DNA of 64,000 bases, taken from NCBI GenBank assembly GCA_000004985.1, contig GG738880.1; one strand, written 5' to 3'. The notes beneath the pieces are model-generated. The model was not told the DNA's origin and searched no databases. It saw only the letters and a program-made list of their open reading frames with translations. Positions within the stretch are counted from its first letter, which is position 1. Each line of letters starts with the position of its first letter. This document shows positions 1-64,000 of this stretch, piece by piece. This DNA comes from Naegleria gruberi (taxonomy: Eukaryota). The translations under genes were made by a program, and so were the position numbers.

Positions 1-162
1 AACATTGGTGAGGAAGCTTCCAAAGCTGTGGAAAATAGTGAATTTTTGAAAAATCTTGTCAATCTCGATATGAGATACAATGAAATGGATATGAAACGAA
101 ATAGAAATGTTCCACCAAGTTACAGAAGGCCATACGATGATTCCACATGTATCATTTCTTAA
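1..162 (+). CDS. 3' end (C-terminal ~53 codons, partial) of a gene that starts upstream of the window; product unknown
   Basis: Frame 1 is open from base 1 to a TAA at 160-162 (NIGEEASKAVENSEFLKNLVNLDMRYNEMDMKRNRNVPPSYRRPYDDSTCIIS*). The codon usage looks coding and an AT-rich spacer follows. I do not recognise a domain. Confidence 0.3.
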   Translation, partial: NIGEEASKAVENSEFLKNLVNLDMRYNEMDMKRNRNVPPSYRRPYDDSTCIIS

Positions 163-684
163 CAGTTGTTTATCACTTTTTAAAGTAAATTAAATACTTT
201 AACAATAGACTCTGTGGAAAAATAAAGCCAAGATTAAGAAATTGAATATAGCCGTTCTGTAGTACTCTCGTACCTCTCCAATTTATTCATGTTTTTTCCA
301 TGTTTGATCATTGTATGTCTTAATGAATACTTTACCCATTCCGAATCTTCATTTCCTTAATCCAGTGATTAGCCCCATTACAGTGCATAAGAAATATAAA
401 AACCATGGAATTTTCAATGTGATGGAAGTTCAAATTGGTAAACTTTTCGCATTCCAACAGAACAACGTTGGAGCAGGCCAAACAAGATTTGTTTAGATCC
501 TTCACACACCTCTAGTAGTGGTAGAGTATGGAAGCACACAAACTTGATTGGTGAACATTTAAACATATAAAAAAACCGTTCAACAACAAGAACGCAAAAT
601 CGGTTGTGTTCATCATTTTTCTAGTGATTCGACTGCAACAACAGCTACAACCTTAATAGCGTATTTTAAAGCTATTTAAAAAGA

Positions 685-3600
685 ATGAGTGAAGCTCACA
701 CAGACAGTGCGGAGTCATCAACAACCACCAGTTTTTCATTTGCCACTCAAGTAAAAGAGAGGTTTGGAGAATGGATTGTTGTATTGAGGAATTCCAAAGC
801 GATTGATAGTAACAAGTGGAGGATTTTTCACACCCTCACCGAATTGTATATATTATATTGTGCTCTATTCATTCCAACGATGAGAAATTACGGTTATGGA
901 GAGTATGGACAGATCATGTTTAGTATCGTGGATTTTCCAATGCATTTTTTCTTACATTGGATTCAATATGAAGAAAGTTTCATAGTGAGTGGATTATTTG
1001 TGGGATTTTTAGTGTTGGCCTATGGTTTGCTGTTTGTTACCACATGGGCCTTCTCGAAAGGGAAACCTTTTAGGAAAAATCTTAGATCTCCCCTCATTAT
1101 CATCATGTACCTTTGTAGAATGTTATTTCCTCTCTTTATTCATCAAGTGATTGGATACATGGATTGTAGTTTGACTCACACTGTGCCCTACACGAGTAAG
1201 AACACTCTGAATCGATATTCAACGATAGCATGTTCAGAATCTCCGAATAGTATTCTTATTGGCCTGTCAGTGACCTTTCTCTTCTTCCTTCTGATATTTG
1301 TTATTGTATCAGAGATGATTTGCTCCGATATGCATCCAATGAGTAGACACATCTTTACACACGATAACTATTGGACCATGGTACTGCTGAGAGTGTGCTC
1401 ATTCATGAGCGTTCTCATCATGTTCTTAATCCCTATAGAATATCCCTATATATCATCAATTGTGAATATGGCTCTATCACTAATTGCTCTCATCATTCTC
1501 TTCAAGACACTTCCCTTCTACCGATCTATAAGCAGCTCTATTGTATTCGGTGTTTATTGTGGAGCACTTACAAGTTCATGTGGAACCTTAATAACCTTCT
1601 TCATCACCTCGCTCGCCTTAAACACTCCCAACACTTCATCTCCTCTCTTTAAGGAAGTTAGCGCGGGTCTTTCAGGGTTTATCGTTATTTTAGCAGTTTT
1701 GGGATTTTTGGGAGGTTTATCTTTTTTGGAATTATATCAGCGACAATTAAGAAAGACCATATTAAGGGAGGTGTTAAAGATGCGTTCTGTTTATAGACAA
1801 ATACTACCTGAGGAGAGTAATACAGTACTCTCACCTAATGCAGCTGCCACAGGTAGAGAGAATAATTTTCTTACTGTTCATCGTACTCCTGTGAAGAGAT
1901 TGTCAATTGATATACAATCGAGTTATACGACAGCTGATTCGGCTTATCAGCAATTTATGTTAAATGCTAGAGCTAGTGTGAAACAGTATAAGAAGGGATT
2001 GTTGTTATTATTGAGATCTGATTTGGTGGAAACTTCTAATACAACGAAAGATTTGAATGGAGAAACAGTTCAAATTCATGAAATTACAATGAGATTATGT
2101 AAGAATATTTTACAGAGAGGATTTGGAGATCGTCAAGTCATGGAAACTGTGGCAATGTTGTTCGCTTACAGACACATTTGCACTTCATCAAGTTTAACTG
2201 TAGCCGTCGAATTGTTACTCAAAAGTCAAAAATATTCAAACCTTCTTACTCACAATTTCTCATCGATCAAAATTACTGAAATTCAAAGCTTGGAAGAAGC
2301 TCNNNNNNNNNNNNNNNNNNNNNNNNNNNNNNNNNNNNNNNNNNNNNNNNNNCAGTTTGAGGAATATTATCAATAAGATAAGTGAGTTGACAATGGAGAG
2401 TGAACAAGTCTTTAAACAACTCCTATCGAGAAAGACAAAGAAAATACTAAGTTTGTACGCTTCATTTGTGGAAATTGTGTATTTTGATAAGGAAGGAGCT
2501 CATGCATTGTACTTGGAAGCCAATGCAATGGAAGAGCAGAAACCAGTCAAACTGCAAAAATACAAGACATCGAGAATTATGCCACAACCAATGTCAAAAG
2601 ATGACAACTTGTCAGAACAAGGTTCATTTCAAAAGAGAGCTAGTTTCTTTTCAGATGCTGAATTTGCTCACCAACAATTATTGGATGATGTATTGGAGGA
2701 AAGTGCAAGTGTTGCTGGCGCAGGAGGCGAACTCAAAAAGGATTACCTATTTAGGAATGCTTTGAAAACTTTAAAATCAAATACGGCAACTAAAATTTTC
2801 TATGCCATATTCTTATTACTGGGAGGATTTATAATTTTGGGCTCGATTGGTTTGTCCACTTATCAAGGGGCCATTATTAAGAAAAATATTGTAAATTTGA
2901 GATTAATTTGTGTTCCACAAATTTCACCAATTTCCACAATTAGAAATTTGAGAGCTTTCCAAAATTGGGTGAATATGTTTGTGTTGAATGAATATAGTTG
3001 GCCAGAACAAAGACATGGATTTTTAAATGAGTATATAACAGTAAGTTTTGCTTTAAAGAACCATTTCACATGAACTATTTATAGGCATATGTTGATGATC
3101 ATCGTCGAGTATTGGAACAGGACATTTCAGTATTGGAAGACTTGGTAAAATTAGGTCAATTGGTAGCGTTTGATGCATCTACCTATACAGCATATGGAAA
3201 ATCACAATATTCCTTCAGGGTTCCAAGTGTTAATGGAACTGATTCTTGGTCAAAATTACAATTTACTGGAATTCCAGAAAATAGAACACTGTCGATAATT
3301 GAAATGACTAATTCCTTATTGCAATATATGGATGAAATCAAAACTGTTCTTCCATTCAACGATTTGAATGCATTCTTCAATACAACCAATCAAACTGCCC
3401 GACATCAAATTCAAGAACGTTTATTGAACTCTACACTTCTCAATCCAGTTAATGATTTCAGTTTCATGTTACTATGGATTAATATGAAATCAAGTTCTTT
3501 ACAATACAAGGAATTCTGCTCCAATTTCATGAAGAAGAGCAATATTCAAGCCAATGACATGATTTACCAATTCGAATATTTTTTCATTGGAACATTATGC

Positions 3601-6004
3601 TTTTACATCATTATCGGTTTACTTTTCTCGTTATTCCTTCAATACGAGCTCACTTTCATCTCGAGACTGATTAAAGTATACGACAAGCAAATTGGCAAGG
3701 ATTTGATTGGAAGGGTTTATCAAACCCTTTCTACCAAAACTGATACAGAAGCCTCCCTAAGAATGTCCATATTTTCTCGAATGATGAGAGGAAATGTCTC
3801 TGTCATTGTGTTGGTAATTGCAATTTCACTTGTCATTCCATTGTGTGTTGGTTTAATGTTTTATGAGAGCAGGGCAACTATTAAGAGTGCAATGTTTACG
3901 TATACGAATGTTGCCCTTTCTTCTGAATGTTTGCAAAATTTACAAATGTCATCATTTTTCTTGACAGAGTTATTAACATACTATGGTCTTCCAATATTGA
4001 GCTATAATTCCATTTCCGTGAAAGGAAAAAATGTTAAATATGGACATCCATACTTTAACAAATATGATTTTGTTGGAATGTATGCAGAAATCAGAAAACA
4101 AGCAGATAGTCTAGGTGCAGAATGGTCTGAATTAATTTATGGTGATGTAACAAAGCCTGACGATGATCCTGTCATTGGTTTATATCCAGTTTTGGATGCC
4201 CTTCTGGTAGATGTCAATAATTGCAGTCTTTACTTGGCCCAACGTAGTTTGGAAGAAACTTATGAAAACTATTTGGAGTATTGTGCTGGAATTGAAAAGA
4301 TTGTGACGTTATATTTGACAAAAACGACACAAGTTAGTGAGTTGACCAGAGATCATTATATTCAGCAAATGAAAGACCCATCAAAATTGATAGATCCTTT
4401 GGAGTTATATTTGCAACACAATGACTTGTTTAGAATGTCTATTCCATTGACTAAAAAGTTGCAAGTTTACATGCAAGAGTTTGTAAGAGTTTCATCTGAA
4501 CTTTCGTTTGGATTCTTGATCGGTTTTAGCATTTTTGGATTCTTATGTATTGGAGTATTAGGTTATTTACTCTTCAGCGTAATGAATAATAATTGGGATT
4601 CCCTTCAAAAGACCAGAATGATGCTCAATTACATTGCCCTGGATTACATTGATAGAAATGAAGTTTTACGAAACCTAGTTCTCTATCATAGTTATCCTAA
4701 TGTCATTCTCGACAAGATTAGCCACAAGACAAGCAAACAAGAAGATCGTCTTAGTATTTCCAGCTTTACCGAAATGATCAACAAACACATTGATGGAACA
4801 ATTCTCATAGACGAATCTGGTTACATTGATGCAATGAACAATGCAGCTCACAGATTATTTGGCTCGAAATCTTCTGACTTTCTTGGAGCTCAGTTCTACA
4901 AGCTATTCGAAGAAAAATGTTTGGAAATGGTAAAGAAGGCATTCTGTTCTATAATGGACGCAGCAAAGAAAGCATCCGAAAGTGCAGAAAATCGAAGCAT
5001 GGTTGAAACTTTGGAAGTTGATTGTCTCAGATTGAATCAAACCAAGTTTCCTTCCAAGATTTCCTTCTTCTCCATGAATATGTCTGAAAAGGGACTAATC
5101 ATTGTCTGTACCATTAAGGATATCACTTCGGAGACTAAACAAAAATCACTCCTTGAAGAGGAGAAGAAAAACTCTGAAAATCTATTGAAGAACATTCTCC
5201 CAGAAGGAGTAGCAGCCAGATTAAAGAAGGGTGAGACGTTCATTGCAGAGAAACTCAATGACATTACATGTTTCTTCTCAGACATGGTTGGATTTACAAA
5301 AATCTCAAGTAACATGCAAGCTACTGATCTTGTGCAAATGTTGAATTTTGTGGTGAACGGTTTCGACAAGTTGACTGAAAAGTATGAGTTGGAAAAGATT
5401 AAAACCATTGGTGATGCCTATTTTGTGACTGGTGGTTTGAATGGTTGCTCTGACCATCCTGAAAATATGTTGAAATTCGCCATTGAGACATTTGACGTGA
5501 TTAAGGAATTTAATCTGAGTGGAAATTTGAAAGAAGGTGTATATTTGAATATTAGAATTGGTATAAATACTGGTGCATGTGTGGCTGGTGTAATTGGTGT
5601 AAGTATTCTAGTTTACAATATTTTAAATAATATTTAAATATTTAAAATTATGAAAGATTAAAAAATTTGCCTATGATCTATGGGGTGATACCATCAATAC
5701 AGCCTCTCGTATGGAATCAACAGGTGTTCCAGGAAGAATTCAAATTTCCAGAACAACCTATGAACGAGTTTATGATTTGGGTTTCGAATTTGAAGAACGA
5801 CAAGTTGAAGTGAAAGGAAAAGGTCAAATGCAAGCATATCTAGTTAATGCCAAACATCATACAAATCCACTTATTGAATTGGTATCTACTGCAATGATTG
5901 ATGAAGAAGATGATGATCTTTCTATTGCAAGAATTCTTCACAGCTCGACTAATACAGCACCAGAGGAAATTCAACAAGAAACCTCTCCAACTCCAACTCA
6001 ATAA
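685..6004 (+). CDS. Very large polytopic membrane protein ending in a class III nucleotidyl cyclase domain, with adenylyl-cyclase-type specificity residues, preceded by a PAS-like domain. Proposed exons: 685..(gap)..3040, 3085..5598, 5657..6004.
   Basis: ORFs 685-2376, 2357-3073, 3112-5637 and 5711-6004 are joined by GTAAGT...AG introns at 3041-3084 and 5599-5656, and the frames match across both. There are two clusters of hydrophobic helices (about 700-1650 and 2790-4600). A PAS-like segment reads ILIDESGYIDAMNNAAHRLFG...IIVCTIKDITSE. The cyclase motifs are FSDMVGFT, KIKTIGDAYFVTGG and GACVAGVIG|IKKFAYDLWGDTINTASRMESTG, the last split by the second intron. The N gap at 2303-2352 lies inside the coding region, so the true length and frame across the gap are unknown. 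Confidence 0.7.
2303..2352. other. Assembly gap (run of 50 N)
   Basis: A literal run of n characters. It sits inside the first exon of the cyclase gene. Confidence 0.99.
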
Positions 6005-6106
6005 ATCATTTCATTCTTGTCTCTATCCAAATATCAATAATATTTAAATAAATTAAATTGAATATTATTATACAAATATTATAGTACACTCTATGAAGGT
6101 TTCATA

Positions 6107-8604
6107 TTAAACATATAATTGTGCTGGAGGTTTAAATGATAATGTTTTACCAACAGGGAGGATGGAATCACTAGTGCCTACTCTTAATTTGTAATTTGTG
6201 GTTTGAGAGTTAACACTTGGTCCATTCAGAATATTGATTGTAGCAATTGTTCCATCAAATGTTAAATCGAACGATCCTCCTAAATAATTCACTCCTCTCA
6301 TCTTGATAAATTTGGCACCCAAAAGAGATACATCTTTTGGAGCTAGCAACATATAGTTGTCATACATTTTCAATCCACCATAGCCATTCTGAATACTTTG
6401 AATAAATCCTCCTGCTCCTGTCAAAAAGTTGAAAGACCCCATATCAAGGAAATGTTTGTAAGGATCAGATGTTTCTGAAATGATATTAAATCTATCATAA
6501 TATTCGTCAATTAATTAGTTGTATAAGATATTGAGAAACTTACGGAGGGTGAATATTTAACAATGATCTCTTAAATGCTTCTGCAGCCAATGTGAAATTG
6601 TTCAAATCCAAATAAGTAATAGTGTGCATAGAATAAGTCATGGCTGGTCCTTCACTCCACATTATCTTGTCATAATATCTAATGTCATTATATCTTATTT
6701 GTGTTGGCATTTCGTACATGAGAGGATAGCCCAATAATACCACATCAGCTTGTTTTACATATTCACCAAAGTAAAAGTTACCTCTTGGGAAACTTGCATA
6801 TTCTGGATGAATTTGGTTGACAGAATCAAATAGAATAGTCATATTTCCAGCAATATAGTTCCACTCTGGAGTGATAGATTTTCCTAAAACAGAAGCTGCC
6901 TTGTTTCCAAATCTGAGAGCAATTTGGGCAACAGCATTTGTGAAAACTTCATTGTCAACACCGGAATACAATGGAAAACCAATACCAAACTCATCTGGGC
7001 CAACAACCTTATTTATATCATAGTGAACTCCATCAACGTTCTTTGTTACTCTGCTAGCCCAGAACTTGGCAATCTCAGAAGCCATTGGATAACCAATTGA
7101 ATTCAACCACTTGGTATCCTTAGTCAATTGCCAGAATAATTGTAAAGCAAATGAAACATCTCCAGTAACATGTTGTTCCAATTCATTAAATAGGGCTATC
7201 AGGTCAACCTCCCTACCAGAAAATCCAGTCTGGAATGGATACATTGCTCCCTTATAGCCATACTTTTTGGCATGGGATTTGGCCTGCTCCAATCGATCGA
7301 AACGATACTGAATGAGCCCTTTAGCAAGCTCTGGATGCAAGTAAGCCAGTGATGGTAAAACGAAACACTCTTGATCCCAGAAAATCAACCCATTATAAGA
7401 ATCGGTAGCAACTCCTCCTGGTGAAACACCCCAATGATAATCCTCTCTGGTACTACTCAACAAGTAGTACAAGGTACTATTAATCTTGGCTGCAAGTTCA
7501 ACATTTCCACCCAATTCAATACCACTCTTCCATAATTCTGCCCAAGCTGCAACATGCGATGAATAAAGCGACTGTTGATTGATAGTGATACCCTTGATAA
7601 AGTCAATGGATGCATCACCCAATGGATCATCTGAATCGATACTGGTTCTAATGGCAGTGAGGTAGGTAAAAGTTGTTTCAGTATTTGCAGATACTTGAAT
7701 ACTGGATGGGAATTGAGATGTAACCACAGCTACTGTAACTCTTTCAGATTCAGGTGTTTCCAAACTTGTGAGTTGACCAACATGACATTTTGTGTTGAAA
7801 TTATTGGTATGAGTACATTCCACTTGTTTGAAAGAAATATCAGCAGAAGCAGGACTATCCAAATTATTAATATTAATAGTAATTGGGAAAGAATTTGAAT
7901 TGGAAACCTCAATTTGATGAACCAACAATGATCTGTACACTCTATGAGCATAATAACGTTGCTCAATTTGTGCATTTGATAAATTAAATCCTCTCAAATA
8001 GACAGCTCTCTCAATATCCAATCCAACTCCAAATTGCTGTAAATTTGGAGAACTCAATTTCACTTTTTGAGTGGCAGGTATTCTAGCTCTAGTACTGTGA
8101 AATCCAATTAATTTCTCAATCACTACATATTTTCCCACATACACTCCACCAACATAGATATTATCAGAATCCACAACAGTTCCCAAATAGCCATTAGAAA
8201 TTGATGGCATAAAATTCTTATCTATACTCCATCAATTCAAATCAATCAATTCATATATTAATTTTTGAATTTTGATAAAGTGTACAATTCCATATAATAT
8301 TCATATAATTTTCAAATATTCATATATATTTAAATCATTAATTAATAGAAATAAAGAACAAAACAATTATATTGTGAATTACAAGACACGTGATACATAC
8401 CTGAAGGCTCATTAGGAACAGCCAATAATTGTCCCTCAGCAATACGATCATTCCAATTCTTATTATTATTATTACTAAATATCAAAGGCTTGTGCTGATG
8501 AAGATGTTGTTGTAGTTCGGCATTGGCAAATAAATATAAATTCACGGAGGATGAAAACATTATCATCATCATCATCATCACTCCATATATCATCATCATT
8601 CGCA

Positions 8605-8635
<31 letters not shown>

Positions 8636-8692
8636 TAAATAATTGATTTGGTGTAATTTCCTCTTCATCATCATTTTCTTACTATAATACAA
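6107..8692 (-). CDS. Secreted glycoside hydrolase family 65 protein (acid-trehalase-like / PGGHG-like). Proposed exons: about 8692 (or 8605)..8401, 8222..6540, about 6490..6107.
   Basis: The main ORF 6540-8210 carries a GH65 catalytic-domain signature (NGLIFWDQECFVLPSLAYLHPELA...YGYKGAMYPFQTGFSGRE), with Glu in FWDQE as the candidate general acid. The C-terminal beta-sandwich continues in ORF 6107-6442 across a GTAAGT donor that overlaps the apparent stop at 6540. An upstream exon ending at 8401 has a Met-rich signal-peptide-like N-terminus (MRMMMIYGVMMMMMIMFSSSVNLYLFANA) and joins through an intron to 8222, giving ...NEPSDKNFMPSISNGYL. Which Met is the true start, and the exact 3' acceptor (6490 or 6469), are uncertain. 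Confidence 0.65.
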
Positions 8693-9250
8693 TAAATATA
8701 TACAAAATTAATTATTATTAATAATTATTAATAATTAACAAGAAGGGACAACAATGAAAGCAATTTTTTGATCATAACAAATCCATTATTTGAACAATCA
8801 ATTCTTGTGGCTAAATATTGTGTTGCATATCCGAACATCATGATGATGATGCAATGAATCTTCAATGAATTGGATACTTTTAAATCCTTTCGAAAAACGA
8901 CAAATCAAATAAACTTCCTGAATAGAACCATCGTGTAGTGTGTATTATCATTATCTGAAGCTCTCTAAATCTTTTGGATTTATATTCGAATAGTTTTGTT
9001 GTTAGTGTTGTTATCTATTCGAAAGTGGGCTATTCGGGACAAGTTCAAGGTTACTAGAAGATGCCTTTGGAAACACTTGCATTACCCAATGTCTCATCAA
9101 TGAAGATTCGTTCTCGCTTGTTCTCTCTATTCGTGTTGTTGTCAATTGTCATCAATTCGAATAATAATTAAAAAAAGTTCTACTACATTCAATAGAGAGA
9201 GAGGAGCTCAAATTTTCTTTGTGTCTTGGAAACATCATTAATATATCATT

Positions 9251-11317
9251 ATGGGAAAGACAGGAAGAAATAGAAAAGTAAGTTTTTACTTTCGAATAAT
9301 TTTCTAATTTTATTAGATTTCGTTTTATTCACTACAAGCGAGTGCCAATGCCAAATACGAATGGTTCTGGAAGCAAGGAGGTAGAATTAAAAGTTGGAAG
9401 AAACGTCTCTTTGTCATTCACGATCATACTTTATTTTACTTTTCCTCCGAAGAAGATACTGAACCGAAAGGAGCCATTGTTTTAAAAGGAGCTAGTGTTG
9501 AATTGACCAATTCTGGGGATACCATAAAGAATGGTAAGAAACCACCTTCAGAAAATGGACAAAATTTGGATTATTGTTCTGTTGTGGTAAAGACACCATT
9601 CAGATCTTATTGGTTATTGAATAGTGAGGAAAAGATTGTGAGAGAGTGGGTTGACTATTTGAATTTGGTTATAAAGGAGGGTCAAATTCAAGTAATGGAT
9701 CAAAATACTTCAAATCAAACATCTAAAAAGATGGGTTGGTTGATTAAATCAGGTGGAAAATTGAAGAATTCATGGAAACAAAGATTTTTCGTTTTGAGGA
9801 ATGACATGTTGTACTATTACAAACCAAAATCTGATCCAAATGAAAAGGATAGTGGAAGAGATCCATCAGATAGTAATATTTTGACAAGTACTCAGATTGT
9901 TAACATTTCAGATTTGGATTTTAAATTGCAAAATATGATTGCACAAGGAGTAGTGACATTTTATAATGCAACTACGAGATTTAAACAAAATCAAGCTAAA
10001 AAGAAGAAAAAGACAAAGAATGCTGAAGATTTATTGATGGAAATTGAAGAATCGAGTAAGAGAGATCGTTCCAGATCTGTCAGTTCCAGAATTAGTATAT
10101 CAGATCAGAGAAGATTCTCACTCACGAATACTTTTACTGCTCTTTCAGGTGCTTCTGGTTTTATCATTCCTCAAGAGCCATTTGATAATGATTTCCAAAA
10201 ATCGTGGTTTCCATTCGAAATTCAAAATGCCAATCGTACCTATGCAATTTATGCCAAAACTCAAGATGATTGTGATGAATGGTTAATGTTTATTTTCGAA
10301 AGTATTTTGAATGTAATGGGAGAAATGGCTCACTTTATCAAAATTGGAAATTCTGGAAAGTTTGGAGATGCTGATGAGGATACAGATTCTACTCCAGAGC
10401 CATCCCCAGCAGACAGTTCAATTTTGAGTGAATCAAGAAAGAGTTTACCAAGTGTTGAATCCTTCCTGAGTAGGGAGAGTTCTGCTGTTTCAGAAATAGA
10501 GGATACTCAAAACATGACACCTCAACCAATATCTGTCATATCGGAAACTTTATTTGATGAACTTCAAAGAAGAAAAGCTGATGAAAGGCTAATTAGCTCT
10601 CTTAGAAAATCCAAGAAGAGAGATTCTGTCACTTTTAAAGGTTCTTTCAGTGAGAAATTTACTTTCATTTCTAGTGAACAAGCACTGTTGGCAGAGATGG
10701 TTCCAATCAGATTCTACCTCTACAATGGTATTTATACTGAATTGCAAACACTTGCTATTGACCAACCTTTGGAAATTAGAGGTTCTTCATTAGAGAATTG
10801 TGTAATTGAAATGCACAGCTCTAAATATTGTGAACCAATGATCAAGATTAATAGTGAAAATGTGAGATTTAAGAATGTCACTTTGAAACTCGTCTCTCAA
10901 CTCTCGAATGAACAAATTGAAATGCAAAACAGATATAATAATTCACATCAATCTGGAAAGAACAAACACTCGCCAAAGGATAACAGAACACCTTGTGTAA
11001 TATTCATTGAGAATGGAAGTTTATTAATGGAGGGATGCTCAATTATTTATGAAGACAAGACTGATCCAGAAGTTTATGTGGAAAATGAATATTCTCAAGG
11101 AGGTTCTTGTTGTGTATTTGCAACCAATAATTCTAATTGTGTGACTTTGGATTGCTCCTTAAATAATGCTCATTATGGTATTGTTACGAGTGGCAATGCT
11201 AGTGCTGTTTGTTTTGGAGGAAATATTAAATCAAAACTTGGACCATTCCTCAATTTGGATGAAACATCTAGCTCGAGAAATTACAATGTCACAATTTCTG
11301 CCTCAAAACATAAATAA
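9251..11317 (+). CDS. PH domain-containing protein with a C-terminal Cys/Asn-rich repeat region. Proposed exons: 9251..9277, 9317..11317.
   Basis: The ATG at 9251 (MGKTGRNRK) is followed by a 39-nt GTAAGT...TTATTAG intron. Exon 2 begins ISFYSLQASANAKYEWFWKQGGRIKSWKKRLFVIHDHTLFYFSSEEDTEPKGAIVLKGASVEL, which is a canonical PH-domain start. A second PH-like C-terminal half reads WFPFEIQNANRTYAIYAKTQDDCDEWLMFI. The 604-codon ORF 9503-11317 is in the same frame. Confidence 0.65.
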
Positions 11318-11360
11318 ATATTCTAATTGAAATATCTAATTGTTGTTATTATTTACAGTT

Positions 11361-13121
11361 TTATTGAATTAGGGCGAGAGTGGCATCTCTCATTTCATAG
11401 TACCAAGTCATTCTTCTTTCAGCATAGTTGAGATAGTCGAAATCAATCTTGGAAAACATGGATTGAAGCATACTCCAAACAGACCAATGCAAATTACTGA
11501 CCATAGACATGACAAGAGCTTGTCTTCTACTCTTTTCAATTAATTCTTCTGTAACATTTTCACAATCAGAGTAGTAAGTCTTGAAAAAGTTAATTTGCTC
11601 ATCATATGTTGGGTAAGCTTCAGGTAAAATACACAATCCACCAAATTCACAAAAGAAATTTCCAATATCAAAGGCAGCATAATTGTAAGCACAATATTCA
11701 AAATCAATTGTGTGGTAGGAGGACTCTTTCTCATTGAGAATAATATTGTGAGCGCCGAGGTCGTTGTGACAGAATTTAACTGGAAAATCCTTGCACAAAG
11801 ATTCAATAAGTTTCACTTCTTCCTCAATCTTGTCCATATTGAGAGGTGAATTTGGTGATAGCTTGTCTCCTCCTCTCTTGTTAAACTCGTCTCTATTGTG
11901 CTTCAAGAGAGCTAACCAACGGAAAGTTCTCTCGAAAATCACAGGTCTAGCTTGCAAGTCATGATAATGAGTCTCCTCTGCAAATGGTTTAACAGTAATA
12001 GAGTGAATACTCTTCATGAGTTTTGCAATTTCAATATAGTGCTTTCTGGCACCTCCTAGCTCATCTAAACCTCCACCCTCATAGTACTTGTAGATCATTC
12101 CATTCTCAAAGGTGGCATAAATTCTAGGGGCAAGATCGTTATAGAGTGTTGAAATTTGTTGAATATAGTGGAATTCAGCTTTACGATCAATCAAATTCTC
12201 TGAATTTTCACCAAAGCAACGAACTAGAACCTTTTGTGGATAATCCAAAGAACTCTTATCATGTTCTCTATGTACAAATTTTACAAGAAAGAGTCTGTTG
12301 GTTGTTCCACCGGTTAATTGTTTAACATGAATGTAATTCTTCAAAACATTCTTTAAAAAGTTCTTTTGTTTCGTCTTTTCATTCAATCCAGCCATATCAT
12401 TTTCATGATGTGAGATTCCATCTTCACCACTCGGAAACAAGGTAGGAGAATCCAAAGAATTAGTATCATCCAAATTGTTATTTGATGATGTAATACTTGA
12501 TGTCATTGCAGCATCGGAGAAGGATTCGGTTGAGGTGACATCATATTCATCAATTGGTGTTGCTTCACCTCCATTATTCAATTTAACATCCAAGTGATGG
12601 ATAGGAATTAAAGTTGTGTGATGAGAGAAATGTTCTTCAACAGCTGTTTCCTCACCAATAACTTTATCCTCAAGTTCCAAACTCTCCGATGATATAACTC
12701 TCTCCATTGATTCTGAAGATTCTACAATAGCCTCTTCTCCTGGAATGATTGAACTTTTCTTGATTGTAATATTCAATTGTTTTTCAATTCTTCCAATTTG
12801 TTGTTGTTGTTCATTATTTGTTTCTGCTAATTGTACAAAATGTTCAGGGAATGCCTTGATCATAAGTTGAGCAATCTTGAATTGAATTAATTCTTCCTCC
12901 GCCTCAACATCTTCTCCTTTACCAATAGGAATATAAAAATTATCAAATCTTGGTGTCTCATCCCTATCTATCAAACTTTCTTGATCGCAATTATGCTGAT
13001 GATGTTGACAATGGCTCGAAACAATTGCTTCTTCCTCCGATGATGATGATAAGGATGATACTACCGATGATGGCAATTGGCTGCTCGGATTTGCAAAATT
13101 CGTTGATTCTTGTTGATGCAT
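11361..13121 (-). CDS. Choline/ethanolamine kinase
   Basis: A single 586-codon ORF. Its C-terminal half contains the Brenner phosphotransferase motif (KFCHNDLGAHNIILNE) and the choline-kinase motif (HTIDFEYCAYNYAAFDIGNFFCEF). The N-terminus is long, acidic and low-complexity. Confidence 0.75.
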   Translation of the reverse strand: MHQQESTNFANPSSQLPSSVVSSLSSSSEEEAIVSSHCQHHQHNCDQESLIDRDETPRFDNFYIPIGKGEDVEAEEELIQFKIAQLMIKAFPEHFVQLAETNNEQQQQIGRIEKQLNITIKKSSIIPGEEAIVESSESMERVISSESLELEDKVIGEETAVEEHFSHHTTLIPIHHLDVKLNNGGEATPIDEYDVTSTESFSDAAMTSSITSSNNNLDDTNSLDSPTLFPSGEDGISHHENDMAGLNEKTKQKNFLKNVLKNYIHVKQLTGGTTNRLFLVKFVHREHDKSSLDYPQKVLVRCFGENSENLIDRKAEFHYIQQISTLYNDLAPRIYATFENGMIYKYYEGGGLDELGGARKHYIEIAKLMKSIHSITVKPFAEETHYHDLQARPVIFERTFRWLALLKHNRDEFNKRGGDKLSPNSPLNMDKIEEEVKLIESLCKDFPVKFCHNDLGAHNIILNEKESSYHTIDFEYCAYNYAAFDIGNFFCEFGGLCILPEAYPTYDEQINFFKTYYSDCENVTEELIEKSRRQALVMSMVSNLHWSVWSMLQSMFSKIDFDYLNYAERRMTWYYEMRDATLALIQ

Positions 13122-13558
13122 TTTTTTGTACTGGATATTATTTGGTTATTTGGTTATTTGCTCTTCTGTATCTCTCCTTTAAATTTGGAATTTTATAAAT
13201 TGCCTACAACAATAACAAACTCTCTCTCTATGAAAGAGGAACTCGAAGAAGTAATTTTATTATTGTGTTCTTTGGAGCTTTGGAGATTTTGATTTTAAAT
13301 TGCTTACGTGGAGGCGAGTTGGGAGAATTTTTAGGAGTTGAATGTTCAAATTGTTCATGAATTTTCCATTGTTTGTGTGACGTAGAAGGTTGTTGGAACT
13401 TATTGACACTATTAATAAGTTTGGTTAATTGTTATTGAGATACACAATGAATCACCTCAATAAATTAGATTAGAGCTTTAATTGTTCCTTGGTGAAGATT
13501 AAAGGATCAAAAATTCTTGGATGTTAGAAAATACAATAAATTTAAATTTACTAGCATT

Positions 13559-16500
13559 TTACAAGAATTCATCAGCAGAAAGTGGTTGGGAAGTTGACTG
13601 TTGATTATTGGAATGAGAATTGGATTCTGAAGTTTTAAGTTGATCATTTTGAAGGAGGGAGAATGAGGTACTATCTGATGCAAGTTCAGAAGAAACATCA
13701 TCATCCTGAGCATCAAAGAGATCTTCTTCCAATTCGTCACTTCTCAATACTTCATCCCTAGTCCAAACCTTATCTTCCTTGAGGAAGTGTCCTATAAATT
13801 GTGCCTTAGCCTTTTGCTCCTCGTAGTATTTTAATGATTCGTCGTGGGTATGGTGAGCTTTTTCTTGAAGTGGAGATCTGAGAAGAACACGAGAGAAAAT
13901 TATGGCAACTTCCTCCAATGTTAAACTATTGAATTTCTTATACTTTAAAACCTCTCTCAAGAATGACATTAAATAATGGAAAGTGTTAAAATGTACATCA
14001 GGTAACATGGAAATAAGATGGTGGCAAGTTGCAGAATTTGTGCTAGCATTCAAGCACATTTGATAAAACTTGAATGGGACAACAGGCTCTCTCAAAGATT
14101 CCAAAAATGTCATTAAAGATTCTGCAATGGAATGATTTGAAACTGGATTAAGGAGTGGTGATCCTTCATCGAGACATTGTCTTATATAGTGAACTTCTCT
14201 AGCAGCACCCGAATATTTAAATAATCCTTCCTCTTTCATGCCATTGTGATAGATTAAATCGATAAGTCTCCACAGTTCCTTAGGTATCTTCAAGTCCTTA
14301 TCGAATGATGACAACTCTACATCGCTCTCACTTTTTAGTACTGGGCACTTTTGTTTGACCAATTTATCCAGAGTAGATCCAAAACATGATTGAATATATG
14401 TACCTGTAATGGAAATAAAGTGATCTCTACCATTCTTCAAGTGAAGGATAAGAATATCGTCAATCTTGTCCTCACCACTCAATAATTTTAGTGCTTTTTG
14501 GGTGCTTACTGAAATTGTAACCTTGATTTCTTCAGTTTCACCTGGAATAACATATCCTTCCAAAGGTTCAATTGTCATGTATGGTTTACATGGAGCTTTT
14601 TCATGTGGCTGAGGCACAAATTGGTATTCGCAAACAACTTGGCCTGTGTTCTTGAGAAGGATGGTTTGGGTGATTGGTTCCTCATATTTTACAGCTTCGA
14701 AATCAATGCATTGGCCAGTGATGGCAACTTCTGGTAACAAATCATTTTCAAGTTTGTCCAACATTTTGATGATATCCAAGTAGCATTTCTTGTACTTTTC
14801 CTCAACAATCTTCTTTACACCAACTTCAAAGCAGGCAGTCACTGGCTTGTGGTCTGACATTTTATATTCCTTGAATGATTTGTAAGATTTGTGTACGATG
14901 GTACTCTTCTCATCCTCTCTCCACAAGATACGATCCGTATAAGATGGTACACGTCCCTTTTCACTGGTATCATACACATCAGTACCACTGTCGAACTTGT
15001 AGGTTGGGTCAAAATTAATTTCACCTTCAGCAAACCCAACAAATGCATTCTTGGCGTTTTTCTCAATCATTAATTGGTCATATTTGAGAAGGAATTTGTA
15101 ATCTTGTTGTTTGATTTTTTCTCTGACAATCAAATTTGGTTGATTGATTCTATAGTTCAAGTCTCCATACCAAAAGAAGAAGTCGTGTTGGTCAGGTCTA
15201 TAAAGTGATGGATTTCCAAAATCTGTCTTTTTAACAATATCGTGGAAGTTTTGATTTCTTCTCTCGACAGCTCCCATGTGAGGAGCCAAGTGAGCTGTAA
15301 TAAAACAGAATGTAGAATCAAAAAGTTTGAATCTGACACCAACACCACCCTTGTTACCCATCATGCCCATGATACCAACACCTTCAGCACAATTTCTTAC
15401 TTCATTAATATCATTAGCAAAGGATTCCTTAATGAAAATGGCATGATAAATACCGACAAGTTGTCTGGCAGATACGAGTTTGTATCTGTTTTGTTTGGCC
15501 TCATCAGCAAATGTCTTGATAAGAAGGTTTTGCCATTCTTGACCAGTTTCAGTTTCTTCTTTCAAAAGTGATGCTGCAGTCATGTCTATTTCTTGCATAC
15601 CAATAGCATAGATATCAGCCTCAAATTCATCGAGATGAAGCCATTTGGCCAAACTAGAGTCAGCAGATGGGAACTTGTTATTCACATTCCATGCACAAAC
15701 AACAATAGAAATTGGTGTCACTTCAGTGAACTCGTCTTCCTTAAGCTTGAGTTGTCTTTGAATCCAATTGTCCTTTCTTGAAACTTCTTGTGAGAGAGTA
15801 TCTGTTGCTGTATTAATGGTTGCTTTTTGAGCAATATCATTCGATTGATTTGGTCCATTTTGCGAGAGGGAGGTTTGACGATTTGTTTTTTTGAACATAT
15901 CAATGGAGATGTCTTGACATTCATCGTTTTTGACTTTTTGTGCCTTGTCTTTTTGCATTCTTTGAATGTAATGATTACACCATTCTGATTCAGTGGAAGG
16001 TGATGGTATTATTTCAAAATTTGTTTCTGCATCAACCAAAAATTCTGTTAATGACATTTCATTAGTTGACCTAAGAATTGATGAGCGATTTGATGGAGTA
16101 TTGCTGACAGGAGTTTTGACCACTGGTTGCTCCACAATAATTTCATTAGGTTCAGGTGTAGCATCATTAACAAGTTTACAAGCTTTTAAAAGTGAAGAAA
16201 CAATTAACCATTGTGAACTTGCTGATTCGCTTTGAAAATTATAAACAATAGCTTGTCTTTTAAAGAATAGATCAAAGTGTGTTTCATCCACAATTTTAAC
16301 TCCAAAATCTTGTCTCTTGATTGGTTGAAAATCTCTTATTCGGAAGCTATTTGTTTCAACTGAATATTCCAAAATCATAATAGCAAGATTTGTTGGTTTA
16401 TCAGAGTTACCAACAAGTGCTAACAACACTGATTCCAATTCCTTCTTTGCAAAAACAGCTGTACTCTTTGAAAGTGGTACATTCTTCTCCGATGTATTAT

Positions 16501-16681
16501 TTGTTTTTGATTTGTTATTTGATGATGTATTCTTATCTGATCCTGTTGCTGATGATCCAGCACCTCCACCAAGTGCCGTGCTCATCTGATTGTGCTTTAA
16601 CACTACAGAGACGATAAATTTGCACTGCTCTGTTGATCGGAGAACTTCCTTGCAAAATTCTGTCCTCAGAGGTTGTTGCAT
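13559..16681 (-). CDS. Inositol polyphosphate 5-phosphatase with a C-terminal ASH and RhoGAP domain (OCRL/INPP5B-like)
   Basis: A single 1040-codon ORF. The 5-phosphatase catalytic motifs are present (FFFWYGDLNYRIN, RVPSYTDRILWRED, KPVTACF). They are followed by a RhoGAP-like region (EEGLFKYSGAAREVHYIRQCLDEG...LMSFLREV). Confidence 0.8.
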   Translation of the reverse strand: MQQPLRTEFCKEVLRSTEQCKFIVSVVLKHNQMSTALGGGAGSSATGSDKNTSSNNKSKTNNTSEKNVPLSKSTAVFAKKELESVLLALVGNSDKPTNLAIMILEYSVETNSFRIRDFQPIKRQDFGVKIVDETHFDLFFKRQAIVYNFQSESASSQWLIVSSLLKACKLVNDATPEPNEIIVEQPVVKTPVSNTPSNRSSILRSTNEMSLTEFLVDAETNFEIIPSPSTESEWCNHYIQRMQKDKAQKVKNDECQDISIDMFKKTNRQTSLSQNGPNQSNDIAQKATINTATDTLSQEVSRKDNWIQRQLKLKEDEFTEVTPISIVVCAWNVNNKFPSADSSLAKWLHLDEFEADIYAIGMQEIDMTAASLLKEETETGQEWQNLLIKTFADEAKQNRYKLVSARQLVGIYHAIFIKESFANDINEVRNCAEGVGIMGMMGNKGGVGVRFKLFDSTFCFITAHLAPHMGAVERRNQNFHDIVKKTDFGNPSLYRPDQHDFFFWYGDLNYRINQPNLIVREKIKQQDYKFLLKYDQLMIEKNAKNAFVGFAEGEINFDPTYKFDSGTDVYDTSEKGRVPSYTDRILWREDEKSTIVHKSYKSFKEYKMSDHKPVTACFEVGVKKIVEEKYKKCYLDIIKMLDKLENDLLPEVAITGQCIDFEAVKYEEPITQTILLKNTGQVVCEYQFVPQPHEKAPCKPYMTIEPLEGYVIPGETEEIKVTISVSTQKALKLLSGEDKIDDILILHLKNGRDHFISITGTYIQSCFGSTLDKLVKQKCPVLKSESDVELSSFDKDLKIPKELWRLIDLIYHNGMKEEGLFKYSGAAREVHYIRQCLDEGSPLLNPVSNHSIAESLMTFLESLREPVVPFKFYQMCLNASTNSATCHHLISMLPDVHFNTFHYLMSFLREVLKYKKFNSLTLEEVAIIFSRVLLRSPLQEKAHHTHDESLKYYEEQKAKAQFIGHFLKEDKVWTRDEVLRSDELEEDLFDAQDDDVSSELASDSTSFSLLQNDQLKTSESNSHSNNQQSTSQPLSADEFL

Positions 16682-17097
16682 TTTTGTTTGTTGTTGATGA
16701 TTGATTAATGGTGTTAGTTAATTGGGGATGAAGTATGTTGTTTGTTGTTTGGGGAGAGTCAACCTCTTTGATAGGAAAGGACACCAAATGAAGATCTCTT
16801 CTTGTTGTTTATCTTGTTGTTTATTTCGAGATGTTGTTTTTGTTGTGGTTTGTGAAGAAAAGTTTAACGGAAAGACAAAATAAAATATTTTATTAATTTT
16901 TAAAGCCGATGGAAGTCAATGAGTGATGAAGTAGTACCTTGCTTCACCTCTCTCTATTATTACTAAGTACAATCTCATCATCATTGATAACTCGGTTACA
17001 GTATCTACAATGTTTCAAAGAATAACATAAAATAAAATTTAAACTTTTAAAAATTGAATTTTGTAAGCGTTTTAAAAAAATTTTATCGATTCAAAAA

Positions 17098-18096
17098 ATG
17101 TTGCGAAAGGCTCTCTCATCTTCTTCTGTGCATCAACAACACAATTCTCTGTGGCTGTCGCTCGCCATTAAAAACAAGGGCGTTTTTTCATCATCAACAT
17201 GCTACCATACATCAGCACAAAATAGTGAAGCTTTGGCTAAACATCATATTAATACTCACGTCATTAAACCAAACAAGTATAAATTCCCACTCATCAATCC
17301 AGAACAAATTAACAAATTAGCCTTGGAAAAAGCTCTCTCTAAAAATGTTGCTTCCGGTACTAGAGTTGTTATGGATGCATCCAAAGCAGCCGTCCCTAAA
17401 TTTGAAATACAACCAGAAGCTATGGTAAAGAATTTGAAAACTGGAGAATTTACCGAAATGATTAATCTTCATCCATACTTTTTCAATTGTACACCAAGAA
17501 AGGACATTTTATATTTAATGGTTAAATGGCAATTAGCTAAGAGAAGACAAGGTACACACAAAACTAAATATCGTCTTGAAACTGCTTATTGCAAGCAGAA
17601 GCAAACACCACAAAAGGGTAGAGGTGCTGCCAGACACTCTGATAGAGGTGCTCCACAATATAGAGGAGGTGGTCACGCTATGGCTCTTCGTCCACGCTCT
17701 TATGAGTACAATCTCAACAAGAAAATCAGAAGACTTGCTCTCCGTATGGCTTTAACAACAAAATACCAACAAGGAAAATTGATTATCGTTGATGATTTCT
17801 CAATTGATACTTTCAAGACCAAATATGTTGCTGGTCTTATTTCCAACACTGTTTTCCCAGATAGTGAAACTCATGAAAAGGAAATTAAGGATAGAGGTGT
17901 CTTGTTAATTGATGGTGAACAAGTTAATGCAAACTTTGAAAGAGGTGTATTCAACTTGCATTATGCTGATTACCTCAGTATTGATGGATTGAATGTTTAT
18001 GACATGCTCAGAAGAGAAAAGGTTGTCATTTCAAAGAGTGGTTTGGAAACTCTTACCAAGAAGTATGCCAAGTATATCAAACTTGAATTTTATTAA
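17098..18096 (+). CDS. Mitochondrial ribosomal protein L4 (uL4 family)
   Basis: A 332-codon ORF with the uL4 core (RGGGHAMALRPRSYEYNLNKKIRRLALRMALTTK). The N-terminus is a Ser/basic presequence (MLRKALSSSSVHQQHNSLWLSLAIKNKG), typical of mitochondrial import. Confidence 0.7.
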   Translation: MLRKALSSSSVHQQHNSLWLSLAIKNKGVFSSSTCYHTSAQNSEALAKHHINTHVIKPNKYKFPLINPEQINKLALEKALSKNVASGTRVVMDASKAAVPKFEIQPEAMVKNLKTGEFTEMINLHPYFFNCTPRKDILYLMVKWQLAKRRQGTHKTKYRLETAYCKQKQTPQKGRGAARHSDRGAPQYRGGGHAMALRPRSYEYNLNKKIRRLALRMALTTKYQQGKLIIVDDFSIDTFKTKYVAGLISNTVFPDSETHEKEIKDRGVLLIDGEQVNANFERGVFNLHYADYLSIDGLNVYDMLRREKVVISKSGLETLTKKYAKYIKLEFY

Positions 18097-19628
18097 ATTG
18101 GAATTTTTATTTTGAAAATGTTAAAATAATTAAATTAATTTTAAATTAATTCAATTTTATTTTTCTTTAAGGAATTGAGTTTGAATGACAATGGAACACG
18201 AAACCATGTAGATGCACTATTTCACAATTTACAATAAATTGTAGTTAACTACAGTATAGTTCTGTAAGTAACAACTGAGTGTTGACAAATTCTCTCAAAT
18301 AAACAAAAATTAAACAGATTAGTTTTTTATGTCTCTCCTTTCTCAATTAAATAAAAGGTGATATCGTTGCTAATTTGAAAATCATGGTCTGCATCCACAC
18401 ATTCACAAATACAACCGGGATTTAGCTACCCCAATGACAATAATTTCCAAATTTGCTCCCACAACCAAATCCACCCAATTAATACATCTCAATACCCAGA
18501 ATTTTCCACTTTTCCTCATTTCTCTCATTTCTCTCCAATGAGTTGAACCACTCGAGAACTGTAAATTTTTCACAAACCTCTGAAAAACTGTAAATAGCTT
18601 TTATACAAGGAACAACACTAAAATATAAGAAACTAAAAGAGACAATCGATACCATCTCACAGCAACTCTCAATGGAATGGATTGTTCCAAAAAGGCAAAC
18701 TGACTGTTCGTTTATTTGATTGACAAGACTCTTCGACGAGACCACAAATATCACGATTTCATTTACAAACAGTAGGCGGACTTTAATTATCAACTGGTTT
18801 AGGAAGAATGTATTTGTTTATCGTATGGTGATACTGTGAGTGACAATGCAAAAGTGATTGCAATAATCAGAAAGGATTTGCTAACATATTCGAAAGTTGG
18901 TGATTCGCTATGGATGCAGAACATGGTGGTAATTAGATAGGATTCGCATTAGACTGAATAGCTAACTGGTTAATAAAAATATGAGTTTGCATTCTCCATT
19001 TATTTTCATGCTTGGACGAATCCTCTAAGTACTATAATCGATTCTTATTTGTATTCCTTTTCTTCTCTACAGTTTTCATAAGCTTCTTTATGTACTGTTT
19101 GAAGAATATCTACTGTTGTTGTTATAATTGATAATCGTCATTGACCCAACCAAATACGAATCATTTCGAATACCTTGACCCAACTTCCAATCCTACAACC
19201 GACAAAAGAGTTTAAGAAATTAACAACTCAAAACCTAAATGACATTGAAATTTTCGAATAGATTAGGCAGCCATAGACAAACGTTCCCCAATAAGAAGTG
19301 AACTCACATTAAGGAAGCCAAACACTCACAAACTAAAGTCAACACCTTCATCACAATTAAAAACAATCTTTCGTTTAAAAAGTAACCTGGCAACCGAAAA
19401 GCTACCCGCCAAATAGTTTTAAAATGGAAGCACTATTCTCTACTTGTCACTTTTCTGGACGCTTCGTTTTTTGACGGACACAAATCCATGCTGGGTTGAT
19501 TTTTGGTTTGTTTGGAATGTGCTTGGTGACTCTTCATTGTGGCGTTGTTAAATTTCTTACCAAACCTCCTCAATTGCGCTTCTGAACATTAAAAAAACAA
19601 ATAACAGTTTCGAATAGATTTAAACCGA

Positions 19629-20702
19629 ATGATGATGATGATGGTTGAAAATTCAATGAATGTCCATTCTCATGCCACCTGCACCACAACTTCAACAGAA
19701 GAAGATGATGGTCAACAAGAAATATCTACCTGTGGAGTTTCTTCCATGTCCTCTCCACATGTTTCGAATAATTCTTCCTCCTCATATTCTTCCTCTACTA
19801 ATAGTGAGGAAGAGGACCAAACCAACACTAGATCTACATGTAGAAGAATAACTAAACAACACAAATCATCTAACCAATCTCCAAGTAAGAAGAAGAAAAG
19901 ATCCTTGATTGGTGAAATTGTTATGAACCAAAGTCAACCAATGGTTGGTCAATTAATTTCTCAACATCAACAACAAGCAATTGTTTTTGAAAACTTTGAA
20001 GGCAGAAAGTCTTCAGCAGCTACTACTAATGGTATCAGTCATATTCCTGGTACATTTTCCTTTTCACACAAGGTTGAGAATAGTCAACTTTCGAATAATG
20101 AGCAACCAGCAGCAAAATCAAACATGTGTGAGGTAATTCTTTCGAATTGGAAGAGTCGTTCAGATACAAGACAGTGGATTAAGAAATGTATTGGTCCACA
20201 AGATAAGAAAAAGAAGGTTAAGAAGGATCATCAATGGTTTCAATCTTCGAATAGTCAACTTTCGAATAGTCCACCATTTTGCCAACCAAGTCCAACAGTT
20301 GTTTTCAACAATCAATCTTCACCAATTATAACTTCCAAGTTTGATAGAAAGCCATCATCAAACAGTATTTCTACCACTAACGTTTGGTCAGATTCGTATA
20401 TTCATACTACATGTTTAATTCCTGGTCAAAGAAAGGTAGCCAAGTCAACTACACCAGTGATGGCTTCACCACAACAATTACAATCGATTTCAACACAATC
20501 AGTGAGTTACCCAACCGTTTCTCATCAACACTACCAACAACAACAATATTCGAATCAATATGAAAATGTTTCCTCTTCGAATATTGGTAATAATCCATGG
20601 TTGAATGATATTACTTCAACATCCAATGTATTATCAGATGTTTCTGATAAACAATTCGCTTTGCCAAGCTTCAGAGAGTTTGTTTCCACTTTAGGCCTGT
20701 AA
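19629..20702 (+). CDS. Ser/Gln/Asn-rich low-complexity protein with basic patches; function unknown
   Basis: A 357-codon ORF that starts with (ATG)5 and has consistent codon usage. I see no recognisable domain. Upstream exons in the 18.1-19.6 kb non-coding island cannot be excluded. Confidence 0.4.
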   Translation: MMMMMVENSMNVHSHATCTTTSTEEDDGQQEISTCGVSSMSSPHVSNNSSSSYSSSTNSEEEDQTNTRSTCRRITKQHKSSNQSPSKKKKRSLIGEIVMNQSQPMVGQLISQHQQQAIVFENFEGRKSSAATTNGISHIPGTFSFSHKVENSQLSNNEQPAAKSNMCEVILSNWKSRSDTRQWIKKCIGPQDKKKKVKKDHQWFQSSNSQLSNSPPFCQPSPTVVFNNQSSPIITSKFDRKPSSNSISTTNVWSDSYIHTTCLIPGQRKVAKSTTPVMASPQQLQSISTQSVSYPTVSHQHYQQQQYSNQYENVSSSNIGNNPWLNDITSTSNVLSDVSDKQFALPSFREFVSTLGL

Positions 20703-21042
20703 ATAAACAACAATACAATTTTGATACAACAACAATAAATGAACTGATACAGTTGCCGTTTTATCACTGATTAGAGATTGATGTTTTACAATCATGTCTA
20801 TCCACATAGATTCGATTTGATGAAATCTTGTTTCTATTATCCCACATTATTTGATAAAGAGAAGTATTCGTAGATTCGACAATCTTGCTAGATTAGTTGG
20901 AAAACAATAAGGATTGATTTAGAATAAATCAGTGAGAGAAAATTATTTAATAATTACAATAAATTAAACAACAAGTTCAAAAGGATTAAACTTGCATATA
21001 TCATAAATCGATATCTATTTAAATATGGAAATTGTCCACCAA

Positions 21043-22380
21043 TTAAAGGGAGTAACCAAGATCATTCAAGAGATTAGCAATAGCAACCATTTGATCACCC
21101 TTCTTTGTAGCATATTTAGCATTTGAGTAACTGTGAAAAACAATGTTAGAATATTTGAAAAAAAACTTTGAAATACTTACCCGAACCAATCGAAACATCC
21201 TTGAGCATTCATTGGGTTAAAGTAAGAAACACCAACTTGTGGATAGACAACAATGATATTGTTGATTTCAGCATGCTTATTGTAACCAGCATTGGAAACA
21301 TAGGCAGTACCAATAACAGAAGCACCTTGATTACAACCGTGGAAAGCAACAGAAACCTTACATTCAGCACCTTGTTGACAAGCAGTTGGAATGTAAATAT
21401 AACCAGTATCAGAGAAACTGCTGGCACTGTATTTACCAGATTGCTTATAAGTGAACAAGTTAGAAGAGACAGCACTACCACCTTCCTTGAAATCTGGGTA
21501 AACTTGCTTGAAGAAAGCACCAGCACTATCAACATTACAATTGTTAATGTATGGAGATCCCAAATATGAACATGAGTTACCATAGTCATTGGTGACCATT
21601 GAGTGTTGAGCAGGAGTGTTAAAATCAGTCTTGATGTTGGCCTTATCAACACCAAAAGTTGAGGTATATTGTTCAGCAAGCTTGGCCATAACACCAGGAG
21701 CAACAACTGAGTCTTGAGTACCAGAGAAGAGGTAAATCTTGTGATTCTTAACATTGTCAATTGGGTCAATTGAACCATCCTTAGCATAGGCAGCAACTTG
21801 ACCACTGATTGAACTCAATGAAATTGAGCTTGGTGACTTCATACAACCCATCAAGGCATTCATCATTTGACCTTGAGCACACTATCATGGTTACCACACA
21901 TGGACAAAACAAGAGATTGTTGGATAACACAGATATTTTCAAAATAGAGAAATTTCCAACAAATAGTTTGTCAGTACAGGAATATTTTCCGAATTTTCCA
22001 AACAGAATCATCAGCAAGGATTAAAATTCGCGAAATATTTTAGCACATCATCACAACAGGATATTTGAAAATTTAATAATACCAATAGCAAAAAAACAAT
22101 CCACAGTAGAAGAATAGCAACAAGATGATGATTAGATTACTATCTAATTGATTGTTAAACTTACATAATATGGACCTCCGGCAACAATACCACTTCCCTT
22201 TACAGACTTACTGAAGGCAATTTGTGTTTGAACAGCCATAAAACCACCAGCACTAATACCCGACACAGTTAATGAACCTGGTTGAATAGTATACTTCTTG
22301 ACGGCATCAGCGTGAATATTAATAATGAGACTTGTAGTGAACAACAAGACAAGAATCAACCTCGTGGAAAGATTTGACAT
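21043..22380 (-). CDS. Secreted esterase of the PHB-depolymerase (esterase_PHB/LpqC-like) family, with a permuted (type-2) catalytic-domain order. Proposed exons: 22380..22165, 21881..21181, 21130..21043.
   Basis: Exon 1 has a signal peptide ([24 protein letters not shown]) and the lipase box [11 protein letters not shown]...[11 protein letters not shown]. An intron (GTAAGT at 22164 to the AG at 21882) joins it to [13 protein letters not shown]...[11 protein letters not shown]...[23 protein letters not shown] 50-nt intron then leads to a short final exon ([29 protein letters not shown]). The exon lengths 216, 701 and 88 nt are phase-consistent. Confidence 0.65.
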
Positions 22381-23309
22381 TTTTTAAACGTGTGCTTATT
22401 CGTTGAGCGATTTTTTTAAAAATGAAAAGCGAATCCGCGAATTGTTTCCCGCTCTAAGACAGCATGTTGATTTTTTGTCTTTTATTTCCCCAATCGAGAC
22501 CTGGTCATTACAATGAGCACTAAAACTCCTTTTTGCAGGAGTTTGTTTCTATGAACAAGATGATTCTTCATATTTGTTGTTGTATTGGATTAGAGTTGTG
22601 AACTAAATTTTACAATCTAATAGCACACATGTGTGTAGCTTAATATTTTTTATTGGGTATTGGCGATAAGAAATATCTCTTGTATTAATTTGATTATGTG
22701 AATTGTGTCAAGATCTGTATTCACATGCGAATCTGAACTTTACTTTTCTGGTAGGTTTTTAGTAATGTTAAACATGTAGTAATAAACTTGATTACAAGGT
22801 CAAATTTCTTACAAAAAAGCCAGATAATAGTGTGGTCACCCTTCTGTTACTTGATTTTCATCATGATGAGAAGAATATTTATTTGTATTGAAAGAAACAA
22901 ATCAGATTAAATTAGTCAAGATAGAGAAATGGATCATATCGATTCTGATTGATATTAATGGTGATTTTGATCGTTGTATCACCCGAATCGTTCCTTCTTG
23001 TAGTCCAACAGTTTTTAAATCCAAGGATTGAATATTCTTCATTGTGAAATGGAAAAGAATGTAGCTTTGATATCATTATTCATTCTCTAACAGACAACGT
23101 GTTGATTATATGCTGATTGTCTCAAGCGATTTTTCTCCAGTTTAGTCTTGTTTAGTTGAAAAAGCTTTCCAAACCAACCTTAATCTATCAAGAAGTATTA
23201 CAAAATCATCTTTGATCCGAATGAACTTTTGAACAAGGAACTCTAACTTTGAATAAATAAGGCGCGAAAATCACAATACTGTTCCAACACAAAAAACAAC
23301 TCAAAAAAA

Positions 23310-25544
23310 ATGATTCCACCTCCGCCACCACCACTGAGTGGTTCATCACCATCAACTAATCGACTTCCACCACCTCCCCCTTCTTCTTTGATTTCAATTC
23401 CGAAGCAACCAAAGAAGAAAATTATAGAAAAGAAAAAACCAGAAGAAGAAATCAAGCAGCAAATTGATGAGGAAATTGTTCAGCAGCATCAGCAATTTGT
23501 GGTGGATGAATCAATGGTGGTTAAGGATTTGTGTTCGTTATCGGGAGTTAATCCATTGTATAGTGATTTGAAGATTTTGTTGGTGGCTACATTTTCAAGA
23601 CCAAATCATAGTGCTAAGGTTTTGGAAGAATCAATTCAAAATTCAATTCTGGAAAGTGGTAGAACTCCTGATATTGTATTGACCCCTGAAGGTTGGCATG
23701 CAAGTCCACTCATGTCAACACCTGATAGAAATATTGTAATGAATAAGGAATTGGAGGGAATGTGTCAAGTAATGAAGAATCACAAATGTTATGGATTTAT
23801 TGGAGTGAAGGTGTGGGCAGTTGATGAAAAATTAAAGCCAATCAACAAGTACTACAACTCAATGATAGTAATCAATCCAGATGGTGAAGTGTTGGGCTGT
23901 TACCGAAAGAGAGTACCAACCAGTGCTGAGAGTAGTACTCCTGGTGATAGGATTGGAATTTTTGATACCATCTATGGAAGGATTGCAGTATTGATTTGTT
24001 TTGATATTGAGAATCAAGTAATTTTGGATGAAGTTTTGGCTTACAAACCATTCCTTATTTTAAATCCAACTTATATTGGAGGAGTTGGTTTGCATGATAA
24101 CACACTTTCAAAGAAATCTACTCTAATGACTGAAAATGAGGAGAAATCGAGAAGATTTCAAGTGAAAATCTCTCTTGAAGCTCTTGGCAGAAATTTTGAA
24201 AAAGTTTGCAAAGATAATAATGTGACCATTCTAAGATGTGACACTCCAGTTCACTATGGAGGAAGAGGAACTCACCAATTGATGACACCTTATTCTACCG
24301 TTTACCCACCATCATATTATGCAGAGAATTCATTTTCTTTCTATGTGGATAGAGTTGGTGTGGTTGGTAATAATTTTGCTGAAAATACTGAACCTCCAGA
24401 AAGAGAAAGAACTCACAATGAAGACAATGTTGGTCCAAGATATACCTTGTTTAGTAATTCTCATCAGGATGTTGTTTTGAGGTCAGAAAACATCAATCCA
24501 AATTTCAAGGTTACATTCTTCAATCACAACAGACTCATTTGTTCTGATGAAAGAAGAATTACAGTTGTAAATACAGATATTATGGCATGTGAAAATTTCT
24601 CACTGGATCATGTATCACTTTCAGTTGATTCAGATGGAAATTTCAAAGTGAATGATTCTAAAATTGATGAAGAAATTAGAATTGTAGATATTTGGACTAG
24701 ATTTGATAAGAAACACCTTATTGTCTTGATGAGTGATGGAAATGTTGGATTATTCAAAGTTTTAGACGAGGAACGTTTGAAGGTTGCTAATAATTCCATT
24801 TTGTGTTTGGAGAAACAATTCAAATGGGATTGCTCTCTTGTTGATCCAAATTCGAGAATTATTGCTCCAAATAATAACATGCTATTCATTGCCTCAAGCA
24901 AGAGTATTGTACAATTAGGCAATTTGAGCGGTGGAGAATTTATTGGAAAGACATTTTTATTGGAGAATGAAGTTTCCAAGCATGTTAGTATCTCTGATAG
25001 CATGATTGAGTACCTTTCCCTTAATAACAAATCAATCAGCTTGGTGTTATTGGATCTTTCAACAGGAAACTCCTCCATTTCCAGCACTTTAAATTTAGAA
25101 GAAATTTCTTCAAAAAGATTAGAATCATCTCTCGAGCCAAATTCTTTCATTCTCACTGAATTCGACCCAAGCAATCAGAATGTAATCTCCCTCACCCCTC
25201 TCAAAGTTCAAAACCATCAAATAAGCATTCAACCTAACCATGTAAAATTACCAGAAAATTCCTCCTCTATCATATCCCTCAATTCCTCCAAATTCATTTG
25301 TGGTCAACAAGATGGCACTCTCAAATTATTGGATTCCTCATGCTCTTCTGATTTGATAAGACATAAATTCCATCCTTATCCATCCCTCAAATCAACACGA
25401 GTTGTTTCACTCATCCATGATAAACAAAATGGTAGATTGATATCAATTCATCAACACAAAACACAACCAGATGGATACTTACTCTGTATGGCCAAGTTTG
25501 GAAATAATAGATTTGTGGCCAATCTCACTACTCTCTTTCAATAA
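23310..25544 (+). CDS. Carbon-nitrogen hydrolase (nitrilase superfamily) domain protein with a Pro-rich N-terminus and a long C-terminal extension of unknown function
   Basis: A 744-codon ORF. The CN-hydrolase catalytic triad context is present: E in DIVLTPEGW, K in GCYRKRVP and C in RIAVLICFDIE. The C-terminal 450 residues are Ser/Asn/Leu-rich and look like a beta-strand repeat, but I do not recognise them. Confidence 0.65.
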   Translation: MIPPPPPPLSGSSPSTNRLPPPPPSSLISIPKQPKKKIIEKKKPEEEIKQQIDEEIVQQHQQFVVDESMVVKDLCSLSGVNPLYSDLKILLVATFSRPNHSAKVLEESIQNSILESGRTPDIVLTPEGWHASPLMSTPDRNIVMNKELEGMCQVMKNHKCYGFIGVKVWAVDEKLKPINKYYNSMIVINPDGEVLGCYRKRVPTSAESSTPGDRIGIFDTIYGRIAVLICFDIENQVILDEVLAYKPFLILNPTYIGGVGLHDNTLSKKSTLMTENEEKSRRFQVKISLEALGRNFEKVCKDNNVTILRCDTPVHYGGRGTHQLMTPYSTVYPPSYYAENSFSFYVDRVGVVGNNFAENTEPPERERTHNEDNVGPRYTLFSNSHQDVVLRSENINPNFKVTFFNHNRLICSDERRITVVNTDIMACENFSLDHVSLSVDSDGNFKVNDSKIDEEIRIVDIWTRFDKKHLIVLMSDGNVGLFKVLDEERLKVANNSILCLEKQFKWDCSLVDPNSRIIAPNNNMLFIASSKSIVQLGNLSGGEFIGKTFLLENEVSKHVSISDSMIEYLSLNNKSISLVLLDLSTGNSSISSTLNLEEISSKRLESSLEPNSFILTEFDPSNQNVISLTPLKVQNHQISIQPNHVKLPENSSSIISLNSSKFICGQQDGTLKLLDSSCSSDLIRHKFHPYPSLKSTRVVSLIHDKQNGRLISIHQHKTQPDGYLLCMAKFGNNRFVANLTTLFQ

Positions 25545-25646
25545 TTATTATTGTAATGTACATAAATCCTAGCATTAATTTATTCATAGTAAATAGTTCA
25601 ATAATTCTCACCAAGAATAAATTCAATATTCTCATATAATTATCAA

Positions 25647-26495
25647 TTAAATTCCTTCAGCTTGTTGTTTTTTTCTTTCCTTGTAATATTTCCAACAATT
25701 TTGAGTTTCAAACGTAACATAAATTGCCATATAAATCAAGCATCCAACTGCAACACATCCAAACACTATCGACACTGTTTTCATTACCAATCTTGGTCCA
25801 TAAACATAGGCAAATGAAGTTTTAGCAGTTTCGTCTCCAATCGAATATGCATTAATATAACACTTTGTAGTAGAATTAACAGTCAATGTAGTAAAAAACA
25901 ATGATGATGATGCATACGGTTCAGTCCTCCTAATTTGACGTAAATTTGTCACTGTACTATTAAAACTTGTATTCTCCAGGGTAAGTTTCACCTTCGATCG
26001 ACAGAATGTTCTACAACCAGCCAATGAATAATTCGCTGGTACAATATCCAAATTATTATTTACACACTCATTGGTACAATTCACTTTATGTTCCATCACA
26101 ATGCACGGCACTGTCGTTGACAATTCTTCATTATCAACCATGCCATCAACAATTCCTCCTAAAATTACAGAAACCAATCCGAATGCACACAACATGACGA
26201 AAATTAACATGGCCCAAAAAGTTGTCTTTTGCGATAGCCACACATAACACACTGAATTTTTGAATTTATCATTTGTAGCATTCCTGTTGTTGCTGATGGG
26301 ATTCTCAGTTTCTTGTGTTGCCATTTTTTTCAATGTGTGCTGATTGGCTAGCGAGTTTGTGCTTGTGGCTTTATTTGTCGAATTGTTCACTGAGTATTTG
26401 GTGACAAGTATGACAGGCCAACCTTTGTAAAGATTCCACATTGTTGCAACTAGGGTGTTTGCAGATGCATTCTTCCTTTGAAAGTAATTGCTCAA
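25647..26495 (-). CDS. Hypothetical membrane protein with two TM helices flanking a Cys-containing, N-glycosylation-rich loop
   Basis: A 282-codon ORF with hydrophobic segments WAMLIFVMLCAFGLVSVILGGIV and VSIVFGCVAVGCLIYMAIYV. No family is recognised, and the start codon is uncertain (an internal Met gives MATQETENP...). Confidence 0.35.
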   Translation of the reverse strand: MSNYFQRKNASANTLVATMWNLYKGWPVILVTKYSVNNSTNKATSTNSLANQHTLKKMATQETENPISNNRNATNDKFKNSVCYVWLSQKTTFWAMLIFVMLCAFGLVSVILGGIVDGMVDNEELSTTVPCIVMEHKVNCTNECVNNNLDIVPANYSLAGCRTFCRSKVKLTLENTSFNSTVTNLRQIRRTEPYASSSLFFTTLTVNSTTKCYINAYSIGDETAKTSFAYVYGPRLVMKTVSIVFGCVAVGCLIYMAIYVTFETQNCWKYYKERKKQQAEGI

Positions 26496-26518
26496 TTTTG
26501 AACATTGTGCAAGTTTGA

Positions 26519-28219
26519 TTATCTTTGTGAAATAGTGTTAATTTTGGGTATCGTTGGAGAGGAAGAGGATGCAGATACCTCAATCTTTTTCAATTTCTTC
26601 ATTGCCTTTTCGTGATGGAGAACAATTTCCTTCACACAACTCTTCTTACAATTCAAGTGATTGATAATTGGACTCACTTGTTCCTCCTTCTCAATGGAAA
26701 TGTAGAGAGAGGCCTGAACTGATTCATCCACATTGAACAGCACAGAAAAATTGAAAATATTTGGGAAATTGCTTTGGAGCTCTTTGAAATAGTGATACGT
26801 CTTGATGACATTCAATCGACAATAGGTATCACAATGTCCCTGAATCCAAAATCTGATTACATAGTGAATTTGTGAGTGTTTGCTGTGTCCCTTTTGCTTG
26901 ATAGAGGCCATGAGCTTATCCAATAGAACTTTCTTCTTGGAGGAATGTCTGAGTGCATTGGTATCAGCAGATCTTACTTTATAGGTAAACCATGAACGAA
27001 TCCAATCTGGACTTGATGCAAGCACCAAGTAAATGGAGCCCAGATGTTTACCCTTCAAATGACTAGTTTCTTCATCAATTTCAAACTTGGTTTGATTCAA
27101 AATTGGTAATAAATTTTGTTGATTCAGGTAAAAGAGAACATAATTGAGTGCTCTGCTTTTCATGGCATATTTCAATCGTTTTTGTTTCTTTGTACTTGTT
27201 TCGAGTAGATTTTCAAAATGTTGTTGAATAAGTTCAATTGATTCTACCTCCATTGTAGTTCCATAATCCATATTGAGTAAATCAGTAATGTGAATCGTAG
27301 AATAGTCTGAAAATTTGTCCTTTGGTCTATGATTGATAAATATTGATTCCTCTCTTTGTTTATCATGATTAGATTCTTGTTGAATCTTATCTGAAAGTCT
27401 AAAACTCTTCAAAAATCTGGTATATCGATCATTGTTGAATATTGACTGCATATAGGATTTTTGTAAATGTTTAAAATGTACATTTTCCTCTTCCAAATGT
27501 CCTAACTTGTAATCCTCAGAGTAGGCCAATGAAAATCCCTTACTTCCAAACGTCATTTGAATAAAATGTTTGAGAAATGATTCCTGCTGACTGAGTGACA
27601 ATCTACTATCCCATCGATTATACTCCTCCGAATCCAATTTTCCACCAACTTTCTTTGAGTTTGATGAAACTCTCAAAATCATATTTTCCTCCTTAGGAAA
27701 TAAAAATCTGAAATAAATCTTTTCATTCTTCTTAAATCGATCACCAAATGATGCAAATTTCGTATCCCAAGCCAACATGTTAAAGTAATTTCTCTCCTGC
27801 ACCAACGATGAATGAAAAACAAAATCAAAATACACCAACGCAGCAATCTCTGCCAATATAAAATTGTACGGCGAATCCTCCTGCAGCATGATATTCAGAC
27901 GAATTCTATTCTGATTGTAATTATAATTATATTCCTGATCCCTTTTGTATTGATGAGAGTGAACATCGTCGAAAATATTTTCACCACCACCACCACCACC
28001 TCCTCCTCCTCCGAGTGTTGCTGAATCGTGATCAGAACCTCCAGCACCTAATTGGCCATTCAGAGGTGAGGAAGTTGATGATGATGTATGAAGAGCAGAT
28101 TTTTGGATTTGAAAGTAAAAGTAGAAGAATAATTGGATAACTATAAAGATGACTATGAATTTCCTCCGAAAATTGGTTTGATTTTGTTGAAAGGTGTTTC
28201 CCACATTGTCATTGTTCAT
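26519..28219 (-). CDS. Hypothetical type II (signal-anchor) membrane protein with a Gly-run stem, possibly a Golgi-type modifying enzyme
   Basis: A 566-codon ORF. It has an N-terminal hydrophobic anchor (FIVIFIVIQLFFYFYF), then a G10 tract, then a large globular domain. I could not assign a family. Confidence 0.45.
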   Translation of the reverse strand: MNNDNVGNTFQQNQTNFRRKFIVIFIVIQLFFYFYFQIQKSALHTSSSTSSPLNGQLGAGGSDHDSATLGGGGGGGGGGENIFDDVHSHQYKRDQEYNYNYNQNRIRLNIMLQEDSPYNFILAEIAALVYFDFVFHSSLVQERNYFNMLAWDTKFASFGDRFKKNEKIYFRFLFPKEENMILRVSSNSKKVGGKLDSEEYNRWDSRLSLSQQESFLKHFIQMTFGSKGFSLAYSEDYKLGHLEEENVHFKHLQKSYMQSIFNNDRYTRFLKSFRLSDKIQQESNHDKQREESIFINHRPKDKFSDYSTIHITDLLNMDYGTTMEVESIELIQQHFENLLETSTKKQKRLKYAMKSRALNYVLFYLNQQNLLPILNQTKFEIDEETSHLKGKHLGSIYLVLASSPDWIRSWFTYKVRSADTNALRHSSKKKVLLDKLMASIKQKGHSKHSQIHYVIRFWIQGHCDTYCRLNVIKTYHYFKELQSNFPNIFNFSVLFNVDESVQASLYISIEKEEQVSPIINHLNCKKSCVKEIVLHHEKAMKKLKKIEVSASSSSPTIPKINTISQR

Positions 28220-28304
28220 TTTTTTTTAATATTTAATATTTTAAATTTTGTTTAATTTTTAATATTTTTAAATATATTATTGTAAAGGTTGGGTAATATG
28301 AATT

Positions 28305-29435
28305 TTAAATTCTATCAAGTGATATTCCACCCATTCCACAAACTTTCAATTGGTTTTTCATTCCTTTAATATAATTTTCTCCAATAATGTCAATGTCATT
28401 ATTTGTAATACACAAACTTGACAATGATTTCAATTTACTGACAGAAAGTGCACCTTCTGAGCTCAATCCATTTTGGGCCACATCTAGGAATGTTAATTTC
28501 TTCAATTTACTTATCTCTTTCATCCCCTCATCTCCAACATAATTGAATCGAATATTGAGATAGGTCAATTCTTTCAATTCTCCAATACATTTTGCCAAAT
28601 CTGGAGTTACATGATTGTATCCAATATTTAACAATCTTAAATTTTGCAGCTCACCTAAGCATTTCACAGAGCTGGCATGGAATGTGTTTGATTGAATGTC
28701 CAAAGAGGTCAATAATTTGAGTTTACATATAGAATCGATTCCATCATTATGTATTTCATTGCATCCAACATTGAGTTCTGTTAAATTCTCCAATTGACTA
28801 ATTAATTTGGCTCCAGCTGTATTGATATTATTATAGCTCATGTTAAGGAATGTTAAATTTTTCAAATTTGTGCTTATTGATTCAACACCTTCGATACCCA
28901 ATGGATTTTTACAAATGTCAAGATAGGTCAATTGACTCATTTGACTGATTGACTTGGCACCTTGATTGCCAATATGACTTGTTCCAACATCAAGCTTTTT
29001 CAGCTTTGTCAATTGACTTAAAAGTGCAGCTCCTTCATTTCCTATTTGATTTCGGCTAATACTCAGTGATGTTAGATTTTCCATGATGGAAACAAGATTC
29101 GAAACTGTTGATCCACATCCATGTACTTGTAACACCTCGATTTGATTCAAAAATTGACAATTTGAATCCATCAGACTAAACATTCTCTTGTTTAAACTTA
29201 GTGAAAGTTTCAGTCGATTTTTAATAATTCGGAAGAATTGTTTTGAAACCAATAAATATTTCAATACATCACACGATTCAAGATAATTGAAAATTTCATA
29301 GCAAACATCATCGGAAAATACTTCATCTTGATTTAATTTAAATATTTACAAGATTTTAATATATTAAAAGTTTAATAATTATTAACGAAAAGGTGTTTAC
29401 TTACCACTTGATCGTCGTCTTGTTGTCATTAACAT
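28305..29435 (-). CDS. F-box / RNI-like leucine-rich-repeat protein. Proposed exons: 29435..29405, 29326..28305.
   Basis: Exon 1 (MLMTTRRRSS) joins through a 78-nt intron to DEVFSDDVCYEIFNYLESCDVLKYLLVSKQFF, an F-box-like motif. About ten 28-29-residue RNI-type LRRs follow (NLTSLSISRNQIGNEGAALLSQLTKLKKLDVGTSHIGNQGAKSIS...). Confidence 0.65.
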
Positions 29436-29559
29436 GATGTGTGAAGATTTTTCAATTTTTTTGGATTTGTATTTCACATTGTGAAATTAGAAAATTTAAA
29501 TTTGTTTGATGAAAATATTAAGGATTGCGTAACAATTATTGTTATTTCAATTAAATTAT

Positions 29560-31788
29560 TTAAAAATAGTTAGAGGTGATGGAGTTGTTGAGTTTTTCGA
29601 GAACTCGTTTGTAGGTTTTTCCAGCTCTTTCGTATCCCATTTTGGCTGAGGTTTCGAATAATTTGATTGCCTCCATTTGATTTGTATCGAGATAGTAACC
29701 ACCCTGATAAAGACAAGCCATAATATAGATGTACAAGGGAGAACTAGGATTGGCTTGACATTGTGCAACGAGAGGTTTCAAAACTGTAAAGGCCAAATCA
29801 TGATATTTCTGTTTACATGCCAACTTTCCACATTTATAATATCCGAAAGGTATCAAAAAGTTTGGAGTGCAAGATGCTTTGTAATAATCGATAGCTCTGT
29901 ACACATTTTGTTTGTATCCACCTTTTCCCTTCTCGAAATAATATCCCTCAATATAAGAGATATAATATTGAGCTTCTGGATATGTATCTTTGGTTTTAGT
30001 GAGACATTCCATAGCTTGTGTGTAATGTTTCTCATAAAAGTACTCTAAACCCAATTTGAATAAGTAAGATTGTTCGTTTGTCTGTAGGAATAGAGAGGTA
30101 AACTTGATGGCAGCCTCCAGATCTTTGAATTTGCCTTTCACTCCACTTATGCACATGAATGCAAGTCCAAAGATTGCGTTCTTGTTACCTCTTGAAACAC
30201 CTGCCTCATAAAACCGTTTTGCATCCTCTCCATTAGCAAAAAATTGATCACTCCTATAAAAATCTCCCAACTTGGTAATTATATCTGTTGTCTTTTCAGA
30301 AATATTGTCAAATAATAATTGCAATAGTCCATTATTTGCATCCAATATTCCAATAAAGTATAAAGTATCTAGCATGGGGTCAGTAAAATTGATTTGATTG
30401 TGTCCATCCTCCTTCTTAACTAGATCAGTTTTGTTACCTGAATCTCTCAGTATCTCAAATTCTTTTCTATAAATTTCCATGCCCTTCTCAAATCCATTTT
30501 GATCTTTAGCCCGTTTCGAAACTCTTGTGTATCGATAGAGAAAGTTAGAATTGTTTAAATGTTTCTCAAAATATGATGCAGCACTTTTGAAGTTATTTAG
30601 GCATACCTCATAGATGTGTCCAATTTGAAAATGAGCTTCTTCTTTTTCAAATCTCTCTAAGATTCTGTAATAATAAATAGCTGTTTTGAAATCCTGTGGT
30701 AAAACAAGAGGAACTCCTTCTTGATAACCTCTAGCCATTTTCTTGATTGCCCTAACATTATTTTGATTTGCTGCCTTTCTATAATAGTCGTAGGCCTGTA
30801 CCCAGTCTTTCTCTACTCCATGACCATTTTCAAATGCCATAGCAACATTAAGAGTGCAATTAGGAACATCTTCAGCTCCCTTTAAATAATTCTCAAAGGC
30901 TGTTTTGTAATCCTTTGCAACGTATCTTCCCTTGTAATACATGTATCCAATAAACTCATAAGCCTTTGGCTCATTTTCACTTGCAAGTGTAAAGAAGTGA
31001 AAGGCCTTTTTGTAATCTTGGAAATCTTTGTTTGAGTAAAAGAATGTTGCAACGTCAAAATATGAATGTAAATGAAGTCTATTAAAACAATAATAGTACT
31101 TGTTCTTATCCGATTCCCAAAAACTAAAGCTTCCAACAACAATCTTAAAGTCTGGATGAAAGGAATCGAATAAATAGCCAATATAACCAGTACGGTTATT
31201 CATAACATCCAACAATCTCAAATTCTTTTTTAAAAGATCAATGAAATTGCTATCCAAAATATGTCTAAAATCTTCATAATTTAATGCCAGTGCTTGTAAC
31301 ACTAAAGTTCTCAAATTATTAAATTTACAAAGGGTCAAAAATGTAATCAACTCTTCTTTGGCTCCTTCAATTTCTCCATATATTGACATATTTACAACAT
31401 TAGATTCATAATTTAACATGTTTGAAAATTTAAATCCACAATTTACACAAATAATTGTCTTGCATTCTCTAAAAATCACTCTGGTTTCTCCTTCAGTAAA
31501 TCTTTCCATCACGAATAGAAATTCACGTACACGTGCCTGATAATTTCTGAAAATTTCTCGGCACCTAGTCGATACCAATGAAAATCTAATCACTTCCAAA
31601 TTATCCAAATATTTTAATATGTGTTCACTAAAAACATCCGAGTCTATTTCATGCAATAGTCTATTTGTTTCAGAAATAATTTTTCGTTGTTTACCAACTG
31701 GTGGCAAATAACGATCATCTGATTCGGAATGATCGCACGAGTCTTCTCTTCTTGTTCTCTTTGAAAGCATTTTTTTGTAATTGATCAA
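29560..31788 (-). CDS. F-box-like / Sel1-repeat (TPR-like) protein
   Basis: A 742-codon ORF. The N-terminus has an F-box-like segment (SDVFSEHILKYLDNLEVIRFSLVSTRCREIF). Multiple Sel1-type repeats follow (AYEFIGYMYYKGRYVAKDYKTAFENYLKGAE...AMAFENGHGVEKDWVQAYDYYRKAA). Confidence 0.65.
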   Translation of the reverse strand: MINYKKMLSKRTRREDSCDHSESDDRYLPPVGKQRKIISETNRLLHEIDSDVFSEHILKYLDNLEVIRFSLVSTRCREIFRNYQARVREFLFVMERFTEGETRVIFRECKTIICVNCGFKFSNMLNYESNVVNMSIYGEIEGAKEELITFLTLCKFNNLRTLVLQALALNYEDFRHILDSNFIDLLKKNLRLLDVMNNRTGYIGYLFDSFHPDFKIVVGSFSFWESDKNKYYYCFNRLHLHSYFDVATFFYSNKDFQDYKKAFHFFTLASENEPKAYEFIGYMYYKGRYVAKDYKTAFENYLKGAEDVPNCTLNVAMAFENGHGVEKDWVQAYDYYRKAANQNNVRAIKKMARGYQEGVPLVLPQDFKTAIYYYRILERFEKEEAHFQIGHIYEVCLNNFKSAASYFEKHLNNSNFLYRYTRVSKRAKDQNGFEKGMEIYRKEFEILRDSGNKTDLVKKEDGHNQINFTDPMLDTLYFIGILDANNGLLQLLFDNISEKTTDIITKLGDFYRSDQFFANGEDAKRFYEAGVSRGNKNAIFGLAFMCISGVKGKFKDLEAAIKFTSLFLQTNEQSYLFKLGLEYFYEKHYTQAMECLTKTKDTYPEAQYYISYIEGYYFEKGKGGYKQNVYRAIDYYKASCTPNFLIPFGYYKCGKLACKQKYHDLAFTVLKPLVAQCQANPSSPLYIYIMACLYQGGYYLDTNQMEAIKLFETSAKMGYERAGKTYKRVLEKLNNSITSNYF

Positions 31789-31919
31789 AAAACAAACAAA
31801 TTTTAAATATTTAAAATATTATTGGAATTCTTGAAGGTGTTGTTTGCCATGTTCATTACAGTTCATTAATAATAAGCAACTGGTTCATTAATATTACTTG
31901 TTTTTATTGCTTTTACATT

Positions 31920-32633
31920 TTAATGTTCCAATTCTTTAAGTGTTGGATAGTAGACACCTTCTTCTGGAACCCAAACAGTGTTAGAGTTTGATGAGGCAAC
32001 ACTTGTAACTTCAAATTGACCAGGAATTGGATGACCATATTGCATGTTATGGGAGTGGAGATACTTTCCAGTATCGACGTGTTTAAATCTAATTCCTTCG
32101 CCCTTTTCCAATTCAGAAGAACTATTTCCACTAACCAATTCAACAATCCAGTTATCACCAGTATCTTGTCCTTCATAACAACTGACTTCTTGTTGTCTGG
32201 AGAGAGGTGAAATGTGAAGATGAGAGTGTAATCTAGCTGATGTTTGAGCATGTTCCAATCTGATAACAGTACCTTGTTTAAGGACTGTACCTTGTGGACA
32301 TTCCTTAAGATCACTCTTTCCTGATGGATTGTATGCCGATTTAATTACCCAATAACTATTTTCATCACCTTCTCCTGGATAGCAAGTAATTGATTGTTGT
32401 CCACTTCCACTACCATATTTTACGGCATGACTATGTAATCTACAAGCCATTCCTTTGTGTCGTAATTTAATAATACTTCCACATGTAACTTTAATATTTT
32501 TTGGTTCCGGTGTTTCTTCTTGAAGTGTGATATCATCATCATCGTTGGATGCTTTCACCCGATCGATAACGAGACACAAACTGGCGACTATCAATAACAA
32601 GCCAAAAAGTACAAGTAATTGTTTGTTTTGCAT
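31920..32633 (-). CDS. MIR-domain protein, stromal cell-derived factor 2 (SDF2)-like, ER-lumenal
   Basis: Three MIR repeats align closely with SDF2 (VTCGSIIKLRHKGMACRLHSHAVKYGSGSGQQSITCY...SARLHSHLHISPLSRQQEVSCY...IRFKHVDTGKYLHSHNMQYGHPIPGQFEV). The start is set at the ATG that begins the signal peptide (MQNKQLLVLFGLLLIVASLCLVIDRVKA). The ORF track extends upstream to 32735 from a non-ATG start. The C-terminus ends KELEH. Confidence 0.75.
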   Translation of the reverse strand: MQNKQLLVLFGLLLIVASLCLVIDRVKASNDDDDITLQEETPEPKNIKVTCGSIIKLRHKGMACRLHSHAVKYGSGSGQQSITCYPGEGDENSYWVIKSAYNPSGKSDLKECPQGTVLKQGTVIRLEHAQTSARLHSHLHISPLSRQQEVSCYEGQDTGDNWIVELVSGNSSSELEKGEGIRFKHVDTGKYLHSHNMQYGHPIPGQFEVTSVASSNSNTVWVPEEGVYYPTLKELEH

Positions 32634-32812
32634 TTTTTTTCTTGTTGATTTTTCATTTATCAAACACGTGTTCATCATCCTCTTCGGAATATTGAATTTT
32701 ATTGGATAATAGAATTCTCTTTTTAATAAATACAAACTTAGAGTTGTTATTATTGTTAATTATTATTAATTGCTATTATGTGAGGAACTATTTATTAAAT
32801 TTAAATAAAAAA

Positions 32813-34164
32813 ATGATAAACAATCAAATGGTGGAGGAAAATCAAGCCTTTTCGGGATTGGTTTTGTTCGTGAGAAAGATGGGTAAAAAATTAGCCTTTC
32901 TAAAGGTGCTCACTCTTGGTCAATGTGATGATGAGAGTATTATTCAAAACTCTACAAATGTTACTCTTTTGCAAGAAAATCAGCAATGTTTGAATTATTA
33001 TTCGAATTTGGTGGGTTCCGTGACAAGAGTGACGAGACAATTAATGATAAAAGGACAAGAGGATTGGGTGAAGAATATTCGTGTTGGAGATTGGATTGAA
33101 GGAACTCTCACTAAGGATTTGTTAAATGATAAATCTCCTCCAATTTTGCAATCATTCTCACACTTGGAAAATTTCAATAATTGGACCAATGATTCATTCA
33201 CAATGTCATTATTAAATAATTTGAGAGATTCATTTACGGAAGAGGAGGCCATCTCTGAAAATCATCAGCAATCCAAAAAGAAGCTCTGTAAAAGTTTTAA
33301 ATTGGGAACCGAATGTACTGACAAGAATTGCGATAAGAGACATTTCTTTATTAATGAGCAGGAACGAGAACAAAATTACAGAGATGAAAATGACCCATAT
33401 TGTGGAGTGAATATTAATCCTCTCAAGTATGTAATTCATAAGAAGGAGAAGAAACAAAATCCACTTGCAGACCTTAAAGAATCACCATTTGCAAATGCAG
33501 ACCTTGTGGACTCTACCCCATTCAACCCAGTTCAGAAAATGGATAGAACAAGAAGGGCTCAAATATTTGCCAAATATCTTGTCGATAAATTTGGTTTGGA
33601 TAATTTAAAGAAGGGATGTGGAGTTTTGGATGTTGCTGGTATGTTTTTTCATCAAAACTGTTCGTTCTTCTGTTCTTAATTATTTCAGGTGGAAAAGGAG
33701 AAGTTTCATACTATTTACTAGCTGATTTTGGAATTCAATCAACAGTGGTTGATCCCAGACAAGCCTCCCTCTCTGAGAAACAATTATCAAAATTGAATTC
33801 CCTCCAATTAGAAGTGAAATACATGAATGAATATTTTACAAGTCAAGAAGAAGAGTGGAAAGAAGATTTCAAAACACTAGTTCAGAACTGCTCCTGTATC
33901 ATTGGGCTTCACCCAGACCAAGCAACAGAACCAATCCTAGATGTTTCACTTAAATATCAGAAATCATTTGCCATCGTTCCATGCTGTGTATTCCCTTCTC
34001 TCTTCCCTGATAGAAAGCTTTCAAGTGGTGAAAAAGTTGTCAATTATGCCTCATTCATTTCTTACCTTTTAGAAAAAGAACCATCCCTTCTCCAACTCGA
34101 TTATTTACCAGTCATGGGTATGAACAAGATCATTCTTCATAAACCAGAACATGAACAACGATAA
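32813..34164 (+). CDS. CCCH zinc-finger SAM-dependent methyltransferase (TRM44/TRM13-like tRNA methyltransferase candidate). Proposed exons: 32813..33638, 33689..34164.
   Basis: A C-x8-C-x4-C-x3-H finger (CKSFKLGTECTDKNCDKRHF) is present. SAM motif I (GCGVLDVAG|GKGE) spans a 50-nt GTATGT...TTTCAG intron, and the frames are consistent. The C-terminal exon carries the rest of a Rossmann-like methyltransferase fold. The TRM44/TRM13 family assignment is from memory only. Confidence 0.5.
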
Positions 34165-34303
34165 TTTATTTCATTCTCACTTCTTCATCATATCTACTCC
34201 AATTCATTGACCTTTCCTCTCATAATCGTTACTTGAAACAAATAACCTAGTTTTTTAACACTTTGGCGCCAAAACTATCCGTGACAAAAAATTAGAAAAA
34301 AAA

Positions 34304-37121
34304 ATGCACTCACCAAATTCTTCAACGCTTTCCTCTTCATCAGCCATTCCCTCACCTTTACCTTCTTCCTCCAGCTCCTCTTCATCATCATTCTTCTCCT
34401 CCTCCAGCTCGGATTCCATCAAAGTCTGTGTCAGAGTACGTCCACTCAACGAAAAGGAAAGACTGAAAAACTCACAATCCGTCTGGCGAACCACCAATAA
34501 TACAACCATCTATAGTGTTTCATCACAAGTAAATAGCAATAATAATAATAATAGCAATGGTAATTCATCGAACAATAATAATAATATTGGTAGTAGTAGT
34601 GGTGGTAATTTAGGGATTAATTCAAATATGATGATTCCGATGGTTCCATCGAGTAGTGATGTTAGTTATACGTTCGATCATGTCTATGATCAGAATAGTA
34701 CTACAGATTGTATCTATAATGATATGTGTAAGCATATTGTGACCTCTTCTGTGAGAGGATATAATGGAACAATATTTGCCTATGGACAGACTTCATCTGG
34801 TAAAACATTTACGTAAGTACTTTCGATTCATAATAAGTTTCTGATAGATTAATAATGCTACTAAATTGTTCAAAAATTTGAATGTTTGTGAATATTTTGT
34901 GATTGTTAAATTCAGTATGAAGGGAACAAGAGAAATACATGGTATTATTCCACTCTCAATCAAGGATGTATTTACTACTATCAGTCAAACACAGAGTCGT
35001 AGATTTCAAATTAGAGTTTCGTATTTGGAAATTTACAATGAAGTCATTAAGGATTTATTGGATCCAGAAAATCAAAATTTAAAAATCAGAGAAGATTTTG
35101 TCAATGGAAAGGGAGTCTATGTTTCTGGAGCTAAAGAGGAAGAAGTAGCATGTATGGAAGACATGCTAAAACTCATGGAAAAGGGTGAGCATTATAGACA
35201 TTTTGGAAATACAGCCATGAATGATCAGAGCAGTCGATCCCACACCATATTTAGGATTATGATTGAGTCAATTGATGGTAGTATAGCAAAACAAATGGTC
35301 GAGGAAGAGGATTTTGATATCTATACAACAAATTCAGAAGTTCTCTTCTCAACATTGAATCTTGTGGATTTGGCTGGTTCTGAACGAGTTCTCTACACAC
35401 AGGCACAAGGAGATAGATTGAGAGAGGGTGGCCATATTAATAAGAGTTTACTCACTCTCGGTAATGTTATTGCCAAACTCAGTGAAGGAAATTCGAGCCA
35501 CATTCCATACAGAGATTCAAAACTCACAAGAATTCTCTCTAACTCTCTTGGAGGAAACTCAAAGACTGCCATCATTTGTACAATAACACCTGCCTCACAA
35601 CACTTTGAAGAAACTCACTCCACTCTCAAATTTGCCAACAGAGCAAAGAGCATCAATAATCAAGTTACAATCAATCAAATTATCAATGAAAAGGCCCTCC
35701 TCAAGAAGCTGAAACAGGAAAATCTCGATTGGAAAAACAAATTCCAAGAACGAGTTAATGGTATTGAGGATGAGTTACATAGATCAGAGAGGGAACGAGA
35801 TGAAATTGTAAAATCTTATGAAGAAAAGATTGCCCTCCTTCAAAAACAATTGGAAGAAAAGAATCAATTGGACGACACCATCTCCTCTCTCAGAAAAGCT
35901 CTCCTAGATAAGGAAAAAGATTTAGAATGGATTGAAACAGTGTCAAACAATGAAAAACAACTCTCGAGTCAATTAACACTCGAAAGAAATAGTCTCCAAC
36001 AAGAAGTTAAAAGACTTTCTGAAGAGCACTGCAATAATCTCTCCAAAGTCAAGGAAGATCATACCAAGGAAATTGAAAATCTCACTCTCCAACACAAGAC
36101 CAGTATGCAAGAATTGGTTTATCAACATGAGCTTGAAATACAGGAGCACAATCGAATGTTAACTCAACAACTCGAAGTAGACTACCAAGAGAAGCTGGAC
36201 TCTATTGTAGAAGATTTGAAATCAGAACATGAAAGAGAGAAGGAATCTCTCATCTCTGTTCATAGCCATGCCTTACAACAAGTTCAATCTTCTATCAGTG
36301 AAAGTGAAGCTTTAGAATTCCAAACAACCATTCAATCCCTTCAAGATAATATCAATGAGTTGATTTCAACAAAGGATGAATTAGAACTCAATTTGGATCA
36401 TTCCAGAAATCAAAATTCACTATTATCCAAAGAATATGAAACACTCTCCCATATGATAGAATCCCTTAAAGAACAAGTCGAAGAAAAAGACTCTATCATT
36501 TCAAATCACCAAGAGCAAATTGAGGAATACAAACGTACTTTGGAACGTGTCGATGAGGAATTGACACTTCTCAAAGAGCAACAAATTGATCAACTAGAAA
36601 TTGATCACCTCAAAGATACTGTGCAATCATTGACTGAAACTTTGGAAGAGAAAGATAAGGATATTGAAAAGTTACAATTTGATTGTGAAATGTACAAGTC
36701 AGCTGTTTCCAATCAAAATACAAATAACTTAGAAGAAATAGTTAACGAAAAGAATGCTCACATTTCAAAACTGGAACAAGAAGTAGAAATGAAAGAACGA
36801 ACATTTAAAGAGGAAATGGATGAAGCCATTGCCAGAATACGAGAACTTGAGCAAGAAAAGAATGCAATCATTGTTGGAACCACCTCTCAATTGGAACAAA
36901 TCAATAAGGTTACAGTGGATAATGAACGTCTCACCAAGGAAATTAAAGAGCTACGATCTAAAATAGAATATGGAAAGGCTAAATCCCAACAACTTATCGA
37001 GGAAAGAAAGAGAAAGGAAAATCCAAACCTCGTAGACCATCCGTACTATCCTAAAACTCCAAATTCTGACTTTAAAAAGCTCAAGATGGATGATGAAAAT
37101 AAGGAAAATAAATTTAATTAA
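34304..37121 (+). CDS. Kinesin with an N-terminal motor domain and a long coiled-coil stalk. Proposed exons: 34304..34812, 34916..37121.
   Basis: Exon 1 has a Ser-rich leader, then KVCVRVRPLNEKE...AYGQTSSGKTFT (the P-loop). A 103-nt intron (GTAAGT to TTCAG) joins it to MKGTREIHGIIPLS...SSRSHTIF...LVDLAGSER...HIPYRDSKLTRIL. About 450 residues of heptad-rich coiled coil follow. A poly-Asn insertion sits in a motor loop. Confidence 0.85.
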
Positions 37122-37271
37122 TTTTTAATTTTTAATTTTTATTGTTGTGTAAAGATAACCATCAATAAGATGAAATAAGTTTACATTTTGATTTTCATTA
37201 AACAAAACAACCCTATGGTTTTTATGATTTACAGTTTACCTAAAAATTAGTGATTTTATCTGGCCGAAGGC

Positions 37272-38219
37272 TTATTCGTCAGATTCTTCTTCATAGTAGT
37301 GAGTCAACCATTCACGGTGAGCAGCTTCCAATTTTTCAGATTGTGGGGTGGAAACACCAATTTCTTCCAATTCGTACAATCTTTCAATGAACTTGCTTCT
37401 TTGATACATCCAATCTCTCCAGTTTTGAACTTGGAAACGCAAAGTCAAACCCCAGAGAGTGAAACCAACCATCAATCCGACGAAGACCTTTGAACCCATC
37501 TTATTCTTCAAGAAACCATAGTGATAAGCAGTACCCTTTCTCTTTTGTTCAATGAGCTTCTTGGCGGCTTCTTCACCGAACAAAACAGCTTGGTTGCCTT
37601 GCAATTTAGCAGCCAAAGGCTTTTCGAATTGAATGGTCAAACCTTGCTTCAACCACAAATCACGGACCTTTGGATCATAGGCAGCAGCGTCTTGCCAACC
37701 ACCAATGACAGAGTCACCTCTACCAATAGTATTGTTGAAGAGTTCTGGTGGAATAGCCAAAACAACACCTCTTGGGTTAATATTAAGTTCCTTGCTAACA
37801 ACACCCCAATAACTATTTTCAACAGTCTTAGATGGATCCCATAAATCAGCTCTCAATTTGTTCAAAGCATCACGTGGGTTGGAGAAGTCAATATCAGTCT
37901 TTTCTTGAAGAACATCAATGATCTTGTGAATTTTATCTTGGATAGCTTGTTCATTGTGAACAGAGTATGGAGTAGCTTCCAAAGCAGCAGCGTTAGCAAA
38001 ACTAACAGTGTTATCAATGGTGGTGAGAGCGTTACCATCAACGTTGAAGGCAGCGAGTTGTTCGGCAATAACCTTGTCGACTGGCTTCAAAGAAGCTTCG
38101 TGCTTGGCGTATGATTCAGCACAAGCATAATCATCTTCAGTATTTCTGATGGCGTCTTCACCCTTGATTCTTCTTTCCTCTTCGTATCTGTTGAAAAGGT
38201 TGTAGAGTCTAGCGAACAT
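37272..38219 (-). CDS. Hypothetical protein with a single TM helix near the C-terminus; its codon usage suggests high expression
   Basis: A 315-codon ORF. Its codon usage is conspicuously biased (ttc, aag, ggt, gct, cca) compared with neighbouring genes. It has a TM segment (KVFVGLMVGFTLWGLTL) followed by an acidic tail. I could not assign a family; it may be an organellar membrane protein. Confidence 0.5.
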   Translation of the reverse strand: MFARLYNLFNRYEEERRIKGEDAIRNTEDDYACAESYAKHEASLKPVDKVIAEQLAAFNVDGNALTTIDNTVSFANAAALEATPYSVHNEQAIQDKIHKIIDVLQEKTDIDFSNPRDALNKLRADLWDPSKTVENSYWGVVSKELNINPRGVVLAIPPELFNNTIGRGDSVIGGWQDAAAYDPKVRDLWLKQGLTIQFEKPLAAKLQGNQAVLFGEEAAKKLIEQKRKGTAYHYGFLKNKMGSKVFVGLMVGFTLWGLTLRFQVQNWRDWMYQRSKFIERLYELEEIGVSTPQSEKLEAAHREWLTHYYEEESDE

Positions 38220-38677
38220 TTTTTGTATTTTTTTTCTTTCTTTGACCCAAAAAAGAAAAGCGTAGGCTTTAAGCGCATAAGTTGACTCTTACAACTGGCT
38301 TCTTGCTAGCGTTAAAAAAAGACCAAATTTAGACATGTTATAAAAATATTCTCCAGAAGGAACCTCAACAACATGTTGTCTAGCTCTTTATTATCATCAT
38401 TGCAGTGGTAGGATGACAATTTGCAATGATCTTTGAAGTTGTCATTTCACCATTGCTCCTTCACGGAAAGAATAATCAATTCGTCACACTTTAAAAATAA
38501 TTTAAATTGATGATGATAATGTTGGACTGTAATTTTCGGTCCTATTAAAAACAAATAGTCATTAGGATTTTAAATTTAAACACTATACTTTGGAATTATG
38601 ATTGTAATATTTTCTGATGGCACAATTTATGGATTTAATATTTTAATTAAATTATTTGATGGTGATGATGGAAATAT

Positions 38678-39988
38678 TTACACAAAATTAATGGTCACTG
38701 ATTTTTCAGCCTTCTCTATGGATTGTTCATATTCATTTAATTTTGGAAGGATGCTATTTCTTCTACTCTTGTTTCTTCTCATGGCATCGAGAGAATTTTC
38801 CGAATTTTCATCAAACAAGTCATCCTTCTTTGTTAGGATAAACATATTGATATAACTTTCTGCAATTTCTGGAGGTAGCCTCTTTCTGATATTTTCATTA
38901 GGAAATCGTAAGATTTGTTGTGAATCGATGGAGCTCCAAACAGATGTGTCTGACTGTTGAATCAGGTCTGATCTGTCACGTGCAGAATAAACCAGGAGTT
39001 TACCACCAGGTTTTAATATTCTTGCTGCCTGTGAGTAGAATCTCGATACATTGTCACAAATACTGAATCTGATGTCTTGCATGGAGCATGACATTGAATC
39101 ACTCAATGCCTTGTCAATTATGAGGTCAAATGATTCAGAATCGATAGCTCTCATAGTACAAGCATCCATGCAGTGGTCTGTGGAATTTTAAAATTGAATT
39201 TCAAAACTAGAATTACAAATTACTACTTACATTTGATGCAAGTTCCATATTTTTCATGTACCTTTCTCATTCTCTTAATAATTACCTCTGAATAGTCTGT
39301 ACAAATTATATTTTTAAATCCACTCAATACTAGCTGTTTCCCCAATTCTTTATAATTGATATTTCAATATTTAAAATATATATTTGTTAAATTTAAATAA
39401 TATTTTTAAATTATATGAATAAGATGATTAAAATCAAATTAAGAAAACAAACATACTCGAATTTCCACACCCTGGTATCATTATTTTCATATTATAATTC
39501 TTTAAATGTGGTAAAAGAGATTCTTTGAGCTGGGTAAAAGTCAAATGCCAATCATAGTACAATTCTGCAATTCTTTCTTCATATCTACAATTCCAATAAT
39601 CTCTTCCATTTCTGAATTGAAAACTCGAAAATAGATGAGCATTATACTTTTTCCTAATCTTTTTAAGATCAGCTTCTGATGGTTCCATGTGGGCCCATTC
39701 TCTTTCCTCCTGTTCCTTCACTTGTTTCTCATCCACAAGAGTAATGGGTTCTGTATAGTCGGGAGTTTTTGATCGTTTGTCAACAATTGATTCAATAGTA
39801 TCTGCTTGACTCAGAACAGAGACAGCCCTATTCGGGTTTGTTGCAATGATGAGAGGAGCACTGTGATCAGAGAGCTGTTGTTTTTCATCCGAAGTGTTGT
39901 TATCATTAGTAACATTATTATTCGATCCATCAACAGGAACATTATTGTCATCATCATCAGCAGGAGTGTTTGTGATAGTGGTAGACAT
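38678..39988 (-). CDS. SAM-dependent methyltransferase (METTL13/EFM-like class I MTase). Proposed exons: 39988..39457, 39347..39231, 39176..38678.
   Basis: Exon 1 ends ...YWNCRYEERIAELYYDWHLTF...IMIPGCGNS. Two short introns join it to KLGKQLVLSGFKNIICTDYSEVIIKRMRKVHEKYGTCIK and then YHCMDACTMRAIDSESFDLIIDKALSDSM. The pattern matches the METTL13 N-terminal methyltransferase domain (GCGNS...G...V...DYS...D......FD.V..K..LD). The phases are consistent across both introns. Confidence 0.6.
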
Positions 39989-40579
39989 TTGTTTGATAAA
40001 TTATAATTCGAAAATTACAGTAAAATTCGATGAAAGAAAGGACATATGAAGAGTACTCTATCTCCAAACATTTCCCAATATGCTTAATAACCTACCCTTG
40101 AATTGTTATTGTACAATCGAATGGGTTCCGTCGAATTGAAAGAAGACCTTCTCGATGATGCATTCGACCTTAATGGAGCAAGTGGCATTGTTAAACATCA
40201 ATGATCATTAACAAGAGAGAGTGAGTTAAAACGATCAAGAGGAAGTTTGTTTTTTCTTTGTTTTGAGAATTTGATATTTGGAAGACGCTCACACAGCTCA
40301 TCTACGACAGATCAGAACATGTATTGTGAAATTAACCATAAAATTTAAACAAGCCTCTTGGCTTTGCCTCAATAAGCTTGGGCAGAGAAATTTGCTTCCT
40401 TCGAAAAATATTTGAAGCTCCTCATATCAAATAAATATTGAAAATAAAAACATCATCAGCACAAGGCTTGAAAATATATTGTTTTTATTATCATCAAATA
40501 ATTTATTGAACAATAACATCATCATCGTTGATAACCTACCAACAACAACAATTAATAGTAGTAGTAAATAGACAACGGA

Positions 40580-42019
40580 ATGAGAGTAGTAACAGGAACA
40601 GACACTGGCCTTATGAAGGTTGTTGATGTGGTGAAAGGAGAAGTTTTAATAACCATTGGAGAACAAAAGAAAGGAAAAGGATTGAAAAAGATACAATGGG
40701 CTTCAGAAACCAATGATACTGAAGTTGTTTCACTCTACGATGATAGTCAAATTGATTTTTATTGGATTAGTACTGGACAACGTAGATTCTCCATGGTTTC
40801 ATCACTCAATAACATTCAAGGCATGTATTGTGAAACTACATCGGAAGATACAAGAAATGTTTATGTGTGTAATAATCAAGGAATGCTTCATATTTATAAT
40901 TTCCCAATTTCGAAATATAATCTAGTTCAACCATCTGATGATTTCTTGGCCAATCTCGAAAAGAATGAAGATGATGGTTTAGTGAATCAACAATTAGGTA
41001 GTGATGAAGATGATGACGGAGATGATGAAAAACCAAAGAAGAGACTCAATCCAACACTCGGATACAAAGTTACAGAAGATGCCCAAACACACAAAATTAC
41101 CATCGAACCAAAAGTCACAGAATTGAAATTAACAGGAGGAGATGTCAGTACAATGGTAGCTCAACGATTGGATTCCAAGAGACTGGAAATTGCAATTGCA
41201 GGAAAGGATAATTTAATGAAGATTTGGGATGTTGAAACACAAAAGTGTGTCTTTAAAGCAAAGAATGTTCCTCACGATCACTTGAATCTTAAACAACCAA
41301 TATGGGATAATGGTATTTGTTATTTGGGTAGTTCTCATCCAGATAGTGAAAGAATGGAAGCTATGGGAGATGCCTTTGGTAACTTGATTTGCAATAGAAC
41401 AGCCTACCATCAAGTTAGATATTTCGATAGAAGAGCTCAAGAACGACCAGTCCATCAATATTACTTTGAAGAACACAATTTCACAGCCATGTGTCCATCC
41501 ACTGTTAATGTTCATGAAGTGGTTGTAGGTACTGCCATTGGTAAAATGTTCAAGTACAACTTCCAAGAGAAGAAGAATAAGAAGATTAATGTCTATAGAA
41601 GAATTGCCGGAAGTGTCAGAGACATTAAATTCCATCCAAACAAGAAGGTTGTTTGTTGTGTTTCTGCCGATAGATATTTGAGAGTGTACGATCAAGAGTC
41701 GAGACAAATGTTGCACTCCTCCTACTTACTCCAAAGATTGAATTGTCTCTTACTGACCAAGGACAGGTATGTTAACAAGGATGACGAAGATGAGGAGAAT
41801 AGTGAAGACGATGACGGAATGTTTGGTATGAATATGAAACAAGTTTCCTACGAGGAAGATATTATTGATGAAGATGAGGACGAATCACCAGTTAGAGAAC
41901 AACCAAAGAAGAGAAAGCTCGCATCTTCCTCTCCATCAGGATCGAAAAAGACATCCTCCTCCGTAGTCAATAAGCTTGATGATATCAAGAATAGAATTAA
42001 AAAGTCCAAGTTGAAATAA
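40580..42019 (+). CDS. WD-repeat protein 74 / ribosome biogenesis protein Nsa1 homologue
   Basis: A single 479-codon ORF. The N-terminus (MRVVTGTDTGLMKVVDVV) resembles Nsa1. The central region aligns with human WDR74 (NLMKIWDVETQKCVFKAKNVPHDHLNLKQPIWDN...TAYHQVRYFDRRAQERPV...SVRDIKFHPNKKVV...YLLQRLNCLLLTKD). The C-terminal tail is acidic then basic. Confidence 0.7.
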   Translation: MRVVTGTDTGLMKVVDVVKGEVLITIGEQKKGKGLKKIQWASETNDTEVVSLYDDSQIDFYWISTGQRRFSMVSSLNNIQGMYCETTSEDTRNVYVCNNQGMLHIYNFPISKYNLVQPSDDFLANLEKNEDDGLVNQQLGSDEDDDGDDEKPKKRLNPTLGYKVTEDAQTHKITIEPKVTELKLTGGDVSTMVAQRLDSKRLEIAIAGKDNLMKIWDVETQKCVFKAKNVPHDHLNLKQPIWDNGICYLGSSHPDSERMEAMGDAFGNLICNRTAYHQVRYFDRRAQERPVHQYYFEEHNFTAMCPSTVNVHEVVVGTAIGKMFKYNFQEKKNKKINVYRRIAGSVRDIKFHPNKKVVCCVSADRYLRVYDQESRQMLHSSYLLQRLNCLLLTKDRYVNKDDEDEENSEDDDGMFGMNMKQVSYEEDIIDEDEDESPVREQPKKRKLASSSPSGSKKTSSSVVNKLDDIKNRIKKSKLK

Positions 42020-42154
42020 ATATTGCATGTTGAAAGGAAAGCTAGAGTTGTTTATTGTGCTCCAATTTTTTCGTTTTGGTTCGAATTGTTTGCTTTGCCA
42101 GAATGGAATTGTGGCTCGAAACTGTTGCAAGCGTGTGAAAGTGGATCCAATTAT

Positions 42155-42210
42155 TACCGTTACGCTTCTTTTGAGTTTACAAAAATTTTAATCTCGCTCT
42201 GTTACCGTTA
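42155..42210 (+). promoter_or_regulatory. Two copies of TACCGTTA (reverse complement TAACGG, a Myb/MSA-like core) 48 bp apart, 80-135 bp upstream of the histone H3 ATG
   Basis: The copies are at 42155-42162 and 42203-42210. A third, AACCGTTAC, lies at 63115-63123 upstream of alpha-tubulin. Any function is inferred only from the similarity to the YAACNG / AACGG consensus. Confidence 0.2.
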
Positions 42211-42291
42211 TGCGTTTTTAAAATAAAAACATCAAAAATTGCGCTTCAAGTGAAACAACAAATCAAAAAAAAATTCAAAACATCTAATACA

Positions 42292-42708
42292 ATGGCTAGA
42301 ACTAAGCAAACTGCTAGAAAGTCTACCGGTGGTAAAGCTCCAAGAAAACAATTGGCTTCAAAGGCTGCCAGAAAGTCTGCCAAACAACCATCAACTGGTG
42401 GTTTGAAGAAGCCACACAGATATAAGCCAGGTACCGTTGCTTTGAGAGAAATCAGAAAGTATCAAAAGTCTACTGAATTGTTGATCAGAAAGTTGCCATT
42501 CCAAAGATTGGTCAGAGAAATTGCTCAAGACTACAAGTCTGACTTGCGTTTCCAATCTAATGCTGTCTTGGCTCTCCAAGAAGCTTCCGAAGCTTATCTT
42601 GTTTCCCTCTTTGAAGATACTAACTTGTGTGCTATCCACGCCAAGAGAGTTACTATCATGCAAAAGGATATGCAATTGGCCAAGAGAATTAGAGGTGAAA
42701 GAACTTAA
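42292..42708 (+). CDS. Histone H3 (intronless, with a 2-residue insertion in the N-terminal tail)
   Basis: The sequence reads [138 protein letters not shown]. The ORF-track entry 42250.. begins at a GTG, so I used the first ATG at 42292. Confidence 0.92.
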
Positions 42709-42800
42709 ATTGATCCTCCGATTTAATCACATGAACAACAAAACACAAACCCTAGGCTGAAGTGAAAACTTCAATTTGTAAATTTATTAAAATTTGAAAA

Positions 42801-44102
42801 TTATTTAATTAATTTGTTATTTGATTTCTTCTTGTTCTTTGGAGTGAGAATGACTTGTTTTACTTCCGATTCAAATGTAAAGTTTGCAAGATATTTAGCA
42901 AGGGATGAATCTGATATTTCATCATTATTTCTTTTCTTTTGCATTTCAACAAAGGAGTAAAGCTTGTGCTCTATTGAGATATCCAAACACTTTTGCTTTC
43001 TCATCATTCTAATGGATGAAAGAATGGCACTTCTCCTAGTATGCTCAGTGAGGGTTGAGATGGAGAGAACAAAATCAAGCAAGCTAATGTCATCAGCGAC
43101 TGGCTCAAGGTCTTCAAAGTTGTTTCCAAAATCTGTGGAGAGCATCATGTTGTAATTCTGCAGAGATGGATGAATTGTCATGAGTTCCCACAATGCAGTA
43201 ATAGATGCAAATCTCAAATTTTCATCAGCCTCGTACATGACTGTCTTTTCCAAGAGTGGAATCATTTTGAAGGAATAACTCTCGCTCAACATGCCAATCA
43301 TTGTCAAGACATGAATGCATTGCAATTTGTGAGAAACCTCTTTAGATTCTTCCAATACTGTAATGATACATTCAATGAGTCTAATTCTTTCCTTTTGGTT
43401 GTTTGCCTCTTCATCATCAATTAGCTCATCATATTCGGACAGATTAAATTCAAACTCAAAGTTAACAATCCTATTGATATTCCTATCGATGATATTCTTA
43501 TTCAAAGTTTGAACCTCCAGAGCATCCTCTGATGATGTTCTCCCCAAAGTAAACACATCCTGAATGAGAATCTGAACCATCTCCCTCACAACAATCAATA
43601 TTGCCAAACTCTTATTCATCACTGATTTAAACCTAGCAAAACAATGACACAATATCAAATTCAATCCCTCAAGCATATTCTCCACATCTCTATTACAACA
43701 ATTGATGAATAATATTTCCAAGCACAAGGACAAGATCTTCCTCTCCCGAGCAGCAAGGCTAGTATTACAATTAATTTTCAAATTCAAATTGAATTGATAA
43801 TAATTGGAGAGGAGGGAATTCAAATCCAAGAACCTCTCCAGAATCAGCCTAACAATCTCTTCAATCTTCTCCTTCCCGACATGATGATTCCTATTCACCA
43901 TCAAAAAACCCTTCATCACCAAGAGTAAATTTTCAAAGAGGCTTGTTGAGTTTTCACCATCCCTAATACTTTCCCACATTTCTGCAATGGATTCGATGGA
44001 GCAATCAAAATAATCGAACAGCTTTTGAAAATCTTGCTTTTCAGTGTTGTATTCGCAAAATAAGGCTTGAAGGTAGAGTTTACCAAATCGTTGACTTTCC
44101 AT
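42801..44102 (-). CDS. Hypothetical alpha-helical-repeat (ARM/HEAT-like) protein
   Basis: A 433-codon ORF with coding-like codon usage and Leu-rich, helical-looking sequence throughout. I do not recognise a family. Confidence 0.45.
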   Translation of the reverse strand: MESQRFGKLYLQALFCEYNTEKQDFQKLFDYFDCSIESIAEMWESIRDGENSTSLFENLLLVMKGFLMVNRNHHVGKEKIEEIVRLILERFLDLNSLLSNYYQFNLNLKINCNTSLAARERKILSLCLEILFINCCNRDVENMLEGLNLILCHCFARFKSVMNKSLAILIVVREMVQILIQDVFTLGRTSSEDALEVQTLNKNIIDRNINRIVNFEFEFNLSEYDELIDDEEANNQKERIRLIECIITVLEESKEVSHKLQCIHVLTMIGMLSESYSFKMIPLLEKTVMYEADENLRFASITALWELMTIHPSLQNYNMMLSTDFGNNFEDLEPVADDISLLDFVLSISTLTEHTRRSAILSSIRMMRKQKCLDISIEHKLYSFVEMQKKRNNDEISDSSLAKYLANFTFESEVKQVILTPKNKKKSNNKLIK

Positions 44103-44443
44103 TTTTTTTAAATTTGAGAGAAAATTATGAATTGATTAAGGAAATTTGTTTTTGTTACAATGAAGGTTTTTGTTAAAGGTGGTTATAATGAAGAGATGAA
44201 ACTTTGTATGAAGAATTGTGAAAATACGAAACTTAACGAAATAGTGAATTTAATTTTTGAGATGAGCAAATTTAAGTTACTTTAGTATTAACCGTTTTCA
44301 TCATCTCATTGTATGATTAAGGGTGCTGTTCTTCCTTCTCAAACTTTCATTTTACAAATTAAGGAATTTCTTAAAAAGTAAAATTGGCGCCACATTGGTA
44401 ACCAATCTCAAAAATAACAGTTATAAATCCAAAGTCATAAAAA

Positions 44444-47400
44444 ATGTTCTCTTTCAATAAGGTTTCCATCAACTCTACAAGATTTACCTCCTTTCTACTG
44501 CTCTTGTTTATATTTCTTGCTCATCTTTCAATAACCACAACTTTAACTAATAAGGAAATAATTTTGCTTCCTTATTGTTCCTCTGTGGTAGTTTCTCCAC
44601 CTAGCCAGAGATTATCTTCCAATTCACTCACAATAACCGTTACAGCACCTAACGATATTTGGTAAGTTAACAAACTTTCCTATGTGAAATGTTAAATTTC
44701 TAATAAGGTTAATCGTATCGAATCAATATAAACCTCTTCAAAACACCAATGTGGATGCAACAATACTTCTGAGAGCCTACGTTTTCCTCTCAAATCCACA
44801 AGGACAAGCCAAATACATTACCTCCGCCTCAATAATATCTTCCACTTCATTCACAGTTCAGTTTACCAATCTTGCAGCTAATGAACATTATGGATTATTC
44901 TTATTTGATGGGATGTCCTATTTGGAGGTGGAAACTGGTAGTGCACTTCGATTGGTTCCACTTTCAATCTTGTCAATTCATGAATACTCGACTGGGAGTG
45001 CAGCATTTGATTCGTTTAGTCCACAGAATAGTTATGAAAGTTCGATGGGAATGTTTTGTATGTCTCTGGCAGGTAGTTCTCTTCCTTTGAATTATGTTTC
45101 ACAAGCTGATAATGTGAAAAGTAGTCAAATTGATTCGATTAGTTTGCAATCGAACAAGTTGAAAATGAACGGAAAGTGGAATGGACAAATATTCAATTAT
45201 CCAATCACTGAATTTGAAGATGGAGGTTATACCTATGAATTATCGAATGAAATTACTGTAAATTTCCATTCACTTTCCAATACTCAACTCAACATTCCAA
45301 TAACTTTACAGAGATATTTAAGTGCTGCCTTCGAACAAGTCAATGCTCTTGATCATCCAGACGAAACAGCAAGAACAGCAGATCCATCCGAATTAGAATA
45401 TCTATTCGTTGGATATTCCATGAATTCCTTTACCTACAAAGTTAGCACCGATCCCAACAATTCTCCAGAATGGACACAAAATCTTTCAGATAACTACGCA
45501 TTAGAAACAGACATCCCAACTCTCATGACCTATCCATACTATCGAGCAGAATTCCACGAGTTGACTTCTGGAAATCCACTCATGACCATCATTATTAAGG
45601 ATGGAGTTTTGACCATGTCCAAGAAAGTTCTAGGAACAACTTCGATGGAATGTCCAATGGGATCTGTCAGGAATGAAAATCAACACTTTTATCGTGGCTC
45701 TACTTTTCATTATATTGCCTATTCGACTATTCATCCAATGTATACTTTTGATTATTCCACTAGAAATTGGAAGTTGAATACCCAAATTGATGTGAGCTCT
45801 GCTGATGGAAACTTGGTTGCCAATCTAACAAATTTTGATAATACTCTCTCTACAGAAAGTTCTGATCATTTAGTTTCGGTTACTTTATCAGATAATGTCC
45901 TTCAAGATTACGAAACTTTCTTCAATGAACACGTCATCATTGGAAAACCAGATCACCGAACTCCAATCTCTTCCATAACTGACCTAGCTCTCCTCCACAT
46001 AGACGATCTGGGCAACTCAATCTCCGGTCCTCTCATCACCCAGGAAGACTTTCGTCAGGAACTTGATTGGAATTTTGGTTTTTGTGATGAGAAAGTTGGT
46101 TCTCGAATGGGAAATCAATTGTCAAACTTTTTTTCTTCGACTGATTATACTATTGAACAATTGCCAGAATATGGAACGAGATTGAGTTATGAAGGTGGTG
46201 TGCAAGTTGTAAATTCTGGGTCAATTGAGATGAAGTTTTCAAATCATGAATTTTTGCAAGATTTCACAATTGAAGTTGACCAATCTTTGTTGAGATATAA
46301 GGAGCCAAAGGTTGATTGGTTGAATTTTACGGTAATTCCTGACTTGTCTTCTAACGGAAGAAATGCTACGATTCAAACAGATTCGTATAATAGTGGAGAA
46401 GCTGTTGGCGAGTTTAGTGTCGAATTAACTTGTTCGAATCAGATAATGATATTTAATTCAACTGTGCAACTGTTTAGTAATGTTGGTAGCGGTCAGAATT
46501 TCACATCTAGATTTGATATTACCAGCGATTTCGAATATTGTAACACTTTATCGATAGTTTCTTCTTGTAATATCAGAATTTCAGTAACCAGACAGGCATT
46601 ATGGACCAATTTACAAAAGGAACTCAGTACCACAAGAAGTGTCACTATTGATTATGGTTATTTCATTCCAAGATGTCAAATTCAAGTCAATGAGCCTTTC
46701 GTTTGGATTGAAACAATGTTATTAGAATCTGCTTATTTTACTCTTAATCAAGAAAGAGGCGAATTCACTAACAATATTTTAGTCACCTTGAAAACCAACA
46801 GTTCACAATCAGCATTCAATCCAACAATTAGAGCCTCACTTATTCCAAATATAGATAATCCATTTCACTCAATTGGAGACTTTACTCAAATAATGCAACA
46901 AGAATTTGTCACTTTGAATTTTACAATTAAGAGCAGTAACATATCAAGAATTTTATCTGAAAGATCACAAAATACCTTCTATACATTCAATATGAATCTC
47001 ACTCTATTAGAAACTCATTCTTGTTGGTCAACTGAAGGAAAGGGAGGTTTATTTCCATTTTCCTTCCAAGTTTTATACGAATGTCCTATTGGATACACTG
47101 GAATACAATGTGATATTCCAATTTGCTATGGTTTAAACTCAACCAATCCAAATGCATGTTCAGGAAATGGAAATTGCATTTCTCCAAATAGCTGTGTATG
47201 TCATGCAAACTATACTGAAGGAAACTGTTCAATTCCTTTGTGTTTTGGAGTGAGGGGAGATAACTCTGAGGTATGCTCTTCGAAAGGCTCTTGTGTCCAA
47301 GCCAATGTTTGTGGTTGTGAAGATGGACACACTGGATTGGAATGTGAAATTCCAAAATGTTTCAATATTGCTGCTAATGAGAGTGTTGTATGTTCTGGTC

Positions 47401-50400
47401 ATGGAGATTGTTTTGGCGTGAATAATTGTTCATGTCACGAATCATATTTTGGTTTGAATTGTGAGCTTTCCAATATATTTTCCAATGTTTCGAATAGTTC
47501 ACTTTCTTTCAATATTTCCACCTCAAATAACGAAACACTTTACGAAAATTCAACTTTTACTTCCAATAGATCAATCGTTAGTGATCAGAATAATACTTTG
47601 AACTTCACCGAAAGTATTAGAAATTCAACAATCAATAATTCGAGCATTTCCATTCCTGAAAACTCAAATTCAACCATTTCACAAAACTTTTCAATGGATT
47701 CTAATTTAACAAACATGGTTATTGATAATTCCACAACCGAATGCAATAGTACATTACTTACAATGTTGAACAAAACTATTTCTTCAAATAATATTTCGTC
47801 TAATTGTTCAGGTTGTGAATTTGCAAATGAAACATTAATTGGCAATGTGAGTGAGATTGTTAGAAACACTTCCAATTATACATATCCAAATAATACAGCT
47901 TCTAATGAAGGTATTTCTGCAAATGACAGTTTATCTTATTGTTCGAATGGCTTGGTAAACGAAACAATGACTAATTTAACAGTTATTGGAAATGAAACTC
48001 TCATGACCAATAACAGTACATCGAGCATGAATTCAACTTCTATTGGAAGCAATAATTTGACTCTTTCAAACGAAACTCTTGTCGATATGCAGAACGGAAC
48101 TAGCTTGAATAGTTCTAATATGGAAAACAATACTTCCACAATTTTGGGAAGGAATGAGACCTTAAATGAGACAATTTATGTCAATTCAACAAGTATTCTT
48201 TCAAATGAATCTGTTATAACAAATGAAACCTTAACCAATCAACAAAGCAACTATACTTCCAATTTAGGAAATTACCATAACAATACTAGTCTCAATACCA
48301 CCCTAAACCCAACCAATTTAACACTCAATGCTTCAACAGTAGCCAACAATTCATCAGAAAACCATTTCAATTTCTCAATTCCAGTTTCTGAATGGTCATG
48401 TAACATGACCACCAACATATCCAACCAATGTTCTGGAAATGGCCAATGCACCTCATCCAGAAACTGCTCATGCAATGATGGTTTTAGTGGCCAGCAATGT
48501 CAATTCATCATTCCTTCTCCAATTTGCTCTGGAAACTTTATCCAAGTTGAAAAAATCATTAACAAAGATCAATCAATTTATCTGGAAAGATTAATGATGG
48601 ACAAAAAGTGTCAGAAAACAATTCCTCTCATGACATATAGAGAAGTGCTGTTGGAGAATGTTACCTATAGTGGAATGAATTTGAGTGATATTGTCAAGTT
48701 GTATTCAGTTTTTGTAGATTCGAATGGAAATAAGCTTATTTCATTCGATTCTCGTTTATTACTCGAAAAGAAAGATATGCTGACAGTTTGGAGAGTTGAT
48801 TCACAAGGGTCTTCCACTTCCAAATTGACCATTCCTATCAATTATGGTATTCACAGTGAGTCGACTGGTTCAACATTTGGTTTAATCAAATTTGTTAATC
48901 AAAATAATGAGCTATTTGCCATAACTATGAAAGATGACAGTTCTATAATTGCTGTTTTAAAAGTAGATTTGGAAAGAAAGCAAGCAAATTTATTATTTGA
49001 TTTTGAAAATGAACTTCTTACCTTTTCGAATATTGTAAATGGAAATCAAGTTTACAATCCAATTACAAACAAGACTATTTTCTCAGTTATTGTAAACTCA
49101 AATCAATCCAACTCTTACCTTATTGAAATAGACCTATCAAGTGATCAGAAAAAAGTGTCAGAATTGAAAATTCCTCAGTTGACCATTGACAGTTCACTTT
49201 CGCTTCTTCTTACAAATCCAACAAGTGGTGAACAATATTTACTATCAAGTGGACAAACAGAAACCACAATAAGTTCCATTCAACCAAATATAGAATCTGA
49301 AAATGTCACTTTTACAATTTTGGCATCTGATTCTGATTTTACAATTTCCAAATCGGATACTGTAATTGTTGAGGAGAAACAAGACGAAAGTGAAAGCAAG
49401 GTTGTGATTCTTAATGTTGATACTGGTATTTCACTCATTGTTTCAACGAATCGATTAGTTTCTAATAGAGAAATCTTTTCAAAAAGTTCACAAAAGGTAA
49501 TTTTTGAAAATCCAAATATTTTGTCAATTATGTCAAGTTCAAATTTGGACTCAATTTCACTTTCCATTTCTTCCATGTCAACTTTTAATGTTCCAATTGC
49601 TAGCTCAGTTCAAATACAAATTGAAGGAAGGTTGACTTTGACAGATGTCATTTCGTTTATTGTTTTTAAACATGAAGAATCTGATTCGATTATTGAAGAA
49701 TTACCAATTCAGACATTGAATAGTCGTTCATTAGATTCGTCTTTATACTATTTCACTACGAGGGATGTTTCGAATAGTTTACCTAAACAACTTTTTAATT
49801 CAAAAACATTCAAGGTGAAAGTTTATATCAAATTGTTGACGAATGATTTAATTGGAAATCCAATTTATTTTCCTACAAATATGGAAATTACCATGTTTAG
49901 ATTTAAATTGGAAAATATTTCGCCAAAATTTGGTTTTTATGGAAATGAATTAATTGTTGAATCTTCATTTATTCCAATTCAAAGTTTAATCTATGTGAAT
50001 TTAAAGATTACTGAACTTTCGAATAGTGTAATGACTATTCAGTGTAAAGTGTTAAATCTTACACATTGCAAATTTGATATTCCATTAATAGAATCTGTGG
50101 ATACAATGGTGCAAGTCAAGTTATCAATCACTAATCTTGGATTAGAAACTGTATACGATTCTTTCCATTCTTTCAGATATTTTGATCCATCCATGGTAAA
50201 TGTCAAAGATTTGACACATTTTGACATTTCTATTACTTTCCCAGATATTCCATATGTAAATTCTTCAATCAAGCCATTAATTTCATTTATTCCATCTAAT
50301 GAAGGAACTTTGTTATTATTCGAAATGAACAAAAATGAAGTTTCGTCTAATAATTCAGCAACTTGTGGAACTGAACTAACTCGACAAATAGTTGGATCCT

Positions 50401-51170
50401 CCGATTTGTTCAACATTTCAAATTCAATTTCGTTTGATGTGAAATTGTTAACTTTTTCAAATATCGAAAATGGAAATTTATTTGAAGTTTGGATTTCAAA
50501 AAGTCAAAACGCAACATTCTTTGCTTCCTTATCACTTTCGAATAGCATTCAAGAATTAACAATTGGTCAGCTCAATATCACTCGAGATTCTGAACTTGTC
50601 AAGAAATCAGTCAATTGTCAGTTTAAATCGAATAGATTGTATCACTTGACGGTTCTTGTGCAAGAATTTAAAATTTCATGGGAATTGAAAGATGTAGAAC
50701 TGAATGCTGTTGAATGTTCAGCTCAATATTCAAAAGATAATTCCAAATTACTTTCGAATAATGGAAATGTGAAAGGATATCAAGTTGCTATTGGTCAAAG
50801 TTTCGAATGTAGTCAATTAGTTTCAGATACTGCGATTATTCCAACATTAGCTTTGAGTGGAATGAAGGAAGTTTGTGTTTCTTGTAAAATATTGAATTTC
50901 CTGTCTGCAGAAAAGGAAATGTCAATCGATTCCTTTTTAGGAGGTTTGATTGGTGGCGTGGGAGGTTTCTTATTACTTTCATTGACAGTTTCCTTGATTA
51001 TTTGTTGCATTATTCGAAAGAAACGAATGAAAACATACAATTACGTCTACCATTCCAGTAGAAACTTGGAACGAAACCAGACAATTCAAGATTTATTCGC
51101 AAGTGCTTCTCCATTGGGTGCTTCTGAGGATTTCGATATTATAGATGAACATCCTTCTTATTTCGTCTAG
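44444..51170 (+). CDS. Giant type I membrane glycoprotein with a signal peptide, tandem EGF-like repeats, a hyper-N-glycosylated Ser/Thr/Asn-rich stalk, one TM helix and a short cytoplasmic tail. Proposed exons: 44444..44661, 44708..51170.
   Basis: Exon 1 has the signal peptide (MFSFNKVSINSTRFTSFLLLLFIFLAHLS). A 46-nt GTAAGT...AATAAG intron joins it in phase to the 2139-codon ORF. Four Cys-rich EGF-like repeats lie at about 47090-47460 (C.IP.C.G...CSG.G.C.....C.C...Y.G..C). Dozens of NxS/T sequons lie at about 47460-48400. A fifth EGF-like unit sits at about 48400-48500. The TM helix (GGLIGGVGGFLLLSLTVSLIICCII) lies near 50950. Confidence 0.7.
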
Positions 51171-51204
51171 AATAAACCAAGAACATTAAACTTGATTTGT
51201 TTTT

Positions 51205-52253
51205 TTATTCGATTATTCTATCGGCAGGATTAACACTTGTATCCAACAATTCCTGTTCCAATTCTTTACGCATTTCACTTTCTTTCATCACATCTTTCTT
51301 TTCTTCTTCATCTGAAACATATGATTCTCCCTGTAAATCACTGGCCAAATGTTCATGCCCATGACTGACATCTTGCATTTTAGGAATATGAGCTGCCTTA
51401 GACAAATATAGTGAAATACTATGTCCAGAATGAAGAAAATGGCTTGCCTTATCAAATATAATATACAAGTGAATGAAAATTTCAATCATTTCGACTGCAA
51501 ATTTTTGCTCGAGAGATTTGGCGCCAACTTCTTTTGCATTTTCATGTCCACTTTCTTCTTTCAATTCTTCAACCAAATAATAGATGTGATTACAGGTTGT
51601 GAATACTGAATAAACGACATAGGTAAAGAAGATAAAAGCTTCGATCCAGTTGATCCAAATTAAGAGTTCCTTTCTCTTGTAAACACAGTATAATTCTCTG
51701 AGATATCTTTCAGTGAACATGATCATGAGAAGTGCCATATATGTATAGGAAATAACAAGTAAGGATTGACTAAGTGTAGTGTCATAGTAGGTGAGATCTT
51801 CCTTTCTTCCCAAAATGATTGAGTTTGCTTGAACATAGGTAATGGAAAAGATCTTTAAATTGTTATTAAATATTCCAAATTAAGAGAAGTAATAGTACTA
51901 ACCTTTAACATTGAATAAATGTACATTCGGAGACGAACATTTCCCAATGTCCACTTATAAATCTTATTAAGCACTCTCTTAATATTTGCCCAGCTCCTTA
52001 CGAAGGTCGATGGATTTTGATGATTAGATTCAAATTTCATATATTGTGAGGATCTTATCGAGGGATGATGATGATGACGATTATTCTTATAATAGTAATT
52101 ATTAGCAACAGTTGATGATGATATTGTTGATACTGTAGAGAGAGCTAAATTTCTATTACTGCCTCTTCTTATTGGATGAACAATTGCACTCTCTTGCTGA
52201 CTACGATCATTCTCATCATATTGTACTTGTTGTTGCTGGCGGTGAGGGAGCAT
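51205..52253 (-). CDS. Hypothetical multi-pass membrane protein. Proposed exons: 52253..51903, 51852..51205.
   Basis: Exon 1 (MLPHRQQQQ...WANIKRVLNKIYKWTLGNVRLRMYIYSMLK) joins through a 50-nt GTTAGT...TTTAAAG intron to IFSITYVQANSIILGRKEDLTYY.... Several hydrophobic helices and a His-rich acidic C-terminal region follow. Phase is 0 across the intron. No family is assigned. Confidence 0.45.
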
Positions 52254-52514
52254 TTTGTTTTTTCTTTGATATTTGTGGGCCTGTAACTTGATTCCTTTTG
52301 TTTGCGGAAACACAATAATAAAAATCTTCTTGGATTATTAAGGTCAATCAATGGCTCTAGAGGAAATAGTTCTCATTAATAATATATTATGCGAAAATGT
52401 TCGGAAAATGTTACAACCTTAATATTGAAGGAAATTAATGTGTTTATACAATTATTTAACAACATGCTGGTTAAATATTCCTCCTAATTTCATATTCCTT
52501 TTTTTATGACTGAG

Positions 52515-53221
52515 TTAGAGAGTAAGCATGATAATTGTGGAAATAGAAATGAGGATTATGTTCAACACTTGATCAGAGAATGAAGAAGGTGCAGAGTTGA
52601 CTGTTTTTGTGGAGTTTCTTCCTGCAATTACTAGTGATTTAACATATGGATTTTCATTGTTGAAATTTCCAACTGGGAAATAATTACACACAACGATGGT
52701 TCCATTGCTGAATTGGGAAAATCCTGGGACTGTGGCACATTTCTTTCTTGCACAACCTACCTTCTTGGTATTTTCCCAGATCAATTGAGTGTACTGTCCA
52801 CAAACGTGTCCTGATTGGCAACTTGTAGGATAAGTGAAATATTGAGATTCATCAGCCCAACTCTTGACACTTCCTGGAACTATATCTGAAAATCCAATGT
52901 ATAAATTCTCTCCTACAGAACCTTTCCTATAATTATCAGAATGTTCAAAAAGACACTTGTCAACATAACTGGCAGCAACCTTTTCCAATTCATCATCCCA
53001 AACTAAACCTCCCATGCTTGCTGCTGGAGGATTTAATGTCTTACTCAAACGAATTGTATTTTGAGCATCAAGCAAGGCAATCTTCTCAGCTGATGTGAAT
53101 GCATTGAGAGAATTTGTGCTTGTTGAATTATTGCTAACAGTTCCATTATTGACATTGGTACTATTATTGGTGTTAGTGGAATTGTTGACTTGGAGTACCT
53201 TGAATGTAAGGTTTTTGACCA
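52515..53221 (-). CDS. CAP (SCP/TAPS/PR-1-like) domain protein, copy B, with an Asn/Ser/Thr-rich N-terminal region
   Basis: The CAP motifs are present (GENLYIGF, CGQYTQLIWENTKKVGCA, TIVVCNYFPVGNF). The only candidate ATG (53221) gives an N-terminus without a signal peptide, and it overlaps the last exon of copy A in another frame. The start is therefore doubtful. Confidence 0.5.
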
Positions 53222-53845
53222 TTATAATTTCCTCCTGGAAAATAATCACAAACGACTATAGTTTACGAAAATAGTGCTCTTAATCGGCAAGAAGTGTTAA
53301 AACTTACCAATAGTTCCTCCATTGAAATTAGATTCAAGATTAGTAAATGTTGAACAGGTCTTTTTGGCACAACCAACTTTCTTTGTGGTTGCCCAAACTA
53401 ATTGAGTATAATGTCCACAAACCTTACCACTTTGGCAAGTATTGGTTGTATAGTCAAAGAATTGAGATTCATCAGCCCAACCCTTCACACTTCCTGAAAC
53501 CATATCTGAAAATCCAACGTACATATTCTCTCCTACATATCCTTGTCCATAATCATTGGTTCTTTCAGCATTATGGGCCCAAATACATTTATCAACATAA
53601 TTGGCAGCAACTTGAGCCAAGGCTTCATCCCACACCAATGTTTCCATATTGGAGGATGATGGATTAACATTCAATCGAACATTATTATGTTTATCAACAA
53701 GTGATTGTTTTTCTGATGCTTGGAAGGCATTAAGCGTTTGTCCGTAAATTCTTGTGAGCATTAAATTCATCAGCATCATCATCATGAAGAACATTACTAA
53801 AGTGACGATGCTGCTTGAAATCCGAGAGGGTGATTCTATCATCAT
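53173..53845 (-). CDS. CAP (SCP/TAPS/PR-1-like) domain protein, copy A, secreted. Proposed exons: 53845..53308, 53255..53173.
   Basis: A signal-peptide-like N-terminus (MMIESPSRISSSIVTLVMFFMMMMLMNLML) is followed by a CAP domain (GENMYVGF, CGHYTQLVWATTKKVGCA). A 52-nt GTAAGT...TATAG intron restores the expected C-terminal CAP strand (GGTIG|VVCDYFPGGNYNG). Without that splice the ORF stops at ...GGTIGKF*. Confidence 0.55.
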
Positions 53846-54067
53846 CAGTGTTAGAAGTTGCTTTAAGTGTTTTCTTTTGTGCTCATCTTGGAGAAGGTCT
53901 TGAGGTTTTTGTTTGTGTTGATCCACATTTGTTCTTGATTGCCTTAATAGAAACAAGTAGACTTAATGTGGTTATCCGTATGGTAATCTGCAATGGGTTG
54001 TTGAAATAAACAAATTTCTAATCAGGATGATATTGAGTTGCATAAACATGTTCCAGTTACAGCTTGT

Positions 54068-55492
54068 TTATTGTAACATAATATCTATTTTCTTCTTGCT
54101 AGCTCTCTTCTTGTAAGTATCAGAAACCCACTTGGCCCAACTTTCGAGTTTACACTTCTCGACAGCCAATGATTTTTTCTTTTCCAATGCCTTGTCAATT
54201 TCATTTGCTTCCCTTACGAAATTCTCAATAATTTTGTCACAATAAATTGTATTGGTTATCAAAAATTCTAATCTAATCTTTTTGACTTGAACTGATAAAT
54301 TCCACTTTTCTAAAAAGGTTCTAAAATTTCTTTCTGTAATAGATATCATTTCAGATACCATAGATTTCAAGTAATATACACCCAAATCACCAAATACTTG
54401 CTGAAGATAGGGATAGAGATTTTCATACTTTTTCAGAGCTTTCCATAGTATATTTCCAGAGGAAGCACTTCCAGACTTTTCAAATTTGACATATTCCATT
54501 ATCTCGTTCGTCTTGAACTGCACTAAACTTGGTGAAATTGAGAATATTTCATATTCTTTCATCACGTCCATCACTTGATCAATGTCCATCGTTGATGTAT
54601 ATATTGGAATAGCGTCAGAACCAGAAAATGACGAATTAATATAAACTGCTCTATGATATGCACTAAAATCCATTGATAAAATATAAAAACTCTGTACTAA
54701 AACTCCACATCTAAAGAAAATCAAACTATCATATTCGACACCTTGTTTTTCAATGGCATGCAGGGAAGAGGAATATTTCGAAAAGGTCCCAATCAAGTAA
54801 ATTTTCTCAATCCTGTATTTACGAAATGGACTCCAATATTCATAGGTACTAATAGCGATGATAGCCCTCTTCAGCAGAGTTTGTTCCTTAGTGGACTTGT
54901 TACTTGATAATGCAACAGTTGAAGTAGGTGGTGGAGGTATTCCAAACATTCCCTTCACTGAATTATATGCCGCTAAAAGATCTTTAAATACTCCATCACT
55001 TGATTCATCAGTTGATTCACTCTTCTGCACTTGTGCATCATTCTCTATATTAACATTTTCATCATGATGATCAGCATTAAATTCCTCATCATGCTCCTCT
55101 TCCATTTCCTCCTCAAACTGCAGATAATTTCTTGATATTTTAGTTCTATATAATTTATCCAAAAACAGTTCCAATCTGCTCTCTCTATAATTGATCGGAA
55201 GAAATTCCTTCTCATCTACACAAACAATCTCCTCAATATTGGCAAGACATTCATGAACCTGATGATAAAACCACTTATTGACAAGTGCCAACGACATGAA
55301 ATGTTTCCTCACATCAATAAACGAAAAGGTAATTGTAAATATATCATAGAGTGCATATTCGTGTCGTTTCCATCTTTTGGCAAGGAATTTCTGTCTTCTC
55401 TGCAAAATTTCTGTTGCACTTTTCGGGGTTTTCATAGTTGCTGATGCTGGTGATGAGAATGAGTGTGGAGGTGGTGTGTTGTTTTGATCCAT
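54068..55492 (-). CDS. F-box-like protein with a large C-terminal domain of unknown function
   Basis: A 474-codon ORF. The N-terminus has an F-box-like segment (EYALYDIFTITFSFIDVRKHFMSLALVNKWF). An acidic stretch and then an uncharacterised domain follow. Confidence 0.5.
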   Translation of the reverse strand: MDQNNTPPPHSFSSPASATMKTPKSATEILQRRQKFLAKRWKRHEYALYDIFTITFSFIDVRKHFMSLALVNKWFYHQVHECLANIEEIVCVDEKEFLPINYRESRLELFLDKLYRTKISRNYLQFEEEMEEEHDEEFNADHHDENVNIENDAQVQKSESTDESSDGVFKDLLAAYNSVKGMFGIPPPPTSTVALSSNKSTKEQTLLKRAIIAISTYEYWSPFRKYRIEKIYLIGTFSKYSSSLHAIEKQGVEYDSLIFFRCGVLVQSFYILSMDFSAYHRAVYINSSFSGSDAIPIYTSTMDIDQVMDVMKEYEIFSISPSLVQFKTNEIMEYVKFEKSGSASSGNILWKALKKYENLYPYLQQVFGDLGVYYLKSMVSEMISITERNFRTFLEKWNLSVQVKKIRLEFLITNTIYCDKIIENFVREANEIDKALEKKKSLAVEKCKLESWAKWVSDTYKKRASKKKIDIMLQ

Positions 55493-55617
55493 TTTTTTTT
55501 CTGTTGATTATTTCAAGTTCCAACATAGTTCATTGTAAAGTATTTGAGTTACAAAATAATTGGTTTGCTGGCTTTTTATTACAAAATTTAATGTGTTGGC
55601 AGCAATATTCAGATATG

Positions 55618-56956
55618 TTAACCCTTCACACAAACAATTTGTTTAAGGGTATACAAAATATCTACAAGATCCTTTTGACTTTCCATCACTGCATCAATAT
55701 CCTTGTAAGCTTCTGGTATTTCGTCTAGAACTCCTTCGTCCTTTCTACATTCGACATCTTTGGTTTGTGCCCTTAAATCTTGAACGGTGAAGGTCTTTTT
55801 GGCTTGTCCTCGTGATAGTTTTCTTCCAGCTCCATGTGAACATGAACAATAGCTGTCTGCATTGCCCTTTCCAATAACTATATAAGATTTCTTTCCCATT
55901 GAACCTGGAATAATTCCCAACTCGCCCTTTTTTGCAGATACAGCTCCCTTACGTGTAATGTACAAATCTTCTCCAAAGTGATTTTCTAATTGAGCATAGT
56001 TATGGTGACAATTGACTGCTACGAGATCTGCTTTGAAATTTGGATCTGCCACTTGTCCTCCTCTTCTCAAAGATTTAATCACTTCCTCCATCATTATTTT
56101 TCTATTGAATTTTGCAAAGTCAGACGCCCAATTTAATGCAAACCAATATTCATCAAAATAGTTAGTTCCCTTAGTGAGATAGGCCAAATCTTGATTTCCA
56201 TTTGGCAGGTAACCATATGTTTTTAACATATCTTCCTTTGCCAGATCAATAAACACACGTCCAATCATATTTCCAACGCCTCTTGATCCAGAATGTAACA
56301 TAATCCAAACCTGGTCTGTTTCATCGAGGCAAATTTCTATAAAATGATTTCCTCCTCCCAAGGTTCCCAAGTGGTTAATATGATTTGATTCTTCAATGCT
56401 ATCTCTATAGGATTGCTTGATATCTTTAAAGTTTAATATTCTTTCAAAACCATTGTGTAGTTGAGTATCCCAAAGGTCAACAACAGAATTTGGCATATTT
56501 CCCTTTTCATGTTTTCCAAATCCGACTGGGATGACCTTCTCAATGCTATTTCTGATACTTGCGAGCGATTTCAAATCAGTGGCCTTTAAACTTGTCTTGA
56601 CTGCACACATTCCACATCCAATGTCCACTCCAACTGCTGCAGGAATAAGGGCTGTTTTTGTGGGAATAACTGTGCCCACTGTACAACCTTTGCCCATGTG
56701 AACATCGGGCATGACAGCAATGTGTCCATGAATGATTCCTTTTTAAGAATTAGATTTGCAAAACGTAAAATTGGTAAGAACACGTACCCGAATTTCTCAC
56801 TCCAATTAATTGCTTCTTGGCTTCCTCCTCGATAGGTTCCACCTTTGATGTCCAATATTTAGCTTCTGCAAAATTGAATTTTGATTGGCTTGTAGAGAAG
56901 CATCTCAATCCCCTTGTTGATTGGTTCAGAAAATTCTTTAGAAGTAGTATTGACAT
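55618..56956 (-). CDS. rtcB: RtcB RNA 3'-phosphate ligase, bacterial/archaeal (E. coli-like) type, with an N-terminal mitochondrial-like presequence. Proposed exons: 56956..56788, 56738..55618.
   Basis: Exon 1 is MSILLLKNFLNQSTRGLRCFSTSQSKFNFAEAKYWTSKVEPIEEEAKKQLIGVRNSG. A 49-nt GTACGT...AAAAAG intron joins it to GIIHGHIAVMPDVHMGKGCTVGTVIPTKTALIPAAVGVDIGCGMCAVKT.... The exon junction reproduces the E. coli RtcB N-terminal region (KMWTKGVPVEADARQQLINTAKMPFIFKHIAVMPDVHLGKGSTIGSVIPT). The total length is about 420 aa, whereas eukaryotic HSPC117-type RtcB is about 505 aa. Confidence 0.75.
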
Positions 56957-57060
56957 TTTTTTTGATCTTCTTCCCAATCAAAATGGAACTTTGAAAGAAA
57001 ATGGCTGATTGATGTATTTAAATTTTCATTGATTTTTTAATATAATTATTGTAAAATAAT

Positions 57061-57728
57061 TTACAATTGTTCTTCATAAATGTTTAATTCGACATTGAAC
57101 ATGTCTCCAAATCTAATTACCATTTTGCCTGGTTTGGTGGCTTTTAATTTTACAAAATAGAAAAATTCCACATCATCTCCTTGTAAAATATCCATTGTCG
57201 AATCAGCTTCCTAAATTAGTAAATTGTATTATTTTAAAATAAATAATTAAATAATTATTAATAAATCCTCACCTTTGATAAAACTTCCGAACTAACAATC
57301 ACACAACTTGCCGAATATTCCTGTGATTCATCAAAGTTCGGATTTAAAAAGTCTGAAATTGTATGGCTCTTAAAACTTGATGAAGAATCCTCGAGTTGAG
57401 CAGGTGGTTTTGGCTCTCTAATCTTGTACAAATCTCCCTTTGTATATTTATTTGATGAATAATACACTACAAAATATTTAATAATATTTAAATATATTAT
57501 AATATTACAAAAAATAATATCATCCAATTATGATCATAATTTTACTTCCTGATAATCAATATTATTAAACCTACCATCAATTTCCGATCCAACACTTTTT
57601 ACTATTGAAATTTGTTTAACTTGTTTTCTATTTTCCAAAGCACCTAAAAATACAGCTTCCTTCCTTCTCTTTTCCAATTCCATGTTTTGTTTGGAGAGGG
57701 AGGAGAGATTTGATCGTGATGAGAACAT
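57061..57728 (-). CDS. Small hypothetical protein of about 165 aa. Proposed exons: 57728..57575, 57466..57273, 57210..57061.
   Basis: Three short ORF pieces are joined by GTAGGT...TTTGTAG (108 nt) and GTGAGG...AATTTAG (62 nt) introns. The phases are consistent and the translation is continuous (MFSSRSNLSS...SEIDG|VYYSSNKYTKGDLYKIREPKPP...EVLSK|EADSTMDILQGDDVEFFYFVKLKATKPGKMVIRFGDMFNVELNIYEEQL*). No family is recognised. Confidence 0.4.
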
Positions 57729-58048
57729 TTTTTTTGAGATGGAAGCTGGTGAGTTTCGAATGTTGATGAAGAATGTTTCCTTCTTTGAACTTGTTTTTGT
57801 CAGTGAATTTAAATGATTGATTCAAGATCTCAAAAGAATTGAAATATAACATAATATCAATACACTACTTTCAATATTGTAAAGAAAAGAAATGCATTAT
57901 GATTGGTGTCTGTAACATTTCGTTCACCTTCTCAAACAAATATTCCATAACGGCCAAAATTATCCAAGCGAAACTTTTCGTTCACTTTCCATCATCATAA
58001 AAAAGACAAACAACCTAACCGTCCAGACCTAACCACCAATTCATCATC

Positions 58049-58492
58049 ATGTCATTCAAAATATTCACTTCCTCACAATCCATCTTCATAGTGGCCATTC
58101 TATGCCTCTTCCTTCCACTCCTCATCAATGCCGAAGTTTTGCCACCTCACAAGAGACCTTTCCCAGCAGCAAGCATTGTTGCAGCATGTATTGCAGGTGG
58201 CATTGTTTTGGCGGGAATGACTTTGGCCTTTTTGTTGGCTCTCCCTCGTGTCTTGTTGTATTTGAGAAATAAGTTTGTTGTCGAGGAGGAGGAAGATGAA
58301 GAGGAGAATCAAGATGCCGCTCAAGTGGCCAATAATTCGGTTGTTGCAGGTGGCAGTACCGGTAATGCAAATGTTTCTGCAACTACGGTAAATGGCGGGA
58401 ATAATGTAGAGTTGAAGAGTGTGAGTTCTTCGGGATTGTCGAATAATTCATCAAGTGTTGTGCATTCATCGGCTGCCAATTTGGATAATTAA
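58049..58492 (+). CDS. Small type I membrane protein with a signal peptide, one TM helix and an acidic, Asn/Ser-rich tail
   Basis: A 147-codon ORF with a signal peptide (MSFKIFTSSQSIFIVAILCLFLPLLINA) and a TM helix (IVAACIAGGIVLAGMTLAFLLAL), followed by EEEEDEEEN.... No homologue is recognised. Confidence 0.35.
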   Translation: MSFKIFTSSQSIFIVAILCLFLPLLINAEVLPPHKRPFPAASIVAACIAGGIVLAGMTLAFLLALPRVLLYLRNKFVVEEEEDEEENQDAAQVANNSVVAGGSTGNANVSATTVNGGNNVELKSVSSSGLSNNSSSVVHSSAANLDN

Positions 58493-58838
58493 AATGTGAA
58501 GTGAAATTTAATTGTATAATAAATATGTTTTAGATAATGAAATTGTTTGAAAATATTAAAAATTAATTTTTCCAATTTAGGATTGTAATAATATTATAGA
58601 TGTTGGTATTTACAATTTAAATTTAAAAAAATTTCATCAATTTCATCGTGTGATTGTTATGTAACTTTTAAAAATTTCATCAATTTCATTGAAATGGAGG
58701 TAACCTAGTAAATAATCGCTCTAGTATTCTAATTAATTAACTATTTAAAGAGGAATGTTGTTTTCGGAGCAGCTTTATATTAAAAAAAGAGCCTAAATTA
58801 ATCTTCTGATCAATTAATAATAATAATAGAAGAAAATA

Positions 58839-61800
58839 ATGTTGGGAATGATTAGGAACTACATACACGAATTTAAAGAAAATGTATTTTGCTCTTGGAT
58901 TTGGCCTGATTTACTTGATCCGATCAAGAATTCGTCTAAAGGGTTCAAAGTCTATGAGAAGGAAAATTTGAATGTTAGAGAGGCAACCACAGAGGAGCAA
59001 TCATATTATGAACATCAATTCAAACTCATTAAAGAAGCAACTGTTGGTATGGAGTTTAATGTTGATGATAATTTAAGCAACAATAGGGAGATGACAGATT
59101 CAACGATGAGCATTGGTAAAACAATTGTCTTGTTGCATAGATTGGTGGGTTGGGTTTTGATTCAAATGATTGGGGTGACTCTGTTCATTAAATTGTGTGA
59201 TAGTGTTGCCTTGTATATGAAGAGAAGGGTGTTTGAGTTGTTTGAGAAGGAAAATATTGAAAGCTCTGACTTGCTGTGGTCTGCCACCTTTTATTTGAAG
59301 ATGGAATTCATTTTCAAGAACTTGAACAGATTCTCTGATAATTATGTTTACATGAAGCAAAATTACAGAAAAACTGTAATCTCAAATAGTATGCAAAGTA
59401 TGGTACTGAGAAAATTATCAAAACTGAGCTACATCCAAAAGTTGACCAAGTTCAATTTTGGAATAGTGGATACAATATTAGAGCAAGATGTTCAGTCGGT
59501 GTGCTCTAACATGTATGATCTCCCACGTTTCTATTCACATATTTTCTATGTTTTGCTATGTGTACTTGCTATATATGATTTGGTTGGATTTAAAGCTACT
59601 TTGATAGGCATGCTATTTCTTTTTGTCTCCTCTCCATTTTACTATCATTGTTTGAAGAAACGAGAGGCCAATTCTGATAGAATTACAAAATTGTGTGATC
59701 AGAAATCTAGTACATTATCCCAGTTTATTCAATCTATTCGATTGATCAAAATTTACACATTGGAAAATAGATTTGTTGAGAAGATTTCTAAAATTCAAGA
59801 ATCCTTCAAGATTCATATGAAATCGACAGAATTTCTTAATTTTATTATTGATGCAATTTACTTTGTACAGAGTTTTGTTGTATCATCATTGTGCTTTTTT
59901 ATTTACTGCTACATTGATGAAAATCCTCTCAAGTTGAGCACAGCCCTTACAGTTGTTACATTAGCAGACTCCCTAAAGTATCCTTTATATGCAATTTCCA
60001 GAAATTTTCAATCAATTATGAATAAGAGGCTTGCCATTCGAAGACTTGGTCATTTATTGAATAGTCCAGAACATTCACAGCACAAGAATCATACTGATTC
60101 TTCAATTGTTGAGATGGAAAATGTTTGTGCTAGTTGGTCTATATCTGAAGAGGATGATACAAATTATTGCATCCAAGATGTTAGCACAACAATCAAAAAG
60201 GGCGAACATATTGGTATTATTGGCAAAGTTGCTAGTGGTAAGAGTTCATTGATTTGCTCTATATTGAATGAAACGCATATCGCAGAGGGTATTGTAAGGA
60301 TTAAGGAAAATTTGAAAATTTCATATGTTTCTCAATCACCTTGGATTAGAAATTCTACAATCAAGGAAAACATTATTTTTGGATGTGCAAACTTTGACAA
60401 GAGCAGATATGAACGTGCATTATTTGCTGCTGACTTTAAATCTGATGTTGAGGAAATGCCAAATGGTCATGATCAAGTAATTGGAGAGCGTGGAATTAAT
60501 TTGAGTGGAGGTCAAAAGACAAGATTAGCACTTGCCAGAGCACTTTATCACAATTCTGATTTATACATTTTTGATGATATTTTTTCAGCAGTTGACATTC
60601 ATACAGCTGACAACATCATTAAGAGAGTATTTGTTGGGGAAAACGCCTTCCTTAAAGATAAGACCGTTATTCTTTCTACTCACTTACTTAAATTAATTCC
60701 TCACATGGATAGAACAATAGTTATGGATAAGGGGAGAATAGTTTTACAAGGTAATTATGACTTTTTGATTGGAAAATTGGAAGAAACTGTGGCTTTACGT
60801 GAGCTCTTTGAATCGGCTACCCATTCTGTTAACAGCAATATAGAAGAAAATCAAGAAAAAACCTCCCAAGACAAAGCACTTGATGAAGAAGAAGAGGAAA
60901 GAGAACCTGAACAAGCTGAAGTATCACAAGCTGATACATCCCAAGCCGACGGTCCTTCATTCTCTCTCATTAGACAATTTTTATTCTCAATTCCCAAGAG
61001 TGCAATTTATCTCTCTGCACTGGTTGCCTTTTCTCTTCTTGAGCCTGTTTCAGGAATTCTTAAAGACTATATATTATCTGAATGGTCAACTGATGAGGAG
61101 TTTATTTATCACTCACTCACATTTTACTTGATAATGTACATTTCACAAGGCTTTATCCAAATGTTTGCAATTACCTTGATCACTCATATTTCTAATAATT
61201 TCTTATATGAACTTGCTGATGTGTTCCAAGAAAAGTTAATCTTACAAATATCAAGAACAAAGCTCAGACACTTTGAAGATATTCCAAGTGGAAAAATTTT
61301 GGACAATATTAGATATATCAATGAAATTAGAGATAATATTAGTTTTAGGTTGCGAGATTTGCTGAGAAATAGTTGGCAAGCTATTTGTTCAACTTTTGTT
61401 GTTATTTATTCATTGCCTCTTTCAATACTAATGCTTTTCGTGTCTGTTCCAATCACAAATTATTTCAGAGGTGTCTATACGGATGTTTCTAACAAAATTG
61501 AACAAATCCAAACTGATTTTCATGATCCAACTCCAACAATTAGTGCGGAAATGTTAGATGGTTTGGAGACAATTAGAAGCTATGGTGTTGAGAAATTTGA
61601 ACATCTCATCAACGACATTAGAACTCAAAAAAAGCCAGTTAATAGCCTAGCATACTGTAAGGAACTTGCATTTTTTTGGTTTTATGCTAGGAATGACTTT
61701 TTCAGAATATTAATTTCCTCCCTTAGTGTTCTTGGAATATTCTTCTATTATTTTTGGAACTATGATCCAAACGCCAATATCAAAATAATTCAGATCACAA

Positions 61801-62729
61801 TAAGCTTATTCTATGTGAGAACTTCACAATTGGTCAGAAGTACAGAGAGGATCATGCATACACTCACCAAGGCAAGAACCTCATTTAATTGTGTTCAAAG
61901 AGTCCAGAAATTTTCAAATTCTATCCAAGAGGAAAATTATGGAGATGACAAAAAATCTCTCATTCAAGAAAGCACTTCTGACGAAGGATTGAGTGTTAGT
62001 TTTGATAATATTTCTATGAAATATCGTGAAGAACAAGATTTAGTTATCAAGAATGTAACATTTAGTGTTGCTCCCGGCAGCAAATGTGCAATTGTTGGTA
62101 GAACAGCAAGTGGGAAATCCTCATTATTCAATTGCTTGTTAAGGTTCCAAGAAATTGAGAATGCTAATAACAGTGGAATTTATTTGAATGGAACTGATGT
62201 GAGAGATATTTCATTACGCACTTTGAGAACATCTATTTCCTTCATTCCTCAATCCCCAGTGCTATTTTTGGGAACTTTGAGAGAAAACCTCGACTTTAAT
62301 AATTATAATACTGATGAGGAAATTTGGCGTGCTATTGAACAGGTTGGAATTGATAAATTACTCGAAAGAAAGGTCTGCAAAGATAATCCAAACATTAAGG
62401 AAATTTTAGACTATTCAATTTCTGAAAATGGAAGCAACTTTTCATGTGGAGAAAAACAATTAATCTGCTTGGCTAGAAGTATTTTGAAAAAATCCAAATT
62501 ACTTTTAATGGATGAAGCCACAGCCAATGTTGACTCATTCACCGATTCTCAAATTCAAAAGACTCTTCGTGGGCCACTATTCAACAATTGCACCATCATT
62601 ACCATTGCTCACAGAATTGAAACTGTTAAAGATTATGATAGAATTATCTTGATGAAATTGGGAGAAATTGAAATGAATGATACTCCATCTCGAGTTTTAC
62701 AATACTATGTAGAGAATTACAATCAATAA
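58839..62729 (+). CDS. ABC transporter, C subfamily (MRP-like), full transporter TMD-NBD-TMD-NBD
   Basis: A single 1296-codon ORF. NBD1 has Walker A (GKVASGKSS), the signature (LSGGQKTRLALARAL) and Walker B (IFDDIFSAVD). NBD2 has Walker A (GRTASGKSSLF), a degenerate signature (FSCGEKQLICLARSIL) and Walker B (LLMDEATANVD). There are two six-helix membrane domains. Confidence 0.8.
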   Translation: MLGMIRNYIHEFKENVFCSWIWPDLLDPIKNSSKGFKVYEKENLNVREATTEEQSYYEHQFKLIKEATVGMEFNVDDNLSNNREMTDSTMSIGKTIVLLHRLVGWVLIQMIGVTLFIKLCDSVALYMKRRVFELFEKENIESSDLLWSATFYLKMEFIFKNLNRFSDNYVYMKQNYRKTVISNSMQSMVLRKLSKLSYIQKLTKFNFGIVDTILEQDVQSVCSNMYDLPRFYSHIFYVLLCVLAIYDLVGFKATLIGMLFLFVSSPFYYHCLKKREANSDRITKLCDQKSSTLSQFIQSIRLIKIYTLENRFVEKISKIQESFKIHMKSTEFLNFIIDAIYFVQSFVVSSLCFFIYCYIDENPLKLSTALTVVTLADSLKYPLYAISRNFQSIMNKRLAIRRLGHLLNSPEHSQHKNHTDSSIVEMENVCASWSISEEDDTNYCIQDVSTTIKKGEHIGIIGKVASGKSSLICSILNETHIAEGIVRIKENLKISYVSQSPWIRNSTIKENIIFGCANFDKSRYERALFAADFKSDVEEMPNGHDQVIGERGINLSGGQKTRLALARALYHNSDLYIFDDIFSAVDIHTADNIIKRVFVGENAFLKDKTVILSTHLLKLIPHMDRTIVMDKGRIVLQGNYDFLIGKLEETVALRELFESATHSVNSNIEENQEKTSQDKALDEEEEEREPEQAEVSQADTSQADGPSFSLIRQFLFSIPKSAIYLSALVAFSLLEPVSGILKDYILSEWSTDEEFIYHSLTFYLIMYISQGFIQMFAITLITHISNNFLYELADVFQEKLILQISRTKLRHFEDIPSGKILDNIRYINEIRDNISFRLRDLLRNSWQAICSTFVVIYSLPLSILMLFVSVPITNYFRGVYTDVSNKIEQIQTDFHDPTPTISAEMLDGLETIRSYGVEKFEHLINDIRTQKKPVNSLAYCKELAFFWFYARNDFFRILISSLSVLGIFFYYFWNYDPNANIKIIQITISLFYVRTSQLVRSTERIMHTLTKARTSFNCVQRVQKFSNSIQEENYGDDKKSLIQESTSDEGLSVSFDNISMKYREEQDLVIKNVTFSVAPGSKCAIVGRTASGKSSLFNCLLRFQEIENANNSGIYLNGTDVRDISLRTLRTSISFIPQSPVLFLGTLRENLDFNNYNTDEEIWRAIEQVGIDKLLERKVCKDNPNIKEILDYSISENGSNFSCGEKQLICLARSILKKSKLLLMDEATANVDSFTDSQIQKTLRGPLFNNCTIITIAHRIETVKDYDRIILMKLGEIEMNDTPSRVLQYYVENYNQ

Positions 62730-62820
62730 TAAACAAAAAGATTGAAAATGGAAATCTTCATCTGTGTGAACGATGTCAAAAATGGAACTTTTAATGTGAA
62801 ATTCAATTTTACTACTAATA

Positions 62821-62989
62821 TCACTACCAGGTAAGCTATTAAAAACTAGTGTAGCGATTCTTGCTTATTGCCTGTGGCGGACTGATGTTGGGATGTATCC
62901 GAAGTAAGTGGCGGAAAAGTTAACACAGACTGAAACCAGTGGCGGTACACCAGTTTTTGCTTGGGTGATTGAATCTTATCTGGTAGTGA
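62821..62989. repeat. 169-bp element bounded by a perfect 10-bp inverted repeat (TCACTACCAG ... CTGGTAGTGA) that contains three spaced GTGGCGG repeats; a candidate structured ncRNA or miniature inverted-repeat element
   Basis: The inverted repeat is at 62821-62830 and 62980-62989. GTGGCGG occurs at 62874, 62908 and 62939. This is a local GC-rich island in otherwise AT-rich intergenic DNA between the ABCC stop and the tubulin start. Confidence 0.35.
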
Positions 62990-63246
62990 AAATCCGAAAA
63001 TTTTGGATTCATGTTAATTTCTGTAGTTTAGAAAGGCGCATTCACTTCTCATTGTAACCAAACTTAACTTCCCGCCAACACCAATCACATTTCACATCTT
63101 GGCGCCTTTTCTCGAACCGTTACACACAAAAAATCACATAAATCCTCCACAACCTGCCACCTTTCACACCAACAAAAAAAAAATAACATTACACTTCTCA
63201 TTATAAGAAGCTAGTATAAACTAAACTAAACTAATCCAAACTAAAG

Positions 63247-64000
63247 ATGAGAGAAATTATCAATATTCACATTGGTCAAGCCGGTATCCAAGCTGGTGAA
63301 CAAGTCTGGTCCTTGATGTGTGCCGAACATGCAATCAACCAAGATGGTACTCGTAACATTGACTCTACCAATGGCAACTCTGATTGTTCAGTTTTATTCA
63401 GTGAATCTGCTCGTGGTCGTTACGTTCCACGTAATTTGATGGTTGACTTGGAACCATCAGTTGTTGACAGTGTCAGAAATAGTTCTTTCAAGGAATTGTA
63501 TCATCCAGCTCAAATGATTACTGGTCGTGAAGATGCTGCTAATAATTTTGCACGTGGTCATTATACTGTTGGTAAAGACATGTTGGATGTGACTGTTGAC
63601 AGATTGAGAAAGATTGCTGATAATTGTACTTCATTGCAAGGATTCCAAATTTTCCATTCAGTTGGTGGTGGTACTGGTTCTGGATTTGCTTCACTTTTAG
63701 TTGAAAGACTTTCAGTTGAATTCCCAAAGAAATGTAAACTTTCGTATACAGTTTATCCATCTCCTCAATTGGCCACTTCAGTTGTTGAACCATACAATTC
63801 AGTCTTGTCAACTCATTCCTTATTAGAACACAATGATATCTCAGTTGTTTTGGACAACCAAGCCATTTACGATATTTGTAAACAACGTTTAAAGATTGAA
63901 AGAGCAAATTATCGTAATTTAAATCACGTCATTTCTCAAACAGTTTCTGCCATTACCTGCTCATTGAGATTCTCTGGATCATTGAATGTAGATATGAATG
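63247..64000 (+). CDS. Alpha-tubulin, divergent paralogue (5' portion; the CDS continues past the window end)
   Basis: The ATG is at 63247. The translation is [34 protein letters not shown]...[112 protein letters not shown]. The alpha-tubulin signature after the GGGTGSG loop is present, but the N-terminal region is unusually divergent. The gene does not appear in the ORF track because it runs off the window end. Confidence 0.88.

Follow-up and report, generated by a model that had tools for sequence, protein, structure and literature searches.

A probable receptor-type adenylyl cyclase with a single catalytic domain in Naegleria gruberi

Introduction

The membrane-anchored class IIIa adenylyl cyclases closest to the protein described here are built on different plans. 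Mammalian AC1-AC9 have 12 transmembrane (TM) helices arranged 6+6, carry complementary C1 and C2 half-domains in one chain and are regulated by G proteins. Rv1625c (Cya) of Mycobacterium tuberculosis and related bacterial membrane class IIIa cyclases instead join a membrane anchor and a coiled coil to one domain that holds all six catalytic residues, and Rv1625c functions as a homodimer whose two sites are symmetric. Trypanosomatid receptor adenylyl cyclases with a single TM helix, like Dictyostelium ACG, couple an extracellular sensor to one cytosolic cyclase domain and are dimeric. A receptor role for the membrane anchors of adenylyl cyclases is under active investigation (e.g. PMC4821796, PMC12505454).

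Other described proteins share single modules with the Naegleria protein. Extracytoplasmic four-helix-bundle sensors occur in bacteria (the NIT domain of NasR, PilJ, TorS, NarX/NarQ, 4HB_MCP). TmcB and TmcC of Dictyostelium discoideum are the founding members of the TPR_TmcB family (PF25474); TmcB has, to our knowledge, no cyclase domain. During the sexual development of Dictyostelium, TmcB is reported to regulate the cAMP pathway (as cited in PMC8516963 and PMC12750705).

Gene structure

The window, by which we mean the whole stretch of 64,000 nucleotides that was analysed (contig GG738880.1, assembly GCA_000004985.1), contains a real gene whose CDS occupies exactly 685–6004. It is divided into three exons by two GT-AG introns and includes an assembly gap of 50 N; apart from the gap, it and all features below lie on the + strand. 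Two further window ORFs match N. gruberi NEG-M proteins EFC42312.1 and EFC42317.1 exactly, which identifies the source as Naegleria gruberi and makes the dictyostelid cyclases, taken as the frame of reference in an earlier note on this DNA, irrelevant to the gene. The locus is already in the public record as the 'predicted protein' NAEGRDRAFT_69773 (EFC42310.1), with 1317 aa. From its predicted parts, we consider the product to be most probably a receptor-type homodimeric class IIIa adenylyl cyclase of 1764 aa. In order, these parts are a cytosolic N-terminus, an 8-TM block, a cytosolic TmcB-type TPR domain, TM9, a first extracellular bundle, TM10, a linker, TM11, a second bundle, TM12, a PAS domain, a coiled coil and the cyclase domain.

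Exon 1 is interrupted by the gap. Its first part (685–2302; residues 1–539 plus one base) opens with an ATG that is preceded by an in-frame stop at 667–669, and paralogues are collinear with it from their N-termini; its second part (2353–3040) encodes residues 583–811. Between them, the reading frame shifts across the N run (2303–2352), which is a placeholder. The earlier note had warned that a segment might be missing or extra here, and this point is now settled: a metagenome contig that is 97–99% identical (L001, positions 3052–3178) bridges the gap with a true length of 127 nt, or 43 aa (HKSEGIISRGYSKIQLIKKNSELIIALHKDFFKELMNDPIKVS), these 43 residues being those of that strain rather than of the present assembly. 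The differences between this contig and the pre-gap part of exon 1 fall mainly at third codon positions, with zero indels. With the gap closed, the protein reaches 1764 aa. The idea that the gap conceals a second cyclase domain is ruled out, as the contig fills it with 43 ordinary residues.

Intron 1 (3041–3084; 44 nt, GT..AG, phase 0) is absent from the EFC42310.1 product, and read-through would meet a stop; the resulting junction, NEYIT/AYVDD, is identical in EFC42310.1 and lies in a gap-free alignment with paralogues. Intron 2 (5599–5656; 58 nt, GT..AG, phase 0) falls within the cyclase domain, between GVIG and IKKFAYD, and is likewise spliced out in EFC42310.1; its removal yields a match to the family consensus VAGVIGxKKFAYDLWGDT. 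Both splice junctions thus agree with those of the public model. Exon 2 (3085–5598; residues 812–1649) is a single unbroken ORF and exon 3 (5657–6004) encodes residues 1650–1764, followed by a TAA stop. Exon 2 holds TM10-12, the PAS domain, the coiled coil and the greater part of the cyclase domain without interruption, and paralogues are collinear; this indirectly favours a single transcript for the membrane part and the cyclase.

Membrane topology and extracellular domains

A hydropathy scan and AF2 models agree on 12 TM helices in total, the number predicted in the earlier note. However, they do not form the two six-helix bundles proposed there: the grouping is 8+4, with eight helices in residues 43–350 and four at 728–749, 976–997, 1048–1070 and 1285–1309. 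In the N-terminal 8-TM block (811–1734; residues ~43–350), the loop between TM3 and TM4 carries a conserved pair of Cys residues, C161/C183. The last four helices make two hairpins, each flanking a loop of ~215–225 aa that is predicted to be extracellular.

These hairpins constitute the putative sensor module (2789–4578, intron 1 included), which runs from TM9 through TM12. TM9 (2789–2854) leads into extracellular domain 1 (2855–3576), TM10 (3577–3642) returns the chain to a conserved cytosolic linker of ~50 aa (3643–3792), and TM11 (3793–3861) and TM12 (4504–4578) enclose extracellular domain 2 (3862–4503); both extracellular domains are predicted helical bundles. In structure comparison, the predicted fold of both loops resembles bacterial NIT/PilJ/TorS sensors, a likeness to be read with the tendency of helical bundles to inflate structural scores. 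The NIT, 4HB_MCP and PilJ profiles gave no match at E<=1 in the protein and none at E<=0.001 in 26 relatives, so that the bundles differ from the bacterial four-helix-bundle sensors in lacking a sequence-profile match to them. They also differ in being split by a TM hairpin rather than contiguous, and in belonging to a eukaryotic protein. By analogy, we regard both bundles as candidate ligand sensors. For a duplication relating one TM-loop-TM half to the other, hhalign gave a probability of 19%, and we make no such claim.

If the analogy holds, both bundles would bind a small extracellular ligand, and ligand-driven helix displacement would pass from TM12 through the PAS domain and the coiled coil to set cyclase activity. 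The PAS domain could provide a second, intracellular input, and the 8-TM/TPR part could act as an additional regulatory or scaffolding module. Because the sensor-like bundles of this Naegleria family are confidently predicted to be extracellular and are connected by continuous helices to the PAS and catalytic domains, regulation by ligand is directly testable.

Between the 8-TM block and TM9 lies a cytosolic region, described in the earlier note as a loop of about 360 residues without cyclase motifs. The loop has 377 aa with the gap closed and Pfam finds no cyclase in it, but it is not featureless: a helical-repeat region (1942–2554; residues ~420–649, gap included) contains a TmcB-type TPR domain at residues 553–645. 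This domain scores 48.4 bits against TPR_TmcB on the gap-closed protein and 31.2 bits on the window sequence alone, the Pfam cut-off being 27. The domain is common to the Naegleria protein and Dictyostelium TmcB/TmcC.

It is tempting to speculate that the TmcB membrane/TPR module works as a receptor or regulator in its own right, exerting direct control over adenylyl cyclases, and that in Naegleria it is covalently fused to one, with the bundles serving as a bacterial-type four-helix-bundle sensor for an extracellular small ligand. We hold this tentatively, and on balance think it rather unlikely. In Dictyostelium, a TmcB that lacks a cyclase affects cAMP signalling genetically, so the Naegleria fusion would be a 'Rosetta stone' for a physical partnership between TmcB and cyclase. 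The Naegleria family links the TmcB module to a cyclase physically, whereas in Dictyostelium the link to cAMP signalling is only genetic. If this reading were true, it would reveal a eukaryotic cyclase directly controlled by an extracellular small ligand.

Alternatively, the membrane part could be mainly a transporter or channel with the cyclase as its coupled output, the large loops being structural rather than ligand-sensing. Structure prediction is confident for the 8-TM block (pLDDT >90), which is conserved across the family yet has no assigned function, and fusions of cyclases to transport modules occur in other protists: ciliates and apicomplexans have cyclases linked to an ion channel or a P-type ATPase. 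Against this, neither sequence (Pfam) nor fold gave a match to a transporter or channel family, and fold comparison found no solved structure of a fold analogous to that of the 8-TM block. The loops are far closer to bacterial sensor bundles than to anything else. We therefore find a transporter or channel improbable and prefer the receptor-type cyclase. The 'transporter-like' 6+6 layout of the earlier note gives way to an 8+4 membrane part with two predicted extracellular helical-bundle domains.

The public gene model

The first residues of EFC42310.1, MRSVYRQ, start at position 366 of the 1764-aa model. Absent from it are the N-terminal 365 residues, including the 8-TM block, and ~80 residues around the assembly gap. 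Were the public start at M366 (window 1780) right, the upstream 8-TM ORF would be a separate gene or untranslated, and the cyclase would have just 4 TM helices. The deposited start is what speaks for this, yet several observations count against it. From the ATG at 685 the reading frame continues to the gap, residues 1–366 being free of stops, and a stop lies just upstream of 685. In N. fowleri and N. lovaniensis paralogues the 8-TM block is joined to the remainder; one paralogue (P0024) aligned to query residues 12–808 as a single stretch. Comparison with the 97–99% identical strain shows 25 substitutions in the 8-TM block, of which 16 affect third codon positions, and 0 indels, against 4 indels in the non-coding DNA upstream. 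The public model also jumps the ~80 residues around the gap and is therefore an automatic workaround. A start at M366 is thus slightly less credible still than a transporter or channel. Judging from ORF continuity, homology and substitution pattern, the N-terminal 365 residues appear to be part of the protein, and EFC42310.1 is truncated. The practical outcome is a correction of this public gene model.

PAS domain, coiled coil and cyclase domain

The PAS-like segment noticed earlier stood up to profile search as a single PAS_9 domain directly upstream of the cyclase part (4792–5127; residues ~1381–1492; E 1e-12, 48.6 bits against a cut-off of 27). By sequence, its sole solved relative is distant (E 7e-4), and the LOV-type NCRFLQ motif was not seen in the domain. 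It is followed, just before the cyclase domain, by a putative coiled-coil linker (5140–5223; residues ~1497–1524; ...KKNSENLLKNILPEGVAARL...) in the position of the cyclase-transducer element of class IIIa cyclases. This linker aligns with the helix that precedes C2 in AC9, matches the HNOBA C-terminus weakly (E 0.05) and is retained in the family consensus.

The cyclase homology domain (5245–5848; residues 1532–1713) is split by intron 2 and matches the class III family Guanylate_cyc (PF00211) in one stretch covering profile positions 3–182 of 183 (E 3.6e-54, 183.6 bits against a cut-off of 21.9). It contains the motifs FSDMVGFT, KIKTIGDAY and FAYDLWGDTINTASRM. As the earlier note had read from these motifs, both metal-binding Asp residues lie in this one domain (D1544 and D1588, which match those of AC9 C1 in the alignment), and Lys and Asp, not Glu and Cys, occupy the specificity positions. 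The latter are K1584 and D1656, which align to the adenine pair of AC9 C2, as do N1663 and R1667 to its transition-state pair. Pfam on the N-terminal half with the gap closed, a motif scan of the six window frames and BLASTP of the domain against the remaining protein all failed to reveal a second cyclase domain, in line with the earlier claim of only one class III catalytic domain.

ATP is the expected substrate on the basis of these residues. That the protein is instead a guanylyl cyclase, a cyclase of dual specificity or a sensor that has lost catalysis seems to us the least probable reading of all, since, although PF00211 spans both specificities and guanylyl cyclases also match well (e.g. 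the ANP receptor, E 6e-42), the ATP pair Lys1584/Asp1656 stands where guanylyl cyclases have Glu/Cys, the metal Asp and Asn/Arg pairs are intact, and family-wide retention of the same residues argues against the decay of a pseudo-enzyme.

As had been proposed from its motifs, a lone domain with all six catalytic residues would need a similar domain as its dimer partner, in contrast to the C1/C2 pseudo-heterodimer. Two chains of the adenylyl cyclase would then pair through their coiled coils and cyclase domains and form two ATP sites related by symmetry, on the pattern of Rv1625c. Of the single-domain cyclases, two mycobacterial adenylate cyclase chains match best in sequence, 7yzi (E 2.9e-44) and 5o5k (E 4.3e-44), which we take to be of the Rv1625c/Cya type. 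Rv1625c itself is bacterial, about a quarter of the size, and has 6 TM helices without large extracellular domains, PAS or TPR. The top overall sequence score belongs to AC9 (E 2.6e-65), with both C1 and C2 of which the query domain aligns, and AC1-AC9 share the total of 12 TM helices and class IIIa catalytic chemistry. Nevertheless, the Naegleria protein stands apart from the canonical 12-TM pseudo-heterodimeric cyclases (AC1-9, Dictyostelium ACA type) in having one complete cyclase domain and 8+4 helices, and from AC1-AC9 also in its predicted extracellular bundles and PAS domain. In principle it resembles the trypanosomatid receptor cyclases and ACG, with a candidate extracellular sensor and one cyclase domain, but these span the membrane with one or two helices, use sensors of the periplasmic-binding-protein-like or CHASE type, and lack the 8-TM block, TPR and PAS.

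A Naegleria paralogue family

The earlier note implied that the architecture was unique, which it is not. Besides the deposition of the gene itself as EFC42310.1, an exhaustive HMMER scan of 1.84 billion proteins recovered 72 representatives of its family, and the TPR_TmcB, PAS and cyclase make-up recurs in 21 of the 26 long members (PAS and TPR_TmcB each match in 24/26). The motifs FSDMVGFT, KIKTIGDAY and YDLWGDTINxASRM are conserved in the family. In the literature we found no paper on the architecture and no assay of any Naegleria TmcB-type cyclase; we likewise found no enzymatic, expression or localisation data for the protein or its paralogues. From its sequence, we read the gene as belonging to the known expansion of cyclases in Naegleria and as encoding a receptor-type adenylyl cyclase that is so far uncharacterised. 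Because one genome holds many paralogues, heterodimers between them may form. Every named family member is from Naegleria, and since N. fowleri, a pathogen, has paralogues too, the family offers a possible, entirely putative, lineage-restricted signalling target.

Gene model and closure of the assembly gap

The gene at 685–6004 (+) encodes a putative receptor-type adenylyl cyclase of a Naegleria-restricted, TmcB-related family. The earlier note on this gene was largely right in what it observed, but it was wrong about the topology and the taxonomic context, and the gene is not unique. There are three exons. The start ATG at 685 (+) has an upstream in-frame stop at 667–669; exon 1 (685–3040, +) is split by 50 N at 2303–2352, exon 2 covers 3085–5598 (+) and exon 3 (5657–6004, +) ends in TAA. 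Both introns, 3041–3084 (+) and 5599–5656 (+), are GT-AG and lie in phase 0. Because the reading frame shifts across the N run, its length of 50 is a placeholder. A homology search returned two proteins (P0001 and P0002), both ORF-called on a single ENA metagenome contig (L001, 7828 nt), which matches window positions 1–7002 at 97–99% identity and bridges the gap. This closure, which the earlier note had asked for, gives a true gap size of 127 nt and 43 ordinary residues, with no cyclase motif among these residues in the bridging sequence; the completed protein has 1764 aa, the numbering used here. The contig itself (ERZ929261, k127_488436) is 97–99% identical to the N. gruberi locus and therefore points to a very close Naegleria strain in that environmental metagenome sample.

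The public databases hold a shorter model of the same gene, a 1317-aa 'predicted protein' (EFC42310.1 / XP_002675054.1 / D2VLG7, NAEGRDRAFT_69773). It shares both introns with the long model, begins at Met366, and thus lacks the N-terminal eight-TM block, and it removes as an intron about 80 residues around the gap that belong to the TPR region (window 1780–2400). This truncated version is less likely to be the correct one, and we keep the 1764-aa model on four lines of sequence evidence. The frame is open from 685 up to the gap; N. fowleri and N. lovaniensis paralogues align in one piece from their N-termini through the region; the intron-1 junction aligns to paralogues without gaps; and in the near-identical strain residues 1–365 carry 25 substitutions, 16 of them at third codon positions, and no indels, against four indels in the upstream non-coding DNA. 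A similar truncation may affect two other N. gruberi paralogue models, P0012 (1402 aa) and P0036 (1061 aa), which likewise fall short of the length of their counterparts in N. fowleri.

A single class IIIa catalytic domain

Pfam assigns one Guanylate_cyc domain, in a single stretch (E 3.6e-54), one PAS_9 domain (E 1e-12) and, once the gap is closed, a TPR_TmcB domain that scores 48.4 bits (cut-off 27) and lies in the long cytosolic loop. A lone cyclase domain had been proposed previously, and we found no second one in the loop, the gap or elsewhere in the window. Comparison with solved structures places the catalytic domain in class IIIa. Both halves of AC9 align to it (E 2.6e-65), and among single-domain enzymes the nearest are two mycobacterial adenylate cyclase chains, 7yzi and 5o5k (E ~3e-44), taken here to be Rv1625c/Cya-type. 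In the alignment the domain carries the metal positions of C1 (D1544 and D1588) together with the adenine-specifying (K1584 and D1656) and transition-state (N1663 and R1667) positions of C2, so that the metal Asp pair and ATP-type Lys/Asp first read from the motifs are borne out against AC9. By established class III cyclase biochemistry, it follows from these residues that the enzyme should be ATP-specific and obliged to pair with a like domain. A guanylyl cyclase or an inactive enzyme is less likely with this residue set.

Predicted membrane topology and extracellular bundles

The earlier count of 12 TM helices stands; their division into two six-helix bundles does not, as hydropathy and AF2 give eight plus four. 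Eight helices lie between residues 43 and 350, both by hydropathy and in an AF2 model covering residues 1–821 (pLDDT >90 for residues 20–370), and a predicted cytosolic helical-repeat region follows them. TM9 (728–749), TM10 (976–997), TM11 (1048–1070) and TM12 (1285–1309) make two hairpins, each around a loop of ~215–225 aa. Since the first block has eight helices, the TPR region, PAS and cyclase domains would be cytosolic and both large loops outside; this orientation agrees with the several N-x-S/T sequons of loop 1 and with the conserved cysteines C768/C956 and C1211. TM10 and TM11 are joined by a cytosolic linker of ~50 aa (residues 998–1047, window 3643–3792) with near-invariant K1016/G1020 and the family consensus KxxIGKIYHxL; lying between the two sensor hairpins, it may be a conserved element for signalling or interaction.

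The predicted extracellular bundles resemble bacterial sensors of the NIT, PilJ and TorS kind in fold and, likely, in working principle. We treat this as resemblance rather than family membership because neither this protein nor 26 relatives gave a sequence-profile match to NIT, 4HB_MCP or PilJ and because structural scores for helical bundles run generous. Given the sensor-like loops, the membrane part is less likely to be chiefly a transporter or channel.

From its N-terminus the protein runs through the 8-TM block, the TPR region, the two hairpins, PAS, a coiled coil and the cyclase domain, and helix continuity is predicted from the extracellular bundles into and across TM12. Two chains would form a parallel dimer, in which the coiled coil directly before the cyclase domain would join the catalytic domains head-to-tail; as in Rv1625c, there would be two symmetric ATP sites. 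The Rv1625c catalytic domain has reportedly been fused to the membrane module of CqsS (PMC4821796). Binding of an extracellular ligand to the bundles would displace the TM helices, and PAS could combine this displacement with an intracellular cue before the coiled coil receives it. As for the 8-TM/TPR part, it may be an additional regulatory or scaffolding module.

Family and genomic context

An exhaustive HMMER search with the N-terminal half against 1.84 billion representatives returned only 72 relatives. Named members come from N. gruberi, N. fowleri and N. lovaniensis only, and the remainder are metagenome or read-archive sequences. Among 26 long relatives, TPR_TmcB and PAS are each found in 24 and the cyclase domain in 21, and the catalytic motifs are near-invariant. 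The gene is not alone in this make-up, contrary to what the earlier note had implied. A large set of cyclases is documented for Naegleria ('at least 81 cyclases', PMC9928731). Our literature search found neither a description of this architecture nor experimental work on the family; as far as we found, the membrane and sensor architecture has not been described for cyclases. Dictyostelium TmcB, after which the TPR domain is named, is cited in two papers as a cAMP-pathway regulator in sexual development (PMC8516963, PMC12750705); the link drawn here between it and the Naegleria protein is through the TPR region.

An intronless 1645-aa ORF with ~29% identity (P0005; contig L002, 560–5497; ENA ERZ16299754, NODE_4526) has the same layout: several TM helices at the N-terminus, then a TPR_TmcB region that matches weakly, PAS, and a cyclase that keeps the K/D/N/R residues. 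Its contig is compact and gene-dense, the gene adjoins a tubulin-tyrosine-ligase-like gene, and it may exemplify the family outside Naegleria.

Nearby ORFs in the window encode eukaryotic proteins, namely kinesin, an OCRL-like 5-phosphatase that also has RhoGAP, RtcB and an ABC transporter. Two intronless ORFs equal N. gruberi NEG-M EFC42312.1 and EFC42317.1, from a 416-kb scaffold, exactly, and the dictyostelid framing adopted at first is therefore wrong. The convergent neighbour at 6107–8210 (−) encodes a member of glycoside hydrolase family 65 (GH65 central domain, E 2.9e-52) and is apparently interrupted by at least one intron. At 13559–16681 (−) lies an intronless 1040-aa ORF with an inositol 5-phosphatase, an OCRL-like ASH and a RhoGAP domain, an architecture of OCRL/Dd5P4 type; because this exact ORF is absent from the protein collection, the public model of the gene probably differs. 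A 2139-aa ORF at 44751–51170 (+) has teneurin-like EGF repeats, beyond which it has no Pfam match, and may encode a large surface protein.

Follow-up and report, generated by a model that had tools for sequence, protein, structure and literature searches.

In type-2 PHA depolymerases, by definition, the lipase box comes first and the oxyanion-hole His comes after the complete catalytic triad, towards the C-terminus, and in all members position x1 of the lipase box (Gx1Sx2G) is hydrophobic (PMC2666664). The type-2 members in DED that have been characterised experimentally are PHB depolymerases (PMC2666664). According to the main text of Zeidler et al. (2026; PMC13642032), animals and some protists (18-19 protist species) carry active type-2 PHA depolymerases, and digestion of bacterial PHB is argued there as the role in both groups; the sponge enzyme from Amphimedon queenslandica degrades PHB and PHB/PHV in vitro. 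Neither the enzyme family nor its occurrence in protists is new, and the locus described here represents no new class, mechanism or permutation. A large part of the carbon in bacteria can be present as PHB, and therefore which predators digest it bears on microbial food webs and on bioplastic turnover. The main text of Zeidler et al. (PMC13642032) contains no occurrence of Naegleria, and our literature searches found nothing for Naegleria together with PHB or hydroxybutyrate depolymerase and, together with polyhydroxyalkanoate, no title or abstract on this enzyme.

We analysed a stretch of 64,000 nt of Naegleria gruberi DNA (the window) and report a locus that, in our judgement, very probably encodes a single-domain extracellular-type short-chain-length PHA (PHB) depolymerase with a type-2 permuted domain, likely digesting the PHB of phagocytosed bacteria. 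With this locus, Heterolobosea gains a well-supported example, from a bacterivorous model organism that is accessible to genetics, and the misleading public name of the protein, "fibronectin, type-like protein", is corrected.

Gene Structure and Predicted Leader

Splicing of three minus-strand exons (Table 1) gave an uninterrupted open reading frame of 334 amino acids with a TAA stop codon at 21045-21043, and positions 21043-22380 are the exact limits of the coding sequence. At every residue the spliced product agrees with EFC42385.1/XP_002675129.1/UniProt D2VLH4 of N. gruberi NEG-M, for which the public name is a misnomer. By tblastn, the entire protein of the Willaertia magna orthologue is encoded in one intronless ORF. 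Given the identity to XP_002675129.1 and the single Willaertia ORF, the exons are correctly joined and a single gene carries both motif blocks, so that the mis-joined exons or the two genes that an earlier note on this DNA had named as fatal to its reading were not what we found. The two introns in that note are real and have GT..AG ends, and the motifs it quoted are all present in the order it gave: GISAGGFMA occupies residues 41-49, VAGGPYY|CAQG spans the junction of exons 1 and 2, HGC corresponds to residues 253-255 and the 14-residue block that includes GCFDW to residues 293-306.

The genes in the neighbourhood are ordinary eukaryotic ones (OCRL-type 5-phosphatase, uL4m, ethanolamine kinase, LRR and F-box/Sel1), and those on the flanks are exact N. 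gruberi proteins. A tblastn search of the window revealed no paralogue. Intron 1 carried a candidate snoRNA, for which the homologous N. lovaniensis intron gave no confirmation; across the window, no Rfam family scored at or above its gathering threshold.

The protein starts with a hydrophobic, signal-like leader, as had been noticed at first reading. By inspection and hydropathy profile, this leader comprises a basic residue (Arg7), a 14-residue hydrophobic core (residues 8-21; hydropathy maximum 2.6) and a cleavage-type motif, I-H-A|D, and the homologue alignments (2D80, NF050059) begin only from residue 27 on. We infer that the Naegleria enzyme would enter the secretory system.

Table 1. 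Coordinates within the window of the predicted depolymerase gene, its exons and introns, and its predicted functional sites.
Feature	Start	End	Strand	Evidence
Whole gene, start to stop codon, 334-aa type-2 PHB depolymerase	21043	22380	-	Splicing, public-protein identity, NF050059, 2D80
Exon 1, residues 1-72: signal-like leader, lipase box, VAGGPYY	22165	22380	-	Splicing, tblastn
Predicted signal peptide, residues 1-24, followed by Asp	22309	22380	-	By eye and hydropathy profile
Lipase box G41-I-S43-A-G45	22246	22260	-	Ser43 aligns with 2D80 Ser39
Ser43 nucleophile codon (AGT)	22252	22254	-	Matches 2D80 Ser39, the S39A site of 2D81
Intron 1, 283 nt, GTAAGT..TAG, phase 0, directly after GGPYY	21882	22164	-	Splicing
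Exon 2, residues 73-306 (last codon split): Asp129, His165, HGC oxyanion block, GCFDW	21181	21881	-	Splicing, tblastn
Catalytic Asp129 (GAC), motif SGTQD	21711	21713	-	Aligns with 2D80 Asp121
Catalytic His165 (CAC), motif PAQHS	21603	21605	-	Aligns with 2D80 His155
His253-Gly254-Cys255	21333	21341	-	2D80 alignment; invariant columns
G300-C-F-D-W304	21186	21200	-	Trp304 aligns with 2D80 Trp307
Intron 2, 50 nt, GTAAGT..CAG, phase 2, inside Gly306 codon	21131	21180	-	Splicing
Exon 3, residues 306-334 (C-terminal helix) and TAA stop	21043	21130	-	Splicing

Family Assignment and Catalytic Residues

The earlier note had assigned the protein to the PHB-depolymerase family, and this assignment holds. 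It matched NCBIfam NF050059, a model for prokaryotes, classed as "hypothetical equivalog", that describes the extracellular type-2 short-chain PHA depolymerase catalytic domain, with 362.3 bits (cut-off 280), residues 28-330 corresponding to profile positions 2-305 of 305. With an E-value of 2e-108 for this match, the lack of any esterase-family hit, which would have spoken against the assignment, did not occur. A phmmer comparison with PDB 2D80 gave an E-value of 7e-51 across residues 27-325. The HMM search that had been proposed as a check came out in two ways: the NCBIfam model matched, but Pfam PF10503 (Esterase_PHB) and PHB_depo_C gave no match to the native or to the re-permuted protein (described below), and only Peptidase_S9/Abhydrolase appeared, at sub-threshold scores. 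The type-1 and esterase_phb models NF050058 and TIGR01840 stayed below their cut-offs (97.0 vs 150 and 58.2 vs 107.85 bits, respectively). In the 334-aa protein Pfam detected no Fn3 (PF00041) or other extra domain, and the chain ends with the catalytic domain.

Ser39, Asp121, His155, Cys250 and Trp307 of 2D80 align to Ser43, Asp129, His165, Cys255 and Trp304 of the Naegleria protein, and all eight Cys are common to the two. In an alignment of 54 homologues Asp129, His165 and HGC were invariant, and Ser43 was kept in at least 90%. Along the chain Ser43 precedes Asp129, His165 and H253-G-C255, in this order, and x1 of the lipase box is the hydrophobic Ile42, which fits the rule for all type-2 members. 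Cys250 of 2D80 reportedly has an oxyanion-hole role, and Trp307 is reported to recognise the substrate (Hisano et al., 2006). By analogy, the backbone NH of Cys255 may serve as the second oxyanion-hole donor, and Trp304 corresponds, as judged by alignment, to the substrate-recognising Trp.

Circular Permutation and Fold

The type-2 order read from the motifs, with the lipase box followed by Asp, His and then the oxyanion HGC, was backed by comparison with type-1 proteins. The native protein matched the type-1 models in two swapped stretches, residues 17-174 to NF050058 positions 86-232 and residues 233-322 to TIGR01840 positions 2-81, and the feruloyl esterase 8IY8, which has the type-1 order, was likewise matched in a swapped manner (residues 19-163 to chain positions 101-243 and residues 232-287 to chain positions 24-74). 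We then re-permuted the protein in silico by placing residues 228-334 ahead of residues 25-227. In this form each type-1 model matched in a single stretch (5-257 to 10-232 and 6-237 to 2-205, respectively), and the match to the type-2 model broke into two. As the two swapped type-1 matches became one contiguous match upon re-permutation, the permutation is shown directly. Best matches of non-permuted order, which had been raised as evidence against the permuted reading, were not obtained: the best matches, NF050059 and 2D80, are both of type 2.

For the fold we used an AlphaFold2 model of the N. lovaniensis orthologue, standing in for the N. gruberi protein (74-77% identical, no indels past the leader). 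The model (pLDDT 95.8, pTM 0.92) had only two strong PDB matches, 2D81 and 2D80 (TM 0.83/0.88, rmsd 2.1-2.2 A, E ~1e-33), and alpha/beta hydrolases of the ordinary order aligned with approximately half of its chain (TM <=0.3). The orthologue is thus predicted to adopt the circularly permuted alpha/beta-hydrolase fold of 2D80, and the N. gruberi protein would be expected to do the same.

Proposed Mechanism and Substrate

Combining these observations, we propose that a signal peptide of ~24 residues would direct the protein to the secretory/endolysosomal route, leaving a mature enzyme of ~310 residues in which the eight conserved Cys may form up to four disulfides. The triad Ser43-Asp129-His165 would cleave the ester bonds of PHB, with the backbone amides of Ala44 and of Cys255 in the HGC block stabilising the tetrahedral intermediate and Trp304 helping to position the neighbouring ester. 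PHB granules of phagocytosed bacteria would in this way be digested, yielding 3-hydroxybutyrate for the amoeba. That PHB is the substrate (hydrolysis of PHB or short-chain PHA, EC 3.1.1.75) we infer by analogy to characterised relatives, and the most likely nutritional role is that of a bacterivore's enzyme digesting bacterial PHB.

The reading that survives best beside this one, and which we nevertheless consider unlikely, is that of a secreted esterase of the same fold with a natural substrate other than PHB, whether feruloyl/acetyl-xylan-type, a cutinase-like polyesterase, or acting on short complexed PHB or lipids. The esterase_phb superfamily includes feruloyl esterases, and 8IY8 was matched at an E-value of 5e-6, but this match spans half of the protein and is in type-1 order; the good alignment is confined to residues 19-163, and the swapped second stretch has an E-value above 1. 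The feruloyl-esterase alternative mentioned at first reading is therefore weak. A second point in favour of another substrate concerns docking. Bacterial dPHAscl depolymerases dock on PHB via a substrate-binding domain; the Naegleria enzyme is without one, which may affect its efficiency on crystalline PHB. The tested single-domain relatives, from P. funiculosum, Amphimedon, earthworm and springtail, are nonetheless PHB depolymerases, active relatives lie on both sides of the tree, and the Naegleria protein keeps both the Trp that recognises the substrate and a hydrophobic x1. Finally, PHB activity of the Naegleria protein is predicted, its NF050059 score being 82 bits over the cut-off, with the type-1 and esterase_phb models under theirs.

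Origin of the Gene

To place the PHB depolymerase gene among its relatives we built NJ trees with Kimura distances and 200-300 bootstraps, which leave the relationships past the heterolobosean clade unresolved. Orthologues were present in N. lovaniensis, N. fowleri and W. magna (bootstrap 100% and 95%), and together with two further paralogue lineages there are up to three such lineages in Naegleria, the pathogen N. fowleri included. The earlier note had proposed to look for orthologues in other amoebozoan genomes, but N. gruberi belongs to Heterolobosea, Discoba. Seven heterolobosean sequences grouped at 60% bootstrap, and no bacterial sequence was nested with this clade in the NJ trees; in this phylogeny, of the kind asked for in the earlier note, the deep node that separates protists and animals from bacteria obtained a bootstrap of 23%. 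The Naegleria enzyme clusters with ciliate and animal enzymes. Its closest non-heterolobosean relatives are eukaryotic single-domain proteins (44-50% identity), and Discoba outside Heterolobosea contributes homologues from three lineages, a jakobid (Andalucia), a prokinetoplastid and a diplonemid.

The suggestion of a bacterial-derived gene that acquired introns on domestication is not supported where a recent event is meant, and we regard recent horizontal transfer from a bacterium followed by intron gain as very improbable. The family is numerically bacterial, with at least 565 bacterial loci, mostly of Burkholderiales, but identity to the best bacterial sequences is at most 44%, compared with 45-50% for Andalucia and relatives from eukaryotic genomic contexts. 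The intronless Willaertia orthologue and the variation of intron positions between Naegleria species, including the absence of intron 2 from the N. lovaniensis and Willaertia orthologues, could likewise be read as signs of a late arrival; they indicate recent intron turnover. Against such an arrival, N. gruberi and N. lovaniensis have the site and phase of intron 1 in common, as well as one syntenic flanking gene, and the GC3 of the gene (0.31) is host-like, within the 0.29-0.35 of the neighbouring genes. The weak deep nodes of the tree leave some room for transfer, but the well-supported orthologues, the additional Naegleria paralogue lineages, the Discoba homologues and a heterolobosean clade free of bacterial sequences all argue against a recent one. 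Gene structure and synteny thus are evidence of a long residence of the gene in the Naegleria/Willaertia lineage.

The weakest reading, an artefact in which the motif blocks come from different genes or mis-joined exons, or from bacterial contamination of the assembly, can be practically dismissed: in a metagenome contig of the same locus a prokaryotic gene caller gives separate ORFs of 79 and 229 aa, but the canonical intron ends and the collinearity of the protein with 2D80 and NF050059 along their full length speak against it, and we rejected both contamination and two genes on the identity to the public N. gruberi model, the single Willaertia ORF and the N. gruberi genes on the flanks.

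More broadly, we raise as a tentative possibility, one we hold slightly less probable than its negation, that the type-2 PHA depolymerase is an old, vertically inherited digestive enzyme of bacterivorous eukaryotes, and that the eukaryotic copies are not recent bacterial gifts. In favour of this, the enzyme occurs in every Discoba lineage that we sampled. If it were true, free-living amoeboflagellates would routinely harvest the PHB of their prey, so that a flow of carbon through soils and sediments would have gone unmeasured, and N. gruberi would lend itself well to testing the idea.

Comparison With Known Systems

The type-1 or esterase_phb enzymes (LpqC-type; TIGR01840, NF050058; 8DAJ; 8IY8) have a homologous alpha/beta-hydrolase core and the motifs HGC, GCxDW and GxSxGG in common with the Naegleria protein, but the order of these motifs along the chain is opposite, and sequential structure alignment fails (TM ~0.3). 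Bacterial type-2 dPHAscl enzymes (Comamonas, Delftia acidovorans, Acidovorax TP4, Caldimonas manganoxidans and Schlegelella) have the same domain and the same motif order, with 33-44% identity. They are, however, longer (~480-490 aa) and carry a fibronectin type III linker and a C-terminal substrate-binding domain (PF00041, PF10503, PF18370), whereas the Naegleria protein stops right after the catalytic domain, as do the single-domain fungal and animal enzymes. The public name of the protein can be traced to the fibronectin type III linker of these bacterial relatives, which is absent here.

The PHB depolymerase of Penicillium funiculosum (2D80/2D81; Hisano et al., 2006) is, like the Naegleria protein, a single-domain enzyme of ~320 residues; the fungal enzyme is secreted, as is predicted for that of Naegleria. 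It has the same permuted order of Ser, Asp, His and HGC, with ~38% identity over the full length, and the triad, the oxyanion Cys, the equivalent of Trp307 and the eight Cys are all kept between the two. The fungal enzyme differs in a loop before GCWDW that is eight residues longer and in several small indels, and in the NJ trees it groups with bacteria, whereas the Naegleria enzyme groups with the protist/animal cluster. The animal and protist type-2 PHA depolymerases, as described in the main text of Zeidler et al. (2026; PMC13642032), resemble the Naegleria protein in being single-domain proteins of ~330 aa, encoded by intron-containing nuclear genes of hosts that eat or digest bacteria; they have a signal peptide, as is predicted for the Naegleria protein. 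The catalytic residues reported there for the Olavius algarvensis PHAD (S42/D127/H167/C259) have the same layout as those of Naegleria (S43/D129/H165/C255), and the sponge enzyme from A. queenslandica (XP_003384510.1), reported there as active, is 43-44% identical to the Naegleria protein and clusters with it.

Gene model and public annotation

Splicing of the reverse complement gave a coding sequence of 1005 nt, comprising 334 codons and a TAA stop. The gene has the two introns described in the earlier note, the motifs quoted there were all found, in the stated order, in this one spliced product, and the exon joins are those of the public annotation. By exact-sequence look-up the encoded protein (the window protein) is identical to EFC42385.1 / XP_002675129.1 / UniProt D2VLH4 of N. 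gruberi NEG-M, and six ORFs near it in the window match N. gruberi proteins exactly (416-kb scaffold). N. gruberi belongs to Heterolobosea in Discoba and not to Amoebozoa, where the earlier note had placed it. The public name of XP_002675129.1 / D2VLH4_NAEGR, "fibronectin, type-like protein", is misleading, because a domain search found no fibronectin (Fn3) domain in the window protein; it was probably copied from bacterial PhaZ relatives that carry an Fn3 linker. The Andalucia godoyi homologue bears the same name, truncated to "type-like protein".

Depolymerase gene, its product and adjacent features (window positions, or residues where stated)
Feature	Position	Strand	Description
Depolymerase gene, three exons	22380-22165 / 21881-21181 / 21130-21043	-	spliced reverse complement
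Intron 1			283 nt, GTAAGT...TAG, phase 0
Intron 2			50 nt, GTAAGT...CAG, phase 2
GISAGGFMA	residues 41-49		window protein
VAGGPYY/CAQG			window protein; spans first splice junction
HGC	residues 253-255		window protein
[14 protein letters not shown]	residues 293-306		window protein
Ser/Gln/Asn-rich ORF	19629-20702	+	357 aa, N-terminus MMMMM
Depolymerase to Ser/Gln-rich gene interval	20703-21042		340 nt
XP_002675058.1 gene	23310-25544	+	744 aa, "predicted protein"; divergent upstream neighbour
snoU30-like match	21970-22058	-	in intron 1
Span of metagenome contig L001	19146-22751		99.0% identity to NEG-M genome

An environmental metagenome contig (L001, ENA ERZ929261, 3624 nt) covers the locus, and its prokaryote-style gene calls cut the depolymerase gene into ORFs of 79 and 229 aa. 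It differs from the window at 2 of 917 nt in exons 1-2 and at 14 of 371 nt in the upstream intergenic region. Intron 1 holds a weak C/D-box snoRNA-like match to Rfam snoU30 (26.5 bits, gathering score 45), with an E of 0.086 in a 3.5-kb search that would be non-significant in a whole-window search. By eye, a UGAUGA C box can be placed near the 5′ end of this candidate and a CUGA D box at its terminus (21973-21970), with CUGA/UGAUGA in between. Intron 1 differs from the metagenome contig at five places, all of them outside the candidate, and the corresponding N. lovaniensis intron gave no sign of it.

Family assignment, catalytic residues and predicted fold

The window protein scored 362.3 bits against NCBIfam NF050059, the model for type-2 catalytic domains of extracellular short-chain PHA depolymerases (curated cut-off 280 bits), residues 28-330 covering profile positions 2-305 of 305. 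The type-1 model NF050058 (97 bits, cut-off 150) and TIGR01840 esterase_phb (58 bits, cut-off 108) each matched in two pieces, and Pfam Esterase_PHB did not detect the protein in native or re-permuted order. The profile search proposed in the earlier note succeeds only with the NCBIfam models.

The sole strong sequence relatives in the PDB were 2D80/2D81, the Penicillium funiculosum PHB depolymerase (E 7e-51, residues 27-325), with which the window protein shares all eight mature-protein cysteines. Ser43 aligns with the residue mutated in 2D81 (S39A), Asp129 with Asp121, His165 with His155, Cys255 with Cys250 of the HGC block and Trp304 with Trp307. Work by Hisano and colleagues in 2006 is said to have placed Cys250 in the oxyanion hole, jointly with the residue following the nucleophile, and to have assigned recognition of the adjacent ester to Trp307. 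Across a 54-sequence alignment no variation occurs at Asp129, His165 or His253-Gly254-Cys255, and Ser43 is kept in at least 90% of the sequences. The Gx1Sx2G box has Ile at x1; the PHA Depolymerase Engineering Database paper (PMC2666664) gives a hydrophobic x1 for every type-2 member.

In type 2, the circularly permuted one of the two motif orders, the oxyanion hole sits C-terminal to the triad (PMC2666664). Against models and proteins of type-1 order the native window protein matched as two stretches in swapped order: residues 17-174 to NF050058 positions 86-232, residues 233-322 to TIGR01840 positions 2-81, and residues 19-163 and 232-287 to residues 101-243 and 24-74 of the feruloyl esterase 8IY8. 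When residues 228-334 were placed in silico ahead of residues 25-227, the type-1 models each matched one contiguous stretch (5-257 to 10-232 of 276; 6-237 to 2-205 of 213) and the match to the type-2 model broke into two, as expected for circular permutation. The permuted order read in the earlier note is borne out by this behaviour.

The fold was modelled on the N. lovaniensis orthologue (P0001) in place of the window protein, to which it is 77% (BLAST) or 74% (MAFFT) identical with no indels past the leader. The model, built from a 53-sequence alignment, reached a mean pLDDT of 95.8 and a pTM of 0.92, and its only strong Foldseek matches in the PDB were 2D81/2D80 (E ~1e-33, TM 0.83/0.88, rmsd 2.1-2.2 A). 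TM values to the type-1 PHB depolymerase 8DAJ/9BYU and to other alpha/beta hydrolases were only ~0.2-0.3, as would be expected when a permuted fold is superposed in a sequence-order-dependent way.

An N-terminal signal peptide is likely, since in the leader, [24 protein letters not shown] before DAV, a basic residue is followed by a hydrophobic core, whose 11-residue hydropathy reaches 2.6, and by a cleavage motif with small residues, and similarity to mature enzymes starts at residue 27. A type-2, permuted, secreted PHB depolymerase is a well-supported prediction for the gene product.

Orthologues, gene neighbourhood and origin

Orthologues exist in N. lovaniensis (77% identity), Willaertia magna (58%) and N. 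fowleri, whose FDP41_006893 falls in the same 90% cluster as the N. lovaniensis protein; N. lovaniensis and N. fowleri also have a second and a third paralogue lineage (47-48% identity). Introns have turned over rapidly among these orthologues, with two in N. gruberi, three in N. lovaniensis (L002, its locus, 6001-7705) and none in W. magna (L003, its locus, 6001-7029). Only intron 1 is common to the two Naegleria genes, at the same site after GGPY[YD] and in phase 0; N. lovaniensis lacks intron 2 of N. gruberi, and N. gruberi lacks the other two N. lovaniensis introns, one after residue 132 and one directly behind HGC.

A counterpart of the Ser/Gln-rich gene lies on the downstream side of the depolymerase orthologue in N. 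lovaniensis. There a 725-aa protein-kinase/Sel1-repeat gene (L002 8501-10727) lies between the two, which in N. gruberi are just 340 nt apart; the difference is a lineage-specific insertion or deletion. The sole domain match of the Ser/Gln/Asn-rich ORF was SR-25-like and sub-threshold. The protein collection does not contain its exact translation; the public model, presumably D2VLH3, must therefore differ from the simple ORF. The neighbour on the other side, XP_002675058.1, is a much larger protein in which part of a carbon-nitrogen hydrolase domain (PF00795, E 2e-8) was recognised; some 930 nt of intergenic DNA separate its gene from that of the depolymerase. The neighbours are ordinary eukaryotic genes, with GC3 values of 0.29-0.35 against 0.31 for the depolymerase coding sequence.

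Neighbour-joining trees with bootstrap recovered the three Naegleria orthologues at 100%, these with Willaertia at 95%, and all seven heterolobosean sequences at 60%. The deeper split, of a protist-plus-animal cluster from bacteria and P. funiculosum, appears at just 23% support. The nearest sequences outside Heterolobosea were that of the jakobid A. godoyi and further single-domain proteins; the three of the latter that were traced to long metagenome contigs all adjoin eukaryotic genes (Arf, UEV/RING, Atg4-type peptidase, EMG1, cofilin). A prokinetoplastid, a diplonemid, Tetrahymena and the sponge Amphimedon also have homologues, and the window gene looks like one of a group of single-domain genes widespread in eukaryotes. 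In a search of 185,579 prokaryotic species genomes, the best matches were mainly Burkholderiales, at only 33-44% identity. The P. funiculosum enzyme grouped, with weak support, with Burkholderiales-type bacterial sequences and outside the single-domain cluster of protists and animals; on this hint, the type-2 depolymerases of fungi may have a history separate from that of the protist/animal ones.

The gene predates the Naegleria-Willaertia split. The earlier note had raised a possible bacterial-derived gene domesticated with two introns; given the spread of orthologues, the shared intron 1, synteny, host-like GC3, the trees and bacterial identities of at most 44%, there is no sign of recent transfer.

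Comparison with known enzymes

The type-2 arrangement (PMC2666664) was described long ago, as was its crystal structure. According to the main text of Zeidler et al. (Nat Ecol Evol 2026, PMC13642032), type-2 PHA depolymerases occur in >66 animal and 18-19 protist species, PHB degradation was shown for the Olavius, Amphimedon, earthworm and springtail enzymes, and bacterivores are argued to harvest bacterial storage polyester with them; that main text makes no mention of Naegleria. Our literature search found nothing joining Naegleria with PHB or hydroxybutyrate depolymerase, and by title and abstract none of the papers joining it with polyhydroxyalkanoate concerns this enzyme. The gene is a sound, if ordinary, addition to an established family. 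In practice it is chiefly of use for a corrected public name and as a tractable protist model for prey-PHB digestion. The window protein ends directly after the catalytic domain, in contrast to the ~480-aa bacterial enzymes, which continue into an Fn3 linker and a substrate-binding domain, and in this it is like the fungal enzyme and the ~330-aa animal enzymes, such as that of Olavius algarvensis (333 aa, S42/D127/H167/C259).

Follow-up and report, generated by a model that had tools for sequence, protein, structure and literature searches.

The window analysed here, a 64,000-nt stretch of Naegleria gruberi DNA, carries on its minus strand, at 55618-56956, a gene for an RtcB-type RNA ligase interrupted by one short intron. 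A sequence-only reading of the window had placed the gene at these coordinates, and correctly so; it had left the strand unstated. The ATG start codon (56956-56954, minus strand) is preceded by an in-frame stop eight codons upstream. Exon 1 (56788-56956, minus strand; 169 nt) comprises codons 1-56 and the first base of codon 57, and encodes a leader and the first conserved RtcB segment (KYWTSKVEPIEEEAKKQL). It is followed by a 49-nt phase 1 spliceosomal intron (56739-56787, minus strand; GTACGT...TCTAAT...AAAAAG) and by exon 2 (55618-56738, minus strand; 1121 nt), which runs from the remainder of codon 57 to codon 429, encodes the RtcB catalytic body and ends in a TAA stop codon (55620-55618, minus strand). 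The two exons sum to 1290 nt (169 + 1121) and give 429 amino acids after splicing. The joined exons had indeed been read as a protein, and every peptide string quoted from it at the time is present in the translation; its length, put at about 420 aa, was the one figure that needed correction. In an exact-sequence look-up, the 429-aa product was letter for letter that of EFC42397.1 / XP_002675141.1 / UniProt D2VLJ2, encoded by N. gruberi locus NAEGRDRAFT_69798. Because the deposited product is identical to the spliced product, the public gene model uses the same intron boundaries. There is hardly any room for doubt that the gene is the annotated nuclear NAEGRDRAFT_69798 and that it encodes an RNA ligase of the E. 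coli RtcB type.

The neighbouring genes encode an ABC transporter, two CAP-domain proteins, a WD40 protein and a large EGF-like protein, in surroundings of ~34% GC with long, densely packed open reading frames. A spacer of 104 nt (56957-57060) separates the stop codon of the upstream co-oriented gene from the RtcB ATG, and the promoter and 5' UTR of the RtcB gene would presumably have to fit within it. No tRNA genes or Rfam RNA families were found near the RtcB gene, and no RtcA, RtcR or archease genes nearby. E. coli rtcB lies in the rtcBA operon under RtcR, whereas the Naegleria gene is solitary and nuclear and has an intron and a leader. The intron, the eukaryotic neighbours and the identity of the product with an N. 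gruberi gene model together uphold the initial view that this is a nuclear gene and not contamination.

The product matched the Pfam RtcB family (PF01139) with an E-value of 2.5e-122 and 409.6 bits, residues 49-429 aligning with positions 1-426 of the 426-position model; because this match runs end to end and the protein is identical to a deposited one, it is a complete RtcB and not a chance resemblance. An AlphaFold model built with an alignment of 32 homologues (mean pLDDT 86, pTM 0.85) showed a confident fold from about residue 30. When this model was compared with the PDB using Foldseek, all 16 significant matches were RtcB structures (probability 1.00), with TM-scores of 0.64-0.77 normalised to the query, the best being 0.72-0.77. 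Human RTCB/HSPC117 and Pyrococcus horikoshii RtcB share this fold (TM 0.72-0.77) and the same catalytic residues, but the human and archaeal enzymes are only 23-26% identical to the Naegleria protein, are ~75-80 residues longer (this type measures about 480-505 aa) and carry DVHSGYGF where the Naegleria protein has DVHMGKGC; they act in nuclear and cytosolic tRNA splicing, partnered by archease or a tRNA ligase complex. Pairwise identity was 55% over 410 aa to E. coli RtcB (RtcB1, b3421, P46850; sequence taken from the annotated K-12 genome), with the alignment beginning at Naegleria residue 30, as against 26% to human RTCB (query sequence a complete match to PDB 8ODO). Bit scores were likewise 470-590 for bacterial and heterolobosean sequences and 84-98 for the archaeal, Thermus and human RtcBs of the PDB. 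The E. coli enzyme has 408 aa, compared with about 409 aa for the Naegleria protein after its predicted cleavage, both within the short RtcB1 class of about 400-410 aa, and the two C-termini (...VCVKG) are identical.

The residues expected to carry out catalysis were then compared. D95, C98, H188, H205, R209, H302, H358 and R362 are invariant across the 32 aligned homologues, and six of them (D95, C98, H188, H205, H302 and H358) align with the corresponding E. coli and P. horikoshii residues. The codons for D95-I-G-C98 (56614-56625, minus strand), in the motif VGVDIGCGM, specify the metal-binding Asp and Cys, as judged by alignment with E. coli D75/C78 and with GYDINCG of P. horikoshii. D95, C98, H188, H205 and H302 are, going by the P. 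horikoshii structures, the ligands of two Mn2+ ions. The His358 codon (55834-55836, minus strand), in the motif CSCSHGAGR, aligns with E. coli His337, which becomes covalently guanylylated (PMC3458531). In sequence terms, then, the protein is a full RtcB in which none of the catalytic residues examined has been lost; with H337/H358 and the metal ligands conserved, the GTP/Mn2+-dependent joining of 3'-phosphate to 5'-OH ends is presumably common to the E. coli and Naegleria enzymes.

The best named database matches were the orthologues of Naegleria lovaniensis (C9374_004658; 1401 nt, 466 aa; 65% identity) and Willaertia magna (ABK040_002136; 1290 nt, 429 aa; 61% identity), both of which lie between eukaryotic genes, are intronless and have basic N-terminal extensions. 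Eight environmental proteins followed at 59-64% identity, and after them thousands of bacterial RtcBs at 55-60%. In a neighbour-joining tree of 42 sequences (100 bootstraps; kinetoplastid and diplonemid sequences were left out), the window protein, the N. lovaniensis and Willaertia proteins and the eight environmental sequences were monophyletic in 100/100 bootstraps. This eleven-member heterolobosean clade was nested among bacterial E. coli-type RtcBs, and human RTCB formed a very long outgroup branch. Clustering with HSPC117, the outcome that had been named beforehand as speaking against a bacterial origin, was not seen; the position of the protein inside the bacterial RtcB1-type sequences, together with the difference in identity given above, confirms the bacterial-type assignment. 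The environmental diversity of the clade, with eight lineages, was unexpected. In the N. lovaniensis orthologue, a longer loop holds a 57-nt in-frame GT...AG stretch that was considered as a hidden intron and rejected, as its removal would lose the conserved I-A-V before MPDVH.

Much of this affinity has been described before. Unciuleac and Shuman (2015, PMC4408790) counted 15 putative RNA ligases in N. gruberi and gave EFC42397.1 and EFC45815.1 as the two of the RtcB family; the Popow 2012 review makes no mention of Naegleria. A 2025 paper on the diplonemid mitoproteome presented a tree of 1,183 RtcB sequences in which RtcB "clade 1" unites Naegleria, kinetoplastid and diplonemid sequences with E. 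coli RtcB1; the relatives of diplonemid RTCB1 were for the most part predicted by DeepLoc2 to be mitochondrial, a single acquisition by a common ancestor was proposed for the clade, and its function was called unclear (PMC12699882). Diplonema papillatum RTCB1 (DIPPA_22497) and Trypanosoma brucei RtcB are also nuclear-encoded and of the E. coli type, the former predicted and the latter reported to be mitochondrial (PMC12699882).

The N-terminus of the Naegleria protein bears on the same question of location. Ahead of the conserved Trp35 lie 34 residues with five K/R, seven S/T and a single D/E (E31, the first acidic residue); the basic residues include K7, R15, R18 and K26. In all 11 sequences of the heterolobosean clade, 21-47 residues precede this Trp, with 5-11 K/R and 0-2 D/E, so that leader composition is shared across the clade, but the order of the residues is not conserved. 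Of the 29 other bacterial-type sequences used for comparison (named bacteria, environmental contigs and Cavostelium P0078), most have instead 13-19 residues before the Trp, usually with 1-3 D/E; P0016, P0018, P0074 and P0078 are the exceptions. By sequence match, R18-C19-F20↓S21 fits R-x-(F/Y/L)↓(S/A), the classical R-3 motif of the mitochondrial processing peptidase. Following a cut after F20, 14 residues would remain ahead of the Trp, in agreement with the bacterial N-terminal length, and codons 1-20 (56897-56956, minus strand; MSILLLKNFLNQSTRGLRCF) would be the putative presequence. Strings similar to the RCFST found here (...QQRLFSTLNN, MRRCFSQS) occur in N. gruberi proteins that proteomics has placed in mitochondria. 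In the AlphaFold model, residues 1-27 were disordered, with pLDDT below 50 at residues 1-7 and 10-27, with a short low-confidence helix at 4-10, and the maximum 11-residue hydrophobic moment, an uncalibrated measure, was 0.74 compared with 0.2-0.5 in most bacterial N-termini.

A second strain allowed the evolution of the leader to be followed. Two contigs (L005/L006) from one environmental sample, ERR1078381, hold a 99%-identical allele; these Logan and ENA contigs are genomic DNA with the intron retained, and were used to compare exons with the intron. The coding sequences differ at 12 of 1290 nt (0.93%) and the proteins at five amino acids, three of them at codons 3, 11 and 22 (I>T, N>T, T>S). 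All three amino-acid changes within the first 30 codons are of the Thr/Ser type, and codons 31-429 show seven synonymous and two non-synonymous changes. The leader has thus changed faster than the remainder of the protein, and fast change that preserves composition is what would be expected of a targeting peptide. The leader had been called mitochondrial-like at the outset; this is well supported though short of proof, since the leader has a fitting composition and an R-x-F↓S motif, is missing from bacterial homologues and recurs throughout the clade.

It could nevertheless be argued that the leader is not a mitochondrial signal and that the same enzyme, from the same gene, is a cytosolic or nuclear repair ligase, or is dual-localised. 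The 15 putative RNA ligases of N. gruberi have been proposed to specialise in separate repair tasks (PMC4408790), which would leave a place for such an enzyme, and in some members of the clade the extension reaches just 6-10 residues beyond bacterial N-termini. Nor did this RtcB turn up in the mitochondrial proteome table of N. gruberi (PMC8134430 Suppl. Data 2), of whose 946 rows 602 were searched for its accession, locus tag, N-terminal sequence and name. In Trypanosoma, mitochondrial matrix localisation of RtcB is cited with a "but see also" reference to a second protein map, so that localisation there is not unanimous (PMC12699882). Set against these points are the presequence-like composition found without exception in the clade, the resemblance of the cleavage motif to those of proteomics-supported N. 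gruberi mitochondrial proteins, a hydrophobic run (ILLL) too short for a signal peptide, and the DeepLoc2 predictions that place most of the clade in mitochondria (PMC12699882). On this evidence a location wholly or partly outside the organelle appears unlikely, and we regard this RtcB as probably localised to mitochondria.

A probably mitochondrial product, together with a clade old enough to span several heterolobosean genera, could suggest that the gene came from the alphaproteobacterial ancestor of mitochondria by endosymbiotic transfer and was kept only in Discoba, an option that the sequence-only reading had raised beside horizontal transfer. The bacterial matches are, however, about equally distant (55-62% identity), and the best named bacteria are Legionella and other gamma- and betaproteobacteria rather than alphaproteobacteria. 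The spread of the gene among eukaryotes is very narrow, and horizontal acquisition is the published interpretation (PMC12699882). Endosymbiotic descent strikes us as quite improbable. We favour the acquisition of a bacterial gene by an ancestor of Heterolobosea, a transfer that, going by the published tree, may be older than the split between Heterolobosea and Euglenozoa; the neighbour-joining tree of 42 sequences did not resolve the donor lineage.

The intron (56787-56739; GTACGTGTTCTTACCAATTTTACGTTTTGCAAATCTAATTCTTAAAAAG) has GT-AG ends and a CTAAT branch-point-like element 11-15 nt upstream of the acceptor. Left unspliced, the message would reach a stop after 12 codons of intron; with the intron removed, the frame continues as ...VRNSG/IIHGHIAVMPDVH..., gapless against E. 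coli RtcB. In the second strain the intron carries three substitutions in 49 nt and a 4-nt insertion that makes it 53 nt long, while the strains agree fully over more than 100 nt of exon sequence to either side. The indel, whose length is not a multiple of three, is confined to the 49-nt stretch, which is consequently non-coding, because an indel of this kind is tolerated only in non-coding sequence. The 49-nt intron first proposed from the letters is in this way borne out by its GT-AG ends, by the restoration of frame and homology and by the divergence of the second strain. An exact search of metagenome contigs for the exon-exon junction gave 0 matches, and a look-up of contigs encoding the 429-aa product returned none on record. 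The orthologues of N. lovaniensis, Willaertia and the environmental contig P0004 encode the junction segment without a break, and therefore the intron is lineage-specific: it either belongs to the N. gruberi lineage alone or has disappeared from N. lovaniensis and Willaertia.

That the intron is an annotation artefact, with a 364-aa ORF from Met62 (56712) as the true product, or that the locus is a bacterial contaminant, has in its favour that prokaryote-style gene callers gave just this ORF on the environmental contigs P0001 and P0122, but is effectively refuted and scarcely credible: the exon 1 residues that a Met62-start protein would lack correspond to residues 11-50 of E. coli RtcB and to the beginning of the Pfam model, the three intronless orthologues carry the exon 1 segment uninterrupted, the strain indel falls nowhere but inside the 49 nt, and the genes on both flanks are eukaryotic and of 34% GC.

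The explanation that best accounts for these data, and in which we place considerable though incomplete confidence, is that a nuclear gene for an E. coli-type RtcB supplies an imported enzyme for mitochondrial RNA repair. According to this model, which draws on the sequence and its relatives, a presequence of approximately the first 20 residues would direct import into the matrix and be removed after F20, and the enzyme would work in the mitochondrial matrix. From what is known of the family, it would use GTP and Mn2+ as cofactors and become guanylylated at His358 (His358-GMP). The 2',3'-cyclic phosphate of a broken RNA would be opened and the GMP moved to the resulting RNA 3'-phosphate (RNA-ppG), which the 5'-OH end would then attack, sealing the break. 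The likeliest role would be to reseal mitochondrial tRNA or rRNA cut by metal-independent nucleases that leave cyclic-phosphate and 5'-OH ends. This repair role is modelled on E. coli RtcB, and we hold any specific substrate with much less confidence than the localisation. In T. brucei, tRNA splicing depends on Trl1 and not on RtcB, for which a repair role has been suggested (Lopes et al. 2016, PMC4931112).

Another possibility is that the enzyme, rather than being kept in reserve for repair, performs a routine and hitherto overlooked cleavage-and-ligation step in the maturation of heterolobosean mitochondrial RNA, an ancestral Discoba activity that was later co-opted for the joining of diplonemid modules. 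The diplonemid enzyme is the proposed joiner of mitochondrial gene-module transcripts, and we know of no fragmented mitochondrial genes in Naegleria. If this possibility were true, the eight diverse environmental lineages would mark a widespread organellar RNA-ligation pathway. We give it little credence and retain mitochondrial RNA repair as the preferred role.

The gene was already annotated, and the E. coli-type group to which it belongs was known from Naegleria, trypanosomes and diplonemids. As its relationship to bacterial RtcBs and its predicted place in mitochondria had both been published, the window offers confirmation rather than discovery. To our knowledge, an RNA ligase joining 3'-phosphate to 5'-OH ends is not generally known from mitochondria, and a few protists, namely Heterolobosea, kinetoplastids and diplonemids, seem to have placed a bacterial RNA ligase there. 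Because N. gruberi is culturable and has a conventional mitochondrial genome, it provides a clean system in which the role of such a ligase can be studied apart from fragmented genes.

The RtcB gene (NAEGRDRAFT_69798), which encodes an E. coli-type RNA ligase, lies between two close neighbours, the three genes being co-oriented on the minus strand and separated by spacers of only 125 nt (55493-55617) and 104 nt (56957-57060). Given such short spacers, the promoter and the UTRs of the RtcB gene are necessarily very short. The small gene upstream of RtcB also appears, from its sequence, to have an intron: a putative 62-nt intron at approximately 57211-57272 on the minus strand, reading GTGAGG...TACTAATTTAG, contains a yeast-like TACTAAT branch-point element, similar to the CTAAT element found in the 49-nt intron of RtcB itself.

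We also examined the N. lovaniensis orthologue at the position of the RtcB intron. Exactly at this site (approximately 6195-6255 of the N. lovaniensis sequence L001), the N. lovaniensis protein carries a loop, RVLSEYSKTWSHHSPLP, that is longer by 9 residues and is overlapped by an in-frame GT...AG stretch of 57 nt. This stretch was considered as a possible intron and rejected; it is probably coding, because its splicing would remove conserved residues.

Elsewhere in the window, two tandem ORFs at 52515-53956 on the minus strand each contain one domain of the CAP / cysteine-rich secretory protein family (PF00188; E values of 5e-17 and 3e-19) and probably result from a local duplication. On the plus strand, an uninterrupted ORF of 2139 aa (44751-51170) gave a single EGF-like domain match and is otherwise without annotation.

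Proteins of the same RtcB type were observed in other sources. The transcriptome of the amoebozoan Cavostelium apophysatum (EukProt EP01114) encodes an E. coli-type RtcB of 442 aa (P0078), in which a basic extension beginning MQFARKMAAAMRSPLRSNHINITTIGKRYF places 51 residues ahead of the conserved Trp (Trp35 of the N. gruberi protein). P0078 grouped with the heterolobosean clade in none of 100 neighbour-joining bootstraps, and its sequence may represent a separate acquisition with organelle targeting. RtcB1-type proteins were also present on Logan contigs (P0016, P0018 and P0074), and these may be additional eukaryotic or viral RtcB copies. Two of the three are 410 aa long with basic N-termini of 29 residues, and the remaining one has the N-terminus MGKNRKKRKNRKRRKEKRD, a sequence that looks like a nuclear localisation signal.

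The heterolobosean-type RtcB itself was found in eight environmental lineages (P0004, carried on the ENA metagenome scaffolds L003 and L004, P0005-P0011 and P0126), each with its own leader and sharing 59-65% identity with the N. gruberi protein. The diversity of the family in metagenomes from soil and water is therefore far greater than would be expected from only three named species.

Follow-up and report, generated by a model that had tools for sequence, protein, structure and literature searches.

Introduction

CACTA elements make a 3-bp target-site duplication. Spy elements, by contrast, are reportedly PIF-like DNA transposons that make no target-site duplication and insert between AAA and TTT. 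Duplication-free insertion is also described for the non-autonomous Helitron2 elements of Chlamydomonas, whose target lies after TTTT (TTTT / T) (PMC3627910), and for the Helentron-derived HINEs, which occupy T-rich, duplication-free sites and carry inverted repeats of about 13 bp and central repeats (PMC4067079). The repeats of Naegleria gruberi are mostly unclassified, as has been reported (PMC12344493), so that an unnamed small element would not be unexpected in this organism.

In this work we analysed a short block of DNA upstream of the mitotic alpha-tubulin gene of N. gruberi NEG-M, within a stretch of 64 kb that is called the window throughout. [quoted passage not shown] The block resembles a MITE in its length of 168 bp, its lack of coding capacity, its terminal inverted repeats, its hairpin potential, its position in AT-rich intergenic DNA near genes and its presence in one strain and absence from another. 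A MITE-like insertion was one of the readings offered in a preliminary description of this DNA; it has been strengthened by a clean empty site with breakpoints at the repeat ends, but the block has no target-site duplication, the sequence searched holds no second copy, and no autonomous partner was identified. We consider it probable, although by no means settled, that the block is a non-autonomous MITE-like insertion that made no target-site duplication.

Results

Position and architecture of the element

The element lies in a 517-bp spacer between two genes that run in the same direction on the + strand. The upstream gene is an intron-free ORF for an ABCC-type transporter (58839-62729, stop at 62729), and the downstream gene is that of mitotic alpha-tubulin (JGI 58607 / EFC42320, ATG at 63247), identified by matching the ORF from 63247 to Data S5 of Velle et al. 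2022 (PMC9036621). The element starts 91 bp past the ABCC stop codon, and 258 bp separate it from the tubulin ATG. The tubulin gene, previously called divergent, is so in the sequence sense only. An assembly gap (run of N) is present at about 2330-2352 of the window.

The features of the element and of the DNA next to it are collected in Table 1. The perfect 10-bp complementarity between TCACTACCAG at 62821 and CTGGTAGTGA at 62980, noted in the preliminary description, is the outer part of a 15-nt inverted repeat with one mismatch (G.U on the + strand), inside which a second inverted repeat of 16 nt is nested. The three GTGGCGG copies have the spacing described earlier and are all in one orientation and in the central part of the element; the motif occurs four times in the 64 kb on both strands, compared with 0.64 expected, and three of the four are inside the element. 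The CCGCC core said to recur downstream is indeed found, at 63072. The element also differs from its surroundings in composition, as had been observed, with 44% GC, whereas the left flank has 25% and the right flank 35%. That it contains no ORF holds as well: the ORFs that overlap it encode 20-49 amino acids only, each is just partly inside, exact-protein look-ups of the small ORFs inside the element found no match, and peptides translated from it gave no real homologue, the two listed matches being translated tandem repeats. Inverted repeats of at least 14/15 matched positions with a gap of 40-300 nt number six in the window, compared with a mean of 2.8 in first-order Markov simulations, and an outer inverted repeat like this one could by itself be expected by chance in the window. 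The fold described below is strong but not unique. The case rests on the combined features, and above all on the comparison of strains.

Table 1. Coordinates of the element, its internal features and the adjacent conserved DNA (window positions)
Feature	Position	Strand	Remarks
Indel unit, 168 bp	62821-62988		Present in NEG-M, absent from a strain about 98% identical; 44% GC, non-coding
Left terminal inverted repeat, TCACTACCAGGTAAG	62821-62835	+	Includes CACTAC and the sole CAGGTAAG of the window
Right terminal inverted repeat, CTTATCTGGTAGTGA	62975-62989	+	14/15 complementary to the left repeat; final A (62989) outside the 168-bp indel
Nested inverted repeat, left arm, AAAAACTAGTGTAGCG	62841-62856	+	88% complementary; paired in minimum-free-energy folds
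Nested inverted repeat, right arm, CGGTACACCAGTTTTT	62943-62958	+	Overlaps the third GTGGCGG copy
Direct repeat, copy 1, GTGGCGGA	62874-62881	+	
Direct repeat, copy 2, GTGGCGGA	62908-62915	+	34 nt after copy 1
Direct repeat, copy 3, GTGGCGGT	62939-62946	+	31 nt after copy 2
Near-palindrome of 19 nt outside the element, AATCCGAAAATTTTGGATT	62991-63009		2 nt from the insertion point; in both strains
Conserved tubulin promoter outside the element	63099-63212	+	Blocks TGGCGCCTTTTCT, CCGTTACA, CTGCCAC and ATTACACTTCTCATTATAAGAAGC common to N. fowleri and N. lovaniensis

An empty site in a related strain

The comparison strain is represented by a 2579-bp contig (L036) of an N. gruberi-like organism in the ENA metagenome assembly ERZ929261, reached from the tubulins of Data S5 (PMC9036621) through the members of their protein clusters to the contigs that encode them. 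Its tubulin is identical to the NEG-M protein at 451 of 452 amino acids, and its positions 29-1054 match window positions 62968-64000, from a point shortly upstream of the junction through tubulin to the end of the window, with 98.2% DNA identity; the 258 bp from the junction to the ATG differ by four substitutions and two small indels. Another contig from this sample (L001) matches the window with 98.3% identity along 3.2 kb. Contig L036 lacks exactly the 168 bp from 62821 to 62988, with colinear flanks: it reads ACTACTAATA/AAAATCCG where NEG-M reads ACTACTAATA, 62821-62988, AAAATCCG, or, in a longer view, AAATTCAATGTTACTACTAATA/AAAATCCGAAAATTTTGGATTC where NEG-M reads AAATTCAATTTTACTACTAATA[TCACTACC...CTGGTAGTG]AAAATCCGAAAATTTTGGATTC. 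The block described earlier as 169 bp long is therefore real, but the unit defined by the strains measures 168 bp. Because the junction bases differ, the boundaries of the indel cannot be shifted, and at most a 1-nt ambiguity, in the A-run, is possible at the insertion site. The breakpoints coincide with the ends of the outer inverted repeat to within 1 nt. Comparison of the filled site, TAATA[element]AAAATCC, with the empty site, TAATAAAAATCC, reveals no target-site duplication, and there is no microhomology at the junctions (A/T...G/A).

Several smaller differences accompany the indel. In the spacer, NEG-M and L036 differ by a 6-bp indel (ATGTGA) at 62787-62792, by an A10/A9 run at 63174-63183 and by a 5-bp indel near 63228, and the spacer upstream of tubulin varies more between the two strains than coding DNA does. 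The left flank, 62800-62820, loosely resembles 62967-62988, exactly 168 bp away (about 14 of 20 positions, gapped); this resemblance is probably due to chance in AT-rich DNA, and it caused the gap to be misplaced in MAFFT and BLAST. We rejected a deletion between direct repeats at these two places, as the match is too imperfect (about 65%, gapped, AT-rich).

A short non-coding block of foreign composition, bounded by terminal repeats at whose ends the breakpoints fall, has the hallmarks of a small DNA element of the non-autonomous kind. As the comparison is with a single strain and no outgroup could be aligned, gain is not separable from loss, and the same indel could be read as a resident, non-mobile quasi-palindrome that the other strain has lost, NEG-M then showing the older state and nothing having transposed. 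The unstable hairpin would have been removed at the base of its stem by replication slippage, or by hairpin cleavage followed by end joining. The breakpoints do lie at the base of the predicted stem, and a loss of this kind agrees with the missing target-site duplication, with the lack of a second copy in the window or the fetched loci and with the polarity of the event, which one strain does not fix. The spacer is moreover fast-evolving (the 6-bp indel and several SNPs lie within 55 nt), and it is in N. gruberi only that the ABCC gene stands between a small TM gene and tubulin. Nevertheless slippage normally needs junction microhomology, of which there is none, and the GC content and repeat motifs of the block are unlike those of the spacer, which suggests arrival from elsewhere; these two objections are mild. 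Loss of a resident palindrome also leaves the origin of the sequence unexplained, and although it is the chief competitor of the MITE-like reading, on balance we regard it as unlikely.

An artefact of assembly or cloning, in the NEG-M reference or in the metagenome contig, deserves mention, as each state is represented by one sequence only and palindromes are prone to artefacts. However, a unique block of 168 bp with internal structure would be an atypical chimera, a de Bruijn assembly with k = 127 would not collapse a 15-nt inverted repeat, and the junction in L036 is clean, with colinear flanks, so that we give an artefact hardly any credence.

Folding of the element and the small RNA reading

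Being nearly self-complementary, the element can form a long hairpin on either strand: both fold into a long rod, at -55.6 kcal/mol (z = -3.4) on the + strand and -45.8 kcal/mol (z = -4.3) on the - strand. The preliminary description had proposed a small structured non-coding RNA with a terminal stem, snoRNA-like or of another class, to which an snRNA may be added. The + strand fold ranks second among 1420 segments of 181 nt in the 64 kb, but other 181-nt segments (12511-12691 and 38341-38566) fold about as well. The values there are -58.9 kcal/mol at 12511 and -51.3 kcal/mol at 38386 with 31% GC, stronger once GC is allowed for. One non-Watson-Crick position of the rod is a wobble pair on the + strand and another is a wobble pair on the - strand, so that neither strand is favoured. 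The hairpin potential is a by-product of the inverted-repeat architecture and not evidence of an RNA gene.

A structured small RNA could also call upon several loose look-alikes, namely a C-box-like CUGAUGU with CUGA, a run like the U2 branch-site region, an Sm-like AAUUUUGG just downstream and, on the - strand, GCUUACCUGG, which is like the 5' end of U1. Rfam 15 yielded nothing at the gathering score for the whole window, and at E <= 10 with relaxed filters no family was matched above chance level in scans of 701 and 206 nt. The wobble pairs are divided between the strands, and internal T5 runs occur on both. The Sm-like site is outside the element and is still present in the strain that has no element, and the element itself is absent from a strain about 98% identical and from two congeners. 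A small RNA gene is thus most improbable, and the preliminary proposal, for which no strand is favoured and which concerns DNA dispensable in the sister strain, is not upheld.

Individual RNA classes were considered in turn and none was retained. They were U1 (GCUUACCUGG on the - strand, AUCUUAUCUGG on the + strand), U2 (AGUGUAGCGAUUCUUGCUUAU; AGUGUAG...), U5, a spliced-leader RNA (CAG/GUAAGC with AAUUUUGG downstream), a C/D snoRNA (CUGAUGU...CUGA), and SRP, vault and Y RNAs. All were rejected: there is no model match, the fragments are isolated motifs with none of the defining stems and loops, the Sm-like site is flanking DNA, and the sister strain does not have the element. An arrangement of two divergent U1-like genes with a central promoter was dropped, as the palindrome continues into the flanks only weakly and with gaps.

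The tubulin promoter in three Naegleria species

Four upstream regions were aligned, those of NEG-M, L036, N. fowleri (L033) and N. lovaniensis (L035). The invariant promoter blocks begin at about 63099, about 110 bp downstream of the element, which has no counterpart by BLAST or alignment at the tubulin loci of N. fowleri (L033, L034) and N. lovaniensis (L035). The 24-nt block ATTACACTTCTCATTATAAGAAGC at 63189-63212 is identical in all four promoters and is probably the core promoter or the region of the start site; a 15-nt near-copy of it lies at 63043-63057, 149 bp upstream. The E2F-like octamer TTGGCGCC at 63099-63106 is likewise unchanged in all four. It recurs at 34263, 44384 and 51518, among which are sites upstream of a kinesin ORF (34866-37121) and in a divergent spacer (44103-44750), and this recurrence suggests a shared cell-cycle promoter element. 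A metagenome tubulin transcript that is 71% identical has a 5' UTR of 77 nt starting with a similar sequence, ATAAATAGAAGAAC; the shortness of the 5' UTR in this related transcript suggests a transcription start close to the conserved block, at a distance of over 200 bp downstream from the element.

These results bear on the proposal of a promoter module, by which the element would regulate the mitotic alpha-tubulin gene through GTGGCGG repeats serving as transcription-factor sites. The repeats are spaced by about three helical turns, copy 2 (GGCGGAAAA) is one base off the E2F-type GCGGGAAA, and genuine E2F-like sites are nearby, at 63069 and 63099. However, in the strain that has no element the gene is intact and the promoter almost the same, conservation among congeners starts only some 110 bp further downstream, and the 77-nt 5' UTR puts the start far from the element. 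It is very doubtful, then, that the element is part of this promoter, and the preliminary suggestion finds no support, although the element may have acquired a strain-specific effect on expression. Neither of the genes beside it needs the element.

Gene order differs among the species. Window positions 58049-62729 were compared with L033:4974-6000 and L035:5175-6000. In N. fowleri and N. lovaniensis a small membrane-protein gene directly precedes tubulin, with no ABCC gene between them, and it is orthologous (44% identity) to the window ORF 58049-58492 (147 amino acids). The ABCC transporter is found between the membrane-protein gene and tubulin in N. gruberi only; it was either gained in N. 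gruberi or lost in the other lineage.

Splice-like ends

The ends of the element contain splice-like motifs, CAG/GTAAGC at 62828-62836 and CTGGTAG/ ending at 62986, which fit the window introns GTAAGT...TATAG at about 3041 and 53290; both are motif matches only. On the + strand, 62831-62986 reads as a GT...AG intron of 156 nt, whose splicing would leave 12 nt, in frame. If the element behaved as an introner, the intron would start with GTAAGCTATTAAAAAC after CACTACCAG and, with perfect repeats, the splice signals would work in either orientation. The element could then belong to an undescribed heterolobosean mobile family that combines duplication-free insertion with splice signals in its terminal repeats, an extension that we advance as a long shot. 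Unlike introner copies, which are inside transcribed genes, this copy is intergenic, and the splice-signal match may be coincidental.

Search for further copies

No second copy was found in the 64-kb window or in about 108 kb of fetched loci, including those of N. fowleri and N. lovaniensis, and the window encodes no transposase or Rep domain. The pattern of paired terminal repeats had no match in viral or prokaryotic collections, and exact-protein look-ups and peptide searches for ORFs of other copies gave none either. Protein searches with tubulin and ABCC transporter queries returned no Naegleria sequence and missed even the protein used as query, though the collection behind them includes proteins of N. 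gruberi, N. fowleri and N. lovaniensis. A scan of JGI metagenomes gave distant tubulins with short flanks only, and a search of the literature on the terminal-repeat sequences and on MITEs or introners in Naegleria had no relevant result.

Discussion

The indel in the tubulin spacer is explained best by a MITE-like element, and its properties can be set against those of the systems described in the Introduction. The missing target-site duplication excludes a simple assignment to Tc1/mariner, hAT, PIF, piggyBac or CACTA. The resemblance to CACTA (CMC) elements lies in the termini, CACTAC...GTAGTG, and in the short repeated internal motifs; in addition to making no duplication, the element differs from them in that its internal repeats are in one orientation and central, and not in both subterminal regions. 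With Spy it shares terminal inverted repeats and a precise, duplication-free insertion, but its site is TAATA^AAAAT and not AAA/TTT.

The Helitron2/Helentron group (HINE, DINE-1) offers further likenesses. Read on the - strand, the site of the element is GGATTTT^TATTAG, which agrees with the target described for the Chlamydomonas elements, insertion is free of duplication, and short (8-15 bp) inverted repeats near the ends are combined with central repeated motifs. However, the repeats of the element are terminal and symmetric rather than asymmetric or subterminal, no separate 3' hairpin follows the 3' repeat, the 5' base on the - strand is C and not T, and the element has no known Rep/helicase partner. 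The resemblance to this group is a lead, and not a sign of membership.

If the MITE-like reading is right, a 168-bp DNA element with 14-15-bp terminal inverted repeats starting (T)CACTAC would have settled in AT-rich intergenic DNA, and the two strains would differ either by a gain in NEG-M or by a clean loss from the sister strain, in both cases with no target-site duplication. We infer that the unit would be moved by a transposase or an HUH-type enzyme, encoded elsewhere in the genome, that recognises the terminal repeats. The GTGGCGG motifs might be recognised as well, and could be the protein-binding sites of the element. The element is of an ordinary type, with one slightly unusual trait, its duplication-free insertion.

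The present analysis removes a false lead, as the block is most likely no RNA gene and has most likely no needed part in the promoter of the unusual mitotic tubulin of Naegleria, and it places the promoter that is in fact conserved some 110-220 bp to the downstream side, with an E2F-like site invariant across three species. The element provides a clean presence/absence marker that can be used to distinguish strains of N. gruberi. Should it prove to be multi-copy, it would be among the first small DNA transposons to be defined in N. gruberi, and its duplication-free insertion would then indicate a less common transposition chemistry. If its splice-like ends were functional, genes could tolerate copies of the element within them, and it could give rise to new introns in the manner of introners, none of which have been reported from this lineage.
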